Shown: piece after piece, positions 1-64,000 of the stretch | How the letters are laid out: each line of letters begins with the position of its first letter | Numbering within the stretch: the stretch's first letter is position 1 | Assembly: GCA_963837175.1 (NCBI GenBank) | Contig: CAWIMJ010000021.1 | Coordinates: 1-64,000 of the forward strand | Source: an uncultured Nitrososphaeraceae archaeon | Lineage (GTDB): Archaea > Thermoproteota > Nitrososphaeria > Nitrososphaerales > Nitrososphaeraceae | DNA: 64,000 nt | Direction of reading: 5' to 3' | Notes under the pieces: generated by a model | Seen by the model: the letters and a program-made list of their open reading frames with translations, nothing else | Database searches by the model: none | What the model was told of the DNA's origin: nothing | Translations under genes and position numbers: made by a program

Positions 1-624
1 CATCTCATTTGCATCAAAATCATCTAATTTTTTACTCATAAAGAATAAGATAACGATCTATACATAAATGCGAAAGACAACTATAAGGTATCATTGTAAT
101 AAACGTTCTGTTCCATAATTAAACATTCTAATCAAATAATCGCTATTTCCTCGCAGTTTCATATCAACAACTATGTTGTACAAAGACGCCTTAAGAAGCA
201 TGTATGTATATTATATCCAGCAGTTAGATAGAGGAATTAGGATAGTCATACTGCTCTCACCAACCTTGATATTATTCGTATCTCTTTCTGTCTCTCTCTA
301 CATCCCACCCATCTATCAATTACATCAAAAAATCCAATACCACTTCACCATCACGTCTAACTAGTAATTTATTGTAGTTAGAATATCAGCTTACCAATGT
401 GACAGACCATCAAGAAGACAGGTAAAAAAAACATATGCAGCTTGGTCAAACATCGCTAATAAGATGGTGAATCATGCAGCAAGGATAGTATTAAACAAAA
501 ATTTAATATTTAACAGCTGTATAAAAGAGTGACATGAATCTATACTTCTGATAATAATATCTACTTCATAAAGTAATCTGAATGTTACATAAATATTATT
601 ATGTATCGTCTTATCTAATTTTGT

Positions 625-798
625 TCAATTAACCCATATTTTCTTACTTTTTTCTATTACTTCAGACTCTAACCGTACTGCAGGAAAAATTCGAGTTGTC
701 CGCTGGCGCTCTTCTTTTTCAATAGATTTAAGGAGCCTAGAAATGCTCTCTTCTTCGAGAAGAGAGCTCAATATTCTCTCCAATATAGATTCTTTCAA
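625..798 (-). CDS. Small hypothetical protein (57 aa, MKESILERILSSLLEEES...KKIWVN), below the ORF track cutoff
   Basis: Translated by hand from a TTG start; helical charged composition, GC-richer than flanks. Confidence 0.4.
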   Translation of the reverse strand: MKESILERILSSLLEEESISRLLKSIEKEERQRTTRIFPAVRLESEVIEKSKKIWVN

Positions 799-1195
799 CG
801 CTATAGCTCTATAGCTAAATTATTTAATAATTACTGTTTATTAGTAATATAATTATTATTAGTATATATATCAATGAATGAGTTATAAGATTTACTTTAC
901 GAAGAAAGTTCAAGAATTCTCATCGGATATATATGTATAAATTGGTGTTTAATAGATCTATCATTAACAATTATGATGCAGTTAACAATTGAATATTATT
1001 ATCATAAATATTACTATTGATGCTTATCTATTCAATAGACCTCCTTTCTAAGGATTATGTGAATGAAGGCATTGACTTGTTGTGCTGACCAGAGATAGCT
1101 TCGTGTAACTCGATCTATCTTTCATAATACACAGTTCAAAATACCTTGAAATGTAAAGAGGATTATTTATTTTTGAATTGAGTAGAATGAAGAGA

Positions 1196-1720
1196 TTAAC
1201 TAATTAATTGTAAATCGGCATGTGTTCCTATCTTTATACTATGCTTTTTAGCAAAACCAGATACTGTCTCCAAAACGTAAAATGAATCTTTGTCTGGAAT
1301 ATAAATTGGACAGAGAAAAGGAAATGTTATAATACATGGTTGCAGATTATTTCTTATATAAACAACTGTACCATTATTATCTAACCAAATAATATCAATG
1401 GGAAATTTCATATTTTTCATCCAGAATCCTTGTCTTGTAGGCTGTTCGTAAACAAATAACATTCCCTCATTTTCGTTTAAATGGTCTTTAACAGATAAAC
1501 CATTTACCTGTTGATCATTTGTAACAGCCAAGTATACTCTCAACTCAAAGTCATTTATTATTACCTTCGCTTGCAAATACCCGTCATTAAGAATAGATTC
1601 AACTCCTTTGAGAAAATTTTCATATCCTTCTGTGGTATTAGATAGAGAACTCATCATCAAAAATAAAGATATTCCAGATAATATCACAGCGATTATAAGT
1701 TTAATAATTTTGAACATCAC
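1196..1720 (-). CDS. DUF192 family membrane-anchored protein
   Basis: GL...L..NEGMLFVY, FWMKNMKFPIDIIWLD and YVLET.SG motifs; N-terminal hydrophobic helix. Confidence 0.9.
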   Translation of the reverse strand: MMFKIIKLIIAVILSGISLFLMMSSLSNTTEGYENFLKGVESILNDGYLQAKVIINDFELRVYLAVTNDQQVNGLSVKDHLNENEGMLFVYEQPTRQGFWMKNMKFPIDIIWLDNNGTVVYIRNNLQPCIITFPFLCPIYIPDKDSFYVLETVSGFAKKHSIKIGTHADLQLIS

Positions 1721-2065
1721 GTTTAAATTATATCTTCTTATTTGTGATTGTAATTTATACTTAGGCTATAGTTCAGCAAAGAACCTGACTTACTAATACT
1801 ATTATCAATCTTTTTCTTCAAACATATAGCGAAGAGTAGAGGTGTTACTTAGCAGCAGAAAATAGACGTTTATTTATTTATACATAGCAAAATATAGATT
1901 CTAGTATCTGTTTCGCTAATTTACATACGATTTAATTTGCTTATCATGAGTTGACTATATTAGGAAGGAAGGAAACTTACTTTTTTTAGTCAGACTATCT
2001 AGACGAACCTTATGCTCTAGTGTTTCATACATTGGATTAAATGATTCATTTTAGTTTAAGCGAGA

Positions 2066-3094
2066 ATGATTGTATCTTTACCAAAAAGAGATTTAAACTC
2101 TAGAATAAAAGAAATAATAGAAATGAAAGAAAGCACCACTTTATATAATCAAGATTCTATAGGAAGTAACTCATGGTGGCTAAGGGAAACAAAAGGAGCA
2201 ACTATATCGGATAAATTATATCTGTCTTTTTTAAAACTTGTATATCGAGGTTTAAGATTTTCATTTAAAATAGCTTTAGGTAAGAAAAGAACAGACATAT
2301 TCTATGCTAAAAGAAACATTAATTTCAAAGACTTTTTGTATAGATCTATAAAATTTTTAAAAATAGGTGATCCGCTAATGTTAGAAATTCACGTACCTAA
2401 ACATAATTACAACATTTACTGTCCTCTTAATAAGGAAGATTTTATAGTTATGACAAGACATGAAGATGATATAATTGAACGGTTTCTTCCCAAAAAAGGA
2501 GATATAGTTGTAGATATTGGTGCACATATGGGCCGGTATACAATAATAAGCTCAAAACGAGTTGGTACAAATGGAAAAGTAATTGCTATTGAGGCTCATC
2601 CGGGCAATTTTGAAATGTTAAATCGTAATATCAAACTAAATCAGTTAACTAATGTTATACCTTTGAATTATGCAGTATATTCTAAAGAAACAAAAATAAA
2701 ACTGTATTTGCCAGATGAAGAATCAGGTTATACTATGCACCATAGCATAATGTCCGATTATCTTTTTACAAAATATGAAGATAAAACTGAAGATAAATTT
2801 GTAGAAGTAAATGCTAATACATTAGATTATCTATTACAGCTAAAAGGAATAACGGATGTGAACTGGGTTAAAATTGATGTGGAGGGAGCAGAATTTGAAG
2901 TGTTAAAAGGTGCCAACAATTTATTATCAAACAGTAAAGATATAGCTCTTCTTATAGAAGTCCATGGCAAGAATACTTACGAGCCAATAATCAAGTATCT
3001 CAGATCATACAATTTCAAGATAGATTTCGAAAAGATCTATGAAAATGGAGAGAAACACATAATTGCAGTAAAAGATAGTTCAATATTACAATAG
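2066..3094 (+). CDS. FkbM family SAM-dependent methyltransferase
   Basis: VVDIGAHMGRYT, VIAIEAHP.NF, KIDVEGAEFEVLKG, IEVH motifs. Confidence 0.92.
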   Translation: MIVSLPKRDLNSRIKEIIEMKESTTLYNQDSIGSNSWWLRETKGATISDKLYLSFLKLVYRGLRFSFKIALGKKRTDIFYAKRNINFKDFLYRSIKFLKIGDPLMLEIHVPKHNYNIYCPLNKEDFIVMTRHEDDIIERFLPKKGDIVVDIGAHMGRYTIISSKRVGTNGKVIAIEAHPGNFEMLNRNIKLNQLTNVIPLNYAVYSKETKIKLYLPDEESGYTMHHSIMSDYLFTKYEDKTEDKFVEVNANTLDYLLQLKGITDVNWVKIDVEGAEFEVLKGANNLLSNSKDIALLIEVHGKNTYEPIIKYLRSYNFKIDFEKIYENGEKHIIAVKDSSILQ

Positions 3095-3271
3095 ATCTGT
3101 ATCTTTAGATGGCAGGTTTTTTACCAGTTACTAATAGATTATCATCTCGTTCTCATGATTTATATCAAACTTCCGAAGTGATAATAAAAAAAGCAACAGA
3201 TAAGTCATCATTCCAAAATGAAGACAATTGGAAATTATCGTTAACGAATTCGAATATGATAACAAATTGAA

Positions 3272-4333
3272 TTAGTATTTTTGAAAAACAAGCATTACTG
3301 AAGTAAGTAATATGTCCTTAACCCTAAGAAGTACCAATGGATGAGTTTTTTTAAATTCATCATCCATAGATGTATCCCAATAAATTGCTGAAGAATAATC
3401 GATAACAGTATCTAATGTATTTGTTGTTATTCTTAAATCAAGAGGTTCTACAAGTTTCAGCTTTTCTAATTTATTGATTAAATCAGAATATATCGTTCGT
3501 TCATTAAAGAATTCAGGATGTTCCTTATTATTAATTATGTATTCAGTAGCTATTACAGCTATTCCCCCACGCTTTAAAACACGCTCTATCTCTCTTAAAC
3601 TTCTTAAAGCTCCTGAATGATTCTTTCCACCAAAATGCTCTATAGAAGAAAAAGAGAATGCTATATCAAAATTCTCAGAAGGAAATTCAAGTTTAGTGCC
3701 ATCCATTCTTAATACTGTTAAGGCATCTTCATTATATGGGAAAGGCGCATACTTCTTTGGATTTTCAGGAAAATCTGAGGGGGCAAAATTTTTCCAGTCT
3801 CTCGCATCATAAAGATCAGTTGCATAAACATGATTGATATTATTTGCTAGATAAAATAGAATTTCTTCTCGTCCTGCGCCAACACCTATTGCTTTGCTAT
3901 TTTTATTTAATTTACCAAATCTACGCATGGCTACTATGCCAAGTGCCCATTCCCAATCCTTTCTATGAATAAAACCTGGTTTGCGCATATTTATTATATT
4001 TGTATTCATTTCCCAATCTTTTCTATGAATATAGTCTGATAGACTTACCTTTTGTAATTCAGAAATTATACTCTTGATTTCTATTTTATTCCAATCCTCC
4101 ACATGACATACTCCGTTTAACTTGGGATCATCATTTGGATTTATGCAATAAGATGATGTTCTTTTCAAATTCGATATGAACTCCTTGATTTCGTTTTCAG
4201 CTTGTCTTTCATCTTTTCTTTCATCTAATCTTCTGATCTTATTTCTTATCTCTTCTGCCTTCTTACACTGGATAATATCTTTTATTATTGACGGATGACG
4301 TCTCACAGAGTCAATTTTCGTTTTTAAAGTCAA
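3272..4333 (-). CDS. Class I SAM-dependent methyltransferase
   Basis: IGVGAGRE motif I, MDGTKLEF, FDIAFSFSSIEH, RVLKRGG. Confidence 0.85.
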   Translation of the reverse strand: MTLKTKIDSVRRHPSIIKDIIQCKKAEEIRNKIRRLDERKDERQAENEIKEFISNLKRTSSYCINPNDDPKLNGVCHVEDWNKIEIKSIISELQKVSLSDYIHRKDWEMNTNIINMRKPGFIHRKDWEWALGIVAMRRFGKLNKNSKAIGVGAGREEILFYLANNINHVYATDLYDARDWKNFAPSDFPENPKKYAPFPYNEDALTVLRMDGTKLEFPSENFDIAFSFSSIEHFGGKNHSGALRSLREIERVLKRGGIAVIATEYIINNKEHPEFFNERTIYSDLINKLEKLKLVEPLDLRITTNTLDTVIDYSSAIYWDTSMDDEFKKTHPLVLLRVKDILLTSVMLVFQKY

Positions 4334-4986
4334 ATATTCAGATTAAGGATTTTTTGAGATTATATTTAAGCTTATGCTAGATAGTATGATTCTATTTTTG
4401 ATAAAATCATATTTTACGTAAATATTTAGCACCGTATTCTCTGACGATATTCATAAATATATTTAGCCTATCGTCTTCCTCTTTATGGCATTTAATACAT
4501 CTTCTATTTCCTGACATGTTTTGATACATTCAAACAATAAATTAATTATGAACCATTATTCCTTCCATTCACCTTTGTCTTTTACTACCTCAGTATAGGA
4601 ACACAGAAAATGCAGATTCATATCCAGTTCTAGATTAAGATAAATCTATAACTTAATTTACAGTGTTATTCTAATAAACTCTCCAGTATCAGATATGTTA
4701 GAAGGAAGTAATCAATGTATCCATTCATTGTAGAGACTCAAAGAAATTTATTGATATCTTACACGTCTTTGGAAGGTCAGAAGATGTTTATGCTTATGTT
4801 ATATGCTATTACAAAAAAGGAATAGTAATATGGATAAAATAAGTCACTTAATCAATAACCATAAAGGCTAATGAAATGTGATGCATCATATTATGCGATA
4901 TACATGATGACAGAAAATAATGCTATGTGGTGAATAAAGAATCTCAGAATTCTGGTTCCTAAACTTAGGAATGATCTGTCATGCAA

Positions 4987-5310
4987 TCAATCTTCGCTGA
5001 TTAGAATCAGATGATTATTATATTCTAGAGCAAGACTTTTTTGCCTAAGCTTCAAACGAATTTTATTTGCATACTTTATCATTCTTTCTTCATCGATATC
5101 ATTCGTGTGGATTTCAGCACGAGTATACTTGATTGGTTCCAATTTTCCTTCAAAATATCCGTCAAATTCAATGAGAGATAATGCACCATATTGTGAAGCC
5201 ATCTCATGCACAATTTCCAAAAAGCCTTCAACTCTAGGCAAATAAAATTTTATTGAATCAGATAATATTGTTACATTAACATTGTCAGTTTTTCCTTTAG
5301 TGTCGTTCAT
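4987..5310 (-). CDS. Hypothetical protein (possible small ferredoxin-like fold)
   Basis: Clean 107-aa ORF with ATG start and alternating beta/alpha pattern; no firm family call. Confidence 0.6.
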   Translation of the reverse strand: MNDTKGKTDNVNVTILSDSIKFYLPRVEGFLEIVHEMASQYGALSLIEFDGYFEGKLEPIKYTRAEIHTNDIDEERMIKYANKIRLKLRQKSLALEYNNHLILISED

Positions 5311-5489
5311 TACTTAATTGTCGTACAAGAATCATATAGCCCCGTTTATAATTACTATACTATGTAGTCAATCCTTTTACAGTCAATTAATCAAATACAT
5401 AGATGCAACGGAGATATTACCAGTTTTCAATTACTATATATTCTTCATGTCAATAAGAATTCATAAATAGGCTCACTGAATCTTCATTA

Positions 5490-6140
5490 TCAAGCCAATT
5501 TAATTGTCAATTCTTCTCCATTGCCAATTGGTATCATCATAGATTGAATGTTCGGTTTATTTTTAATATAATTGGTATAATTTGTCATCATTGACCGATA
5601 TTCTTCTGGATATAACATATTGTCAGTGGCAATAATCCCACCGACTCTTACCATTGGAAGAACTATATCAAAATAATGTCTTAAATTTTCTTTGTCTGCA
5701 TCAAAGAACACAAAGTCAAATAATCGATCTCCGTCTTTTAGATAATTTTTTGAAATCTCAGATAGTACATCATCTGCCTGGCCTTCCTTTAAATCTATAA
5801 TATTTTTAATCCCTGCTTCATCAAAATTCTTATTAGCTCTTTCAACCTTTGAGTGATCCATTTCTATTGTAATGATGCTCTTTTCTGGTCTTGTATTACT
5901 AACCTCATTTATTTGCATTAATGCTTCTGCAAACCAAAGAGTAGAGTAACCATAAGATGTTCCTATTTCAAGAATTCTTTTTGCTCTCATAGCCTTCAAT
6001 GTTATGTTAAAAAATGTACCTGTATCTGATGTAATTGCAAGCATCATTTCTGACCTTGGTACCACTACTTCTCCTAATCGTTCAAGTTTTGATTGTTCCT
6101 CTAATTTAGAGAGTACTTTCGAAATCTTAGTATTGATCAC
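5490..6140 (-). CDS. O-methyltransferase (caffeoyl-CoA OMT/YrrM-like)
   Basis: ILEIGTSYGYSTLW, FDFVFFDADKEN, GGIIATDN. Confidence 0.92.
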   Translation of the reverse strand: MINTKISKVLSKLEEQSKLERLGEVVVPRSEMMLAITSDTGTFFNITLKAMRAKRILEIGTSYGYSTLWFAEALMQINEVSNTRPEKSIITIEMDHSKVERANKNFDEAGIKNIIDLKEGQADDVLSEISKNYLKDGDRLFDFVFFDADKENLRHYFDIVLPMVRVGGIIATDNMLYPEEYRSMMTNYTNYIKNKPNIQSMMIPIGNGEELTIKLA

Positions 6141-6545
6141 TACTACTACTTTATAAATATAAAATTATTTAACCACTATGATCATATCATATTATATGAT
6201 TTTTCTTGGCAAGGGGATATTAAATGTATTAAGTTTTTAATAATATACATTAAAGCCTGATACAATATTAAAATTTATTCTAACTATTAGAAATATATTT
6301 CTATGATTAATCACAACTATCCAATAATAGACTAAAATCCTAAATAAGAAAAGTTTTATTAGATAAAAAATTTTTCGACTAGTGATATTATATACTGTGC
6401 TTGAAAATTTATCATTTTATCCTTACAATGCATTCAACAACACAAGTATCAAGCACTTATAAATTGCTACCTCTTTATTGCCTGGATGTGATATACTCTT
6501 GGATTATATATTTATCTTGAATTTTTGATAAATTAGATAGAGTAG

Positions 6546-9504
6546 CTAATCGCCGCTCTTTCCACTCTTTCCACTCTTTCCACTCTTTCCGCTCTTTCCA
6601 CTCTTTCCACTATCGCCACTCTTTCCACTCTTCCCACTATCGCCACTCTTTCCACTCTTTCCACTATCGCCGCTCTTTCCGCTCTTTCCACTATCGCCGC
6701 TCTTTTCACTCTTTCCACTATCGCCGCTCTTTCCACTCTTTCCACTATCGCCGCTCTTTCCACTATCGCCGCTCTTTCCACTATCGCTCTTTCCACTATC
6801 GCTGCTCTTTCCACTATCGCCGCTCTTTCCACTCTTCCCGCTATCGCTGCTCTTTCCACTATCGCCGCTCTTTCCACTATCGCTGCTCTTTCCACTATCG
6901 CCGCTCTTTCCACTATCGCTGCTCTTTCCACTATCGCTCGCTCTTTCCACTATCGCTGCTCTTTCCACTATCGCTCGCTCTTTCCACTATCGCTGCTCTT
7001 TCCACTATCGCTGCTCTTTCCACTATCGCTGCTCTTTCCACTATCGCTCGCTCTTTCCACTATCGCTGCTCTTTCCACTATCGCTGCTCTTTCCACTATC
7101 GCTGCTCTTTCCACTATCGCTGCTCTTTCCACTATCGCTGCTCTTTCCACTATCGCTGCTCTTTCCACTATCGCTGCTCTTTCCACTATCGCTGCTCTTT
7201 CCACTATCGCTGCTCTTTTCGCTCTTTCCAGTCTTTGCACTATCTCCAGTGCTTACACTACTAATAGTAGCAGTGCTACTATCTCCAGTCTTTCCACTAT
7301 CGCTGCTCTTTCCACTATCGCTGCTCTTTCCACTATCGCTCGCTCTTTCCAGTCTTTGCACTATCTCCAGTGCTTACACTACTAATAGTAGCAGTGCTAC
7401 TATCTCCAGTCTTTGCACTATCTCCAGTCTTTGCACTATCTCCAGTCTTTGCACTATCTCCAGTCTTTGCACTATCTCCAGTCTTTGCACTATCTCCAGT
7501 CTTTGCACTATCTCCAGTCTTTGCACTATCTCCAGTCTTTGCACTATCTCCAGTGCTTACACTACTAATAGTAGCAGTGCTACTATCTCCAGTCTTTGCA
7601 CTATCTCCAGTCGTTGCACTATCTCCAGTCTTTGCACTATCTCCAGTGCTTACACTACTAATAGTAGCAGTGCTACTATCTCCAGTCTTTGCACTATCTC
7701 CAGTCTTTGCACTATCTCCAGTCGTTGCACTATCTCCAGTCTTTGCACTATCTCCAGTGCTTACACTGCTAGTAGTAGCAGTGCTGTCACTACTAGCTAA
7801 TGGTGGTGTTATTGCACCATTTTCAACTGCTGATATATCAGCTGAAATTTCTTTTGACTCTTCAACATTGGATGTTGCTAAATCTAATGTCATCGTTGAA
7901 TCTTCACGCAAGCCTAGTGGTTCAGCTGAGTTAGGATCTGCTATATTAGTTTGTCCAGCCCCCGGTATGCCAAGACTTTTCTCAAATGGTTCTTTTTGTT
8001 CTGTTAGTAGTAGAGATTTCAGTCCTGGTACTGGCTGTTGTTCTGATATTACCGATGGTTCTTTTTGTTCTGTTAGTAGTAGAGATTTCAGTCCTGGTAC
8101 TGGCTGTTGTTCTCCCGACTTCTCCGTTCCTGCTAAGAAAGACAATACACCTTCATCTGATTTTCCTGGGCCAGTAACTTTTTCTCTATCTGCTGGAAGT
8201 GATGCGGGTTCAGATATCTTTACTTCTTCTAATGCCACTCCTGGATCTATATCTGCAGATAATTTATCCGCCACAAAATCTGAAGCTTGGTTTGCAGCAT
8301 GATCGTAACCACCTTCGTATAGTTTTGCAACAGCACCTATTTTGTTTAATACGATGGGATTCGCTGCCACATCTGTTTCAAGATTGCGTAGAGATTGTAG
8401 AGCTTTAGAGTGTCCAGCATCGTTGGCAACTCTGACAAAAAAATCACTTAGAGATAATATTGCTGCTTTGACTGAAACATCAGTTTGCTTAGATATTATT
8501 ATTGCGATTTTATGTATATTCATCTTGATATCAGCGTTTAATACACATTCAATACAAAATTCTGCCTTGCCACCGTCGTTGTTGTTATCGTCGTTGTTGC
8601 TACCGTCGTTGTTGTTATCGTCGTTGTTGTTACCGTCGTTGTTGCTGCTTTTGAATACCTCTTTTACATTCTGTATAGTTGCACCGCTTTTTCCATCATC
8701 ATGTGTATCTTGTTTTACAAGCTGCAATATTGTTTGTGCTATAATTCCATTGGGATTATTTGCCACTTGATTTGCAATCTGACATATAGACTGTGCGGTT
8801 ACAACCTTTCCTTGTGTGTGGAAAATTTGCAGAGCTATTTGTATAATTATTGATTCTACCTTTTCTGTAGGGATGCCAGCTTGATTTGCAAGTATCTGTG
8901 CCGCCTGTCTTAGGTGTTCGTTTACGTTAGTAGATTCACCGCATGCTAATTGAAGAGCTATATTGACTAGCGACTGCGATATACTTTTACCACTAGATTT
9001 TTCCTGTATGATTTCTTTCTCAATAGCTGCTACATTACCACTAGATGCTAGTTGTGCGACATTGGCTAATGATTGTGATACACTACCAAACGGATATGTG
9101 GTAACTTGCAAAGATATCTGACGCATTTCTTCAATAGCCTGTTCTTCATTAGATGTTTGAGCTGTTTGCCGAGCTAATTGTACAAGTATTTGTTGAACCT
9201 GGACTGGATTAGTATCTGGATTTGTGCTCGATATTCTCTGTATAATCTGATTGATTGTTTTGATAATAGTATCCCCTTTATCATTAGCAACGGTACTAGA
9301 TGGAGTTTCTGATTTTTTTGATGCTACGGTACTAGATGGAGTTTCTGATTTTTTTGATGCTACGGTACTAGATGGAGTTTCTGATTTTTTTGATGCTACG
9401 GTACTAGATGGAGTTTCTGATTTTTTTGATGCTACGGTACTAGATGGAGTTTCTGATTTTTTTGATGCTACGGTACTAGATGGAGTGAATGATCTGATTT
9501 TCAT
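6546..9504 (-). CDS. Large low-complexity repeat protein, read through four +1 breaks in the C-terminal repeats
   Basis: ORF 7333-9504 continues in ORFs 7041-7361, 6968-7240 and 6546-6968; each break coincides with a 19-nt variant (ctatcgctcgctctttcca) of an 18-nt unit. Confidence 0.7.
6549..7790 (-). repeat. Coding tandem repeats: 18-bp SDSGKS/GDSGKS units, 9-bp GKS units, and 18-bp GDSAKT units with STATISSVST inserts
   Basis: Visible arrays of ctatcgctgctctttcca and ctatctccagtctttgca. Confidence 0.97.
9287..9486 (-). repeat. 36-bp coding tandem repeat (TPSSTVASKKSE), 5 full copies plus a partial one
   Basis: gctacggtactagatggagtttctgatttttttgat head-to-tail with no spacers. Confidence 0.97.
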
Positions 9505-9662
9505 TTGATGATAGGCAATTGTTTTTCTAGATAGGCATTGTAATATCTATCTTTAATTTCTGCATGCTACTGTTGTTGATGTACCATTACTGAATGGGAC
9601 ATAAAAGGATGAGTATTATTTTCAGTTGTTGATAATGCCTTATGGCAATTGTTTTTCTTCTA

Positions 9663-10283
9663 TTACGATAGGATTGGTAAAATATCCCTACTATCTTTAA
9701 TTTCTGCTCCTACTGCTAATGCTGCTGTTGTTGATGTACCATTACCTAAATTTGTACTATTGCTTAAAGTTGTACTATTGCCTCTTATTGGTAAGGGTTG
9801 CGGTTGATTTTGATCAGATGGTAATCCTATGACATTTACGCTATTCCATTTTGTTAAATTAGTAGGATTATTAGCACAAGATAATTTTGAAGTTAGTTCA
9901 TTTGTTCCATTTGTAATAAGATGGTAATTGTTAGTATATGTAAACTTCCATGTAGAATAATCATTTACTCCACCACTACCAGTTGCAACAGCTTTTTGAA
10001 ATGGCTTTAGGTTATTCCAATCAGTATATACTGTACAATCACTAGTTGCATTATCAGTAGATATTCCTGAAATGGTAAGCTTGCCAACTGGCACTTGTTG
10101 GCCTGTACTTGGTGATGTAACCTTTATACCTATTATTGGCGATGGCTGCTGTTGTTGTGCATATATAATGATATTAGCTGGAAAGGCATAAAAAAATATT
10201 ATTCCAAAAGTAAATAACAGTATTAATTTTTTGAAGATAGGTTGGTTAAATCTTTTCATACTTAATCTATCAAAATAATGCAT
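9663..10283 (-). CDS. Secreted protein with a beta-rich (Ig-like) domain; probably the N-terminus of the 6546-9504 repeat protein
   Basis: Signal-like hydrophobic N-terminus; IGIKVTSP...STDNATSDCTVY...NELTSKLSC domain closely matches 57091-58190; the IEEKQ segment seen in the paralog continues in another frame past 9663. Confidence 0.75.
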   Translation of the reverse strand: MHYFDRLSMKRFNQPIFKKLILLFTFGIIFFYAFPANIIIYAQQQQPSPIIGIKVTSPSTGQQVPVGKLTISGISTDNATSDCTVYTDWNNLKPFQKAVATGSGGVNDYSTWKFTYTNNYHLITNGTNELTSKLSCANNPTNLTKWNSVNVIGLPSDQNQPQPLPIRGNSTTLSNSTNLGNGTSTTAALAVGAEIKDSRDILPILS

Positions 10284-10417
10284 ATAATAAAGTTGAGATT
10301 AACGAGAACTTAGATATATAGTATTTAACCATTATGTTCAATAATTAAGAAGTAGACCTTAGCTATCCTGGTAAGTATAGAAGCTTTTCATACTTAAAAG
10401 TCCTGATTGCATATAGC

Positions 10418-11143
10418 GGCTCTGTTAACTTAACCAAGATCCATCAAGAACGCTATGAATTTTATTCTATCTGTTTTTATAGGTAGATATAATATAAACA
10501 TTTTAATCCAATTGTTGACATGCTTTCTTTCACATTCTTCTTTGTTGCATGGAAAATGATCATCAAACATTCTGTTCTATCTTTTATTTGTTGTATGAAT
10601 CTTTCTATCATATTCTTCATTTCAGTTCCATATACTCTATGCTTGAGTCTTAACCATTTACAGGCATGATTATACCAATGAGCACCATCTGTATGGATTG
10701 GCTTCCTTATTCCTTATTTTTTCCTAATCTGCTTGAAAAATTAATAACAAACAAAAATAGTCCTTTCTCTAGAGATATGAAATAACAAACAGACATGCAA
10801 ATTTTAGCTCATATGCTAACCATAACCAATCATCCTTACCATTTATCTTAAACAAAGTATCATCTACAAATATTTTCCTAACAGAATGTCTGTTTACTTT
10901 GAATCTATCATATGATTAGGAATACTTCTGCATCCATTTCCATATAGATACATGGATCTTTTTGTAATTGGTTCTAAAGACTTACATCCAAACCTGTAAC
11001 TCCTAGAACTAAAATACATGTATAATCCATATGCTACTATAGCGGGGTCTGTTCTATTACGTTTAGCAATATTCATGAAATTACTTAGAACATACTCAGC
11101 TTTAGATTATGAACCAATAGAACTTAATTAAGTTAAAAGAGCC
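10418..11143 (-). mobile_element. Decayed IS6-family insertion sequence (frameshifted DDE transposase)
   Basis: Terminal IRs GGCTCTGTTAACTTAA / TTAAGTTAAAAGAGCC; fragments FVDDT, TDGAHWY, ERFIQQIKDRTECLMI; only an eroded target duplication. Confidence 0.9.
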
Positions 11144-11365
11144 ATGCAGCATAGAAAAGAATTAAATCATAATGATATCAAGTTCATTATTTGTAGCACA
11201 TGTATCAGTAAAAATGCCTACTAAGGATAGGAGTCTAATGGATAAAATAATCTACGTGATAAAAATTCGACTAATTAATACAGGAGAGTTAAGAATTTAC
11301 AAATTTAAGACAATGTGTAATATTATTCGGTCCTTATTCTATAAACAAGTTGATTGTCTACTGTA

Positions 11366-11642
11366 GGTTCTGTTAACTTAAGAATAATTTTTCCCTTTTT
11401 AACTTCTCTATCTGCTTAATTGCTATATCCCAATCAAATTCTAATTTCTTTATTTTTACAAATCCATTCCTGGTCAACAAATAAGTCAAGAATTCTCCAT
11501 CTTTTACGCTCAGTTTTTCTCTAACTTTTTTAGGTAATGTAACCCTTCCTCCCTTCATTATTCTAGAATCTCCTAAAACTTTCTCAATATACATGCTAGT
11601 ATCTACTTAAGAGATATAGAAAACTGTTAAGTTAACAGAGCC
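11366..11642 (-). mobile_element. Non-autonomous IS6-derived mini-element (277 bp) carrying an AbrB-type gene
   Basis: IRs GGTTCTGTTAACTTAA (11366-11381) and TTAAGTTAACAGAGCC (11627-11642); perfect 8-bp flanking repeat CTACTGTA at 11358-11365 and 11643-11650; no transposase inside. Confidence 0.93.
11373..11594 (-). CDS. AbrB/MazE/SpoVT family DNA-binding protein
   Basis: SRIMKGGRVTLPKKVREKLSVKDGEFL signature of the swapped-hairpin fold. Confidence 0.92.
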   Translation of the reverse strand: MYIEKVLGDSRIMKGGRVTLPKKVREKLSVKDGEFLTYLLTRNGFVKIKKLEFDWDIAIKQIEKLKREKLFLS

Positions 11643-11717
11643 CTACTGTAGTTGCAGAGCCTCAATTCTTTTAAGGGAGTAAGTCAGAATAGAGGAATTA
11701 AGATTTCAGGGTAAAAA

Positions 11718-12155
11718 CTATTCTACTGTTTTTGATATCCTTTCTAATGCTTCATCTGTGCCTTCGGAAATGTGTTTTTTTACCATTCTTGTGAACATTC
11801 CAAAAAAACCTGTTATTTTGATATCCCATTCCACGTCTATTCTAGTTTTATTATTTCCTATATCATTTATTATAATATTTTTTGTACCTTTCATTGGTCC
11901 CTCAATAATGCTTATTTCAACTGATTTTTTGGGATTTATCGTCACAATTTGTTTACATACAGAATTTCTAAAACTAATTACTACGTTTCTTTCGATGATG
12001 TTATCTTTCTTTTTTATATTTTTGATAGATTTAGTGCCACGCCAGAATTGTGGTTCTCTATCTACGTCTGATACTATATCCCATACTTTATCAATTGGTG
12101 CAATTATTTCTCTGCTAACTTGAATTGCAACCATGTCTTCTTTAATCATTTTCAA
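11718..12155 (-). CDS. SRPBCC / polyketide cyclase-dehydrase family protein
   Basis: IIAPIDKVWDIVSDVDREPQFW, EGPMKG, C-terminal helix. Confidence 0.88.
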   Translation of the reverse strand: MKMIKEDMVAIQVSREIIAPIDKVWDIVSDVDREPQFWRGTKSIKNIKKKDNIIERNVVISFRNSVCKQIVTINPKKSVEISIIEGPMKGTKNIIINDIGNNKTRIDVEWDIKITGFFGMFTRMVKKHISEGTDEALERISKTVE

Positions 12156-12552
12156 CTATTTGGATATATCTAACTACTAAGAATGTGTTATCAAATACTA
12201 TAGAGAGAATAAGATAAAGTTAGGGGCGCTATTATAATTCCAATAAGTATCGAACGTCTACAATTCGAGATCTGTTGCTCTATTCAGCCCCCATGTCTTC
12301 CCAAAATTGATTCGGCCATAGAAAGATGATGACTCTAGCTTCTCTTTTGACAACTGTTTTTTGTTAGACTCAATCTTCGTGGTGCCATCAACTATACAAC
12401 ATTAGTAAATAAATCTAATTTCATAGAGACCTTTGCTACGAGTAATGCCTTATTTTGATTCTTCATTGGAAAGAATACTTAATCAGTTGTTGCCCTTTTA
12501 TTCAATTATAGAATATTTTCCTTGCAAGTAAAATTAATATGATCGCTAAAGA

Positions 12553-12578
12553 TTTAAATACTATTGATTAGTATACTA
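12553..12578 (+). promoter_or_regulatory. TATA box plus candidate MarR operator
   Basis: TTTAAATA at 12553-12560 followed by the palindrome TAGTATACTA at 12569-12578, just before the probable ATG at 12594. Confidence 0.4.
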
Positions 12579-13142
12579 TCTATTAGAATTATTATGCAGA
12601 AGTATGACTTTGAAAATAGTATCGGATTTATAGTTAACCAAGCAGCTAAGGCTTTTGTCAAGGCTCTTGATTCTGAATTACGTCAGAAAGTGGGTATCAC
12701 TATTGGTCAATGGAAGGTTATGGTTATACTCGTCAACCAAAATGGGCTTGCTCAAAAGGAGATTGCTGAGAAATTGGCGCTTGAGGGTCCAACTCTTATT
12801 CCAATAATAGACAAAATGGAGAAGGAAGGTTTAGTGATAAGAAAGGTAGATCCAAATGATAGAAGAAATAATAGAATTTACCGTACTGAAAAGGCAAATA
12901 CATTGTGGAATAGTATGATTGAATGCGGATTGAAAATAAGAGAAGTCTCTATAAAAGACATACCAGACGAAAATGTCAAGATAATGAAGAATGCATTAGA
13001 AAAAATGTGGCAAAATCTTAGACTTAATTTTAATGATGATTGTACCATTATAGATAATACAATAACTACAACTACCAATGGTACTACTACTGCAAACACT
13101 GCTACCACTACGATCCCTGCAAAGAACAAGGAAAATTATTAG
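12564..13142 (+). CDS. MarR family transcriptional regulator
   Basis: GITIGQW, LAQKEIAEKL, IDKMEKEGLVIR..DPNDRR; start is probably ATG 12594. Confidence 0.93.
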   Translation: MISILSIRIIMQKYDFENSIGFIVNQAAKAFVKALDSELRQKVGITIGQWKVMVILVNQNGLAQKEIAEKLALEGPTLIPIIDKMEKEGLVIRKVDPNDRRNNRIYRTEKANTLWNSMIECGLKIREVSIKDIPDENVKIMKNALEKMWQNLRLNFNDDCTIIDNTITTTTNGTTTANTATTTIPAKNKENY

Positions 13143-13150
13143 AATGAAAA

Positions 13151-14797
13151 GTGGTGATACAAATGAAATCATCAAAAAAAAATACAGATAATTATAATTC
13201 AAAGCATACTCTACACGATACTGCATCCTCTGTAAAGATTCCATCTTATGCGTGGAAGGTACTTGCTGTATTAAGCTGCATTGCTACTATGGTAATGTAT
13301 GCAGAAACAATGTTGATACCGGCTATTCCTGATCTTATCAAAGAATTTCATGTATCATATAGTATGTCATCATGGATCCTTACAGCTTATCTAATATCTG
13401 GAGCAGTTATGACTCCAATAGCTGGCAAATTATCAGACATCTATGGCAGAAAGAAAATTTTATTGATTATAATGGTGATTTATGCAGTAGGTGTTTCTAC
13501 TGCTGGATTTGCTACAAATATCTACTTTATGATAATTGCTAGAGCCATTCAAGGTATAGGGATGTCGATGTTTCCTATTGCGTTTGGTATTATAAGAGAT
13601 CAATTTCCAAGAGAAAAAATATCGATAGGTCAAGGTGTAATCACGTCTATGTTCGCATCTGGTGCGGTAATAGGTCTATCTGTCGGGGGGTTTATAATTC
13701 AGGACTACGGATGGAGAGCCACATTCTTTACAATAATACCTATTGCAATTGCTCTTCTCTTGATTATAAGGCATTTCATTCATGTAAATCAAGATGAACA
13801 AAAAGAGTATCACCAGGGAAAACATGAACAACAGTCTCATGTTACAAATAAAGACCCGCAAAAGAATATAGATAATGCAAAAAGTAATAATGGCAAATCG
13901 GCAAATCAAATCGATATAAAAGGTGCATTACTATTAGCTATTGCTATTACCTCATTCTTATTAGTATTGACGTTCATTGAAACATCTGGCAGTAGCAATA
14001 GCACTACTAGTATTGGCAATACTTATGATAATGATAATGATAATAATACTTCGATACAAATTGTCGCTTTTCTTATTGTAGGAATTATTTCGCTTTTGCT
14101 ATTCATAATTATAGAAAGACGATCTAAACACCCATTAGTGGATTTTAGGTTAATGCTCAACAAGTCCATACTACCAGCTAATTTGATTATAATGATCGTA
14201 GGTATGTCTATGTTTATGGTATTTCAGACAATACCAATATTGGTAAGAAATCCTGAACCAATAGGATTTGGCGAAAATGCCATAAGCACTGGTAAAGTAC
14301 AGTTGCCGTTTGCAATAATACTCTTAATTTTTGGTCCAACCTCTGGTTTCATAATATCAAAATTAGGCTCACTAAAACCAATCATAGCAGGTACGATTAT
14401 TACTGCCATAGGCTTCTTCGGTCTATTAATACTTCATTCAACCGAATTCTTAGTGTCAGTAAACCTCGCCATTTTATCTACTGGACTATCATTGACTAGC
14501 GTTGGAGCTATGAATGTAATTATACTTTCAACACCAAAACAATTTAGTGGAATATCGTTAGGAATGAGCAGTCTTATGAGAATTATAGGGGCTTCAATAG
14601 GTCCTGCTTTAGCTGGTATGTTTATGCAAACACATCAATCGATACTAAATATTAATGGTGTAGTACAGTATTTCCCATCAACTATATCATTTAACTTGAT
14701 ATTTCTTTCTGCTGCGGTATTATCCATTGCATCAATAGCATTAGCAATATTACTAAGACAAAAGGCGATCAAAATGGCAATACCGAACCTTGTTTAA
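13151..14797 (+). CDS. MFS transporter (DHA2-like, 14 TM)
   Basis: WILTAYL, GKLSDIYGRKK motif A, ARAIQGIG, GWRATF, PLVDFRL. Confidence 0.93.
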   Translation: MVIQMKSSKKNTDNYNSKHTLHDTASSVKIPSYAWKVLAVLSCIATMVMYAETMLIPAIPDLIKEFHVSYSMSSWILTAYLISGAVMTPIAGKLSDIYGRKKILLIIMVIYAVGVSTAGFATNIYFMIIARAIQGIGMSMFPIAFGIIRDQFPREKISIGQGVITSMFASGAVIGLSVGGFIIQDYGWRATFFTIIPIAIALLLIIRHFIHVNQDEQKEYHQGKHEQQSHVTNKDPQKNIDNAKSNNGKSANQIDIKGALLLAIAITSFLLVLTFIETSGSSNSTTSIGNTYDNDNDNNTSIQIVAFLIVGIISLLLFIIIERRSKHPLVDFRLMLNKSILPANLIIMIVGMSMFMVFQTIPILVRNPEPIGFGENAISTGKVQLPFAIILLIFGPTSGFIISKLGSLKPIIAGTIITAIGFFGLLILHSTEFLVSVNLAILSTGLSLTSVGAMNVIILSTPKQFSGISLGMSSLMRIIGASIGPALAGMFMQTHQSILNINGVVQYFPSTISFNLIFLSAAVLSIASIALAILLRQKAIKMAIPNLV

Positions 14798-15155
14798 ACA
14801 ATCAGTCAATACTATAGGTAATACTTAGTGTAATCCAATCTATTGTGTCATTCATATTATTTCTTGGAAACTAGCTTTTTATACTGATGTAAAATGGAAA
14901 ATATCTCTTCCTAATGCATTATTCATGCCCCTCTAGAGATACTATTTTTTATTTATTGTAATATGGTGCAGGTGATAATAAGAAATCTATCAAGGGTTAA
15001 ATAATACGCTTTGAATAAAATGATATATGGTATCTTCAATTCTGCTAAGCTCCCCTAATAATTTTCTAACACTTGTCTTATTTTAGACTATAACACCTAA
15101 ATTGAGTATATGAATTTATCAGAGTATGGGATACTTACTAATAACCTTAAATTTA

Positions 15156-15692
15156 TCATATCTTGTTATTCAAAACACGTTCTCTAACTTCCATCCGAAT
15201 ATACACAAGCATAAAGTGAACGCTTATACAATCTTCTAATCTTTCATCAATTTCTGTGCGTGTTAACTCTCTATAGTTTGTTTCTCCATTATTCCCATAA
15301 GATATTAGTCGAATTGTATCTGTCAAATCCTTAGCCAAAAATTCGTCAGATGTATCAAGCATCGAATGAGCTAGCCAATCAAGGTAATTTCTAATTTTTC
15401 CGAGCTCATTTATTAATGTTGGATATTCTTGAAGTAAATCCGCGTAATGCAATAACAGAATCCTTTCAAGTATGTCGATACTATACGAAAACGTATAATC
15501 TCTATTGCTATTTAGAATAAGCGACACAAACTGTTTACGTTTATCTTCATCAGGACAGAAATGATATGAAATAATATCTCTAACAAGTTGTTCAATAGGA
15601 ATTACAGTGGTTAAATAAGCTCCCCGTATGATTACATCAAAGTGATTAAGTTTGCCAAGTTGTTTGTTTTTATCAATATGGGCATCAGACAA
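15156..15692 (-). CDS. Hypothetical helical protein, weak HEPN/MltR-like resemblance
   Basis: N-terminal IE..V..II helix and KIRNYLDWLAHS segment. Confidence 0.6.
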   Translation of the reverse strand: MSDAHIDKNKQLGKLNHFDVIIRGAYLTTVIPIEQLVRDIISYHFCPDEDKRKQFVSLILNSNRDYTFSYSIDILERILLLHYADLLQEYPTLINELGKIRNYLDWLAHSMLDTSDEFLAKDLTDTIRLISYGNNGETNYRELTRTEIDERLEDCISVHFMLVYIRMEVRERVLNNKI

Positions 15693-16603
15693 TTTTAATT
15701 CTGTAGAATATTGTAGACTATTATAATATTTGCCAACAGGATGTAATAACTAATTAAATTGCAATAGATATAATCAATGTCTAAATTCTGCAAATGGGTT
15801 GAATCCCATAATAATATTATCATCTTGAAATTATAAATGCTTCAAGACTTTAAACGGGTAAAATAATAAATCTGATTAACGGTCACATGCTTATAAAATT
15901 GTATATGTTACATATTTCGGTATTATATTCCTCAATTCCTTGAAGGTCAAGATTTGATTTTATCGACATCATAAATGGTCAATCCTCATTTGTTTTAATA
16001 CCATTCAAGATCGGCAGCCAGTCGGTGGAATAAGAAGTTATCCATATATGAAATAAACAATTCTTGAAATAATCAAACATCATAGTCTAGGAATAAGAAT
16101 GCTGCTATTGACTGGCTTAATGTGGAATATGCAATCATTGTATTAATCTTATCTTATCATCAGTTGCACTTTTTCTAAAAGACATTAACTATAACTTCTG
16201 ACATAACTTAAGAAAACTAAATAGGAATTACTACTCTCATCTGCTGATTAAAGAAGAAAAATTTTTTACTTAACATCAAACAGCAATTGATAATTAAAGT
16301 AAATTATTTTTAGTCTCATTACCCATATAGTTTCTATAGTAATATCTATAGAAATATCTATAGTAATATCTTCAATGTATAAGATTAAATTTTCAACTGC
16401 TGTCTCGTGACGAAATTGTGTATGCCATTCATTCGATCCTTGTTTTATTATTTACTCAGCTATTAGCAAGTTTTATCAGATAAAAAAGGTTTCTATATCT
16501 AAAAGTTAAATTGGTATTATTGATAGATTTTATTTAATGGAACAATTTATGATACAGAATCTTTAAGAATCTTGCTTATAATATATATAAATAACGACCA
16601 TAT

Positions 16604-16861
16604 ATGTCTATTAACAATCCTATAAACGAACAATTAAAACAGTTTGAAAATATAAAACGAAAACTAGAGAGTCCAGAAATACAACGAATAGTTGATAAGA
16701 ATTTAGATAAACTAAGAGAACAAAATCGTAAGATTCACTCAGAGGTTCTAAAACAGTCTATTGAAAAAATGGAATTGTTAATTATAGATGATGATTTAAT
16801 AGCTGCAGCGGGCTACAAAATATATATTGAACATTTAATTTCCTTAGCACAGCATCTATGA
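16604..16861 (+). CDS. Hypothetical coiled-coil protein
   Basis: 85-aa ORF with an upstream TATA-like run. Confidence 0.55.
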   Translation: MSINNPINEQLKQFENIKRKLESPEIQRIVDKNLDKLREQNRKIHSEVLKQSIEKMELLIIDDDLIAAAGYKIYIEHLISLAQHL

Positions 16862-17263
16862 TCTTATATAAGCATTTATAAGCATTCAGAAATTACAAAT
16901 GATAATGGCATATTAATAATATTAAGATAAATTCTTAGCATTGAATATAGATTCATCTGTGTATTATACCATTACAAATCTTTGTATTAGTTGTCAGAAA
17001 GCTATAATATACTTTAAAAGGTAATTTCTAATTAAAAATTTATGTGCAAATAATATATGCTTGCGGTTACGATAAAGAGTCATTGATAAGCAACAAACAA
17101 GGAGGAATTAAATAATACTAAACATCAACATCAATACTTTTAAAAAGCGAAAAATAAATCTATTTTAAAGTATGGATAAAACATCAAACATGATATAAAA
17201 CAAGATTTTAGAGGTTTAGATAAGTCATTACAGTAAAGAGATAGCAGTATTCTCTCTTATTTA

Positions 17264-17389
17264 TTATTCTCCAATTGAAGTAACCTCATCTGAATGAACT
17301 CTTTGATAGTGAATATCAGCATCATATTTTGTAAGGAATTCCTTCGCACAGATCTGGCATCTAAATGTACCTCCTTCATAATCTGACAT
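17264..17389 (-). CDS. C2H2 zinc-finger microprotein (41 aa), not in the ORF track
   Basis: MSDYEGGTFRCQICAKEFLTKYDADIHYQRVHSDEVTSIGE: F-x-C-x2-C-x3-F-x8-H-x4-H. Confidence 0.85.
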   Translation of the reverse strand: MSDYEGGTFRCQICAKEFLTKYDADIHYQRVHSDEVTSIGE

Positions 17390-18092
17390 TTATTATATCC
17401 CTAGTATTGATTATGTAGATATTGTTATAAAGATTTTTAAAATGTCTTAATGGAATTTATCATATTTTCTCACGCATCACTAACATTATCTGCTGGAATT
17501 GATTATAGGAGAACACAATCTCAATTTGCATTGACATCTTTATAACGTAAGATGCCATTATATATGATAATACATTTTCGCTACAATTTAATTAGAAAAA
17601 TTAATCATGATAGATTTTACACGTTCCTCTTTTCTATATTTATTCATCCATTTTATGAAGAATGAGAAAGAAATCCGATTGTAAAAACCAAGGAAGGATA
17701 TAGAACATCCTAACCATTGAACTATACAAACATAATATATCCGATATTCAAAATTACTCAAATTCTTTTACCTCCTGAATTTCAAGTATCTGAGCATCTT
17801 TTACTATATTGATATAGCTAGCTTTCTAAGCAAATAGTGTAGCCAGCAGTTTCGCATTATATGACACGTCTATGATTACATTTTGAAATCTATCGACCAT
17901 ACAATCAGTATGCACTATGAGAGATTAAAAGTGATGGTGATATTAAATACGTTGAGTTATAATTTTTGAATATAAATTGCCCTATGTATAATTATTATAA
18001 AATCATCCGACAGATATAAGGATGATATTCGGATTTACACTTGTGAATCCTTCTATCTATCTTATATAGTTTGTCTACCTGTAAGACAATTA

Positions 18093-18320
18093 TTGTCATC
18101 AGTAGACATTATAGGAAAAGTCCTTCATGATAACATAGGTAAATCTGTACTCATAAAATTAAAGGGAAGAAAGATAATCACAGGTACCTTACTTCGATTC
18201 GATCAACAGATGAATTTGTTCCTACGAGACTCAGTAGAATTATTAGAAGAACATGGCAAGTCCAATAAACTTGGTACTATTCTGATCAGAGGCGACAATG
18301 TAATTACTGTATCTATCTAG
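18093..18320 (+). CDS. LSm (Sm-like) RNA-binding protein
   Basis: Sm1 GTLLRFDQQMNLFL and Sm2 ILIRGDNV. Confidence 0.93.
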   Translation: MSSVDIIGKVLHDNIGKSVLIKLKGRKIITGTLLRFDQQMNLFLRDSVELLEEHGKSNKLGTILIRGDNVITVSI

Positions 18321-19437
18321 GGTACTGAATAAGTCTAATTTCAAACTCAAACATTTGCCAATTATTTACACACAACAATTATTGACAGATTGCTTGATAT
18401 AACTCCAAAAAAGAAGTAATGCTAAACGGAAACTAGTAAGACTTATCCGTAATATAGCGAGGCCGCATACAGACTACTAGAATTCCCATATCCAACTAAG
18501 AAGTAACATTGTGATTATTATGAGCATTACACAAGTTGAATAGGTAATTAAAGAAGCTTTGAATATGTTTTCTTATTATTATTCCGATACAGAATATATT
18601 ATGCATTAGTCTGCTAAACAAAGCTTGTCTTGATACTACGAAGTATCATAAAAATCAGGGTTATTTGTAATCAGTACTTTTCACTTTTCATAATGCTTTA
18701 AAGTTATACTCTCAACCTATCTTAATTTATCTATCAGAATACAAAATTATGTAGTTGTTGTTTATTACTTAGTCATTCTTCTTTACTAGTGATATGCTAT
18801 TATTGTATTGATGCTACCTCTTCTTCTACTCATCGTTATCAACAGTAGTAATAGTAATTGTTGGTATCATAGTGATTGTGGCTGCGGCTGCTCGTCCTGA
18901 TCTCCTTTCTGTTCTTCTTCAGAATCATTTCTCTATTGGGTTTTGTATTATAATCACCATCAGTATCATAGGCATTGTGTAGCATTTCTTCCTGCACTTG
19001 CTAGTGCAATAGTTATTAAGCGCTATTTAGATTCCTAGACGAATGTGATACCATCTTCTACAATGCTGCCATCAGAAGCCATATTTAGCCTTCTTTCATT
19101 ACAATCTATAACTAAAGATAACGCGTGAAGTCTATCATGATATGATATATTTAGATTACTTCCTTTCCGGAACATAGGGGTAATACGTAATTTTTTAAAA
19201 AATAATATTCTCATGGATGTAGCAAATGGTTATAGCAGTCTGATGTGATTTTGGTCTTATATCGTTTCTGACGAATTTCTCGACGTTTCTCTGCAGAGGA
19301 GTGTAACTATGATTGTATACAAGACATACTTGTTAACAGATTTTTCTAAAGGTATTCCATTAGCTGTATAAATTAACATTGTCAATTCACATAGTTACAC
19401 AATGTCTTTATTTTAGATTTTTGAATCTGTTACCAAG

Positions 19438-19977
19438 GTGAAACAGAAGAAGATGATGATAAATAATTTAAGGAGAGAAATGCTCGCAATAAGTATTCTA
19501 GCAATCTTTTCGTTGATTATGCTCATGGCTCCATCAACAAGATCTGTAGTTGCTGCCACCACCACTACACAAAGCAGCAATAAATTTGTTGCAAAATTAA
19601 CAGGTAAAGATGAAGTACCACCCAAGAATACCAAGGCAACAGGTACTGCTAATTTTGAACTTAGTATTAATGGAAATATGTTGAAGTACAAGGTTAATGT
19701 AATGAACATCGATAAGGTCACACAAGCACACATACATAGTGGTAAAGTAGGTCAAAATGGTGATGTCGTAGTTACCTTATTCAAATCTCAAACACCCACT
19801 GGTCCAAAAAGTGGAATCTTGTCACAAGGAGACGTTACCTCTGCTAATCTTGAGGGACCGTTGAAGGGTAAACAGATATCTGATTTAATCAAACTCATAA
19901 ACACTGGTGGAGCATATGTCAATGTTCATACAGAAATGAATCCCAAAGGCGAAATTCGTGGGCAAATATCCAAATGA
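19438..19977 (+). CDS. Secreted CHRD domain protein
   Basis: LTGKDEVPP..TKATG, AHIHSG, YVNVHTEMNPKGEIRGQI. Confidence 0.95.
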   Translation: MKQKKMMINNLRREMLAISILAIFSLIMLMAPSTRSVVAATTTTQSSNKFVAKLTGKDEVPPKNTKATGTANFELSINGNMLKYKVNVMNIDKVTQAHIHSGKVGQNGDVVVTLFKSQTPTGPKSGILSQGDVTSANLEGPLKGKQISDLIKLINTGGAYVNVHTEMNPKGEIRGQISK

Positions 19978-20325
19978 AACTTTGTTTTAAATAATGCAAT
20001 TATAGGTACAACAGCAGTGTATACAAAGAGATAATGTAGCATCAAATAAAACCAATCAATTTAATTCTCATGGATGACTATTGTTATCCTATTTTTATTT
20101 TTTGATAACTAGAATGGCACTTTTCCCCATATTGCTTTATCAACAGCATATGCACTTCCCTACGAGTCTGCTTCTGTGTCAATTAATTGGTTGTAGATAG
20201 ACGGTTTCTCAATTTTTAGCATTATTATTCTTCTTCTTCTTTTATCCTTCTCGCAAAAACTGAAACAACACTATACTATATACAACCTTGTCTGCTACTT
20301 TATACTGTATTGTCAAATTAATATA

Positions 20326-21063
20326 ATGCTCGATAATAATTATCAAATTTCAAGGTATTATGTTATAGGAATAATGAAACGCAGTATAATTAGGGACACT
20401 ATGAATTGGAATAGTATAATAAAAAAAGAGGTAAGAGGTATTAATGATGCATACCTTGGCATAGTACAGGGAATTAGTGAGCCTTTTATAATAACTAAGA
20501 AAGGAATTATAATCAAGGAGAACTTCTTTATTCCAAAAAATTTGCTAGAAGGATATGACGATACTATAGTATATTGTAAAATAGCTGAAAAAGAAGCGAG
20601 AAATAACTTTAAGAGAAATTTACAGCCTCTCCATGAGGATTGTTATTCTGATTCTATGATAACTGACATAAATGAAGAAGGTAAATTACAAAATAACATA
20701 AATGAAAAAAATATAAGAAATAATACTTTTGTATACGACAAAGCAGAACTTATCAAAAATATAAAGGGAACGTCAAATGAGATTACAGAAATAATACAAG
20801 CAGTAGTCAGAATAGCAGAACAAAAGATCAAAGAAGCACAAATTGTAATAAAAAGGCTTGAGGAAGTGAACTTAGAAACTATTGCCAGAAAAACATCTAA
20901 TAAAATTAAAAGACTATTATATGCTGGATTTAAAGTAGCAGCAAATCTATCTAAAATGTCACAATTTGCAATCCAGTTGTCAAATTCATTTGAATATATA
21001 TTATCTAACGTTAGAAGACGAACATATTCGCAACGAGAACGCATACAGCGTTTCTCAAAATAA
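20326..21063 (+). CDS. Hypothetical protein with a PRC-barrel-like N-terminal domain and helical tail
   Basis: KKEVRGINDAYLGIVQ...FFIPK..LEGYD pattern; start uncertain. Confidence 0.6.
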   Translation: MLDNNYQISRYYVIGIMKRSIIRDTMNWNSIIKKEVRGINDAYLGIVQGISEPFIITKKGIIIKENFFIPKNLLEGYDDTIVYCKIAEKEARNNFKRNLQPLHEDCYSDSMITDINEEGKLQNNINEKNIRNNTFVYDKAELIKNIKGTSNEITEIIQAVVRIAEQKIKEAQIVIKRLEEVNLETIARKTSNKIKRLLYAGFKVAANLSKMSQFAIQLSNSFEYILSNVRRRTYSQRERIQRFSK

Positions 21064-21568
21064 TTCATCAGCAGAAATGAAATATCTCACGATATAAGAT
21101 AAAGATAGACAGTTCAACTTACCTTAGCAACAAGAATAATATTACAAGAATTTCTGCCTTCAAGTGAAGTTTATACAAGAAAACAAGTTATGAGTAATAA
21201 AATTAAAATGATATAAAATAAGCAAAATGAATGGGGGAAGAATCATGAAGATATGTTTTTAGATAAATTGGCAGGACAAATACTAGCGAACTTAATTGTC
21301 CATCACAAATATCAGAGTCTCAGTATAATATCTCTTCTTTTCAGTTTTAAGCAGTAAATTCTCAATTTTTGAACGGGATTATGAAGTGTTTAGAAACAAT
21401 TAAGCTGATATAGAATAATCAAATATCACGAAAAATATAAAAAATCGTTTTTACTTTAGGATAAGCGTCCTATATAGTCTTTATATTAATAATTGCGAAC
21501 TGTCAGAATGTTCTAAGAGAACAAAAGAATAATATTTGTACGAGTTTCTATTTGGTTATAAAAGGAGG

Positions 21569-21847
21569 TTACCGTCTCCTTGCGACTATTGTATGAGTCT
21601 GCTCTACATACCACCGGACCTTATCCTTGAAATTAGACCACCAATCAAGGAATGAATCACTACTATCTGCTTCAAATATCAAGAATCCATTGTATTCTGT
21701 TCCCCATGCGTGATCATATTCACCTACTAGCTCAATACCCGAGGGCAAGCTATTTTTCAGCTCTCGCCATTCAGTATTAGCTTTCTGGGCTTCCTCTTTA
21801 CTCATTGCTTTGAATCGGTAAAACACTAAGAACGTAGCTGGAGTCAT
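21569..21847 (-). CDS. Small dimeric alpha/beta-barrel-like (GYD-like) protein
   Basis: GEYDHAWGTEYNGFLIFEADS pattern. Confidence 0.65.
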   Translation of the reverse strand: MTPATFLVFYRFKAMSKEEAQKANTEWRELKNSLPSGIELVGEYDHAWGTEYNGFLIFEADSSDSFLDWWSNFKDKVRWYVEQTHTIVARRR

Positions 21848-22162
21848 ACAGTTTGTTCGAATTTATAATATTAATAAGTTCTCCAACATTTTTAGTGCTT
21901 TTTACAAGTTCTTTTATTTATAAAATCTTTGAATTATTGGAATTACCATTCTATCTGTGAATACGTTCAAGCCATAGTCAATAGACTATTATTCATATCC
22001 TCTAGCATACATATAAACAACAATAATATTCGCAATTGCATCATAGTAACTGTTGTAAATTGTTTTGTCGACAGAGTACTTCCGGCAATTTACCAGTTTT
22101 TAAATTCCATAATTTTTTCCTGATAAGATTTAATTTTTAGTCCATCAGTTCTGTAATTAACA

Positions 22163-23536
22163 ATGCCCATTCTACCGATTGATTCAGGACGTTATGGAAG
22201 TGAAGAAATCAAGAAAATATTTGAAGAAGAACAACATCTACGATACCAACTAGATTTTGAAGCTGCAGTAGCAGCAGCGCAGGCTCAAATTAAAATGATT
22301 CCGCAAGATGCTGCTGAAGATATCATAAAAAAGGCAAAATCTGGCAAAGTCACTATTGGGAAAGTTAAACAATTAGAAGCAACTACAGAACATGATACTG
22401 CTGCATTAGTAGAGGCTTTGGGTGAACAATGTTCAGAAAAATCAAGACCTTGGGTTCATTATGGGCTAACAAGTAATGATATTTTGGATACTACTATCTC
22501 AACGCAAATGAGAGACGCATTTTCTATTATTGAATCTAAAATTCTAGATATAGCAATTGCTATGAGTGACAAGGCATTAGAATTCCGTGCCCTCCCTGCA
22601 GTTGGTAGAACACATGGACAACATGCAAGTATAATTGGATTTGGCCTAAAGTTCGCGGTATGGGCTGCAGAAATGGCAAGACACATAGAAAGAATAGAAG
22701 AAGGAAAAAAACGATTTCTATTGTGTAAAACCCTTGGTGTTGTTGGAACAGGCTCTTTAATGGGAAATAGAGCATTAGATGTACAGAGAATAGTAGCTAT
22801 GGATTTGCGACTTTATACTATTGATGCCGCTACACAAGTTATTCCTAGAGAGCGACACGCAGAGATGCAATTTTTGATCGCTCTTGTTGCTTGTACGCTT
22901 GACAAGATTGCAATTGAGATTAGAAATTTACAACGAACAGAGATAGGCGAAGTTGCCGAACCCTTCAGAAAAGGACAGATTGGAAGTAGTGCAGTTCCTG
23001 TCAAACGTAATCCTATTAAGAGTGAAAGGGTTTCTTCCCTTGCAAAGATTTTACGATCATTAGTTAATGTTGCAATGGAAAACATTGCCTTATGGCATGA
23101 AAGAGATCTATCTAATTCAGCAAATGAACGATTTACGCTTCCAATGGCTGTAATTCTGTTAGATGAAATGTTAAATTCGATGAAGAAGGTCATCTTAGAT
23201 CTTAACGTAAATACAAAAAGAATCACCTCAAACCTTGATATTACAAAGGGCCAAATCTACGCAGAATTTGTTCTTGAGGCATTAATAAAGAAAGGAATCC
23301 CTAGATTTGAGGCATATCGTGATATCCAAAGGGTAGCATTTGCATCACTCAAAAGGGAAGAAGAGTTCTTTGATGCTCTGAGAAAAGATCCTAATTTATC
23401 AAAGAGCCTTACTCCATTAGAATTAAAAGACATATTTAATGCAAAAAATCATCTATCAGCATCATCAAAAATTATAGAGAATGTGGCGAAGAAGGTAAAG
23501 GCCACAAATAAAAAATATTATAATCAATTACACTAA
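22163..23536 (+). CDS. purB: Adenylosuccinate lyase
   Basis: HYGLTSND, GRTHGQHA, GSSAVPVKRNPIKSE signature, WHERDLSNSANER. Confidence 0.97.
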   Translation: MPILPIDSGRYGSEEIKKIFEEEQHLRYQLDFEAAVAAAQAQIKMIPQDAAEDIIKKAKSGKVTIGKVKQLEATTEHDTAALVEALGEQCSEKSRPWVHYGLTSNDILDTTISTQMRDAFSIIESKILDIAIAMSDKALEFRALPAVGRTHGQHASIIGFGLKFAVWAAEMARHIERIEEGKKRFLLCKTLGVVGTGSLMGNRALDVQRIVAMDLRLYTIDAATQVIPRERHAEMQFLIALVACTLDKIAIEIRNLQRTEIGEVAEPFRKGQIGSSAVPVKRNPIKSERVSSLAKILRSLVNVAMENIALWHERDLSNSANERFTLPMAVILLDEMLNSMKKVILDLNVNTKRITSNLDITKGQIYAEFVLEALIKKGIPRFEAYRDIQRVAFASLKREEEFFDALRKDPNLSKSLTPLELKDIFNAKNHLSASSKIIENVAKKVKATNKKYYNQLH

Positions 23537-23602
23537 ATAAATTTGATGTTTTTATTTTAATTTGTATTTACAGTAGATCGTTGCTAATTTTCGTTGTTCT
23601 TT

Positions 23603-24379
23603 TTATATACTTACTATTCTATTATTTTTATTAACCACCTTGAAATTTTTGTGAATTAATGAACCATATTGAAGGGCCTTTTTTGGTTTCATTGCAGACT
23701 CTCTTGGAACCCCTAGAGAAAGAGCCAATTCCCTCAGAATATGTTTTCGCATAAAATCGTCAGTACCGGTGATCTTCTGTTCAATGGGTATACCCTTAGC
23801 GAAATTAATGAATTTTTGTGATAAAAAAGGTTGTTTTGTAAGCACTCCAAATTCCGTTGTTATCTTATCTATCTCTTTAATAAGCATACGTTCATTAGCT
23901 ATTCTTTCATCCATAAAGTCTAATAGCCTTTTTTCTCCCTTTTCATAGATTAGTCTGAATTTATTATAACCACAGAATAATTCATCGCAACCATTTGCAG
24001 TTAAAATTAATTGTAGATTATTCTGATTGGCCATTCTTGCGATATAGAAATACGCTAAACAATTTTCAATATGGGAAATGTTCCTACAAGCTATTTTTTG
24101 TTGGACGTATAGTAAATCTTTCTGGAAATATTCTGGCGTTAATACTGATATTATATGAGATAAATTTAATTTTAGAGCAATCTGTTTGGAAAATTCTATA
24201 TCCTGAGATAGTGGAAATCCTACAGTTAATAATGTAAACTTCATTCCAACGTCCTTGCATATTTTTGCAAGTAAAGAACTATCAATCCCTCCCGAAAAAG
24301 CAACAGCTAAAGAAGAGCTATTTTTGTTTATCGTATCTAATACTGCTTCAAAGAGTGCTTTTTTTAGATCAGTAAGCAA
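23603..24379 (-). CDS. Asparagine synthase C-terminal (ATP pyrophosphatase) domain protein, no glutaminase domain
   Basis: AFSGGIDSS, NGCDELFCGY, KHILR, PKKALQYGS. Confidence 0.9.
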   Translation of the reverse strand: MLTDLKKALFEAVLDTINKNSSSLAVAFSGGIDSSLLAKICKDVGMKFTLLTVGFPLSQDIEFSKQIALKLNLSHIISVLTPEYFQKDLLYVQQKIACRNISHIENCLAYFYIARMANQNNLQLILTANGCDELFCGYNKFRLIYEKGEKRLLDFMDERIANERMLIKEIDKITTEFGVLTKQPFLSQKFINFAKGIPIEQKITGTDDFMRKHILRELALSLGVPRESAMKPKKALQYGSLIHKNFKVVNKNNRIVSI

Positions 24380-25163
24380 TTATATTTATACTCCTAATTT
24401 CTTGGTTAATGAAATATAGCGTTCTGAAAGATACAACTGTTTCCCTTATAACATTAGAATTTGCGAGTTACTAATGAAATTTTTGCTGTTACAATATTTA
24501 TATCTAAAGTTTACAAATATCATTTTTTACAAAAATAAGATTGTTTATCATTAATATGAATTTAAGTAAAAGTCTTCCATACAGACTAACTTACTTGTTA
24601 AAGCTGTTAGTTTAATCTTTTTCCAAATTGTGGCGCAACTACAAATTGTAGCGATCTCATAAGTGAATGTAAAACTAATACATATTATTTTTCGATATTA
24701 TGCTATCTTTTTTCTGTTAGATTGACTTCTGCCTAATGCAATTAGTGACATACATATATTATTTTACTTCCAAAAATATGTATATATATCATTATATTTA
24801 TTGAAGGTGCTATATACGTTATCCACAATTTAGTTTTTTAATAAATGAACCCAATAGCGTTGCTAACCTCAAAAATATCTGATGTTATTTATCTTCTACA
24901 TTTTGAAGTATGACACAATATATCTTTACTTTCGTGATTATCAGTAAAAGCAAATGGTCGTTATTGTATATATCGAATTATCTTACTCTTATCTGCTGGA
25001 AATTCCATATCTTTTAAGATTCGTTCCATAGACGCAACTTTTGTAAAATCTTCTGCATTAACCTCCTGCAAGAGAATGAAGCCTGAAATATAACTAATAC
25101 TTCAAAAATAATAAAATAAACGGTTTATAAGTCACAATAGTTACTTTTTATTAGAAATATTCA

Positions 25164-25980
25164 ATGGAAAGAGTAGTCCTTGACAATGATATCAAATACA
25201 TTGATATCAAAGGCAATCTATTTCGAAGCAGAGCAGAATTATCTATCTCAAAGATGCTATCCTTTTTAGGACAAAATTTTGAGTATGATATACCCTTAAA
25301 AATTAATAATGACGACATAGTAAACGTTGATTTTAAAATAGATGACAAATATATTGAGATCATAGATTGCGAAAACGATGTTAATAAATTCCTTCGAATA
25401 CGAAGAGAACTGCCAGAAATCAAAATTATTGCTGTTGGTCACTCAAAATATGCGGGTAGAGTCAATGAACTAGACTCTTTCTTCTTCTTTAATTCCAACT
25501 ACAACCAGACTGGTTCTATATTCATAGAAGATCCCTCTCTTGCTTTTGATTATGCACATATTTTACCATTAGTTGAAAAATGTTCTATACTACATGGACA
25601 CACCTCCACTGTCATGGTCGAAATAATCGGTGACATGAAAAATAATCTTATTATTGATTTTGGTGAAGCCAAGAGAATAATCAAAGAGACATTAAGTATC
25701 CTTGACCATAAATTCTTCATTAATACGAAGTATCTGCAGAAAGAAGATGATGTTTATTATCATATATCCTTTGAAGGACCACGAGGATTTTTCAGTTTAC
25801 AATTGCCGAAGATGACAACTTTCTTGCTGCCAGGTGAAGCTACTGTAGAAAACCTTTCAACTGAAATAATAAAGCTCGCTTGCTCCAAAGATGCCATCAA
25901 CTGTAGATGCTTTGGGCATATATGTTTATGAAGGAGTAAATAAGGGAGCACACATAATAGCTGAAATAAAAAAAGGTTAG
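25164..25980 (+). CDS. queD: 6-carboxy-tetrahydropterin synthase (PTPS/QueD) with an N-terminal nuclease-like domain; +1 break near 25877
   Basis: FDYAH, C..LHGH, IDFG, LDHKF, TVENL; alternative frame continues LAPKMP...YVYEGVNKGAHII to TAG at 25978-25980, abutting queC. Confidence 0.88.
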
Positions 25981-26646
25981 ATGATGAAGAGAACTACTGC
26001 CCTTGTGATGCTATCTGGCGGATTGGATTCGGCCACTTGTCTTTACTGGGCTAAAAAAAATTTTTCAGAAATTTCTGTTATTACATTTAATTATTACAAT
26101 AGGCTTGAAAACGAAAAAAGGGCTGCAGTGGAATTAGCAAGAAGAGTGAATATTGTAAACTTCCTTGAGATCAACATTCCCTTTATTAAAGAATTTTCTG
26201 ATTTTAATAATAGTAATCATCCCACTCCAGGGTATGACGGAAGGTGGGCATCATATGTTCCTGCAAGAAATCTGATATTTTATTCAATAGCGGCACACTA
26301 TGCCGAATTTCTTAATATAAAATGGATTATAGGAGGCCATAATGTTCATGATGGGACATTTTTTATTGATGCAACAAAAGATTATATAGAAAAACTAAAC
26401 TTGCTAATTAAACGCGGATGTTTGTTCAGTAACGACGATCCTTGCATGATACTCGTTCCTTTAGTTGAAATGGATAGAAAAACCATCATCAATTTGGCAA
26501 TTGAGCTAAATGTACCTATTGAATTGACATGGAGCTGCCATAATAAATCCGAAACACATTGCGGACAGTGTTATGCATGTCTACAGAGGATAGAAGCGTT
26601 CCGTTCATTAGGTATAAAAGATCCAGCATTTTTCAACAATGGATGA
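25981..26646 (+). CDS. queC: 7-cyano-7-deazaguanine synthase
   Basis: SGGLDS, YVPARNLIF, TWSCH-x6-CGQCYAC..R. Confidence 0.95.
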   Translation: MMKRTTALVMLSGGLDSATCLYWAKKNFSEISVITFNYYNRLENEKRAAVELARRVNIVNFLEINIPFIKEFSDFNNSNHPTPGYDGRWASYVPARNLIFYSIAAHYAEFLNIKWIIGGHNVHDGTFFIDATKDYIEKLNLLIKRGCLFSNDDPCMILVPLVEMDRKTIINLAIELNVPIELTWSCHNKSETHCGQCYACLQRIEAFRSLGIKDPAFFNNG

Positions 26647-26856
26647 CTATTCTCTATGAAAAAGGATCGCAATTTATCACATTCCATTGTATGTGTGTAA
26701 AGATATGTGAAAATTAGTCATAGAATCTATTGTATAGAAAGATATTTGGAAACTCATATGTCAGGTTTATCCATTAAAATAGACTATTATTACTCTTGAA
26801 ATCTGTTTATCATTTATTTGATTGCTCGGTAATTGTTCTAAATCTCTGGTTGATTA

Positions 26857-27114
26857 TTATTCCGGTAGTGGTATCGAAGATGATGTCCTAATAGCTGAGG
26901 CTGCTGCTATAATCTCATTTGTCAGTTTTGTTGTTAACTCAGTGTAAAGCTTTTCAGCCTCTTCTAATATAAAAGTAGCATAGATATCATCACTAACGTA
27001 GCCAAATGATTGTTCCGATGTAGGAAGTTTCTGTGCTACAATAGCTGATGTTTGCTGTCCACTGGCTAAAAGTTTAGCGTCTTTCATGTTCTTGTTTTCG
27101 AATCGTTTTGCCAC
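26857..27114 (-). pseudogene. Probable C-terminal gene fragment (ILEEAEKLY..L...LTNE)
   Basis: Weak start; a similar remnant (ILDLAEKNYENLVE) lies on the - strand near 31470-31630. Confidence 0.4.
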
Positions 27115-27126
27115 TTGTGCTTATCG

Positions 27127-27597
27127 TCATGCATCACTTCGACTTTCAGCCTTGACTTCTAGCTCCACTGACTTTTCTTTCTCATGTGGTAAATTCTCCA
27201 ACTCACATCTACCTCTTGCTACTTCTAGATGAAAGCCATCAGAGGGCACATCGACCTTATTGTCGACTATGGGTATTATTTTGCTAAAGTCAATTCGTGG
27301 TGTACTGGGATCTAATAATTGGATGAGATCGGAGATCTTAATGATATTACTGCTGTCAAGGGTCCAGAAGGTCCGGAAGCTGGGAACTATTATTTGCTGC
27401 TTATCAATAAATGAGCGTCCTATATCAAAAACAAGACGTAATAGTGTAGGCACATTATCTGAGGGGAAATTTTTGATTCCGATTCCTGGTGTCTTATCTA
27501 TAACATCATTTACAAAGTCTATTATATCTTGATTATTAGTCTTCTGAGCGATATAGACAAGAAACTGTTGCGTATAGTAATTTTGATGACATTCCGA
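27127..27597 (-). pseudogene. Unassigned gene fragment
   Basis: Frame stays open upstream of the called GTG back to a TAG with no proper start. Confidence 0.35.
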
Positions 27598-27879
27598 CTA
27601 GGTATAAACACTTAGTCTAGTTAATTGAGACATGGGCATAATTCAATTCTACACTTTAGTTCCTTCTTCTTCAAGCAATACTGTACACCACGTTCCGTCT
27701 TCTTCTTCCATCTGTATATACACAGTAATAAGAGAAAAGAGAATTTAAGGTTTCATATACGGTCTCTTATTTTTAGAACTTCTACAATCAAAAATTTGAT
27801 AAAGAAAAAGTAATCTTTGTCTTTAGATTAATGCTACTAGTCTATGAAACTAAATTCATATGTATGATATTACAACATA

Positions 27880-28485
27880 TCAGTATTGTATTTTAGTACG
27901 GCATTCAGCTGGTTTTATTCCATCATACTTACTCTCAATAATTTCATGAATTCCTTCACGCATAAACTCATTTGAATTTAATGATATTTGCTTTCCTTCT
28001 TCTGGTGTTATGTATGTGTTTGGCTGTAATCCAATGCTACCTGCTACAGTTTTGCTGGATTGATTGACATCTTCTAATGTTAAATCATTTACAATTCTTT
28101 GGAATTCAGATTTTGATATAGTTGCCTTTACTATTCGTTTATCAACATTACTATTATCGCTTATCGGCTCATCTGATATTATGTTAATATTATACTTGTC
28201 TGTAAAGTCTGAACTCTCGGCTTGAGTTCCGCTAAAGATAACTGGTAATGTTGCTTGTTCTGTCTCTATAGCGTCAAGCTGTAATCTTAAAATCTCTATC
28301 TCATTCTCAGCTGCAAGGTTTTGATACTTAACATTTGCTGAATCAAGTAATTCATAGCACTTACCACCAATGTTGACATTTACATGCTTTTCAGGATAAA
28401 AGCTGTAAGCCATAAGTCCACTCACCATACCTCCAATTATAACAACAACAATAGCAGGTATTGCGAATTTATAGTAGTCTACCAT
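27880..28485 (-). CDS. Membrane-anchored extracellular hypothetical protein
   Basis: One N-terminal TM helix; Cys near each end (GKCY, AECR). Confidence 0.75.
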   Translation of the reverse strand: MVDYYKFAIPAIVVVIIGGMVSGLMAYSFYPEKHVNVNIGGKCYELLDSANVKYQNLAAENEIEILRLQLDAIETEQATLPVIFSGTQAESSDFTDKYNINIISDEPISDNSNVDKRIVKATISKSEFQRIVNDLTLEDVNQSSKTVAGSIGLQPNTYITPEEGKQISLNSNEFMREGIHEIIESKYDGIKPAECRTKIQY

Positions 28486-28533
28486 TAATTTTTTGCACCG
28501 TCTTGTCTTACTGTATAATAAATACTTCTCTAG

Positions 28534-28845
28534 TTAGTTATAATCAACGTAATATCTATGGCGTCTTTCTACTTCTTTGTTATTACCAGCAAGTACTATC
28601 GAGATTTCTTGACGCAAACCTTTTTTGGCATATTCTCTAAATATATCTGACTCTTGGTTTTGGGGATAGTAAGATGATAATATGTTTTCTAGATTCTTCA
28701 TGAATTCTACTACTTTATTACGATATTCTTCTTTGGAAGGCTTCTTATTGTTTGTCGTTTTAAACCAGCTGGTTGTACACGGGGCAGCGAACGTCCTTGC
28801 AAGTTCCTCAATTACACGGTCTATTTCAAAATAGTCCATTTTCAT
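28534..28845 (-). CDS. Hypothetical protein, divergent from the Lrp-GAF regulator
   Basis: Clean 103-aa helical ORF. Confidence 0.75.
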   Translation of the reverse strand: MKMDYFEIDRVIEELARTFAAPCTTSWFKTTNNKKPSKEEYRNKVVEFMKNLENILSSYYPQNQESDIFREYAKKGLRQEISIVLAGNNKEVERRHRYYVDYN

Positions 28846-28870
28846 AATATATTATAGGCAATAGTGACTG

Positions 28871-28992
28871 ATATTCTGGCCGGAAATAAATTGAGCCACA
28901 AAATTTCCGGATCGGAAATCACATTCCCTTGTAGTTAAAAAATCATATAGTTAAAAAGAGCTAGGTATATTAACAATTTCCGATTGGGAAAT
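28871..28992. promoter_or_regulatory. Three ATTTCC-N5-GGAAAT palindromes (candidate operators)
   Basis: 28903-28919 ATTTCCggatcGGAAAT, 28976-28992 ATTTCCgattgGGAAAT, degenerate 28871-28887 ATATTCtggccGGAAAT. Confidence 0.65.
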
Positions 28993-29009
28993 GAATAATA
29001 ATCTCGTTT

Positions 29010-30032
29010 TTGAATTATGTATCTATCTTGCTTGATGAAATTGATAAGCTTATTCTTTCTTATCTAGGCAAGAATGCACGTATATCATCGTCTGAAATTG
29101 CTAATAACCTACAAGATATTGGATATGGAATAACAGAAAGAGCAATAAGGTACAGACTTGGCAGATTAGAAAAAAACAATATCATACTTGGTTATTCGGC
29201 AATTCTCAATCCTGGTCTTATTATTTCAGAAAAAATAAACCGTACAATTATTCTTAAGTTTAAATTTTCTAAAGATATTCAGGTTCTGATCGATAGGCTA
29301 AGAAACTATGTTGAAGAAGCACCATTCTGTGTTTATTCTGCTAGGCTAACTGGTGGCGGAGATTTTGATTGGATATGCCATTTTGTATTCGATTCAATTG
29401 AACAATATGAATTAGAAAGTAATAACTTTTTGAACAGGTTTGTAGAATTAATAGCAGATTATCGTTCATATGAGTCAAAGCCTGTAAAAGCATCTCCCTA
29501 TGTAGTCTTTGACGAATATGGGTTAAAGGAACAGAAATTCTACGTCTATAAGATTCTGAATTCTCTGAAAAAATACGATAATCTAAACGATAAGCTTCAG
29601 GTTATTGTCGAAAGCTTGGTAAAATATTTTAATGCAAAATTCGCTCGAGTATGGTTAGTTGACAAACGAAGGCAAAATCTAATTCTAAGATACAGTGCTG
29701 GTAAGTACAAGAATATTGATGGTGAATTTTCTAGGATATCCATAGATAGTCTTAAAATAGGACCAATAGTTAAAACGAAGAAACCTGCAATTACAAATGA
29801 TGTAGTAAACAATCCTAGGATAAAATACCCTGAGTGGGCAAAAAAAGAGAATTTGAAATCTTTTGCAGGCTATCCATTAATATACAAAGGTGAATCAGTT
29901 GGAGTTCTTGGAATGTTTAGTGAAAAGAGACTGCGTCCAGCCGATTTTGAGATACTCGGGATATTTTGCGATCATCTTTCAAAAGAACTTGCAGGATTTT
30001 TTGACGCTCTAGACTTCTTATCTATAAAATGA
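29010..30032 (+). CDS. Lrp/AsnC family regulator with a C-terminal GAF domain
   Basis: LDEIDKLIL..L.KNAR.S HTH; RLTGGGDFD RAM domain; NDVVNNPRI and SFAGYPL..KGESVGVL GAF motifs. Confidence 0.92.
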   Translation: MNYVSILLDEIDKLILSYLGKNARISSSEIANNLQDIGYGITERAIRYRLGRLEKNNIILGYSAILNPGLIISEKINRTIILKFKFSKDIQVLIDRLRNYVEEAPFCVYSARLTGGGDFDWICHFVFDSIEQYELESNNFLNRFVELIADYRSYESKPVKASPYVVFDEYGLKEQKFYVYKILNSLKKYDNLNDKLQVIVESLVKYFNAKFARVWLVDKRRQNLILRYSAGKYKNIDGEFSRISIDSLKIGPIVKTKKPAITNDVVNNPRIKYPEWAKKENLKSFAGYPLIYKGESVGVLGMFSEKRLRPADFEILGIFCDHLSKELAGFFDALDFLSIK

Positions 30033-30378
30033 TAATAAAATAAATTTATTTTATCAGCTTGTTGCAACTAATTACTAAGAATTTAAATAAAAAGACTCAT
30101 AATTGTAAGTGATGCATATGCTTTATTTTAAGCAATAAATCATCTTCCTCTATTAATAATAACTCAGACCAAAACAGTTGAAGTTACTCTTATTCATACA
30201 TGGCAACAAGAAAAGAATCACAATTAAAAAATAGATAAACAAAATATATAATGCATAAATTAGTAAATATTTTTCGAACCTTTTATGTAATCTGGATATC
30301 AAACCTAATCGAAATAAGGTCTAACTAAGAGTTGAATATTACCTATGATATAGATTTTTAATTGTTGCATGGCAACTA

Positions 30379-30490
30379 TACTAACTAACAAAAGTTCGTT
30401 TACAGATTTTTCTTAATATGTAAGGTTTACTATGCTTAAAAAATCCTTTTACTTGGTTTTAAAAGATATGCGAAATTATGTTAGACAGTA
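30379..30490. mobile_element. 112-bp MITE-like element, copy 1
   Basis: Imperfect TIRs TACTAACTAACAAAAGTTCG / CGAAATTATGTTAGACAGTA (16/20), TA at both ends; near-identical inverted copy at 62043-62154. Confidence 0.8.
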
Positions 30491-30591
30491 TACTTCTGGA
30501 AGCACTGTAAAAAGTTGTTCAATGGTAAGACTTTCAACTGTAATATTGATACCGCATTCGATACTCTCCAATCCATTTATTATTGCTATTG

Positions 30592-31066
30592 TTACTCTAA
30601 CTCTGCCATTATTCTCTTTATCAAATAATCTATTGCAATAGGCTTTTTTATAAAACATCCTATACTTATGGTTGGATATAATTCTCTTACAGCTTCATGA
30701 TTCACTTCTCCGGCAGACATAAAGCAAATCTTGACATTAAGATCTACTTTTAATATCTCTGTACATAATTCAAAGCCATTCATATCTGGCATATTAATAT
30801 CAATTAGCAATAAATCATAGAAACTTGGCTTGAATTGTGATAATACTGATAGAGGATCATTAAACGTATGTACTTCAAGTTTACTGTTACTACTATTATT
30901 TTCCTCTTCTAAAGCTAATTTGAAGCTTAAAGTAATATCAGGATCATCATCTACAATTAGAATCCTTTTGAGAAATAATGGTTCTTCTTTTTTATCAGTA
31001 AAAGCAATAGTTTGATGCTGATTGTTGATATGATGATTACCGTCTTTTATTTTTGTTACCGTTCAT
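30592..31066 (-). CDS. Stand-alone response regulator receiver protein
   Basis: Frame extends upstream of the called start: RILIVDDDPDI...YDLLLIDINMPDMNG...FMSA...FIKKP; the ATG at 31066 is out of frame by one base. Confidence 0.88.
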
Positions 31067-31758
31067 TAGTTTATGCGAGTTAGAAACTAATAAGGTTTGA
31101 TTATTAAATTAGTCTAATATTAACCAGAAGCATGTAAATATTATTTAGAAAACATGGTCTTGCTAAATAAAACACACATAATTAATTTTAATGTAAATCT
31201 ATTAAAACCTTCTGAAAATGTTATAAATTGTATATTAATCCTGTTTAAGCCATCTGAAAATTAAGAAGCATTCTCAACATTACTTGGCATCTGATTGTCG
31301 TGTCGTAGATATATATGACTATGAAATCAATCAGCAATATGGCATTTACTATAATGATAAACTTCTGACTAGTCTATTTGAATATATCACTTTGATTATG
31401 TGGCTTTGGGAATTTCGATGAAGACTGCAGCGATGATAGCGTGTGATTGGAGAAAGTGGCGGCAGTATCTATAGCATTATTGTCGATGCTTCAACAAGGT
31501 TTTCGTAATTCTTTTCGGCCAAGTCTAATATGTTATCCTTATCGTATTCAAGGTATCTGGTAACGTTATCGTTGTTATTATCTTGGTGTCCCTCACGCTC
31601 ATTTGCAGTCAGGGAATTAAAACTGGACATATAATAGCAAAGTTGTCATAAAACATAACTTTGGCTTGCGGTAAGCCTAAATCAATCTAAGACAATACAA
31701 TGTTTAACATGATAATACCTGAATTGAACGGGAAGTCAAAAGAAGGCGAAAACGGTCT

Positions 31759-32523
31759 ATGACATTAGAGAATGATAATAAACTGAAAAGAAGAATGCCT
31801 ACAATGATATCAGCAGCAAAGGCCATAATAATTCTGTCCCTTGCTCTACTTTTTACATATATGGCTTTTGTTAACTTATCACAACCTTCTTTCGCACAAA
31901 CAACAAATACAAATCAGACATCATCATCATCAGCAGCACAATCACAACCAAAAACATTAACGACACCCTGTAAATTAACAGAGTCGACGGCGCAAGGTCC
32001 AGAATATAAAGAAGGACCGCCATTTAGACAGGGTCAGGATTTTGCTAAAGGATTACAAGGACCACGATTAGAGCTAAGTGGAAAGGTATTGAATACGGCT
32101 ACATGTAAACCAGTGCAAGGAGCTGTATTAGATTTATGGCAAACGAATTCAAGCGGAGATTACGACTATAAAGGATTCAACCTTAGAGGTAAGATCGTAA
32201 CTGATAAAGATGGTAAATACCTATTGGATACTATTTATCCTGCAAGATTACATGGAGAAGGTAATATAACTCGTCCTAGTCACATACATGTATTGGTTGG
32301 AGTTCCAGGGCAACCCACAATTACTACACAAGTATATTTTGAAGGGCAACCGAGGGATTTTGCTGTAAAAGATTCATTAATAACGAAACCAGTTACTGAT
32401 GCCAATGGGACTAAAAGCGCGAATTTTGATTTTGTGATAGAAGATTATAGAGGATTTGATATCAGCAAGGGAATAATCGGCAATCCTACAATAGGTGCTA
32501 TAGGACAGGGCATCAATAAATAA
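31759..32523 (+). CDS. Secreted intradiol ring-cleavage dioxygenase-like protein
   Basis: CKPVQGAVLDLWQTNSSGDY, LRG..TDKDGKY, RPSHIH, TTQVYF. Confidence 0.88.
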   Translation: MTLENDNKLKRRMPTMISAAKAIIILSLALLFTYMAFVNLSQPSFAQTTNTNQTSSSSAAQSQPKTLTTPCKLTESTAQGPEYKEGPPFRQGQDFAKGLQGPRLELSGKVLNTATCKPVQGAVLDLWQTNSSGDYDYKGFNLRGKIVTDKDGKYLLDTIYPARLHGEGNITRPSHIHVLVGVPGQPTITTQVYFEGQPRDFAVKDSLITKPVTDANGTKSANFDFVIEDYRGFDISKGIIGNPTIGAIGQGINK

Positions 32524-32676
32524 ATAATTTTTTATTACTTTTTTACTTTTCGTTTGTAACCTTGCCTATATTCTTGTATATTTGAAATCCTTGATTATTC
32601 TTCTGATACATTGGTTAGTCATTGAAAATAATAGTTTGTCAACGATCCATTTTGTTGTTTAACATTTGCTTCTGGC

Positions 32677-33060
32677 TTGTCTGTACGACATTTCTTTCTA
32701 CTATGGCTAGTAATGTTATTTTTTATACGTATAATCATGATATCATCGTTTCCTTCTTCTTTTATTACGTCAGCGACACCAATACCGTTGACAGCAGCAT
32801 CAACAGCAGAAGAAATTATGGACGATTCATACTACAGTGATTATGAAACATATAATCCGGAAGAAGATGACAAGCTTTTAGATTGTATGCCCGGCACAGT
32901 CGCAACCTTCAGCTGTCCTTGGTACATCCTACACTATGAGAATTTGCTTGACGAAGATAACTATAGCGACGTAATCGAATTCATTGAAGGCGTAACCAAA
33001 GAAATGTGTCATGAGTTTGATTTAGGTGATATTAACATTGGTCCGAACTCTGTCATTTGA
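32677..33060 (+). CDS. Hypothetical acidic protein with a hydrophobic N-terminus
   Basis: ORF only; start uncertain. Confidence 0.45.
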   Translation: MSVRHFFLLWLVMLFFIRIIMISSFPSSFITSATPIPLTAASTAEEIMDDSYYSDYETYNPEEDDKLLDCMPGTVATFSCPWYILHYENLLDEDNYSDVIEFIEGVTKEMCHEFDLGDINIGPNSVI

Positions 33061-33266
33061 AGTGGACAATTTTATGCCGCATTATGCGAGACTATCAGCG
33101 TTTCGGTGATAACATAAATGATGAGATTAAATGCAGAGTATTTGAAAAATTCCTACATTTCGAGAAGTTTGTACGTAAAGTAATTGATAATGAAGAAGAA
33201 CAAGAAACGAAGCTATGGCAAGATGAACCGTGTGAGATAGATGCGATAGATAGGTACTGCAACTGA
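33057..33266 (+). CDS. Hypothetical protein, possibly a continuation of the upstream ORF
   Basis: 4-bp overlap with 32677-33060. Confidence 0.35.
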   Translation: MKWTILCRIMRDYQRFGDNINDEIKCRVFEKFLHFEKFVRKVIDNEEEQETKLWQDEPCEIDAIDRYCN

Positions 33267-33405
33267 GATCACTGCGGTGATTCGTCTATCAACTAGATTA
33301 ATCATCGAATATTGATATTTGCCAAATTTCTATATTTATAAGAGCTGCTAAGAAAATTGCAAATATTACTAAACTTCTATATATTATATTTTAGAAGCTT
33401 ATTTA

Positions 33406-33525
33406 ATGTCATCAGAATCAGACCCTGTGAGTGAGCCCGTCAACCACAAATGTGAGGACTGTGGAAAAGTTTTTCCCACTGCAGAAGAACTTACGATACA
33501 TTATAGAAAGGATCATACAGAGTAA
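33406..33525 (+). CDS. C2H2 zinc-finger microprotein (39 aa), not in the ORF track
   Basis: MSSESDPVSEPVNHKCEDCGKVFPTAEELTIHYRKDHTE; TATA-like run about 25 bp upstream. Confidence 0.88.
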   Translation: MSSESDPVSEPVNHKCEDCGKVFPTAEELTIHYRKDHTE

Positions 33526-34041
33526 TCTAAAAGTGGAGAGTAAGAACAAATTTCTTTGCACCTACCATAAGGTCAAACAACTGACGGCGATTAATCAGTT
33601 ATATGCATTTTGCAAATTCGAGTCCATATATGGGATATAAGCAATTTATAATCATTCGAATGTAACTAAAAAGCGATTAACTCAATTTTATCTAGATCTT
33701 CTAATAAATACACCCATATCAATGATAAAACTTACGTACTATTTTCAAAACACGAGTTATCAATCATCTTCGCTATTAATGGTCTAAGAATAACATACCG
33801 CGTTTGCATATTTTGATGGATAATGGTTCAGGTGAAGTGAAGATAGATAGACACATTACTTGACCCAATATCAATAAGTATTCTATTGATAAGAATAATG
33901 TATATTCCGAAAATGATCTACTAGTTCTACTAATTATTGGAAAACATCTAATATATTATTTTTTTATATATATAACACCATATACCGTAATTTAATATGC
34001 TCCTAAATGGATAAATAAATAGAAGAATAGGAACATATGAC

Positions 34042-35071
34042 ATGACTGTAGAATCAAATACAAATACTGAAACCGCTATAATAGTTAATCCAAAATCTGC
34101 GAGTGGATTGACTGGTAAAAATTGGGACAGCCTCCATTTAATGATTAAAAGGCTTTTTGGTGATAATATTCAAGTTGCTTTTACTGAAAAATCTGGTGAT
34201 GGAACAAGCTTTACAACTAATTTTATCAAAAAAGGATTTAAAAAAATTGTTGCAATAGGGGGGGATGGAACTATAAATGAGGTCGCAAACGGCTTCTTTG
34301 AAGGAGATATCCGAATTCATGGCAATGAAAATAATAACAACGACAATGATTCATTTCTTAACCAAGCAGTACCTGAAGCCAATAAACTCTGATGTAGTCA
34401 TGGCTGTTTTTCCGTGTGGAACAAGAAATGTATTAGTTAAATCACTAGACTTGCCAGCAGAGTTTGGAGAATGTTGTCAAAATTTTGAAGCATGTAAATT
34501 GCAGAAGATCGATGTTGTTAGTGTAAGGGCAACAAATATGGAGGATCATTCAAAAACAGCAATCCGCATTTTTCTCAATGCAGCTGAGATTGGTATCGGT
34601 GCTGAGATTATTGATAAGGCAAAAAAGGTTCGAAATGTGGTTAATAGTCGTCTTATCTCTACAATGACTGGTTTATTTTCAACTGTGCCTGCCTATGAAA
34701 GTAGTCTCTGTGAAATTTCCATCGATGATGGGCATGAAAATATTCTTACAAAGATGACAATGGGTGTCATTGCCAACGGCAAATTTCTAGGGGGAGGATT
34801 TAAAGCAGCGCCAAAAGCGAATATTTCAGATGGATTGCTGGATATTGTCATTCTAAAGGAATCCAGTAATTTAGAGATGATAGAGAATTTTCTCAATATA
34901 AAAGATGGTAATTATACTAATGAGGGCGACGTATTCTATAGACAAGCTAAAAAGGTTGCAATAAAGTCAAAGGAGAATAGAGATATACCCATCACAATTG
35001 ATGGTGAACCAATAGGTATTCTTCCAGCAACCTTTGAAGTTCTTCAAAATGCTCTTACAATTAGAATGTAG
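34042..35071 (+). CDS. Diacylglycerol/lipid kinase family protein (YegS/DgkB-like), +1 break near 34371
   Basis: IVNPKS, GGDGTINEVANG, PCGTRN, GKFLGGG, DGLLD, IDGE spread over two frames. Confidence 0.9.
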
Positions 35072-35554
35072 ATTCTCTATGCAAATCTATTCCTATAATC
35101 GGATTGAAAGAACTGCATTTCATTTTACAAGACCTTCGTGATAAGAATTCTATGATGATGATTTGATACAAGTGATAAGATGAGGAGACACAAACAGATA
35201 GTTACCACCGTGTTATTTTTGCACTTGTGATATCTTATATAAGTGAAGCGTAATCGATTGAATTCACATACTAATATATAGAGAAGTTTGCAACTATTTT
35301 TATATTCATTTTCTATGACTAACTTTAAGCAATATCAATTAGAAATTACTTTTATGTCTACAGATGAATCAAGTTCATTCATCTCTTCATCATCCTAGCC
35401 TTAAGGGCAAACTATTTCATACTGTTCCCTCTTAGCTATGGCTAGATATTTTATTCTCAGATGGTTTATCAAATATTATCTTATATTAGGATTGGATTTG
35501 CCATTCTACCATTACCTTTATACGAGATGAAAAAAGTGAATTAGTTATTCTTAT

Positions 35555-36148
35555 TCACTCAATCTCTACTGAATGAAGCATTTGTTGTATTGTCGGTAAG
35601 TTCTTTGAGAATTTTGGTGCTCCTGCTTCATAAGACAAAATGTACAGTTTATCACCTATTGTAGTCCAAACTTGCATTATATTGAAATTAAATGGCGCAG
35701 AAGGAGATATAGCTGAGAATATGATTTGGTGTGCCGGATTTTTTGCTAATATAAATGGATTTGATTGATTAACTATAAAATTTTGTGATTGATTTAATGC
35801 ACTAACGGTAAAATTAGTGTATTCATCTAAGGATATATTTTGTGAATATCTAATTACTGATAAGGCAACTCGTGCAGGTAATGTATCTGAAAGGTTCTGT
35901 AGTGGTGAGTAAAATGCGACAACATCATTATAGCTTTGAAGAGCGCTGACTGACATTGTCCAATTAGAGGGATACTGCATTTTTATACCTTGGGATGGAT
36001 TTTCATAAGTCAAAAAACCTGATATTGTTGTAGCGTTGGATATAGATGACTGCAATTCTTTTTGGCCCATTGCTTGATGGGCATTACAGAAGATAGTGGC
36101 AGTTAAGATCACTACTAAATAAACTACTATGTAGGATATGTTTATCAA
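35555..36148 (-). CDS. Secreted PsbP-like domain protein
   Basis: FLTYEN...GIKMQYPSNW, KLYILSYEA, LPTIQQMLHSVEI. Confidence 0.85.
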   Translation of the reverse strand: MINISYIVVYLVVILTATIFCNAHQAMGQKELQSSISNATTISGFLTYENPSQGIKMQYPSNWTMSVSALQSYNDVVAFYSPLQNLSDTLPARVALSVIRYSQNISLDEYTNFTVSALNQSQNFIVNQSNPFILAKNPAHQIIFSAISPSAPFNFNIMQVWTTIGDKLYILSYEAGAPKFSKNLPTIQQMLHSVEIE

Positions 36149-37360
36149 TTGCTTTCAGACATTTAGCAACTAAGAGATGGATATAAATGGTTAGTAGGGT
36201 TAAAGACGACGATATAATAACAAATATCGAAAAGAGCAGAATAAGAAGTAACCAGCAATAACAATCATCGTTATTTTATCATCACCAGGATAATAAAATA
36301 AACGATATTATTTTTTGGCATCATATAAACACTCCAAATAGGTTTTAACACTTTAATCATCAATTAGAAATAGTATGTATATTAACAATAATAAGACTAG
36401 AATATAGGTTTGTAGATACTTTTATACCTTTCATCTATTAGAATTCAGCGATCTTCAATCACTAAATATGGATGCCTCGCCACTAACAAGTGCGAATTGC
36501 TGATCTAGTGATGTTAGTTGAATAACCCATCTGGCATATAGAATGCCAATATTCTAGATGGATGGGATCTTCATTCCTTAATCTGTTCGGAATTTAATGT
36601 TATAGATGAGAATATTTTGCCTTCAAGCTCCTCTAAAGGTAATTGATAGACTAGTATTGTCACTTTAAAATGAACCTGCAAATATATCAAGACCCAGCTG
36701 CCATTAATGCAAACATTGATAGAAGAATTATCATAATTAATTTGTAAATGTATGTTAAGATTAAATCGCATACACCATACAATTTAATAGAGAATATCGA
36801 TTAGCCAATCAAGGAATTAGGATATATTACATATGTATCACTGGTCTTCTACAATTGAAGATTATTATTCGAGATCACGTAACAAAAGGTCATACTTATA
36901 TTCAATTGTGTAACAAGAATAAGGATATACCAATATTTACCGGTAGCAGAAAAGGTTAGTGAGTCACTTGAAATAATTAGATAGAACGACCAAAGTCTGG
37001 AGATTAGATAGAAAATCATCCTCAGTGAAAAGTTTGAATCGGGTTGTTAATGAATTCAAACCATACGTCAGAGAGGATAAAATGAAATTTAATAATATTT
37101 AAATCCAAAATTGTAGTAAGTTTTTTGGGACCTGAATACTGTATTGAATATACAAACTTAATTTTTAGTGTAACAATTTTATAGTATTAATTAATCTATT
37201 TTACTACTTTAATATATCTTAACAATGAGGCGATGAAATCCATGTAGCAAGTATTTCTTTCCTTAATAATGACATTATAATTATTCTATATTTCTGAATC
37301 AAAATTTAACATTTAAATCAAGGATATTACTATATCTCATCATCACTAGGCTATTTTGTG

Positions 37361-37424
37361 TTTGACCGACTTATTGACTGATTTGACCGGATAAATGACC
37401 AACTTGACCGGTAACCTTTAAAAG
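37361..37424 (+). promoter_or_regulatory. Array of TTGACC-like direct repeats with 21-bp period, followed by a TATA box
   Basis: TTGACC 37362, TTGACT 37374, TTGACC 37383, ATGACC 37395, TTGACC 37404; TTTAAAA near 37417, ahead of TTG 37452. Confidence 0.65.
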
Positions 37425-37451
37425 CAATGAGTATTTAGGATAGCGGAAAAA

Positions 37452-38793
37452 TTGACTGTGAAAATATCTGAAAGTATAAGACAAACAGTAATACGCTTAT
37501 GGCTTGAGAACAACTCAAGAAAAGATATTGCTATTACTTGTGGAGTAAGTGAAGGTACAGTATCTAACATAGTATCTGATTGGAGACAGAAACTTGGTGA
37601 CGTAGATGTAGAGGCTCTAAGGGAATTAGGAAGTAACCTTAAGAGATGTAGAATAGATGCAGTTCGATGCGCTCAAGGATTTAGGATTTCTATGATTATG
37701 AGAAAAATGGGAATCAATGAAGAATATTTTGAATCATTTATTTCAAAAGCTTATGAACGTTGCCAGAAAGTTGAAGGTTTGACACCAGATAAGATGGGTT
37801 CATACTTGGAAGATTTACTTGAATTTTCTAAAGATGAAGATGATAAATAATAATAATGGTGATGGTAATACTATCAAACTATCAGAAATTCCACATTATA
37901 TTGAGCAGAAGAAAAATGAAAAGAGAATATTAAAACACGATATTGAAAATTTACATAAAGAAAAACAAGAAGCTCAGCAAGAAGCATCATATGCAAATGA
38001 GCTTTGTGATGCAGCTTTAGAGAATGAAAAGACAACCGTTGCTAAACTTAGAGAATATTCGAATTTAAAGGCAGGACTAGAAAAGCATGGACTATCAATA
38101 GAAGAGGATATTTCAAAATTTGTTCGAGTAGTTTATGGAATAAAGCAGTATGGATATGATGTTGATAAGGTATTATCAGATTATTCAGATCAAGAATTTA
38201 AGCAATTAAAACGTGACTTACTTATCAACCAGGTCAAGGAATTGGAAGATAAAAAAACAAGACTTTTGTCTGAATGTTCTTTCCTTGAATCAAAGGTAAA
38301 TCTGCATAGTCAACTACTTTATGTTTATAATGAACTTAAATCGATAGGAGTTGGGCTTAGAGAGTTAAAAATAATAACAAATACAATTAAGGAAATTGCA
38401 GCTGAAAATAATATCATTGACTATAGGTTGGCAATTGATAAATTCTTTGAATTTCTTGAGCAAAGATATGATATAAAACTAAGACAAAAGGTTCTGGATG
38501 AGCAGCAGCAGGAATTGCAGAAATATAATAATAATACTACTGCTAAACCTGATAATCCAAATCGAACATTTCCTCTTTCTCGTAATAACGAGTCTTCTAG
38601 TGTAGCACCAAAGCCGTCTGCATTAGTGAATAGACAAGGAGAACGACAACGAGAAATGCCATCATCGTCAATATCTTATACATATAGTAAGACTACCACT
38701 ATCCACTCCAAAACAACAGCAGAAGAAGAAGACGAGCAGATAAAACCTTATCAGGATGAATGGGATAGATCAGACGATGACCGTAATACATAA
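37452..38793 (+). CDS. N-terminal HTH / long coiled-coil protein, frameshift near 37845
   Basis: SRKDIAITCGVSEGTVSNIV HTH; the overlapping second ORF continues as coiled coil. Confidence 0.75.
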
Positions 38794-39408
38794 TTAAGCC
38801 GAAGAGAAAGAATGGTGTCCTCTTATATTCCTCTACTCTAAGCAATAATGCAATGATATATTTCAATAACAGCTAGCTCATTGACTCTGAATTTTTTCGT
38901 TACCTATCAACAGTGACAATCTGCAATTGATCCTGGTTTTGACAGATGGATAATGGATAAAAAATGAACGACGGCAGGTTGGGATCTGGTTCTATTTCTT
39001 GTTCTTATTTCAATCTTCGCCTATTTATTATACATCTTTTATTAAGAGTCTTATTTGAGGGCCAATAATAATAATTATATTAATGGCATCATGGAATGCA
39101 ACATTATATGCTGTCATATTTGTTTTCACTATTCCTTTCACATGCTGTAATAGTATAATATTCTCAGGCAGGCAGAGAGATAGACATATTTCATCTTATA
39201 AAATATAATTTTTATCGTGCTTGCCTCTGAGGAGAATTTATTTACATCATATACAGTCATGGGATAGCGTCACTTGGCTTAACCAATAAGAGGCTGGTCA
39301 TGAGGTGGCCTTGTCAAATCAAATGTTATATGCTGTATTGATACAGCTTACAGCTTCGCTGCATTCATTTTTCTAATATAGTTTGAAACTGAAAGTCTTA
39401 TTCATCGT

Positions 39409-40458
39409 CTAAAATAAGGCTGAATACACTTTTGGAAGCGAGATGTCATATCTATAGCTTATATTCATATGACCATCATTAAACTCTTCATAATAATGCT
39501 TGATATTCATCTTCCCAAGCTTAGAATGTAGTATCCTTGCACCCCACTGAAGGTTAAACTCATCTCTTGTTCCACAGTCGATGAATATTAATTTGAGCTT
39601 TTTTAGATTATTTCGGTATTTCTCAACCATCCTCACCGGATCCCAAGAAAGCCACCGATTCCAAACTTTTTCTAACATTTCTCCTGTCTCAATATCAAAA
39701 GGTAAATCCACACCCATATTTTCTGAATTAGAATTTGGCGAATAATGAGCTGCCATTGCAAATATATTCAATGGAGGACCATCGCTTTTTTGATGTCGAT
39801 TAGATTTCTTCCAGAATTTTTCAAGCCATTTTTTTGGATTATCACCTGTCGCTCTAAAAGCATCAAGAGCCTTTGGAAAATCTGGAAGATAGCAATATTC
39901 AAAAGCTGCATCTCCAGAATGATCCACTAATCCCTGAAACACTTCTGGATGGCGCATACCCAGCACAAGAGCACCATAACCTCCAGAAGATTTTCCCCAA
40001 ACTGCATGGGAGGAGGTATTATAGGTTTTATCGACAAATGGTACAATTTCATTTATAATATAATCTTCATATCTTCCTGTAGCTGACGAATTAATATACT
40101 GATTTCCTCCAAACCTGGTAAAACAATTGACTAAGACTAAGATCATTGGACCACATTTGCCTTCTGAGATCAATCTATTCATTTGAGCTTCGATGTTCTC
40201 ACCCAGAGGATCAGTATTTAATAATGTTTTTCCATTGCTGCCAAAGCCTGCCAATCCAAACACCGTGATATATCCTTTCGAATAAGACTCTGAATAGCCT
40301 GGAGGAAGATATATTATTACTTCTCTAAAATAAGGATCCTTTAAAGGATTGGATTTAAGAATGGTGCTTTCATGTGTATGAGTTACTACTTTTCCCTTGA
40401 GTCGTTTCAATTTCTCACACAATATCAAATTAATTGGATATATATTGATTGAAAGCAT
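39409..40458 (-). CDS. Putative esterase (Fes/enterochelin esterase-like alpha/beta hydrolase)
   Basis: IYLPPGY, GKSSGGYG nucleophile elbow, IDCGTRDEF, DGH. Confidence 0.9.
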   Translation of the reverse strand: MLSINIYPINLILCEKLKRLKGKVVTHTHESTILKSNPLKDPYFREVIIYLPPGYSESYSKGYITVFGLAGFGSNGKTLLNTDPLGENIEAQMNRLISEGKCGPMILVLVNCFTRFGGNQYINSSATGRYEDYIINEIVPFVDKTYNTSSHAVWGKSSGGYGALVLGMRHPEVFQGLVDHSGDAAFEYCYLPDFPKALDAFRATGDNPKKWLEKFWKKSNRHQKSDGPPLNIFAMAAHYSPNSNSENMGVDLPFDIETGEMLEKVWNRWLSWDPVRMVEKYRNNLKKLKLIFIDCGTRDEFNLQWGARILHSKLGKMNIKHYYEEFNDGHMNISYRYDISLPKVYSALF

Positions 40459-40919
40459 TAGCGGGATAGCCTAATGTAAATTACGGGTAAAATCAAACAT
40501 TTCCTCTTTCAAATAGACAGCAGCAGCATGGCCATAATCCTTTTTATGCATATGCCGCCACCTTGGATGCACTGACAAAAAATACTGCCAAACATTCTTT
40601 ACAGTCATTTGTTGTTCTTCACACAATAATAACTAAAAACGCAATAACCAAAAAAGATATTTTACCTGCTAATGGGAAATAGATGATAAAATTAAAGAGC
40701 AAAAAGTAGTAGCAATATTTGACAACAACAGATAGTAGCAGTAAAAAGAAGCCGTAATCCTATATCCTTTAGTGAAGCTAATTAACAATATCCAAGTTAA
40801 GGCAGTAATAGATAAAGCTAGAATAGATAGACTTAGTCTAGGAGATTAAAATATATATATTGATATTGGAAATGCGAAAGAGATTAATTAGTTAACTTCA
40901 ATTTTATTGTAGACGGGAA

Positions 40920-41171
40920 ATGGTAGATGATAATAATAAAGGTGATTCTGATACAGAATTTGTTGTATTAAAAGTCTATAAATCAGCGATAGATAAATTC
41001 ATTAAAGATTTAAAAGAAACTAAAAGATTAAATCAAAATTACGCACCAAATTATGACCTGATATTAGTTCGTTTCAGGGATATGATAATTGATCTCGGTT
41101 CACATGAAAATCTTAAAAAGGCGATAATATCCACCGATAATACTTCTGTATTGGGAAGAGATGAGTTATAA
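40920..41171 (+). CDS. Hypothetical protein
   Basis: 83-aa ORF with ATG start. Confidence 0.5.
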   Translation: MVDDNNKGDSDTEFVVLKVYKSAIDKFIKDLKETKRLNQNYAPNYDLILVRFRDMIIDLGSHENLKKAIISTDNTSVLGRDEL

Positions 41172-41869
41172 GAGAACTTTTGAAGACATACTGTTTGGGA
41201 TCCGTTAAGAACGTATATGAGAATAGAAAAATGGCAAGAAATGGAAGATGAGATGTATGAAAGACAGAAGAGTTGCAAGATAGTGGCTCACCATAATATC
41301 CACAAAGCATTTTGAAACCATTTCATAAACATAATTATGGATGACCAACACCTAATGTGATTATGATAAAACCCAAATCTGAAGACTAAGAAGATAAGAT
41401 GATGATGGAGATATCTAAGACGGTATAGAATTAATAGCAAAGTTAACGAAACTCATCATCTTCAATTCTAAATGAAATGTACTCTTTATACTGCTGCCAC
41501 ATAGATAATGTGTTATACAACAAAAACATATTCTACTTTTGGTTACAATAAATAACGGGAGAATATTCAAAAGTATAATCCATATATTCCCTAATTTAGT
41601 TTGTCGTTATTTATTTCAATAAAAGATGATAATGAAACTTTTTACTCAATTTACCTCAATTTAACTAATGATCATATATTACTTCACAATGATGTATTGA
41701 CTGATCTATTGCGGATATGTAGGATATATGCAAACTTCCATTTTTCAGTCAATGATCCGCATCATGAGCTATATATTTTTATGATCTTTCTATAAGATCT
41801 TTGAGTATTTCGTCGGTATCAAATATATTATTGCAGATCTAATAAATAGAAGGAGATATATCCTTCAGC

Positions 41870-42403
41870 TTGCAGGATATCTACTTAATAGCAATATATA
41901 TTACAATTGTAGGACCTTCTCTACTGTTAGCTAGAGAAACAAAAACAAGACTTTCAAATCTGAAAAGTGGTTATAAAGCACTCATTTTTTTACCATTAAC
42001 CGTGAGCTTATTGATTAGTTATGTCTTTTTTGTAATGGATTTCTTATCTAAAATTCCAATATTAAATTGGTCTTGGCTTGGCTATAATATTGCCATTGGA
42101 CCGTTTGCTGATCAAGGGATATTTGGTATTTTACCATTTATACCGTTACTTATTTATATGCTAATCCATGTCAATTACTTTGAAGAATTTTATTTTAGGA
42201 AAAATGTAAAGCGGGTAGTCATCTGGGCACTATTGCATATTGTTATGGGCGTTGCTGTATATGTTGTCATTGTTTTGTTTCCTCTCGGTCTTTTTTATCG
42301 ATACATCTTTGACAAGTATAGCATAAATCATGCATATACTCTTCATTTTGTCACAAATCTACTTATTATTGGAATATCAGTTAGTTCATATTTTCTTTTA
42401 TAA
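41870..42403 (+). CDS. Membrane protein with CPBP (Abi/Rce1-like) intramembrane protease motifs
   Basis: EEFYFR, WALLH and HFVTN in the expected order among TM helices. Confidence 0.7.
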   Translation: MQDIYLIAIYITIVGPSLLLARETKTRLSNLKSGYKALIFLPLTVSLLISYVFFVMDFLSKIPILNWSWLGYNIAIGPFADQGIFGILPFIPLLIYMLIHVNYFEEFYFRKNVKRVVIWALLHIVMGVAVYVVIVLFPLGLFYRYIFDKYSINHAYTLHFVTNLLIIGISVSSYFLL

Positions 42404-42728
42404 GACGTATGCTGATAATTTATTACAAAAGAACAGATTACCTGAAGGTTACTATTCGATACAACAGGGCAACAAATCCTTATTTTGTCAAAATTTAATA
42501 CAATATTACCATAAAGAAAAAATGGGTAACAATATGTGATCCTGTTGCATTATCTACTATTTGATTTGATTTCTTAGATATCTAACGCCTTCAAAAGGTC
42601 CCATTGCATCTATAATAATAATAGTACGTTGGCCTTGGTATCTTCACCTCATAGAGACTCTTTTTAGCCATATCATATATTCTTAATTGCTGTACTTGCA
42701 TTATGCGAATATGATTGACATCAGTATG

Positions 42729-42926
42729 CTATATTCGTTTTACTTGGATAAGTTTTGAGCGATGCCAAGGTTTAGTTCTAACTTTTTGATTACACTCTGG
42801 ACATCTCAGAATTTGTTTAGAAAGTTTCAGTCCGCACATAGCACAGTAATTAAAAAAGTTGTAATCAACTCTGCTTCGAATTGGTTTTAATAATTTCGAG
42901 GCGTAATAGTCGGTATGCTCTGGCAT
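42729..42926 (-). CDS. Small zinc-ribbon protein downstream of cdc48
   Basis: YCAMC...RCPECNQKVRTKP; true start is probably ATG 42926 (MPEH). Confidence 0.8.
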   Translation of the reverse strand: MPEHTDYYASKLLKPIRSRVDYNFFNYCAMCGLKLSKQILRCPECNQKVRTKPWHRSKLIQVKRI

Positions 42927-42942
42927 ATTTAATTCCCTGTTG

Positions 42943-45180
<2,238 letters not shown>

Positions 45181-45216
45181 TTAATCTCCCTTACTTAAAA
45201 AAAGTATTGTGGAATG

Positions 45217-45747
45217 TTACTCCACTTTTACTTCTCTACCTTTTAGTTTTGGAGCCTCTTTTAGTTTGAACTTTAACTCCAATATACCATTTGAGTAGGT
45301 TGCCTTTGCAGAAGCATCATCTAACTGAACATTCACAGGTATGTCCGTATGATATTTCTTCTCTGCTTGCTCGGCATGTATAGATACAAATTCATCTGCT
45401 ACATTGACCTTAATGTTTTGCTTTGTTACACCTGGCATCTCAGCTGTAATAGTCAATGTATTTTCCTTTTCATTGATAGCTGTATCTACCATCGGTTCTC
45501 TTATACCAGTCTGCTCTATTAATCCACGAACAGATGGCCGAACATTTCCAAATTCTCTTACCTTTGGTTTGCCATCATGACCTACTGTTATCTGATATCC
45601 GTAGTAATAAGGAAAACTGGCCATAGTAGATGGCTCCATTTCTCGTACCGTTCGGAATATCCTGTTCAACATATCTTCTGCTTCCTTAAATTCCGAGTCG
45701 ATATTTTCTAACATTCCTCTACTAAATTTCCATGGGTCTTTCCACAT
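45217..45747 (-). CDS. hsp20: Archaeal small heat shock protein Hsp20
   Basis: YYGYQITVG.DGKP.VREFGN, AEMPGV.K, ATYSNGILE; AGGTGA Shine-Dalgarno upstream. Confidence 0.95.
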   Translation of the reverse strand: MWKDPWKFSRGMLENIDSEFKEAEDMLNRIFRTVREMEPSTMASFPYYYGYQITVGHDGKPKVREFGNVRPSVRGLIEQTGIREPMVDTAINEKENTLTITAEMPGVTKQNIKVNVADEFVSIHAEQAEKKYHTDIPVNVQLDDASAKATYSNGILELKFKLKEAPKLKGREVKVE

Positions 45748-45763
45748 ATTTGATATTCACCTA

Positions 45764-45785
45764 ACATTATGTAATATATATTACA
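45764..45785. promoter_or_regulatory. Palindromic site in the divergent hsp20/ACT-like promoter
   Basis: Perfect 16-bp palindrome TGTAATATATATTACA (45770-45785) overlapping ACATTATGTAAT. Confidence 0.55.
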
Positions 45786-45811
45786 ATATATATTTTTTTC
45801 GAATTAGCGTA

Positions 45812-46541
45812 ATGTTTATTACTAGACAATACATTTATAACAACATGTATAAAGTGACAGCATCAGTACCACAAGCTATAAGGGAAGTATTATCTTCTAA
45901 CAATCTCTATTTACAATCCCTTAAATCTGGAATTGCTAATTATACTGCTTTAGCACAAAGGATTAAATCTGATGTTGAAACAATTGTAGGCTCCCAAGTC
46001 AATGTAGGTACAATAGTAGTAGCAATCAAAAGATTAGCAGATATATTAGAAAAGGAAAAACTAGCGGAACAAAAGAAATTCATGCCTTCTCATCCTATGA
46101 ATGGGGCTAGAATGTCTCTTACAGGCGAGCATTATTGACATTGATTTTGATCGAGAGCTGAACGAACTTTCAAATATACTAGAAGAGGTATTTGAGAAGG
46201 AAACCGGTTACAATCTTTTTCAGACAAATAAACAACTTCGATTATTCGCAGAAGATATTGATGAAGTTAGAAATATTGTTTCTACTGCTTCAAAAAAATT
46301 CGATTGTAAAATGAAGGAAGGATTATCAAAGATTACGATTAACTTTCCTTCTTCTACTTCTTATGATAATGAACATACTCCATATAACAATCTGCTATCG
46401 TTCATATCAGAGGTTCTATATGATAACCAGATCCCACTTTATAATGCTTTTTTTGCACCCAATGAAACAGTGCTTATATTAAAAAATAAAGATGCTGCTA
46501 GAGCTTATGAATTGTTGAGAGCAAAGATCACAAAGCAGTAG
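45812..46541 (+). CDS. Archaeal protein with an N-terminal helical domain and C-terminal ACT-like domain; +1 break near 46126
   Basis: SLKSGIANYTALA...TIVVAIKR, then GLSKITI...L..NQI...AARAYELL. Confidence 0.75.
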
Positions 46542-46910
46542 TTTTTTTCTTAGTATACAGATGTTGCAATAGATAGATTATAAGATATTTTTGTATTCTA
46601 GACGAAGTCGCAATAATATAATACTACTATTTGTCTAATCCTCATTAAGGGTTTTTACTGTTTCTTCTAATAGTGCTGCAATTTACTAAATATATTTGTG
46701 ACTATAACATTGACGAATTATAAATCTTTCAAATCATCACTTTAGAAACAGCTTGCAGTATAGTTGCCCTTTATGAATGTGAATTTTGTCTTAACCTTTA
46801 CGCCATCATCAATTTAGAAAATAGTGCAGAAGCAGAGAGAAACTCCAACTCTTATAGAGCAATGACTAGGTGAAGCTATTCTAAAGATTCGATCAGAAGT
46901 ATTTACTTTG

Positions 46911-47135
46911 TTATCTGTTTGAGTTTTCTGTTTGAGTTTTTTCCTCTTTTTCTTCCTTGAAGTAATGTCTCATAAGGAATCCGCTTATGGCTACAACTGC
47001 TGCAAGTATAGAAGTAATAATCATTTTGTCTTGGTCCATATTCAATAATGAACCAAGTATGAGTGGAATACCTGCAGATATTATAACTAGTGGTATCCAA
47101 GTAGTGACTAAATCCGTAATCCTCTTCAAGTCCAA
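46911..47135 (-). CDS. Small two-TM membrane protein
   Basis: Two hydrophobic helices, charged tail, GAGGTGA SD upstream. Confidence 0.65.
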   Translation of the reverse strand: MDLKRITDLVTTWIPLVIISAGIPLILGSLLNMDQDKMIITSILAAVVAISGFLMRHYFKEEKEEKTQTENSNR

Positions 47136-47161
47136 TCACCTCTAAATTAAATTGTTGTTAT

Positions 47162-47383
47162 TCAAACTTTGGTATAATGTTTTCGCATATCATCGCCTAC
47201 CTTGTTGATTGAATATCTCAACTGTTCCTCAAACATCCTTTCCATTTCTCTTCTCATATCTTCAAACTCTCTAAATACGTCTCCACCACCATCATCTCTC
47301 CATTGTCCTGTTCTTTGACTGCCTCCTCTACTGCCAAAAAATCTCCTAAACCAATCATTTGGTTCAATACCCCAAAAGATCAT
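47162..47383 (-). pseudogene. Truncated Hsp20 paralog (N-terminal arm only)
   Basis: IEPNDWFRRFFG...FREFEDMRREMERMFEEQ with no alpha-crystallin domain following. Confidence 0.65.
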
Positions 47384-47548
47384 TTGTATAATCAGCTAAG
47401 TTGATCTATGGTTTGTAAATTACATAATAATTTGATACTAATTTACATTGGATTACTACATTATGTTATTAATTTGAATTGGTTACTTTTACATTTTGAG
47501 TTATCTTAATATCGCTAATTACCATAATTTAACTAGATAAAATAAAAC

Positions 47549-47912
47549 TTATTCGTTAATTCCAGCATCTCATTGTTCGGACTTACTGCCAGTTTCAGCT
47601 GCGCCAGCAGTACCTTTAGCCATTCCACTTCTTCTAGCTATTTCTTTTGCTTCTTGTGAATTTGTTGTTTTCTGACCAGGTTCGACAATCTTTTCTGTCA
47701 TTTCTCTTTTTACTGCTGTAGGTCTTTTATTTTTGCAGGCGTCATCGGTTCTTTCTCCCTGTATGATGTTAATGGGTCTTCTTTTCTTCCAATCTCTGTT
47801 TCAGCTCTTCCTTCTTCAAACTCTCTTTCGTGCTTGCCATATGAAGAAGAGGAGGAAGATACATTTCTTTGGCACTTGTTGCCTTATCTTTAGCTTTATC
47901 CTTAGTATCCAT
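47549..47912 (-). pseudogene. Disrupted hydrophilic protein gene
   Basis: Fragments REFEEG..TEIGRKEDPLTSYREKEPMTPAK and PTAVKREMTEKIVEPGQ...GMAKGTAGAAETG, separated by stops and frameshifts. Confidence 0.55.
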
Positions 47913-48884
47913 TACCATATCTTTACTACTTTTTAATTTTTCTTTAACTTTTTTTATAATTCCACTAATTTTATCATATAATATTTACTAAACAACCTAT
48001 TAAATGGTATATCATATAAAATATGTAATACGATTTTAGAAATTTGTTTTAATTGAGAATAGTATAGATGCTTATCTATAATTGATGCTATTATTATTTA
48101 TATTAACTTGCACAAATTACTTTTCTCGTATCTTATAGTATTTTGATTTGATTTTGTATGCGAGGTATATATACATATACATATCTATATACATTCATAA
48201 GCAAAGTAATCCAACTATTTGCTATAGAGGAGAAAAAAAGATTGGACAAAGTTCTAAAGACAGTTCTCAAACGACAAATTCCATTCCTTCCTTATTTGTG
48301 GTACTATAACCGGTTTAATTATGACATATTACTATGGCTTTTTATTCAGTATTATCATAAACAGTGCTATTTGGATGTTTATCTCTTTTATTGTCAATAA
48401 GTATTATTGGAAGTCAACAGGATTTAAAGATGAGAAGTATCTTATGCACTATGCAGTATCAAAGCTTAATTCTAGGTCAAGAGGAGCATAGCATAATCTA
48501 AGCAGACTCATTACTTGTGATTAGAATGTTCATTATAGAGCATCTTTCGCAAAGGCTTAGTGAATGTAGAAACATATGCGATGCTTATTTCTGTGTCTTC
48601 TGGCATTTTTACTATATATCTTAACTGCAAAATGGAGCGGTATATGTGTAACTGCAATCTCATTGAGTTGATACTGGCAGTTGTTTCATGCGGTTATTGT
48701 GACAGATAGGACACACTAATAATGGATAATTCACCGAAGTTAAGATATGATGCACACCAAAAACATGAAGGACACAATAGGAAATCTACTCGTTTATCAG
48801 TGTTAGCAGGAAAAATGCGATTTGTTTTGCTTCCATCTTCAATGCTAGATAAAGTGGCTTTCCTCAGTACGTTATACTCTTTAT

Positions 48885-48953
48885 CTATTCGTGGTTATTG
48901 AAAACTTCTTCCACAAACGATTTAACAAGAGCCTTATTCGTTGATATAGACAT
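48885..48953 (-). pseudogene. 5' remnant of a SnoaL/ester cyclase-like gene
   Basis: MSISTNKALVKSFVEEVFNNHE followed by a stop. Confidence 0.5.
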
Positions 48954-49464
48954 ATTGTATTCTATATGTCTACAGATAATTTATCTCTTACATTACTTAA
49001 GGTATACATTTGGGACAATAATGTTCTTTCTAATAGGAACACAGTACATATGGTTTATGGATAATTTGTAGGAGTATTCTCAATAGACTATTTGGAGATT
49101 ATCATCGATCAGAGGATCATTCTGCAAATCTATACGAAATTAACTCCAAAGTATTTTCCTCTCCGTTTGCTGCATAATTCAGATGCATTGAATACGGCAA
49201 CTTATAGTAGGGGAACTCATTTGAAAATCAATGAACATTCTGCCATCACTATTGGGATTTAATTTACAGACATATGCCTACATATCAAGAAGATAGAGAA
49301 TATAGTTAGCGGGTTCGGTGGGATCCAGTACACTAGTGTATGTAGTCCACTTTCTTCAGCAGGGGAACTTTATCAAATGAAAATTTCTGCAAAGCAAATC
49401 TTCTTTCTGTCCTTCTGGCCTCCCAGATCTATACCCTTAAATAGTTACCAGGTTATCAGCGATC

Positions 49465-50508
49465 ATGTTAAATCACAGACTTATTCGGAAAGATCATCTA
49501 ATCCTTATTGCTGCCGCACCTATGCTTATTATCGCTAGTTCATTAATTGGTATTGATGGCTATTTTGGCACTCCTAAGATTGCGTATAGTCAGTCAGAGC
49601 AAGACCAAATGAATTCCAATACTACGAATTCGGTAAATATACAGGATATCCCATTAGAAAAAGTCCGTGTTGGAGATATTGATGTTGCGTACAAAATGTT
49701 TGGCAAAGGTGACCCAATAATACTTTTCAATGGCGCTTCTGATAAATGGATGCCTGGGACCCATCCCTTCTAACTGGTCTTTCTTCAAATCACACAGTAA
49801 TTGCGTTTGATCAACGTGGAATTGCAAATACAACAATTGGTTCCAAACCATACACTTATCAGCAAATAGCAGACGATGCAGCTGGTTTGCTTGATGCTCT
49901 GAAAATACCAAAAGCAGATGTTATGGGATATTCTCTTGGATCATATTTAGCCCAACAGCTTACAATCATGTATCCAAATAAGGTTAACAGCTCTTACACT
50001 TGTTGGTTCATCATGTGGTGGAAAAGATCATACACCTAAACCACCTGAGTTTATAAAATTGCAATCCGAAATTGTAAACAAATCTCTAAATAATGTTTCT
50101 ACTTCTCAGGAGGAAATAAAATCGCTTGTATCTGCTTCATTAGGATCAGGATGGATAAGACTACATCCTGAATCTCTTGACATACCAGCAAACATTACTT
50201 CATTACAACAGCTGAAGCCTGGTTTGCCCCCTGAGGTAGCGAATAATCAGAATAACATAGGAAAGCATTGGGAGGACAATCCAAACTGGAGTGGTGCTTG
50301 TGATGAGCTTGCGAAATTGGCCAAACCCACGTTGGTCATAACTGGAACTGATGATGATATATACCAGCCGTATGTTAATTCTTTAAAGATTGTAGAAAAG
50401 ATTCCAGGAGCCTGGCTTGTACAGATCAAAGATGCAGGTCATGCAGTGATGAATCAATATCCGGATGAAATCAGTAAGATATTAAGAGCCTATCCCAAAA
50501 ATAGATAG
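49465..50508 (+). CDS. Secreted alpha/beta hydrolase (two frame breaks; 3' end interrupted by IS5)
   Basis: GKGDPIILFNG, FDQRG, GYSLG, PTLVITGTDD, DAGH; original tail NTFLSTTTPPS* at 51376-51410. Confidence 0.88.
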
Positions 50509-51372
50509 TAATATAGCTTGTTAGTTTATTATCATATCTGATAATGTTTAAGAATAAAAAGTATGTTAGAACAATTATACGCATTCCAGATGATATGTGG
50601 AATGAAATTAAAAATATTTTACCAGATGAGAAACCAGAGAACACAATAGGCAGACCAATTGTTCCTTATAGAAAAGTACTTGATGGTGTCCTGTTTGTCT
50701 TGAGAACTGGATGTCAATGGAAAATGTTACCTAAAGAGTATGGCTCTGGTTCAACATGCCATAGAAGATTTCAGGAATGGAGGCAATCTGGTATCTTTGA
50801 TAAATTATGGATCCGGACTGTTAAAAATATACGATAACAAGAGAGGAATCAAATGGAACTGGCAGTCACTTGATAGTATATCAGTAAAATCACCTTTAGG
50901 GGGGCGATGACCGGTCATAATCCTACTGACAGGAGTAAATTAGGAACCAAAAGGCATATTCTAGCAGATAAAGATGGTATTCCACTATCTGCTATTCTAA
51001 CATCTGCAAATACTCACGATGTTACTGTTGCAATTGATACAGTTGATAGTATGGTTCTCAAAAGATCATCATACAAACTAAATCATAGAAAGAAACAGAA
51101 TCTATGTCTTGATAAAGCATATCATTCCAAAGATTTAGAACAAGAAATTATCAAGAGAGGATACATTCCACATATACGATACAGAAGAGAAGAACAAATA
51201 TTTCATAGAAAACATCCCTTAAGACGATGGGTTGTAGAGAGAACAAATTCATGGCATAACAGATTCAGGAAATTATTTACAAGGTATGAAAAGAAGGATG
51301 AGAACTATCTTGGTCTTGTACAATTGGCAAACAGCATAATTATTTACAGGAGGATAATTTTGGGATAGGCTC
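50486..51372 (+). mobile_element. IS5-family insertion sequence (887 bp)
   Basis: Perfect 15-bp IRs GAGCCTATCCCAAAA / TTTTGGGATAGGCTC; TAA duplication at 50483-50485 and 51373-51375. Confidence 0.96.
50544..51368 (+). CDS. IS5-family transposase, with frame breaks near 50815 and at the G6 run near 50900
   Basis: LRTGCQWKMLP..YGSGSTCHRRF, QSLDS, GTKRH, LDKAY, RWVVERT..W, RYEK. Confidence 0.93.
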
Positions 51373-51861
51373 TAAATACATTTCTATCGACTACAACCCC
51401 ACCTAGCTAATGTAGGTATTATGCTGGAATAAGTTTATCCATTATATTCCCGATTTCTTCTGAGGTTTTGGACTTGACAAAATCACAGAAATTGGTGGCC
51501 TTTTGTTCCACATCAAGACCTTCGAACTTACCGAAATCCAGAAACCTTTCTAATAGGTTGGATATTGTCTTTGAACTTCTTTTGATTTTAATGTCATCTT
51601 GAACTTAGCATAAGGTGACACTCAATGGAATTATTGACTCAGGAGAGGCTACCTGAATGGTCATATCGTATTTAATGATGTAGTCCTATAAAATGATACA
51701 CTAGTGAATCGGGTTCGGCGGAATTCGAGCTTTGCTGGTAGATGGGTTCAGCTGTTTTTAGCATTTAGCTTTGCTGCTTATGGTCGTTAACTACAATCCC
51801 TATACCGAGTATCAATGTCATTTGATCTATTTTGCCTTTCTATCTACTACCTGCTGTATCG

Positions 51862-52344
51862 TTAGTCTTCCTTAATCTTCCAGGTCCCCTTTTCTTTATC
51901 TTCAACTTTTTTTACTGGTTTTTCTTGGGCTCTCTTCATGTCTCTAGTACCATCGTCAGAGGTAGAATAGATATCTGTTTTATCAATACCCTCAGATTTT
52001 GTCAATGAGGTTCCAGAACTAATTACTTTGGATACATCTTCAGTGTCTGTTGCTTCTCTAGAATTAATTCCTCCTGAACCTGTCGGCGTCACTCCTTGAG
52101 TTACAGCGCCATGTGGTGTCTTTCCTCTAGTTATATCTGCTGCAGTTACATCTTCCTGAATTCCTTTACCTTTCGCTATGCTTGCTCTATCTACATCTCC
52201 GGTATCTGTGATATCTCTGGATGCATCACCAACATTCGTTATATCTGAAGTACCTTGAATACCTTGAGCTGCATTAGACATGTTCTTTTCACTATCCTTC
52301 TTTCTGTCACTAGTTGCACTCATACAGTGTTGTATATTAAACAT
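51862..52344 (-). CDS. Hydrophilic low-complexity hypothetical protein
   Basis: G/T/D/S/K-rich 160-aa ORF; start may be the internal MSATS. Confidence 0.7.
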   Translation of the reverse strand: MFNIQHCMSATSDRKKDSEKNMSNAAQGIQGTSDITNVGDASRDITDTGDVDRASIAKGKGIQEDVTAADITRGKTPHGAVTQGVTPTGSGGINSREATDTEDVSKVISSGTSLTKSEGIDKTDIYSTSDDGTRDMKRAQEKPVKKVEDKEKGTWKIKED

Positions 52345-52505
52345 AATATTAATATCGTATAGGAATAATATTGGGAATGGTTCTTTTAGATTCTCTATTA
52401 AAAATTTTGATGAATTGGTAGAAAATGCATAATTATTTAATGGAGGACATAGAAAATGTTGCTATCAGTTATACCTTATATAATCGTATGCATTGAATAT
52501 AAGTA

Positions 52506-52721
52506 TTGGGTTTCTTACTATATCATAAGAAAAATCATTGTGAAGTATGTCATCAAGCATTTGATAAAGAAGAAGAGTTGTTTAAACATGCAAAGGAAGA
52601 ACATCACAAGCCTGTTATAAAATGCCATAATTGTGGGATGCAGTTCTTACATGAAAAGGATAGACTTCATCACATACAAGAAGAAAAGAAGAAGAAAGTA
52701 GATATACGTAGACACAGATAG
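52506..52721 (+). CDS. Double C2H2-type zinc-finger protein
   Basis: CEVC..AF.....L..H....H and CHNC..QF.....RLHH. Confidence 0.85.
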   Translation: MGFLLYHKKNHCEVCHQAFDKEEELFKHAKEEHHKPVIKCHNCGMQFLHEKDRLHHIQEEKKKKVDIRRHR

Positions 52722-53110
52722 GATTAAATTTCTCTTTTTATAAAATGTTAAAGATACCTTTCTTGATGGGAAACCTAATTTTACTCAATGCTCTCTTTTA
52801 TTTTAAGGTTATGCTATCCATCTAATCTACTTTTGACGGTAAAATAAATCTCCCCTAAATTTAGTAGTATTACACATACATTGTAATAACTACTAGTTCA
52901 AATAGGTCTTCTAACTGCATGATTCTTGAAATATGGAAATTGAAAAATAGATATGAAGTGATTACCTTTTAATATCTATATATTTTTATAAGTGGTTTCT
53001 TCAAATTCCCCTTTATTCATTATAAATCACACTAATTTAAAAATGACGAGTCGGTACATTTTAGTTCTAATAAGCAAGGATACTGTTATTTAATAGAATA
53101 CTATCTTACC

Positions 53111-53960
53111 GCTCAGTAGAAACTATTGCTATAATAACAAGATTGGTTAATCTGTGCATATTGTAGGTTATACATCTGAATGACAATTCTTTATTTTGTG
53201 TTCTTGTCAATTTTGAAGTGATGTATTCGCTGAACAGTTTTTTTATAACTGATATTATAGTTTAGTCTTTGTTTCTCTGATGGTAAAGTATTCTGGAATA
53301 TCCACGCTTCATCTGCTTCCTATATTTACTACATGTTTTACATATTAGTATGTTTTTGAATCTTGCAAGTATTATACTAAATGTATGAATGCGTTCTCTT
53401 ACAAATACGTGATTATCTCACTGTCATACCCTTTATAGGCTACTGTAATTGATATTGGTAGAATTTCTGATGTTTTAGTTATTAGAGGTCGAAAGTTCTT
53501 TGTATCATGTATTGTAGGAGCTAGTCTAATTTTGATGATACATATTAATTGAAATAACATATCTGCGATGACTGATAACTTTAGGTATTTCTTTCTAAGG
53601 TAGGACTTATCTGTATAATATTGTGATGCATTGGTTATTTTAAATCCTGACGAATCTATAACAATGAATAATAGTTTAATAATATTGCTATGTAATAATA
53701 TGAAGGAATAGATTATTTTTTCAAAGACAGTCTTAGTAATCCTGATAGCAAATATCTGAAGAGTAGTATAATGTGGTATGTGTGATAAGAATATAAAGGT
53801 TCTTAGATAAGTAAGCTTCAAATAACCAGTCTACAAACATATGATAACTTTTTATTTTATATTATCTTAATACTAGTAATATTATATGATGCAATGCAGT
53901 AAATACGTTATTACTTTTCCGATGAAGAAATAGTGGTATAATAGTATACTTTAGAACAAC
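53111..53960 (-). mobile_element. Heavily decayed IS5-like element (transposase pseudogene)
   Basis: Fragments IPLFLHRKSN, IPHYTTLQ, IDSSGF, KGYDSE with several stops; end-like GCTCAGTAGAAA at 53111; boundaries approximate. Confidence 0.75.
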
Positions 53961-54001
53961 ATAAATAAGATATAAGAAAAATATAATATAATAAGATTAA
54001 T

Positions 54002-54065
<64 letters not shown>

Positions 54066-54221
54066 ACATTTCTTACCAATGCTTTATAGTATCCGCTCAT
54101 TATTGTTGTATACTTCCAATTATAATAACGGCCCTTCTTATAATCCTGGGCAAATTTATCTCACGTGTGTCTTTGATATTTGCTTGTATTGAAGACATCT
54201 AATCCTGTTAAAGCAATCTGA

Positions 54222-54455
54222 CTACCTTGTTTTCAATTCATAATTAACTTCAAACATTGTCAATATGTCTTTTAAATTTTCATCATAGGCAAACCGACAA
54301 ATTGTAATCCATTTCCTTCTTATATTTGCCTTTATTTCACAGACAGCGCTAACATCATTAGGAATTATTTTAATTTGAACATCATATTTGTGTCTTAACT
54401 TCTCTTCTAATTTATTGACAACCAGTTCTGGTGCAGAAATCAAGATTTTTTGCAT
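54222..54455 (-). CDS. Small hypothetical protein
   Basis: Clean 77-aa globular-looking ORF. Confidence 0.7.
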   Translation of the reverse strand: MQKILISAPELVVNKLEEKLRHKYDVQIKIIPNDVSAVCEIKANIRRKWITICRFAYDENLKDILTMFEVNYELKTR

Positions 54456-54789
54456 ATCTAGTCCACTGTACTATCATTCACATATACGTGAATATAAAAC
54501 ATATATCTATCTACCTAATAATGAAAATATTAGATATCTTCTATGGAATGATATTATAAAAGTTCAATTAGATAGGACATAGACAGGATACTAAAATGAT
54601 GATTCATAAAACAATTGAAGCTCTAAACTGCTAAACTATGAAATACAATACCGTAATACCGCTTTACGAACCCATTCTTTAACAAGTTCGTCTTGTTCTG
54701 TTCAAGATTCCTGCTTAATATTGAAGTACTCATGCCAGAATCAGAATTGTGATTACTCTGACTGCATTATTATTGGTACATTTGTAGGT

Positions 54790-56229
54790 TCATGCTGCAA
54801 ATCTCTCTTCTTCTTTTTTGCTATACCGTTGTTTTCTTTCTCTCCATACTATCGATTTTACTTTGTCTGATATCAATAATGGAATAATATTAGTAATGTA
54901 ACCAGCCATCAGAAAAATTGCACCTAAAAAGGCTAGTAGGGAATAAATTGGTGTAATTTTGTATTTTTTGATATCTTTTATTGCTACTGCAGCAATTACA
55001 ATAATAGAAGATACTACGTTTAGAATTAATACAACTAAATGAAAATCATCTACAGAAAATTGTAAGAGGGGTATAAACTCAAACTGTTGTTGGATAACAG
55101 CAATTGATAAACTATAGATAGTAATTAGAAATGGTAACATGACCATGAAAAACATAATTAGCAAATTCATAACTATCTGCAACCTGTTCATAGGGGCAAG
55201 TGTCCTTCCTATTCCATGCCATAGGGTATGAAGGTCGCGAGACCAAAGAGCTGACATAATCTTGTCTATCCTGACAATTTTCATATTGTAGCCTGCTTTC
55301 TTAATACGTATCCCGAGTGATCTATCTTCTTGTATAGATTTACGAACAGATTGATATGTTCCGATCTCTTCAAAGACCTTCCTATTTATCATAATAAAGC
55401 TCCCATTAAGATATGCTGTCTTACACTTTGGATTATTCATACAAGCTGTGTTTGCACCCAAGAGTATGGAAAAATGATTCCATACTGGCATTGTAATCTT
55501 TGACCAAAAATCACGAAGTTCTATGCAAGGAATACCAGTTAACACATCAAGATCTTCCTTTTGCATATATAAAATAGTCAACAATATAGCATCTTTGCTG
55601 CTAAAGTAGGTGTCAGCATCAGTAAATAGTAAAACATTTCCATTACTTGTCAGGTATCCTTGTTGTGAAGCCCAAGTTTTGCCAGTCCAATCGGTTGGTT
55701 TATCAGTTAAAGACAAAATTTTTAATGTCTTTGCTTGTAGGTTTGTTTCTCTGCTTTTGATATTTTGCAATATATCTAAAGTAGCATCAGTTGAATTATC
55801 ATCTATTGCAATAACTTCAAAATTTGGATAGTTCTGGCCAAGCAAAGAAAGAATACATCTTTCAATATTGTCTTGCTCATTTCTTGCAGGTACTATGATA
55901 CTTACGAATGGAAAGGATGAGAGTTGGGGACATATGTCCTTTTCAGAATAAAAAGCAATATCATCAGGAGACATATTCTTCTTATCCTTATCTACAATAC
56001 ATTTTATTATTTTTTTATTTTTGGTATACTCTAGATTTGATGAAATAGATGTCATTCTTCGCTGCTGTTTTTTTTCAGAAAAAATAGAAGGAGTAAGAAG
56101 ATAAGACCTGATAGAGATGAGAAAAAGGTAAAGCCATGAAGTAATGATTATTAAAGATAACACAAGTAACGAAGTGTCAATTGTAATACCTCTAATTATA
56201 CCCAATATATTAGGAAAATCAGCCACCAT
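54790..56229 (-). CDS. Membrane GT2 family glycosyltransferase
   Basis: VSIIVPARNE, IDDNSTD, WTGKTWA, FTDAD, QEDRSLG; flanking TM helices. Confidence 0.93.
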   Translation of the reverse strand: MVADFPNILGIIRGITIDTSLLVLSLIIITSWLYLFLISIRSYLLTPSIFSEKKQQRRMTSISSNLEYTKNKKIIKCIVDKDKKNMSPDDIAFYSEKDICPQLSSFPFVSIIVPARNEQDNIERCILSLLGQNYPNFEVIAIDDNSTDATLDILQNIKSRETNLQAKTLKILSLTDKPTDWTGKTWASQQGYLTSNGNVLLFTDADTYFSSKDAILLTILYMQKEDLDVLTGIPCIELRDFWSKITMPVWNHFSILLGANTACMNNPKCKTAYLNGSFIMINRKVFEEIGTYQSVRKSIQEDRSLGIRIKKAGYNMKIVRIDKIMSALWSRDLHTLWHGIGRTLAPMNRLQIVMNLLIMFFMVMLPFLITIYSLSIAVIQQQFEFIPLLQFSVDDFHLVVLILNVVSSIIVIAAVAIKDIKKYKITPIYSLLAFLGAIFLMAGYITNIIPLLISDKVKSIVWRERKQRYSKKEEERFAA

Positions 56230-57090
56230 ACGTTTTCACTTGTAGATACTCTATATAATATATATGTAGAATTAATCAATTAAGGATTAAAGTTTAAATG
56301 AATTCCGACCAATATGGAAATATAAGGCGTATTGAGAATGCCTATAAAATAGTAGAAAAATAAATGACGTTAACGGATGATAGTTGAAAGATAGTATTTA
56401 GCAGTTTTTTCACATTAGGAGCGGTACAGAGAAAAATAAATTTATGATGTTAATAATGATATCAAAATACTCCTGTATAAATTTTAAACTTTAGATTGGT
56501 AAGATACAAACTCATTCTGTAGCAGAATTTATAGCAGCAGCTCCTTCAAAATTAAATGCTCAATATCCTATAGTATATGAAAGCTTGTAACTACAAAAAT
56601 CCAGACAAGATAAATATTAGATTCTGTGCTAAACCTAGGATAGTATTGATATAGGATGTTTATAGTGAGACTCGAAAGATACAGAGGTTCACGTATTATA
56701 GCAAAAACATGGTCAAAATACTAACCTATATGTGCAAAGAAATGGAAAAACAAATTCCAACAGATACTTGAAAGAGAGATGTTTGAAAATTAGTTTGATT
56801 TATCTAATGCTTTCACACAGAAAAGTAATTACTGCTTGACTTTCAGACCTAGCTGCCTGTCTTTGCATTGTCCACGGCAGAAAACCGTTTGGCGACAATA
56901 ATGTGTAGTATAATGACTTGATCAATCGATTGATTTTAATTACTATAAGCCTGTTTTTTGTATAGGAAGAACATAATTGTGCTCATTAGTTTTGGTGGAA
57001 ATATACCATTAGAATAACAGGGGATATTTTATGTCCTAGGGTTTTGAAGATAAGCAATTTTTAAGATGCCTATATCAGATTATTTCAATT

Positions 57091-58190
57091 CTATGAGAAT
57101 GGTAGCTTGAATGGAATGTTATCATGCACGTGCTTGACTTTATCTTTTATCTTTGTGGATATCTCTTTGACTTTATCTTTTATCTTTGATGATACGTCTT
57201 TTGATGATACGTCTTTTGATGATACGTCCTTGACCTTATCCCCTGCATTTTTATCCTTTTTTGTGGATATCTCTTTGACTTTATCTTTTATCTTTGATGA
57301 TACGTCTTTTGATGATACGTCTTTTGATGATACGTCTTTTGATGATACGTCTCTTTGTATCTTTATGATACGTCTTTTGATGATACGTCTTTTGATGATA
57401 CGTCCTTGACCTTATCCCCTGCATTTTTATCCTTTATATCTCCTTCATGAGACTCTACTTGGGTTGGTTGTTCTGGAATTATAGGAGGTTCTGCATTTGA
57501 ATGTGATGGGAATACGGTTACTGCTGATGTACCGTTGCCTAAAGTTGTGCTATTGTCTATTATTGGTAAGGATTGTTTTTCTTCTACTACAATAGGCCTT
57601 GGTAAAATATTCCTACTATCTACATTTTCTGCTCCTACTGCTAATGCTGCTGTTGTTGTTGCTGTACCATTACCTAAATTTGTACTATTGCCTAAAGTTG
57701 TGCTATTGCCTGTTATTGATAAGGGATGCTGTTGATTTCGATCAGACGTTAACCCTGTGACATTTACACTATAATATGTTGTTAAATTAGCAGTACCACC
57801 ATTATTATTAAGACATGATAGTTTAGAAGTTAGATTGTTCGTTCCGTTTGTAATAAGATGGTATTTATCAGTATATGTATAATCCCATGTTGAATAATCA
57901 TTTACTCCTCCAAGACCTGCTGCTATAGCTTTTTGAAATGGCTTTACGTTATTCAAATCAGCATATACTGTACAATCACTAGTTGCATTATCTGTTGATA
58001 TACCAGTGATATTCATTTCACCGACTGGAACTTCTTGACCTGCGGTAGGAGAGGTAATTTTTATTCCTAGTATTGGCTTTTGTGGAAGTTGGGTTTGCTG
58101 GACTTGGGCATATAGAATACTATATGATGGAAAAGTATAGAGAAGACATGCTCCAAAGACAAGGACTAAAGATACCGCTTTAAGTTCCAA
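57091..58190 (-). CDS. Secreted Ig-like domain protein with a KDVSS repeat tail (frame break near 57363)
   Basis: Paralog of 9663-10283; tail continues ...KIKDKVKHVHDNIPFKLPFS to TAG at 57091-57093. Confidence 0.78.
57134..57435 (-). repeat. 15-bp coding repeats (KDVSS) nested in larger duplicated blocks
   Basis: tttgatgatacgtct arrays and a repeated ttgactttatcttttatctttg block. Confidence 0.92.
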
Positions 58191-59568
58191 CTACTAAAAT
58201 CTTTTTTCTGAAGGCTATAAGTAGTGCTATAGTATAATGTATATTTATTTACTATTAAATGGTTGTTCTAAATTGAATCTAATAACTACTATATCTCAAG
58301 CAGCAGAATGATTAAAATTTAATAATAATCTCCTTAATGCTAATAGAACAAAATTTAGTAGAATTGTTATAATTTCCTTCTTCCAATTACATACGCACCA
58401 GCTTTACCAGCCTATGATAATACTGGAACATTATATAGTCCTAGATCAGAACTGAAGCCCAATAGACAATACCTACTAGGATGGCAATAATCATAGAATA
58501 TATGAGCTGTAGCATATTACAAATACTCACAAGAAGTAGAGTATTATTTCCTTTTTGAAGTAATGATGTTTGTACGTCGAAAGTATCAGATAGGAGGAAT
58601 ATTATAAACATTCAGCATCTAGTGTTGCGGCAAAAATGCTCAATAGACGTGTAAAAATATTTAGAAAAGTAATAATAGTTAGTACAGAGGTTAACACACC
58701 ACTAATATTTTAGAGCGATCTACCAACATTAAGTTATAATATATACTAGACTAGAGAAGTAAACTGTTGGCTATACTACAACAAACGTTACTCATTAACA
58801 GAAACAATATCCATAAAATAATTGAATTCAAGAAACAAATCAACAATATACAATAATGATTAGAAGATCAAGACGATATTTTATAATAAGATTGTAGTAG
58901 TTGATATTGATAGAAGTGAAAAGGAAAAAAGAATCTCTGTCTTAAATATTCTTAGAATAAATTATTTATCTAACTCGGCACACTTATTCTACCTAATATT
59001 ATTTTTTATAAAAATATATTTAATAAAAAATAAGAAAGATAATAACTTGACATAAAAATACCCTTATCATGAGCAATTTTTGCGTTATAAAATACATATC
59101 ATTTTCACCAGTAATCGGGCTCTTCACTTTACAATAATTTATAGAAGGTCCACTATTTCATAGATGGTCATTATATTCAAAGAAATTGAATATCTCTCTT
59201 TGCAGCTGAATATCTGAATTCATTATAGATTAAAACGATGGTCAAAGCTAAAAATGAGTATATTCATGCTTATAGCTTGCTATTGAGCCATCTGGAAGAG
59301 GACTATTATTCTTATTATTTTCTTTCTATTGAAAGAAACATAAGCTGATTAGTTAATAACAGTGCCTAAAAGCTCAAATCACTCATTAATCGATTATAGT
59401 TGGATATCAAATGTACTATGCTGTTAGATAAAATGCATTAATGCATCCTCGTCTTTTATACAGTGAAACTATTCAGAGAAAATAAATGATAAATATCTAA
59501 TCAATCATTCCAATATATCATCTATTACTCTGAAAACTTATATGAGATACATTTTCTGTTAATTTGAG

Positions 59569-62024
59569 TTGACTTCTATACCACTACTGACTTTTCTTCT
59601 TATTACACTTTTCATGCTATCCATTAGTGTATTATTATTTGAGCTTGCACTCACTAGAATTTTTTCAATAATCCTCTGGTATGATTATGCTTTTATGGCG
59701 ATTTCCGTAGCGTTTTTTGGACTTGGAATTGGATCCTTGCTGATACACATTCTGAAGAATAAAATAAAAAGAGAGAAACTAGCATCAAAAATACTTCAAA
59801 CTACTATAATTTTTGCAGTGTCTGTGCCAATCTTTTTACTCGTAATAGGACAAATCATCCCACCAAACATATATTTCATTTATCTATTCTATTTGGCTTC
59901 TTCAATTCCTTTCTTTTTTGCTGGAATTTCGATGTCACTAATATATTTTGCAATGCCTAGAGAAGTAAGCAAACTATACTTCATTGATCTAGTCAGGAGC
60001 AGCGTCGGCTACACTTATGCTTGATCCTCTAATGCAAAGATTAGGTGCAGAATCTGTGCTACTTTCGGCAGCTCTGTTAGTACTCGGTCCTTCTCTTATT
60101 GCTGCCTTTATTATTGTCCACTTCACAGAAAAAGAATGTATCAGACGCGCCAGTAATTGAAAACAAAATAAAGCTGTATGGAATAATTGTGTTGGCTGCC
60201 TCTACTGTGTTATTAGCAGCTAATTCAGGCTCCAATATAATAGCAATAAAACCCGGCGAAAACAAAGGATTGCATTATCAGTTGTCAAAGCCTTCAGAAT
60301 TTGAGCATTTATCAACCCAATGGAATTCTTTCTCTCGAATTGACGTTACTAGACAAATCCATCATCATGACAGCGACAACGATAATACTGGTAGATCTAG
60401 AGCCCTAGCCGCAATAGCTATCGATGCCGATGCCGACACTCCAGTCTTTAGATGGAATGGTTCGTCTGCAGATCTTCTATGGATGAAAAAATATATGGAT
60501 TATTTACCATTTGAAATATCAAATGATGTCAACAATACTTTAATTATTGGTAGCGGTGGAGGGGAGGACGTTTTAATTGCCTTGGCTGGAGGCTCGAAGA
60601 AAGTCACTGCAGTAGAGATAAATCCATTGATAATATCAACAGCAAAACAATTTGGCAATTCTACAGGAAATTTATACGAACGTAATGAGGTGGAATTATT
60701 CGTTGATGATGGCAGACGATTTATCAGCTCTAGTAATTCAAAATATGACATGATAGTAATAAAGCTCGTTGATTCTTGGGCTGCTCAGCTTGCTGGTGGA
60801 TATGCACTTTCAGAAAATTATCTCTATACAGTAGAAGCGTTCAGAGAATATCTACATCACTTGGATGAAGATAATGGGATGCTTGTTATGGTACGTTGGA
60901 ACTTTGAATTGCCAAGACTCATGCCCCTAATAGCAGAATCTTTACGACAGGAGCAAAAAGAAGGAAGTATGGAAGACATTAGTCAGCAGATTTTGGTAGT
61001 CGAAGATCGGCCTGGATTATATTTTGCATCAAACGATCAACAAACAATATATCCGGTCGTTCTAATAATAAAAAATAGTCCATTTACTGATTCAGAAATT
61101 AATCTGGCAAAGGAGAGGATCGCTAACAATAATGCTAAAGTAATTGCAATGCCAGATGGATATATAGAACCTCCTTATGACAGACTACTATCAGATAAGA
61201 ATTATTATTATCATCGTCAACAATTGCAAGAAAATGATCCTAAAACAAGTTTAGAGTTAAAACCGCCAACCGATGATTCACCATTCTATTTTGCAAGAGA
61301 GCAGATTCCAAACCAGATGATATTTCTCTTAGAAACTGTTCTTGGAGTATCTGCAGTACTTGCTTTGCTTTTGATATATTATTCAAGAAGAAATAAAATT
61401 CAACTAGTTACATCGTCAAGGTCATCATGGTTCCATATGATCTTTGTATTGTTTATCGGACTTGGGTTCATGTTTCTAGAAATAACCTTTATTCAAAAAT
61501 TTCTGTTGTTACTTGGAACACCAATAATGGCATTAACTGTTATTCTTTTTTCGATCCTACTGTCTAGTGGAATAGGCGCATATTTGAGTGGAAGACTATT
61601 TCGTAAAAATCCTTATAAGGCTGTAGTAATAACAATACCCCTTCTGGTTGGAATAGTATTAACATACTATGGTCTACTACAAGAAATTATATATACAGGT
61701 ATAACTCTGCAACTGTCGCAGAGAATTGCGTTGACTTTTGCGCTTATATTGCCTGCAGGTCTTCTTATGGGATTTCAATTTCCATCCATTATTAGAATGG
61801 CTTCCATGCATTCAGTGAAAGATAATAATACTGATGGGGATATCACTTTGCTATGGGGTATAAACGTGATCGCCTCAGTAATAGCAACCGTGTTGACTGC
61901 TATATCCTCCATGGTGATTGGCTTTAACGGCAACCTGTTAATCGGAGCAGGATTATACGTTGGGGCATTAGTGTCTGCCATAGCAGCAGTGAAATTAAGA
62001 CGAAAGCTCGCTCTCCCAACTTAG
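59569..62024 (+). CDS. Membrane protein with a central spermidine synthase-like SAM-binding domain (two +1 breaks near 59994 and 60112)
   Basis: FELALTR, WNSFSRID, IIGSGGGED, VEINP, DDGRRF, ENYLYTVEAF, TDDSPFY, GLGFMFLE, WGIN. Confidence 0.88.
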
Positions 62025-62042
62025 CCTTACCTATCCATTATT

Positions 62043-62154
62043 TACTGCCTAACATAATTTCATATATCTTTTAAAACCAAGTAAAAGGATTTTTTAAGCA
62101 TAGTAAACCTTACATATTAAGAAAAATCTGTAAACGAACTTTTGTTAGTTAGTA
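62043..62154. mobile_element. 112-bp MITE-like element, copy 2 (inverted relative to copy 1)
   Basis: Reverse complement matches 30379-30490 at all but about 3 positions. Confidence 0.8.
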
Positions 62155-62414
62155 TTGTTGAACTAATTGAGCAAGATCTTCAGAATGTACTCTCAACAGC
62201 TATTTAATATAGAAAGAAGATGGCAATTTATAATTAATAATAGAATATAATTATTATCTTCTTTAAATAAATTAATTTTTGAGATCAGAACATATTTGAT
62301 AGGAGATAAAAAAAATGTATTCCTACTATAGAGTTTTCGAGGTAAATAGTCCTATCAGGTATAGAATCTATTATAATATCTGAGCGCTAATAAAACATTT
62401 TAGGTTGTAAATAA

Positions 62415-63110
62415 GGCACTGTTCAGTTAACGGATAGATCTATAGCTAAAAACATCCTATTATACCCATAATGGCTATATTCAAGGAAAGAAGTAGGACC
62501 TCTTCAAAGTATATTTATTACGCATTACAGCTATACTCTTCAGGGCTATCACTCAGGAAAACGTCTGAAAGATTAACTGCGGTACGTATCAAAAGAAATC
62601 ATGTCTCTATCTGGAATTGGATTCAACGATACAAACCAAAGAGGATATTTCAGGCTAGAAGTACAATATCTGAATTCATAATTGATGAGACATTGATTAA
62701 AGTAGGTAGTGATTATGTATGGATTTGGGTTGCGATTGAGCCAATGAATAAGATGATTCTAGGCATTCGTCTCTCTATAGAGAGAGAAGTATGCTAGTTG
62801 CTGAACAGTTTATAAAATCACTGATTAGAAGATATGGAAAGCACAATATTTCAACAGACGGTGGTACTTGGTACCCACAGGCATGTAGATTTCTAAACAT
62901 TGAACATCACAATCATTCCTCGATTGAAAAAAGCTTCATAGAAAGGACTATACAGTACATAAAGGATAGAACTGAATGTTTTGATGATTATTTTCCTTGT
63001 ACAAGAATTAACTGCAAACTGGAGCACATAGTGAAGTGGTTAATTTTATTTGTAGATATGCATAGCAGAGAGCTCATAATAAAACGAAGAATTGTTAAAT
63101 GAACAGGGCC
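62415..63110 (+). mobile_element. IS6-family insertion sequence (696 bp)
   Basis: IRs GGCACTGTTCAGTTAAC / GTTAAATGAACAGGGCC; perfect 8-bp duplication GTAAATAA at 62407-62414 and 63111-63118. Confidence 0.96.
62471..63102 (+). CDS. IS6-family DDE transposase, broken at a (GA)n run near 62780
   Basis: GLSLR, HVSIWNWIQ, IDET, TDGGTWY, IER..QYIKDRTECFDDYFPC. Confidence 0.9.
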
Positions 63111-63689
63111 GTAAATAAGAACATAAATTATAATAAATATAAATGAATATCTTTTTATTATATTGATATAATTGTTACTACACTATAGATAATATTATTA
63201 TGTTTCTTAAGAAATGACAAACGGCTGAGATCTTTTACAAAAAAATTGAGACTCATAGCCGTTTGCAATAGATTTCCAAAGTTTTGCAGCTATGGTTCAG
63301 CAATCTACATTTTTATTCTAATACTAAACAGTAAAATTACCTTCTGTAAGCGAACTTTCCAAATGCGTGTATTAACATAAATTATATATGTAAAAATCAA
63401 CAATTACGTTATAGATTGACAACTGGTACTAATAACAATACCAACAAAAAAAGAGTAACTAAAAAAGGAATACTACTAACAGCTCTTATTGTAGCAGCGA
63501 TTATCGGAGCAAGTTTTATAGTATATGTTATACCATAGGTATACGAAGTATCCGATTTGATAAGAATCAGATTATTGGCTTTTTTCTATATAGTTGAAGA
63601 TTAGAATACCAAATTAATCATATCTATTAATGTCACTCTCTATTGCCTGAAGAGACAAAGATATATTTCCCTTGTGCAGAAATGCTGTC

Positions 63690-63817
63690 AGCGGGGTGGG
63701 GAAGCCAGTTATCTCTGAGAAGAGAGAGGTTAAGTAATCCCGGCGGGCTCATAACCCGCAGAGCGGTTTCCATCTGCTTAAAGCATTTGGCTGTATGTTC
63801 AAATCAACCCCCCGCTA
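63690..63817 (+). tRNA. Initiator tRNA-Met(CAT) with two introns (63709-63733 at position 18/19; 63769-63796 at position 52/53)
   Basis: Spliced sequence folds as AGCGGGG/CCCCGCT, GGGA/TCCC, GCGGG-CTCATAA-CCCGC, GGTTG-TTCAAAT-CAACC; A1:U72 and three G:C pairs in the anticodon stem; both introns form bulge-helix-bulge motifs. Confidence 0.93.
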
Positions 63818-64000
63818 TTATTTTTAAAAGACATATGGTACTATCATGTGGCAAAAGAAAACCATTTAACAAATAATTTTGAATCTGAGATAAAACTTAG
63901 TGATTTCTTTTCCATTCCATATCTATAGATAGGTTTGGTTAAATGTCTATGTGATTTTGGAGCCGGAAGGTAGAGTCCAATTTCAAGGTTTCTATCTCTT

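Follow-up and report, generated by a model that had tools for sequence, protein, structure and literature searches.

Architecture of the cassette

Positions 11366–11642 of the window (contig C21; the whole stretch of 64,000 nucleotides that was analysed, from an uncultured Nitrososphaeraceae archaeon) hold a 277-bp unit, here called the cassette. It is bounded by IS6-type inverted repeats of 16 bp each, which match at 15 of 16 positions, and is flanked by a perfect 8-bp target duplication, CTACTGTA (Table 1). The host assembly (G000) measures 3.81 Mb, has a G+C content of 34% and is 91% complete in 58 contigs. The cassette contains a single open reading frame (ORF), on the minus strand, which encodes a 73-residue protein matching Pfam family PF04014 and occupies 219 of the 277 nt (about 80%); a transposase is absent from the ORF listing of the unit. 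The terminal codons of the ORF, TTA AGT TAA, lie inside the terminal repeat, and a TATA-like box, TTTCTATAT, is located about 24 nt upstream of the ATG on the same strand. An earlier note on this DNA, made from the sequence alone, had described exactly this layout: the repeats and their duplication, the lack of a transposase, the complete AbrB-type ORF, the TATA-like motif and the final codons supplied by the repeat. Sequence reading and a pattern search, together with the ORF listing and the Pfam match, bear that description out.

Table 1 Features of the cassette and of the IS6-family copies in the window
Feature	Positions	Strand	Remarks
Decayed IS6-family copy, 726 bp	10418–11143	-	Same repeats as the cassette; flanks CATATAGC and ATGCAGCA
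Target-site duplication, copy 1	11358–11365		CTACTGTA; identical to 11643–11650
Terminal inverted repeat, ORF-stop end	11366–11381		GGTTCTGTTAACTTAA; contains the final two codons and the TAA stop
AbrB/MazE/SpoVT-fold gene, 73 aa	11373–11594	-	Stop included
Promoter-like leader, 32 nt	11595–11626	-	TATA-like TTTCTATAT at 11613–11621
Terminal inverted repeat, ORF-start end	11627–11642		GGCTCTGTTAACTTAA on the minus strand
Target-site duplication, copy 2	11643–11650		CTACTGTA
Second IS6-family copy, 696 bp	62415–63110	+	Duplication GTAAATAA

The repeat pattern, with up to two mismatches allowed, matches four times in the window, against 0.12 matches expected from shuffles, and none of 100 shuffles of the window reached four matches. 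Two of the four are the ends of the cassette and two are the ends of the decayed IS6-family copy, which is 222 bp away from the cassette, has no target duplication and retains transposase remnants that align to residues 1–181 at 33% identity. In the second IS6-family copy of the window, the transposase is split by one frameshift.

One detail of the earlier note has to be corrected. It had held that the regulator acquires its L-S-stop ending from the repeat 'exactly as' the dead transposase next door acquires a GSWLS-stop ending. The frame that is homologous to the transposase ends differently: the ORF at 10430–10570, which matches residues 169–193 of an intact transposase (E = 1e-9), runs to ...MDLG-stop at the first TAA of the repeat, and the GSWLS-stop frame is closed by a stop 13 codons upstream. 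Because TTAAGTTAA puts stops in two of the three outward frames, an ORF that ends in the repeat is not special in itself.

The cassette shares its ends with resident IS6 elements

The cassette-type 16-mer (up to one mismatch) occurs 87 times in the host genome, compared with a single occurrence of a reversed-pattern control. Fifty pairs of facing repeats lie less than 2.5 kb apart, and 18 of them are flanked by perfect 8-bp duplications. Two of these 18 are the 277-bp cassette and the other 16 are IS-sized (617–800 bp), so the duplication length that had been called typical of IS6 is also that of the resident copies. The cassette repeats are identical to, or one base off, those of resident IS copies of 680–830 bp, and they have the GG start and the G at position 7 that serve as the end criterion of the IS6 family. 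According to Harmer and Hall, archaeal 'IS6' elements may deserve a family of their own (PMC6807381).

Most of the resident IS6 copies are wrecks. Only 3 of the 43 IS-sized pairs enclose an ORF of 188–207 aa, and the repeats of these three copies differ from those of the cassette at one or two positions; every copy with repeats identical to those of the cassette is broken, and no intact transposase gene with such repeats was found in the host assembly (91% complete, 58 contigs). The 207-aa ORF, in the copy at G000:C34:127557-128244, matches PF13610 (DDE_Tnp_IS240) with E = 3.7e-10. When used as a tblastn query against the host genome, this transposase returned 130 segments, with related segments numbering more than 60.

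To compare polarity, 42 resident IS6 copies were oriented by transposase homology. The motif TCTATA is present at nt 21–33 of the transposase-start end in 23 of the 42 copies and of the stop end in none; most of the other copies have CCTATAG at the transposase-start end. In the cassette, TCTATA occupies nt 24–29 of the ORF-start end. The base that follows the repeat is C at the ORF-start end and G at the stop end, matching the resident IS copies. Since the TCTATA motif and the post-repeat bases share this polarity, the cassette gene occupies the position of the transposase behind the promoter-like box of the IS, and the claim that the regulator sits in the place and orientation of the transposase holds. 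The TTTTC of the TATA-like box is invariant in 31 intact copies of the cassette. A palindrome between the TATA box and the ATG was considered as a possible operator and set aside: in the main clade its arms are 5–8 bp long (TATCT...AGATA; shuffle P from 0.25 to 0), and in other intact lineages they reach only 3 bp, so that the feature is inconsistent between the two.

The cassette is mobile

The host genome contains a second copy of the cassette at G000:C5:2484-2760, identical to the window copy at 275 of 277 positions (BLAST). Identity between the two ends exactly at the repeats, and the C5 copy is flanked by its own perfect 8-bp duplication, AGATATGT, which differs from CTACTGTA. In a genome of the same genus (G003), a 266-bp copy with a truncated ORF lies inside the terminal repeat of another IS6 element, flanked by duplicated CTCTGTTC. 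Two further genomes of the genus have the window site without the cassette: in pairwise alignments with cheap gap extension, G006:C346 and G004:C105 are colinear with both flanks of the window and hold 0 and about 9 nt, respectively, where the window has about 285 nt (the cassette and one copy of the duplication). Single target-related octamers, CTAACGAA and CTGATGTA, mark these two empty sites.

Loci in Nitrososphaeraceae genomes and soil metagenomes yielded 60 full-length matches, 53 of them unique. Both repeats (up to four mismatches) are present in 39 of the 53, and 25 of these 39 are exactly 277 bp long. Among the 31 distinct pairs of flanks, nine match perfectly over 8 bp, two at 7 of 8 and two at 6 of 8 positions; by our own arithmetic, a perfect match is expected by chance at about 3e-5 per pair at this base composition. 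Between 18 and 20 of the 31 pairs have no duplication (at most 4 of 8 positions matching), and one right flank is common to four different left flanks. The pairs without duplication may be assembly chimeras at a repeat or the products of IS6-type rearrangements; many contigs end inside the cassette, as assemblers do at repeats. For one metagenome insertion (L054, L055 and L100) a candidate empty site in the host genome was rejected as not clean, the three contigs matching G000:C34 at 98% and then diverging about 80 nt before their cassette.

The earlier note had named three results that would speak against mobility, namely the lack of any empty site, the lack of any other repeat-bounded copy with a different duplication, and relatives carrying the same gene at this locus without repeats. 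Both empty sites and differently duplicated copies exist (the C5 and G003 copies and the nine perfect flank pairs), and no relative with the gene but not the repeats was found at the window locus. These data show insertion of the cassette at many sites, accompanied by 8-bp duplications of the IS6 type, and in our view it is almost certain that the unit is mobile, derives from IS6 and carries a real protein gene.

Distribution among Nitrososphaeraceae

A DNA search detected the cassette in 5 of 41 relatives and, more widely, in 21 of 201 Nitrososphaeraceae genomes (one of which, G093, is unpublished), spanning 7 of 18 genera. At most three candidates were scored per genome, and copy numbers are therefore lower bounds. 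Copies in G071, a genome of a different genus, are 92% and 91% identical to that of the window, whereas those in the same-genus genomes G005 and G003 are only 76% and 74% identical. The history of the element thus does not follow that of its hosts, a pattern of identities that fits horizontal spread.

At the protein level, 192 relatives were found at E ≤ 1e-3, and almost all of the 120 matches listed are 73 aa long. The ending LS is present in all but one of 27 aligned family proteins, as expected if the repeat supplies the end of the ORF. No relatives of the cassette were found in the viral contigs of IMG/VR, and a protein atlas queried with a homologue from the family returned only the family's own clusters.

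The ORF evolves under purifying selection

The 53 unique copies comprise 31 intact ORFs (72–74 aa), a further intact one truncated by the end of its contig, and 21 that are broken. For the 24 unique intact 73-codon sequences, the ratio of nonsynonymous to synonymous substitution (dN/dS), a check that the earlier note had proposed, has a median of 0.22 and a mean of 0.25, calculated from those 260 of the 276 pairs in which dS exceeds 0.05; the set contains intact ORFs only, recovered for the most part by way of conserved N-terminal peptides, and its pairs share history and are not independent. Heterozygosity at the first, second and third codon positions is 0.080, 0.068 and 0.187, so that third positions vary most. 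Both measures indicate purifying selection.

This selection does not maintain each resident copy: a search of reference genomes by DNA similarity gave 20 full-length copies, 16 of them with a broken ORF, and the four intact ones are the two in the host genome and two in G071. Taken together, the low dN/dS of the intact set and the high proportion of broken copies imply that copies decay where they have landed and that the lineages that spread keep the ORF. The same combination of decay in place and an ORF kept in spreading lineages is seen in the transposase genes of autonomous IS elements. A candidate for a domesticated copy (L083–L089) was rejected: it is one decayed locus seen in seven metagenomes, with the start codon and the left repeat lost and a frameshift present.

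Contigs from RNA libraries of two studies cover positions 11393–11545 and 11398–11548, in the interior of the ORF. In one of these runs the silent left flank is covered as well, and a joint across the cassette is not reported. Because DNA carry-over is possible, we take these contigs as a weak hint only, of presence and not of transcription.

The protein resembles small archaeal AbrB regulators

The match of the cassette ORF to PF04014 (MazE_antitoxin/AbrB; E = 1.4e-5) scores 25.4 bits, marginally above the 24.7-bit cut-off. In a six-frame scan with the same family the window copy scored 24.9 bits and the C5 copy, which carries V18D at a nearly invariant position, 18.6 bits, below the cut-off; the match to the AbrB domain TIGR01439 (E = 2.3e-5, 24.0 bits) is likewise below its cut-off of 28.3 bits. 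A profile of the family, compared with the Protein Data Bank (PDB), matched the archaeal AbrB-family regulators 5itj, 2l66 and 5itm and the N-domain of SpoVT (2ro5 and 2w1t) with E values of 3e-5 to 1e-4 over residues 11–53, a region that spans the motif G-R-V-T-I-P-K-x-V-R. Among solved structures, the closest matches are archaeal AbrB-family regulators of 53–54 aa that stand alone, together with the SpoVT N-domain; 5itj and 2l66 (E about 3e-5) are chains named 'AbrB family transcriptional regulator', and no chain named as an antitoxin is present among the hits at E ≤ 1. After the DNA-binding domain, the cassette protein has a tail of about 22 aa.

In the host genome, tblastn with the cassette ORF found just the two cassette copies and no IS6 copy. 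Four other solitary small AbrB ORFs (62–72 aa) are present there with no toxin alongside. Searches of this 91%-complete genome with PF02452 (PemK/MazF), PF13470 (PIN_3) and PF11663 (YhaV) gave no hits, and PF01850 (PIN) gave two, both of which look like housekeeping proteins: one lies within a 617-aa open frame and the other is a Nob1-like 167-aa protein with a zinc ribbon. No toxin gene is found in or beside the cassette, and the flanks vary between copies.

These observations bear on whether the protein could be an orphan antitoxin, of the VapB/MazE type but travelling without its toxin, and spreading as anti-addiction or anti-defence cargo that would neutralise the PIN- or MazF-type toxins of resident or incoming toxin–antitoxin and abortive-infection systems. 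Distant homologues in other phyla point in this direction. They are the nearest relatives outside the cassette family and share mainly the N-terminal domain with it. Thirty-four of 35 such homologues (28–60% identical to a portion of the query that never extends beyond residue 70) have an ORF downstream, which encodes a PIN domain in 27 of the 34 cases and PemK/MazF in two. The source names of some family members include 'YhaV-PrlF antitoxin component', the protein has a PHROG match to 'antitoxin' (E = 0.0011), and NCBIfam gives weak matches, all far below cut-offs, to PrlF, MazE and doc-partner families. Toxin–antitoxin pairs, among them one PIN–AbrB pair, are also described as passengers of the Tn3 family (PMC7157771). 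The matches to the distant homologues, however, mostly end by about residue 50, within the DNA-binding domain, and the tail of the cassette protein is only about 22 residues long; moreover, neither the unit and its changing flanks nor the host genome, with its two housekeeping-like PIN proteins, offers a toxin of the families searched, and the solved structures that the profile retrieves at E ≤ 1 include no antitoxin. We therefore consider an antitoxin role unlikely. Since the PIN, PIN_3, PemK/MazF and YhaV searches of the host genome gave no plausible partner for an antitoxin, we prefer a DNA-binding regulator, and a small regulator in particular is favoured by the short tail, the PDB matches, the solitary AbrB ORFs of the host and the absence of a toxin of these families from both unit and host.

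Relation to known mobile elements

The cassette fits best among the mobile insertion cassettes (MICs), as one belonging to the IS6 family, in the same class of elements as MIC231 of Bacillus cereus, which has IS231 ends. MICs are described as passenger genes between IS-type repeats that have no transposase and are activated by a cognate transposase, and those with TnXax1 ends in Xanthomonas carry passengers between transposon-type repeats (PMC4337579). The cassette has a passenger gene between repeats and no transposase, and copies elsewhere with their own duplications, together with the empty sites, document its movement; it shares with MICs the IS-type repeats, the target duplications and a presumed mobilisation in trans. 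It differs from them in its parent, an archaeal IS6-family element with 8-bp duplications, in its size of only 277 bp, and in a single gene that uses the promoter end of the IS and a stop inside the repeat. Its cargo, moreover, is predicted from its family to be a DNA-binding protein and not an enzyme, resistance gene or effector, and is conserved over a large, diverged family of copies. The MIC form is found here at the smallest size still able to carry a gene.

The cassette is also similar to MITEs, being small and multi-copy, with the repeats of a parent IS, a target duplication and no transposase, and decaying in place. As MITEs are non-coding by definition (PMC11602168), it falls outside that definition on one point: about 80% of it is coding, for a protein under purifying selection. 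ISfinder holds two IS6-family MITEs, MITEBth2 and MITEHarch3 (PMC6807381), with which the cassette was compared by name only. The supplementary MITE lists of PMC11602168 could contain the cassette as an unnamed entry. A survey covering the mobile elements of thaumarchaea lists IS families; its main text does not use the term MITE (PMC6563490). Within the IS6 family, ISDsp3 is a 'transporter IS' with a passenger gene, the sole one in a 2021 review (PMC7986276). ISDsp3 and the cassette both join a non-transposase gene to IS6-family ends, but ISDsp3 retains its transposase and is single-copy, whereas the passenger of the cassette replaces the transposase and the element is multi-copy. Our searches of the literature, which covered main texts, yielded neither an IS6-derived cassette carrying an AbrB gene nor, for Nitrososphaeraceae, any unit of this kind.

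Turning to the protein, the small archaeal AbrB proteins (5itj, 2l66 and 5itm) and the N-domain of SpoVT lack the extra tail of about 22 aa. These proteins are chromosomal, and we know of no case in which small archaeal AbrB or SpoVT proteins are the cargo of a transposable element. With type II antitoxins of the VapB/MazE type the cassette protein has in common the N-terminal domain family PF04014; it differs from them in having no adjacent toxin, in the short tail and in a host in which partners of the usual families were not detected.

Discussion

We consider it likely that the 277-bp unit is a transposable cassette of the IS6 family, non-autonomous and of MIC architecture, for which an AbrB regulator acting on the element itself is our preferred role. 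The cassette has kept both 16-bp IS6 ends in their original polarity together with about 30 nt of the promoter-bearing stretch at the transposase-start end, and the transposase gene has been exactly replaced by a 73-aa AbrB-fold gene that borrows its last two codons and its stop from the far repeat. The IS6 transposase of a resident full-length copy would move the cassette in trans, presumably by the copy-in route of the family followed by resolution. Transcription of the gene would be driven by the IS-derived TATA-like box and give a leaderless mRNA, and the product, judging from the family, would be a small protein that binds DNA as a dimer. In the preferred role it would control its own expression and interfere with, or exploit, the expression or end-binding of the transposase, which would account for the continued spread of only those lineages whose ORF is intact.

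As to what the protein binds, we tentatively propose that it may be a regulator recognising the IS6-type end and promoter region common to the cassette and its parent IS, a quite possible if not a probable assignment that is suggested by homology. Because the promoter ends of the cassette and of the transposase gene are homologous, a protein that controls its own gene would be in a position to affect the promoters and ends of IS6 elements as well. The KP elements of Drosophila, non-autonomous derivatives of P elements that encode a DNA-binding protein acting on the ends of the parent, offer an analogy for this role. The KP protein is a truncated transposase; the cassette protein, unlike it, is unrelated to the transposase. 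More conjecturally, and in our view somewhat doubtfully, the cassette might be a 'parasite of a parasite' with its own DNA-binding adaptor, which would steer the parent transposase by favouring the ends of the cassette or throttle it by repressing transposase genes. If so, a non-autonomous element would retain its gene for the control that this gives over the helper, and the helper would be controlled by a protein not derived from transposase; in the literature searched we found no case of a prokaryotic non-autonomous element that does so.

Alternatively, the protein could be an ordinary passenger, an AbrB regulator that tunes host transcription, with the cassette as a mere vehicle and selection acting on hosts instead of on the spread of the element. 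Solitary small AbrB-fold genes are indeed normal in the host genome, archaeal regulators are the best solved matches and the element is spread across 7 of the 18 genera sampled. Against it, 16 of the 20 copies in reference genomes are broken, there appears to be no shared locus at which a copy has become fixed and been retained (that seen in seven metagenomes has decayed), and the window site is empty in two genomes of the genus. We give this alternative a low probability. That the unit is not mobile at all, being a host abrB gene between leftover IS6 ends or a chance open frame in AT-rich DNA, is suggested by the abundance of IS6 ends in the genome (87 matches) and by a Pfam score barely above the cut-off, and is exceedingly improbable, contradicted as it already is by repeat-to-repeat identity at different sites with different perfect 8-bp duplications, by the empty sites in two genomes, by the dN/dS of 0.22 with third codon positions most variable, and by 192 relatives of which nearly all those listed have the same length.

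Prokaryotic elements that are non-autonomous are generally regarded as hitch-hikers that encode nothing. In soil ammonia-oxidising archaea, a widespread family of cassettes has instead swapped the transposase for a 73-aa protein, predicted to bind DNA, that is under purifying selection despite the decay of individual copies, which raises the question of what benefit a regulator gene brings to an element that depends on a helper. The cassette also marks recent traffic of mobile DNA between genera of Nitrososphaeraceae. As its 277 bp comprise a complete gene, predicted to be self-expressed, with defined ends, synthesising and testing it should be simple, and archaea for which few genetic tools exist might gain from it a small, natural means of gene delivery.

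Two forms of the cassette ORF

The 73-aa AbrB-fold ORF of the 277-bp cassette in the window is separated from that of the second cassette in the same genome (C5 copy; G000:C5:2484–2760) by V18D, codon 18 lying at window position 11542. The window copy reads GGRVTLP whereas the C5 copy reads GGRDTLP, and residue 18 is a nearly invariant position. The C5 copy scores only 18.6 bits against the MazE_antitoxin/AbrB profile (PF04014; cut-off 24.7 bits), the score being lower with the D form. L051, a metagenome contig that covers the window's own locus (99% identity over 1,729 nt), has D at this residue together with the repeat of the C5 type, which suggests either polymorphism or gene conversion between copies.

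Genomic surroundings

The cassette adjoins an SRPBCC/polyketide-cyclase-like gene, with the genes for a MarR-family regulator and a 548-aa membrane protein on the same side (see table). The abrB gene is downstream of the SRPBCC gene and on the same strand, and transcriptional read-through into the cassette is therefore possible, judging from gene arrangement. Tandem repeats abound in the 723-aa ORF in the window, with SSTVASKKSETP units in its N-terminal part and GDSAKT units in its C-terminal part, and this ORF may encode a surface or low-complexity protein. None of the four other small solitary AbrB-fold ORFs of the genome (62–72 aa) has a toxin-like neighbour beside it; two of the four are near-duplicates with similar upstream regions.

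Coordinates of genes and ORFs in the window and elsewhere in the genome (G000)
Feature	Position	Strand	Remark
723-aa ORF	window 7333–9504	minus	tandem-repeat-rich
SRPBCC/polyketide-cyclase-like gene	window 11718–12155	minus	adjoins cassette
MarR-family regulator	window 12564–13142	plus	neighbourhood 11718–14797
548-aa membrane protein	window 13151–14797	plus	transporter-like in appearance; neighbourhood 11718–14797
Small AbrB-fold ORF	G000:C16:8879–9007		solitary
Small AbrB-fold ORF	G000:C16:48687–48791		solitary
Small AbrB-fold ORF	G000:C5:8222–8329		solitary
Small AbrB-fold ORF	G000:C5:13916–14029		solitary

IS6 load and insertion sites

Well over 60 IS6-related segments, belonging to several diverged subfamilies (for example, C34:127557–128244 and C50:5475–6164), are present in the genome. 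Frameshifts or stops interrupt nearly all of them, so that no more than two or three seemingly intact transposase genes are left. An IS6 end forms the start or the end of several contigs (C18, C19, C20 and C48).

The cassette in the window lies 222 bp from a decayed IS6 copy. In a same-genus genome (L003 1493–1774; G003:C238), a cassette copy has inserted within a different IS6 copy, in its terminal repeat, with CTCTGTTC duplicated; in L071, L073 and L074, too, the cassette has a repeat-like right flank, CCCTGTTAACTT. The cassette may prefer to insert in or near other IS6 ends. Four metagenome contigs (L052, L053, L055 and L057) share the right flank AAAGAAAC... after the cassette and have four different left flanks, a pattern reflecting either chimeric assembly through the repeat or recombination between copies. 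At a loose end at window position 11369, a DNA contig from sequencing run X10 links the cassette end to ...TTTACACC, a flank absent from the window but matching the odd right flank of L051; this match points to a further cassette insertion site in that population.
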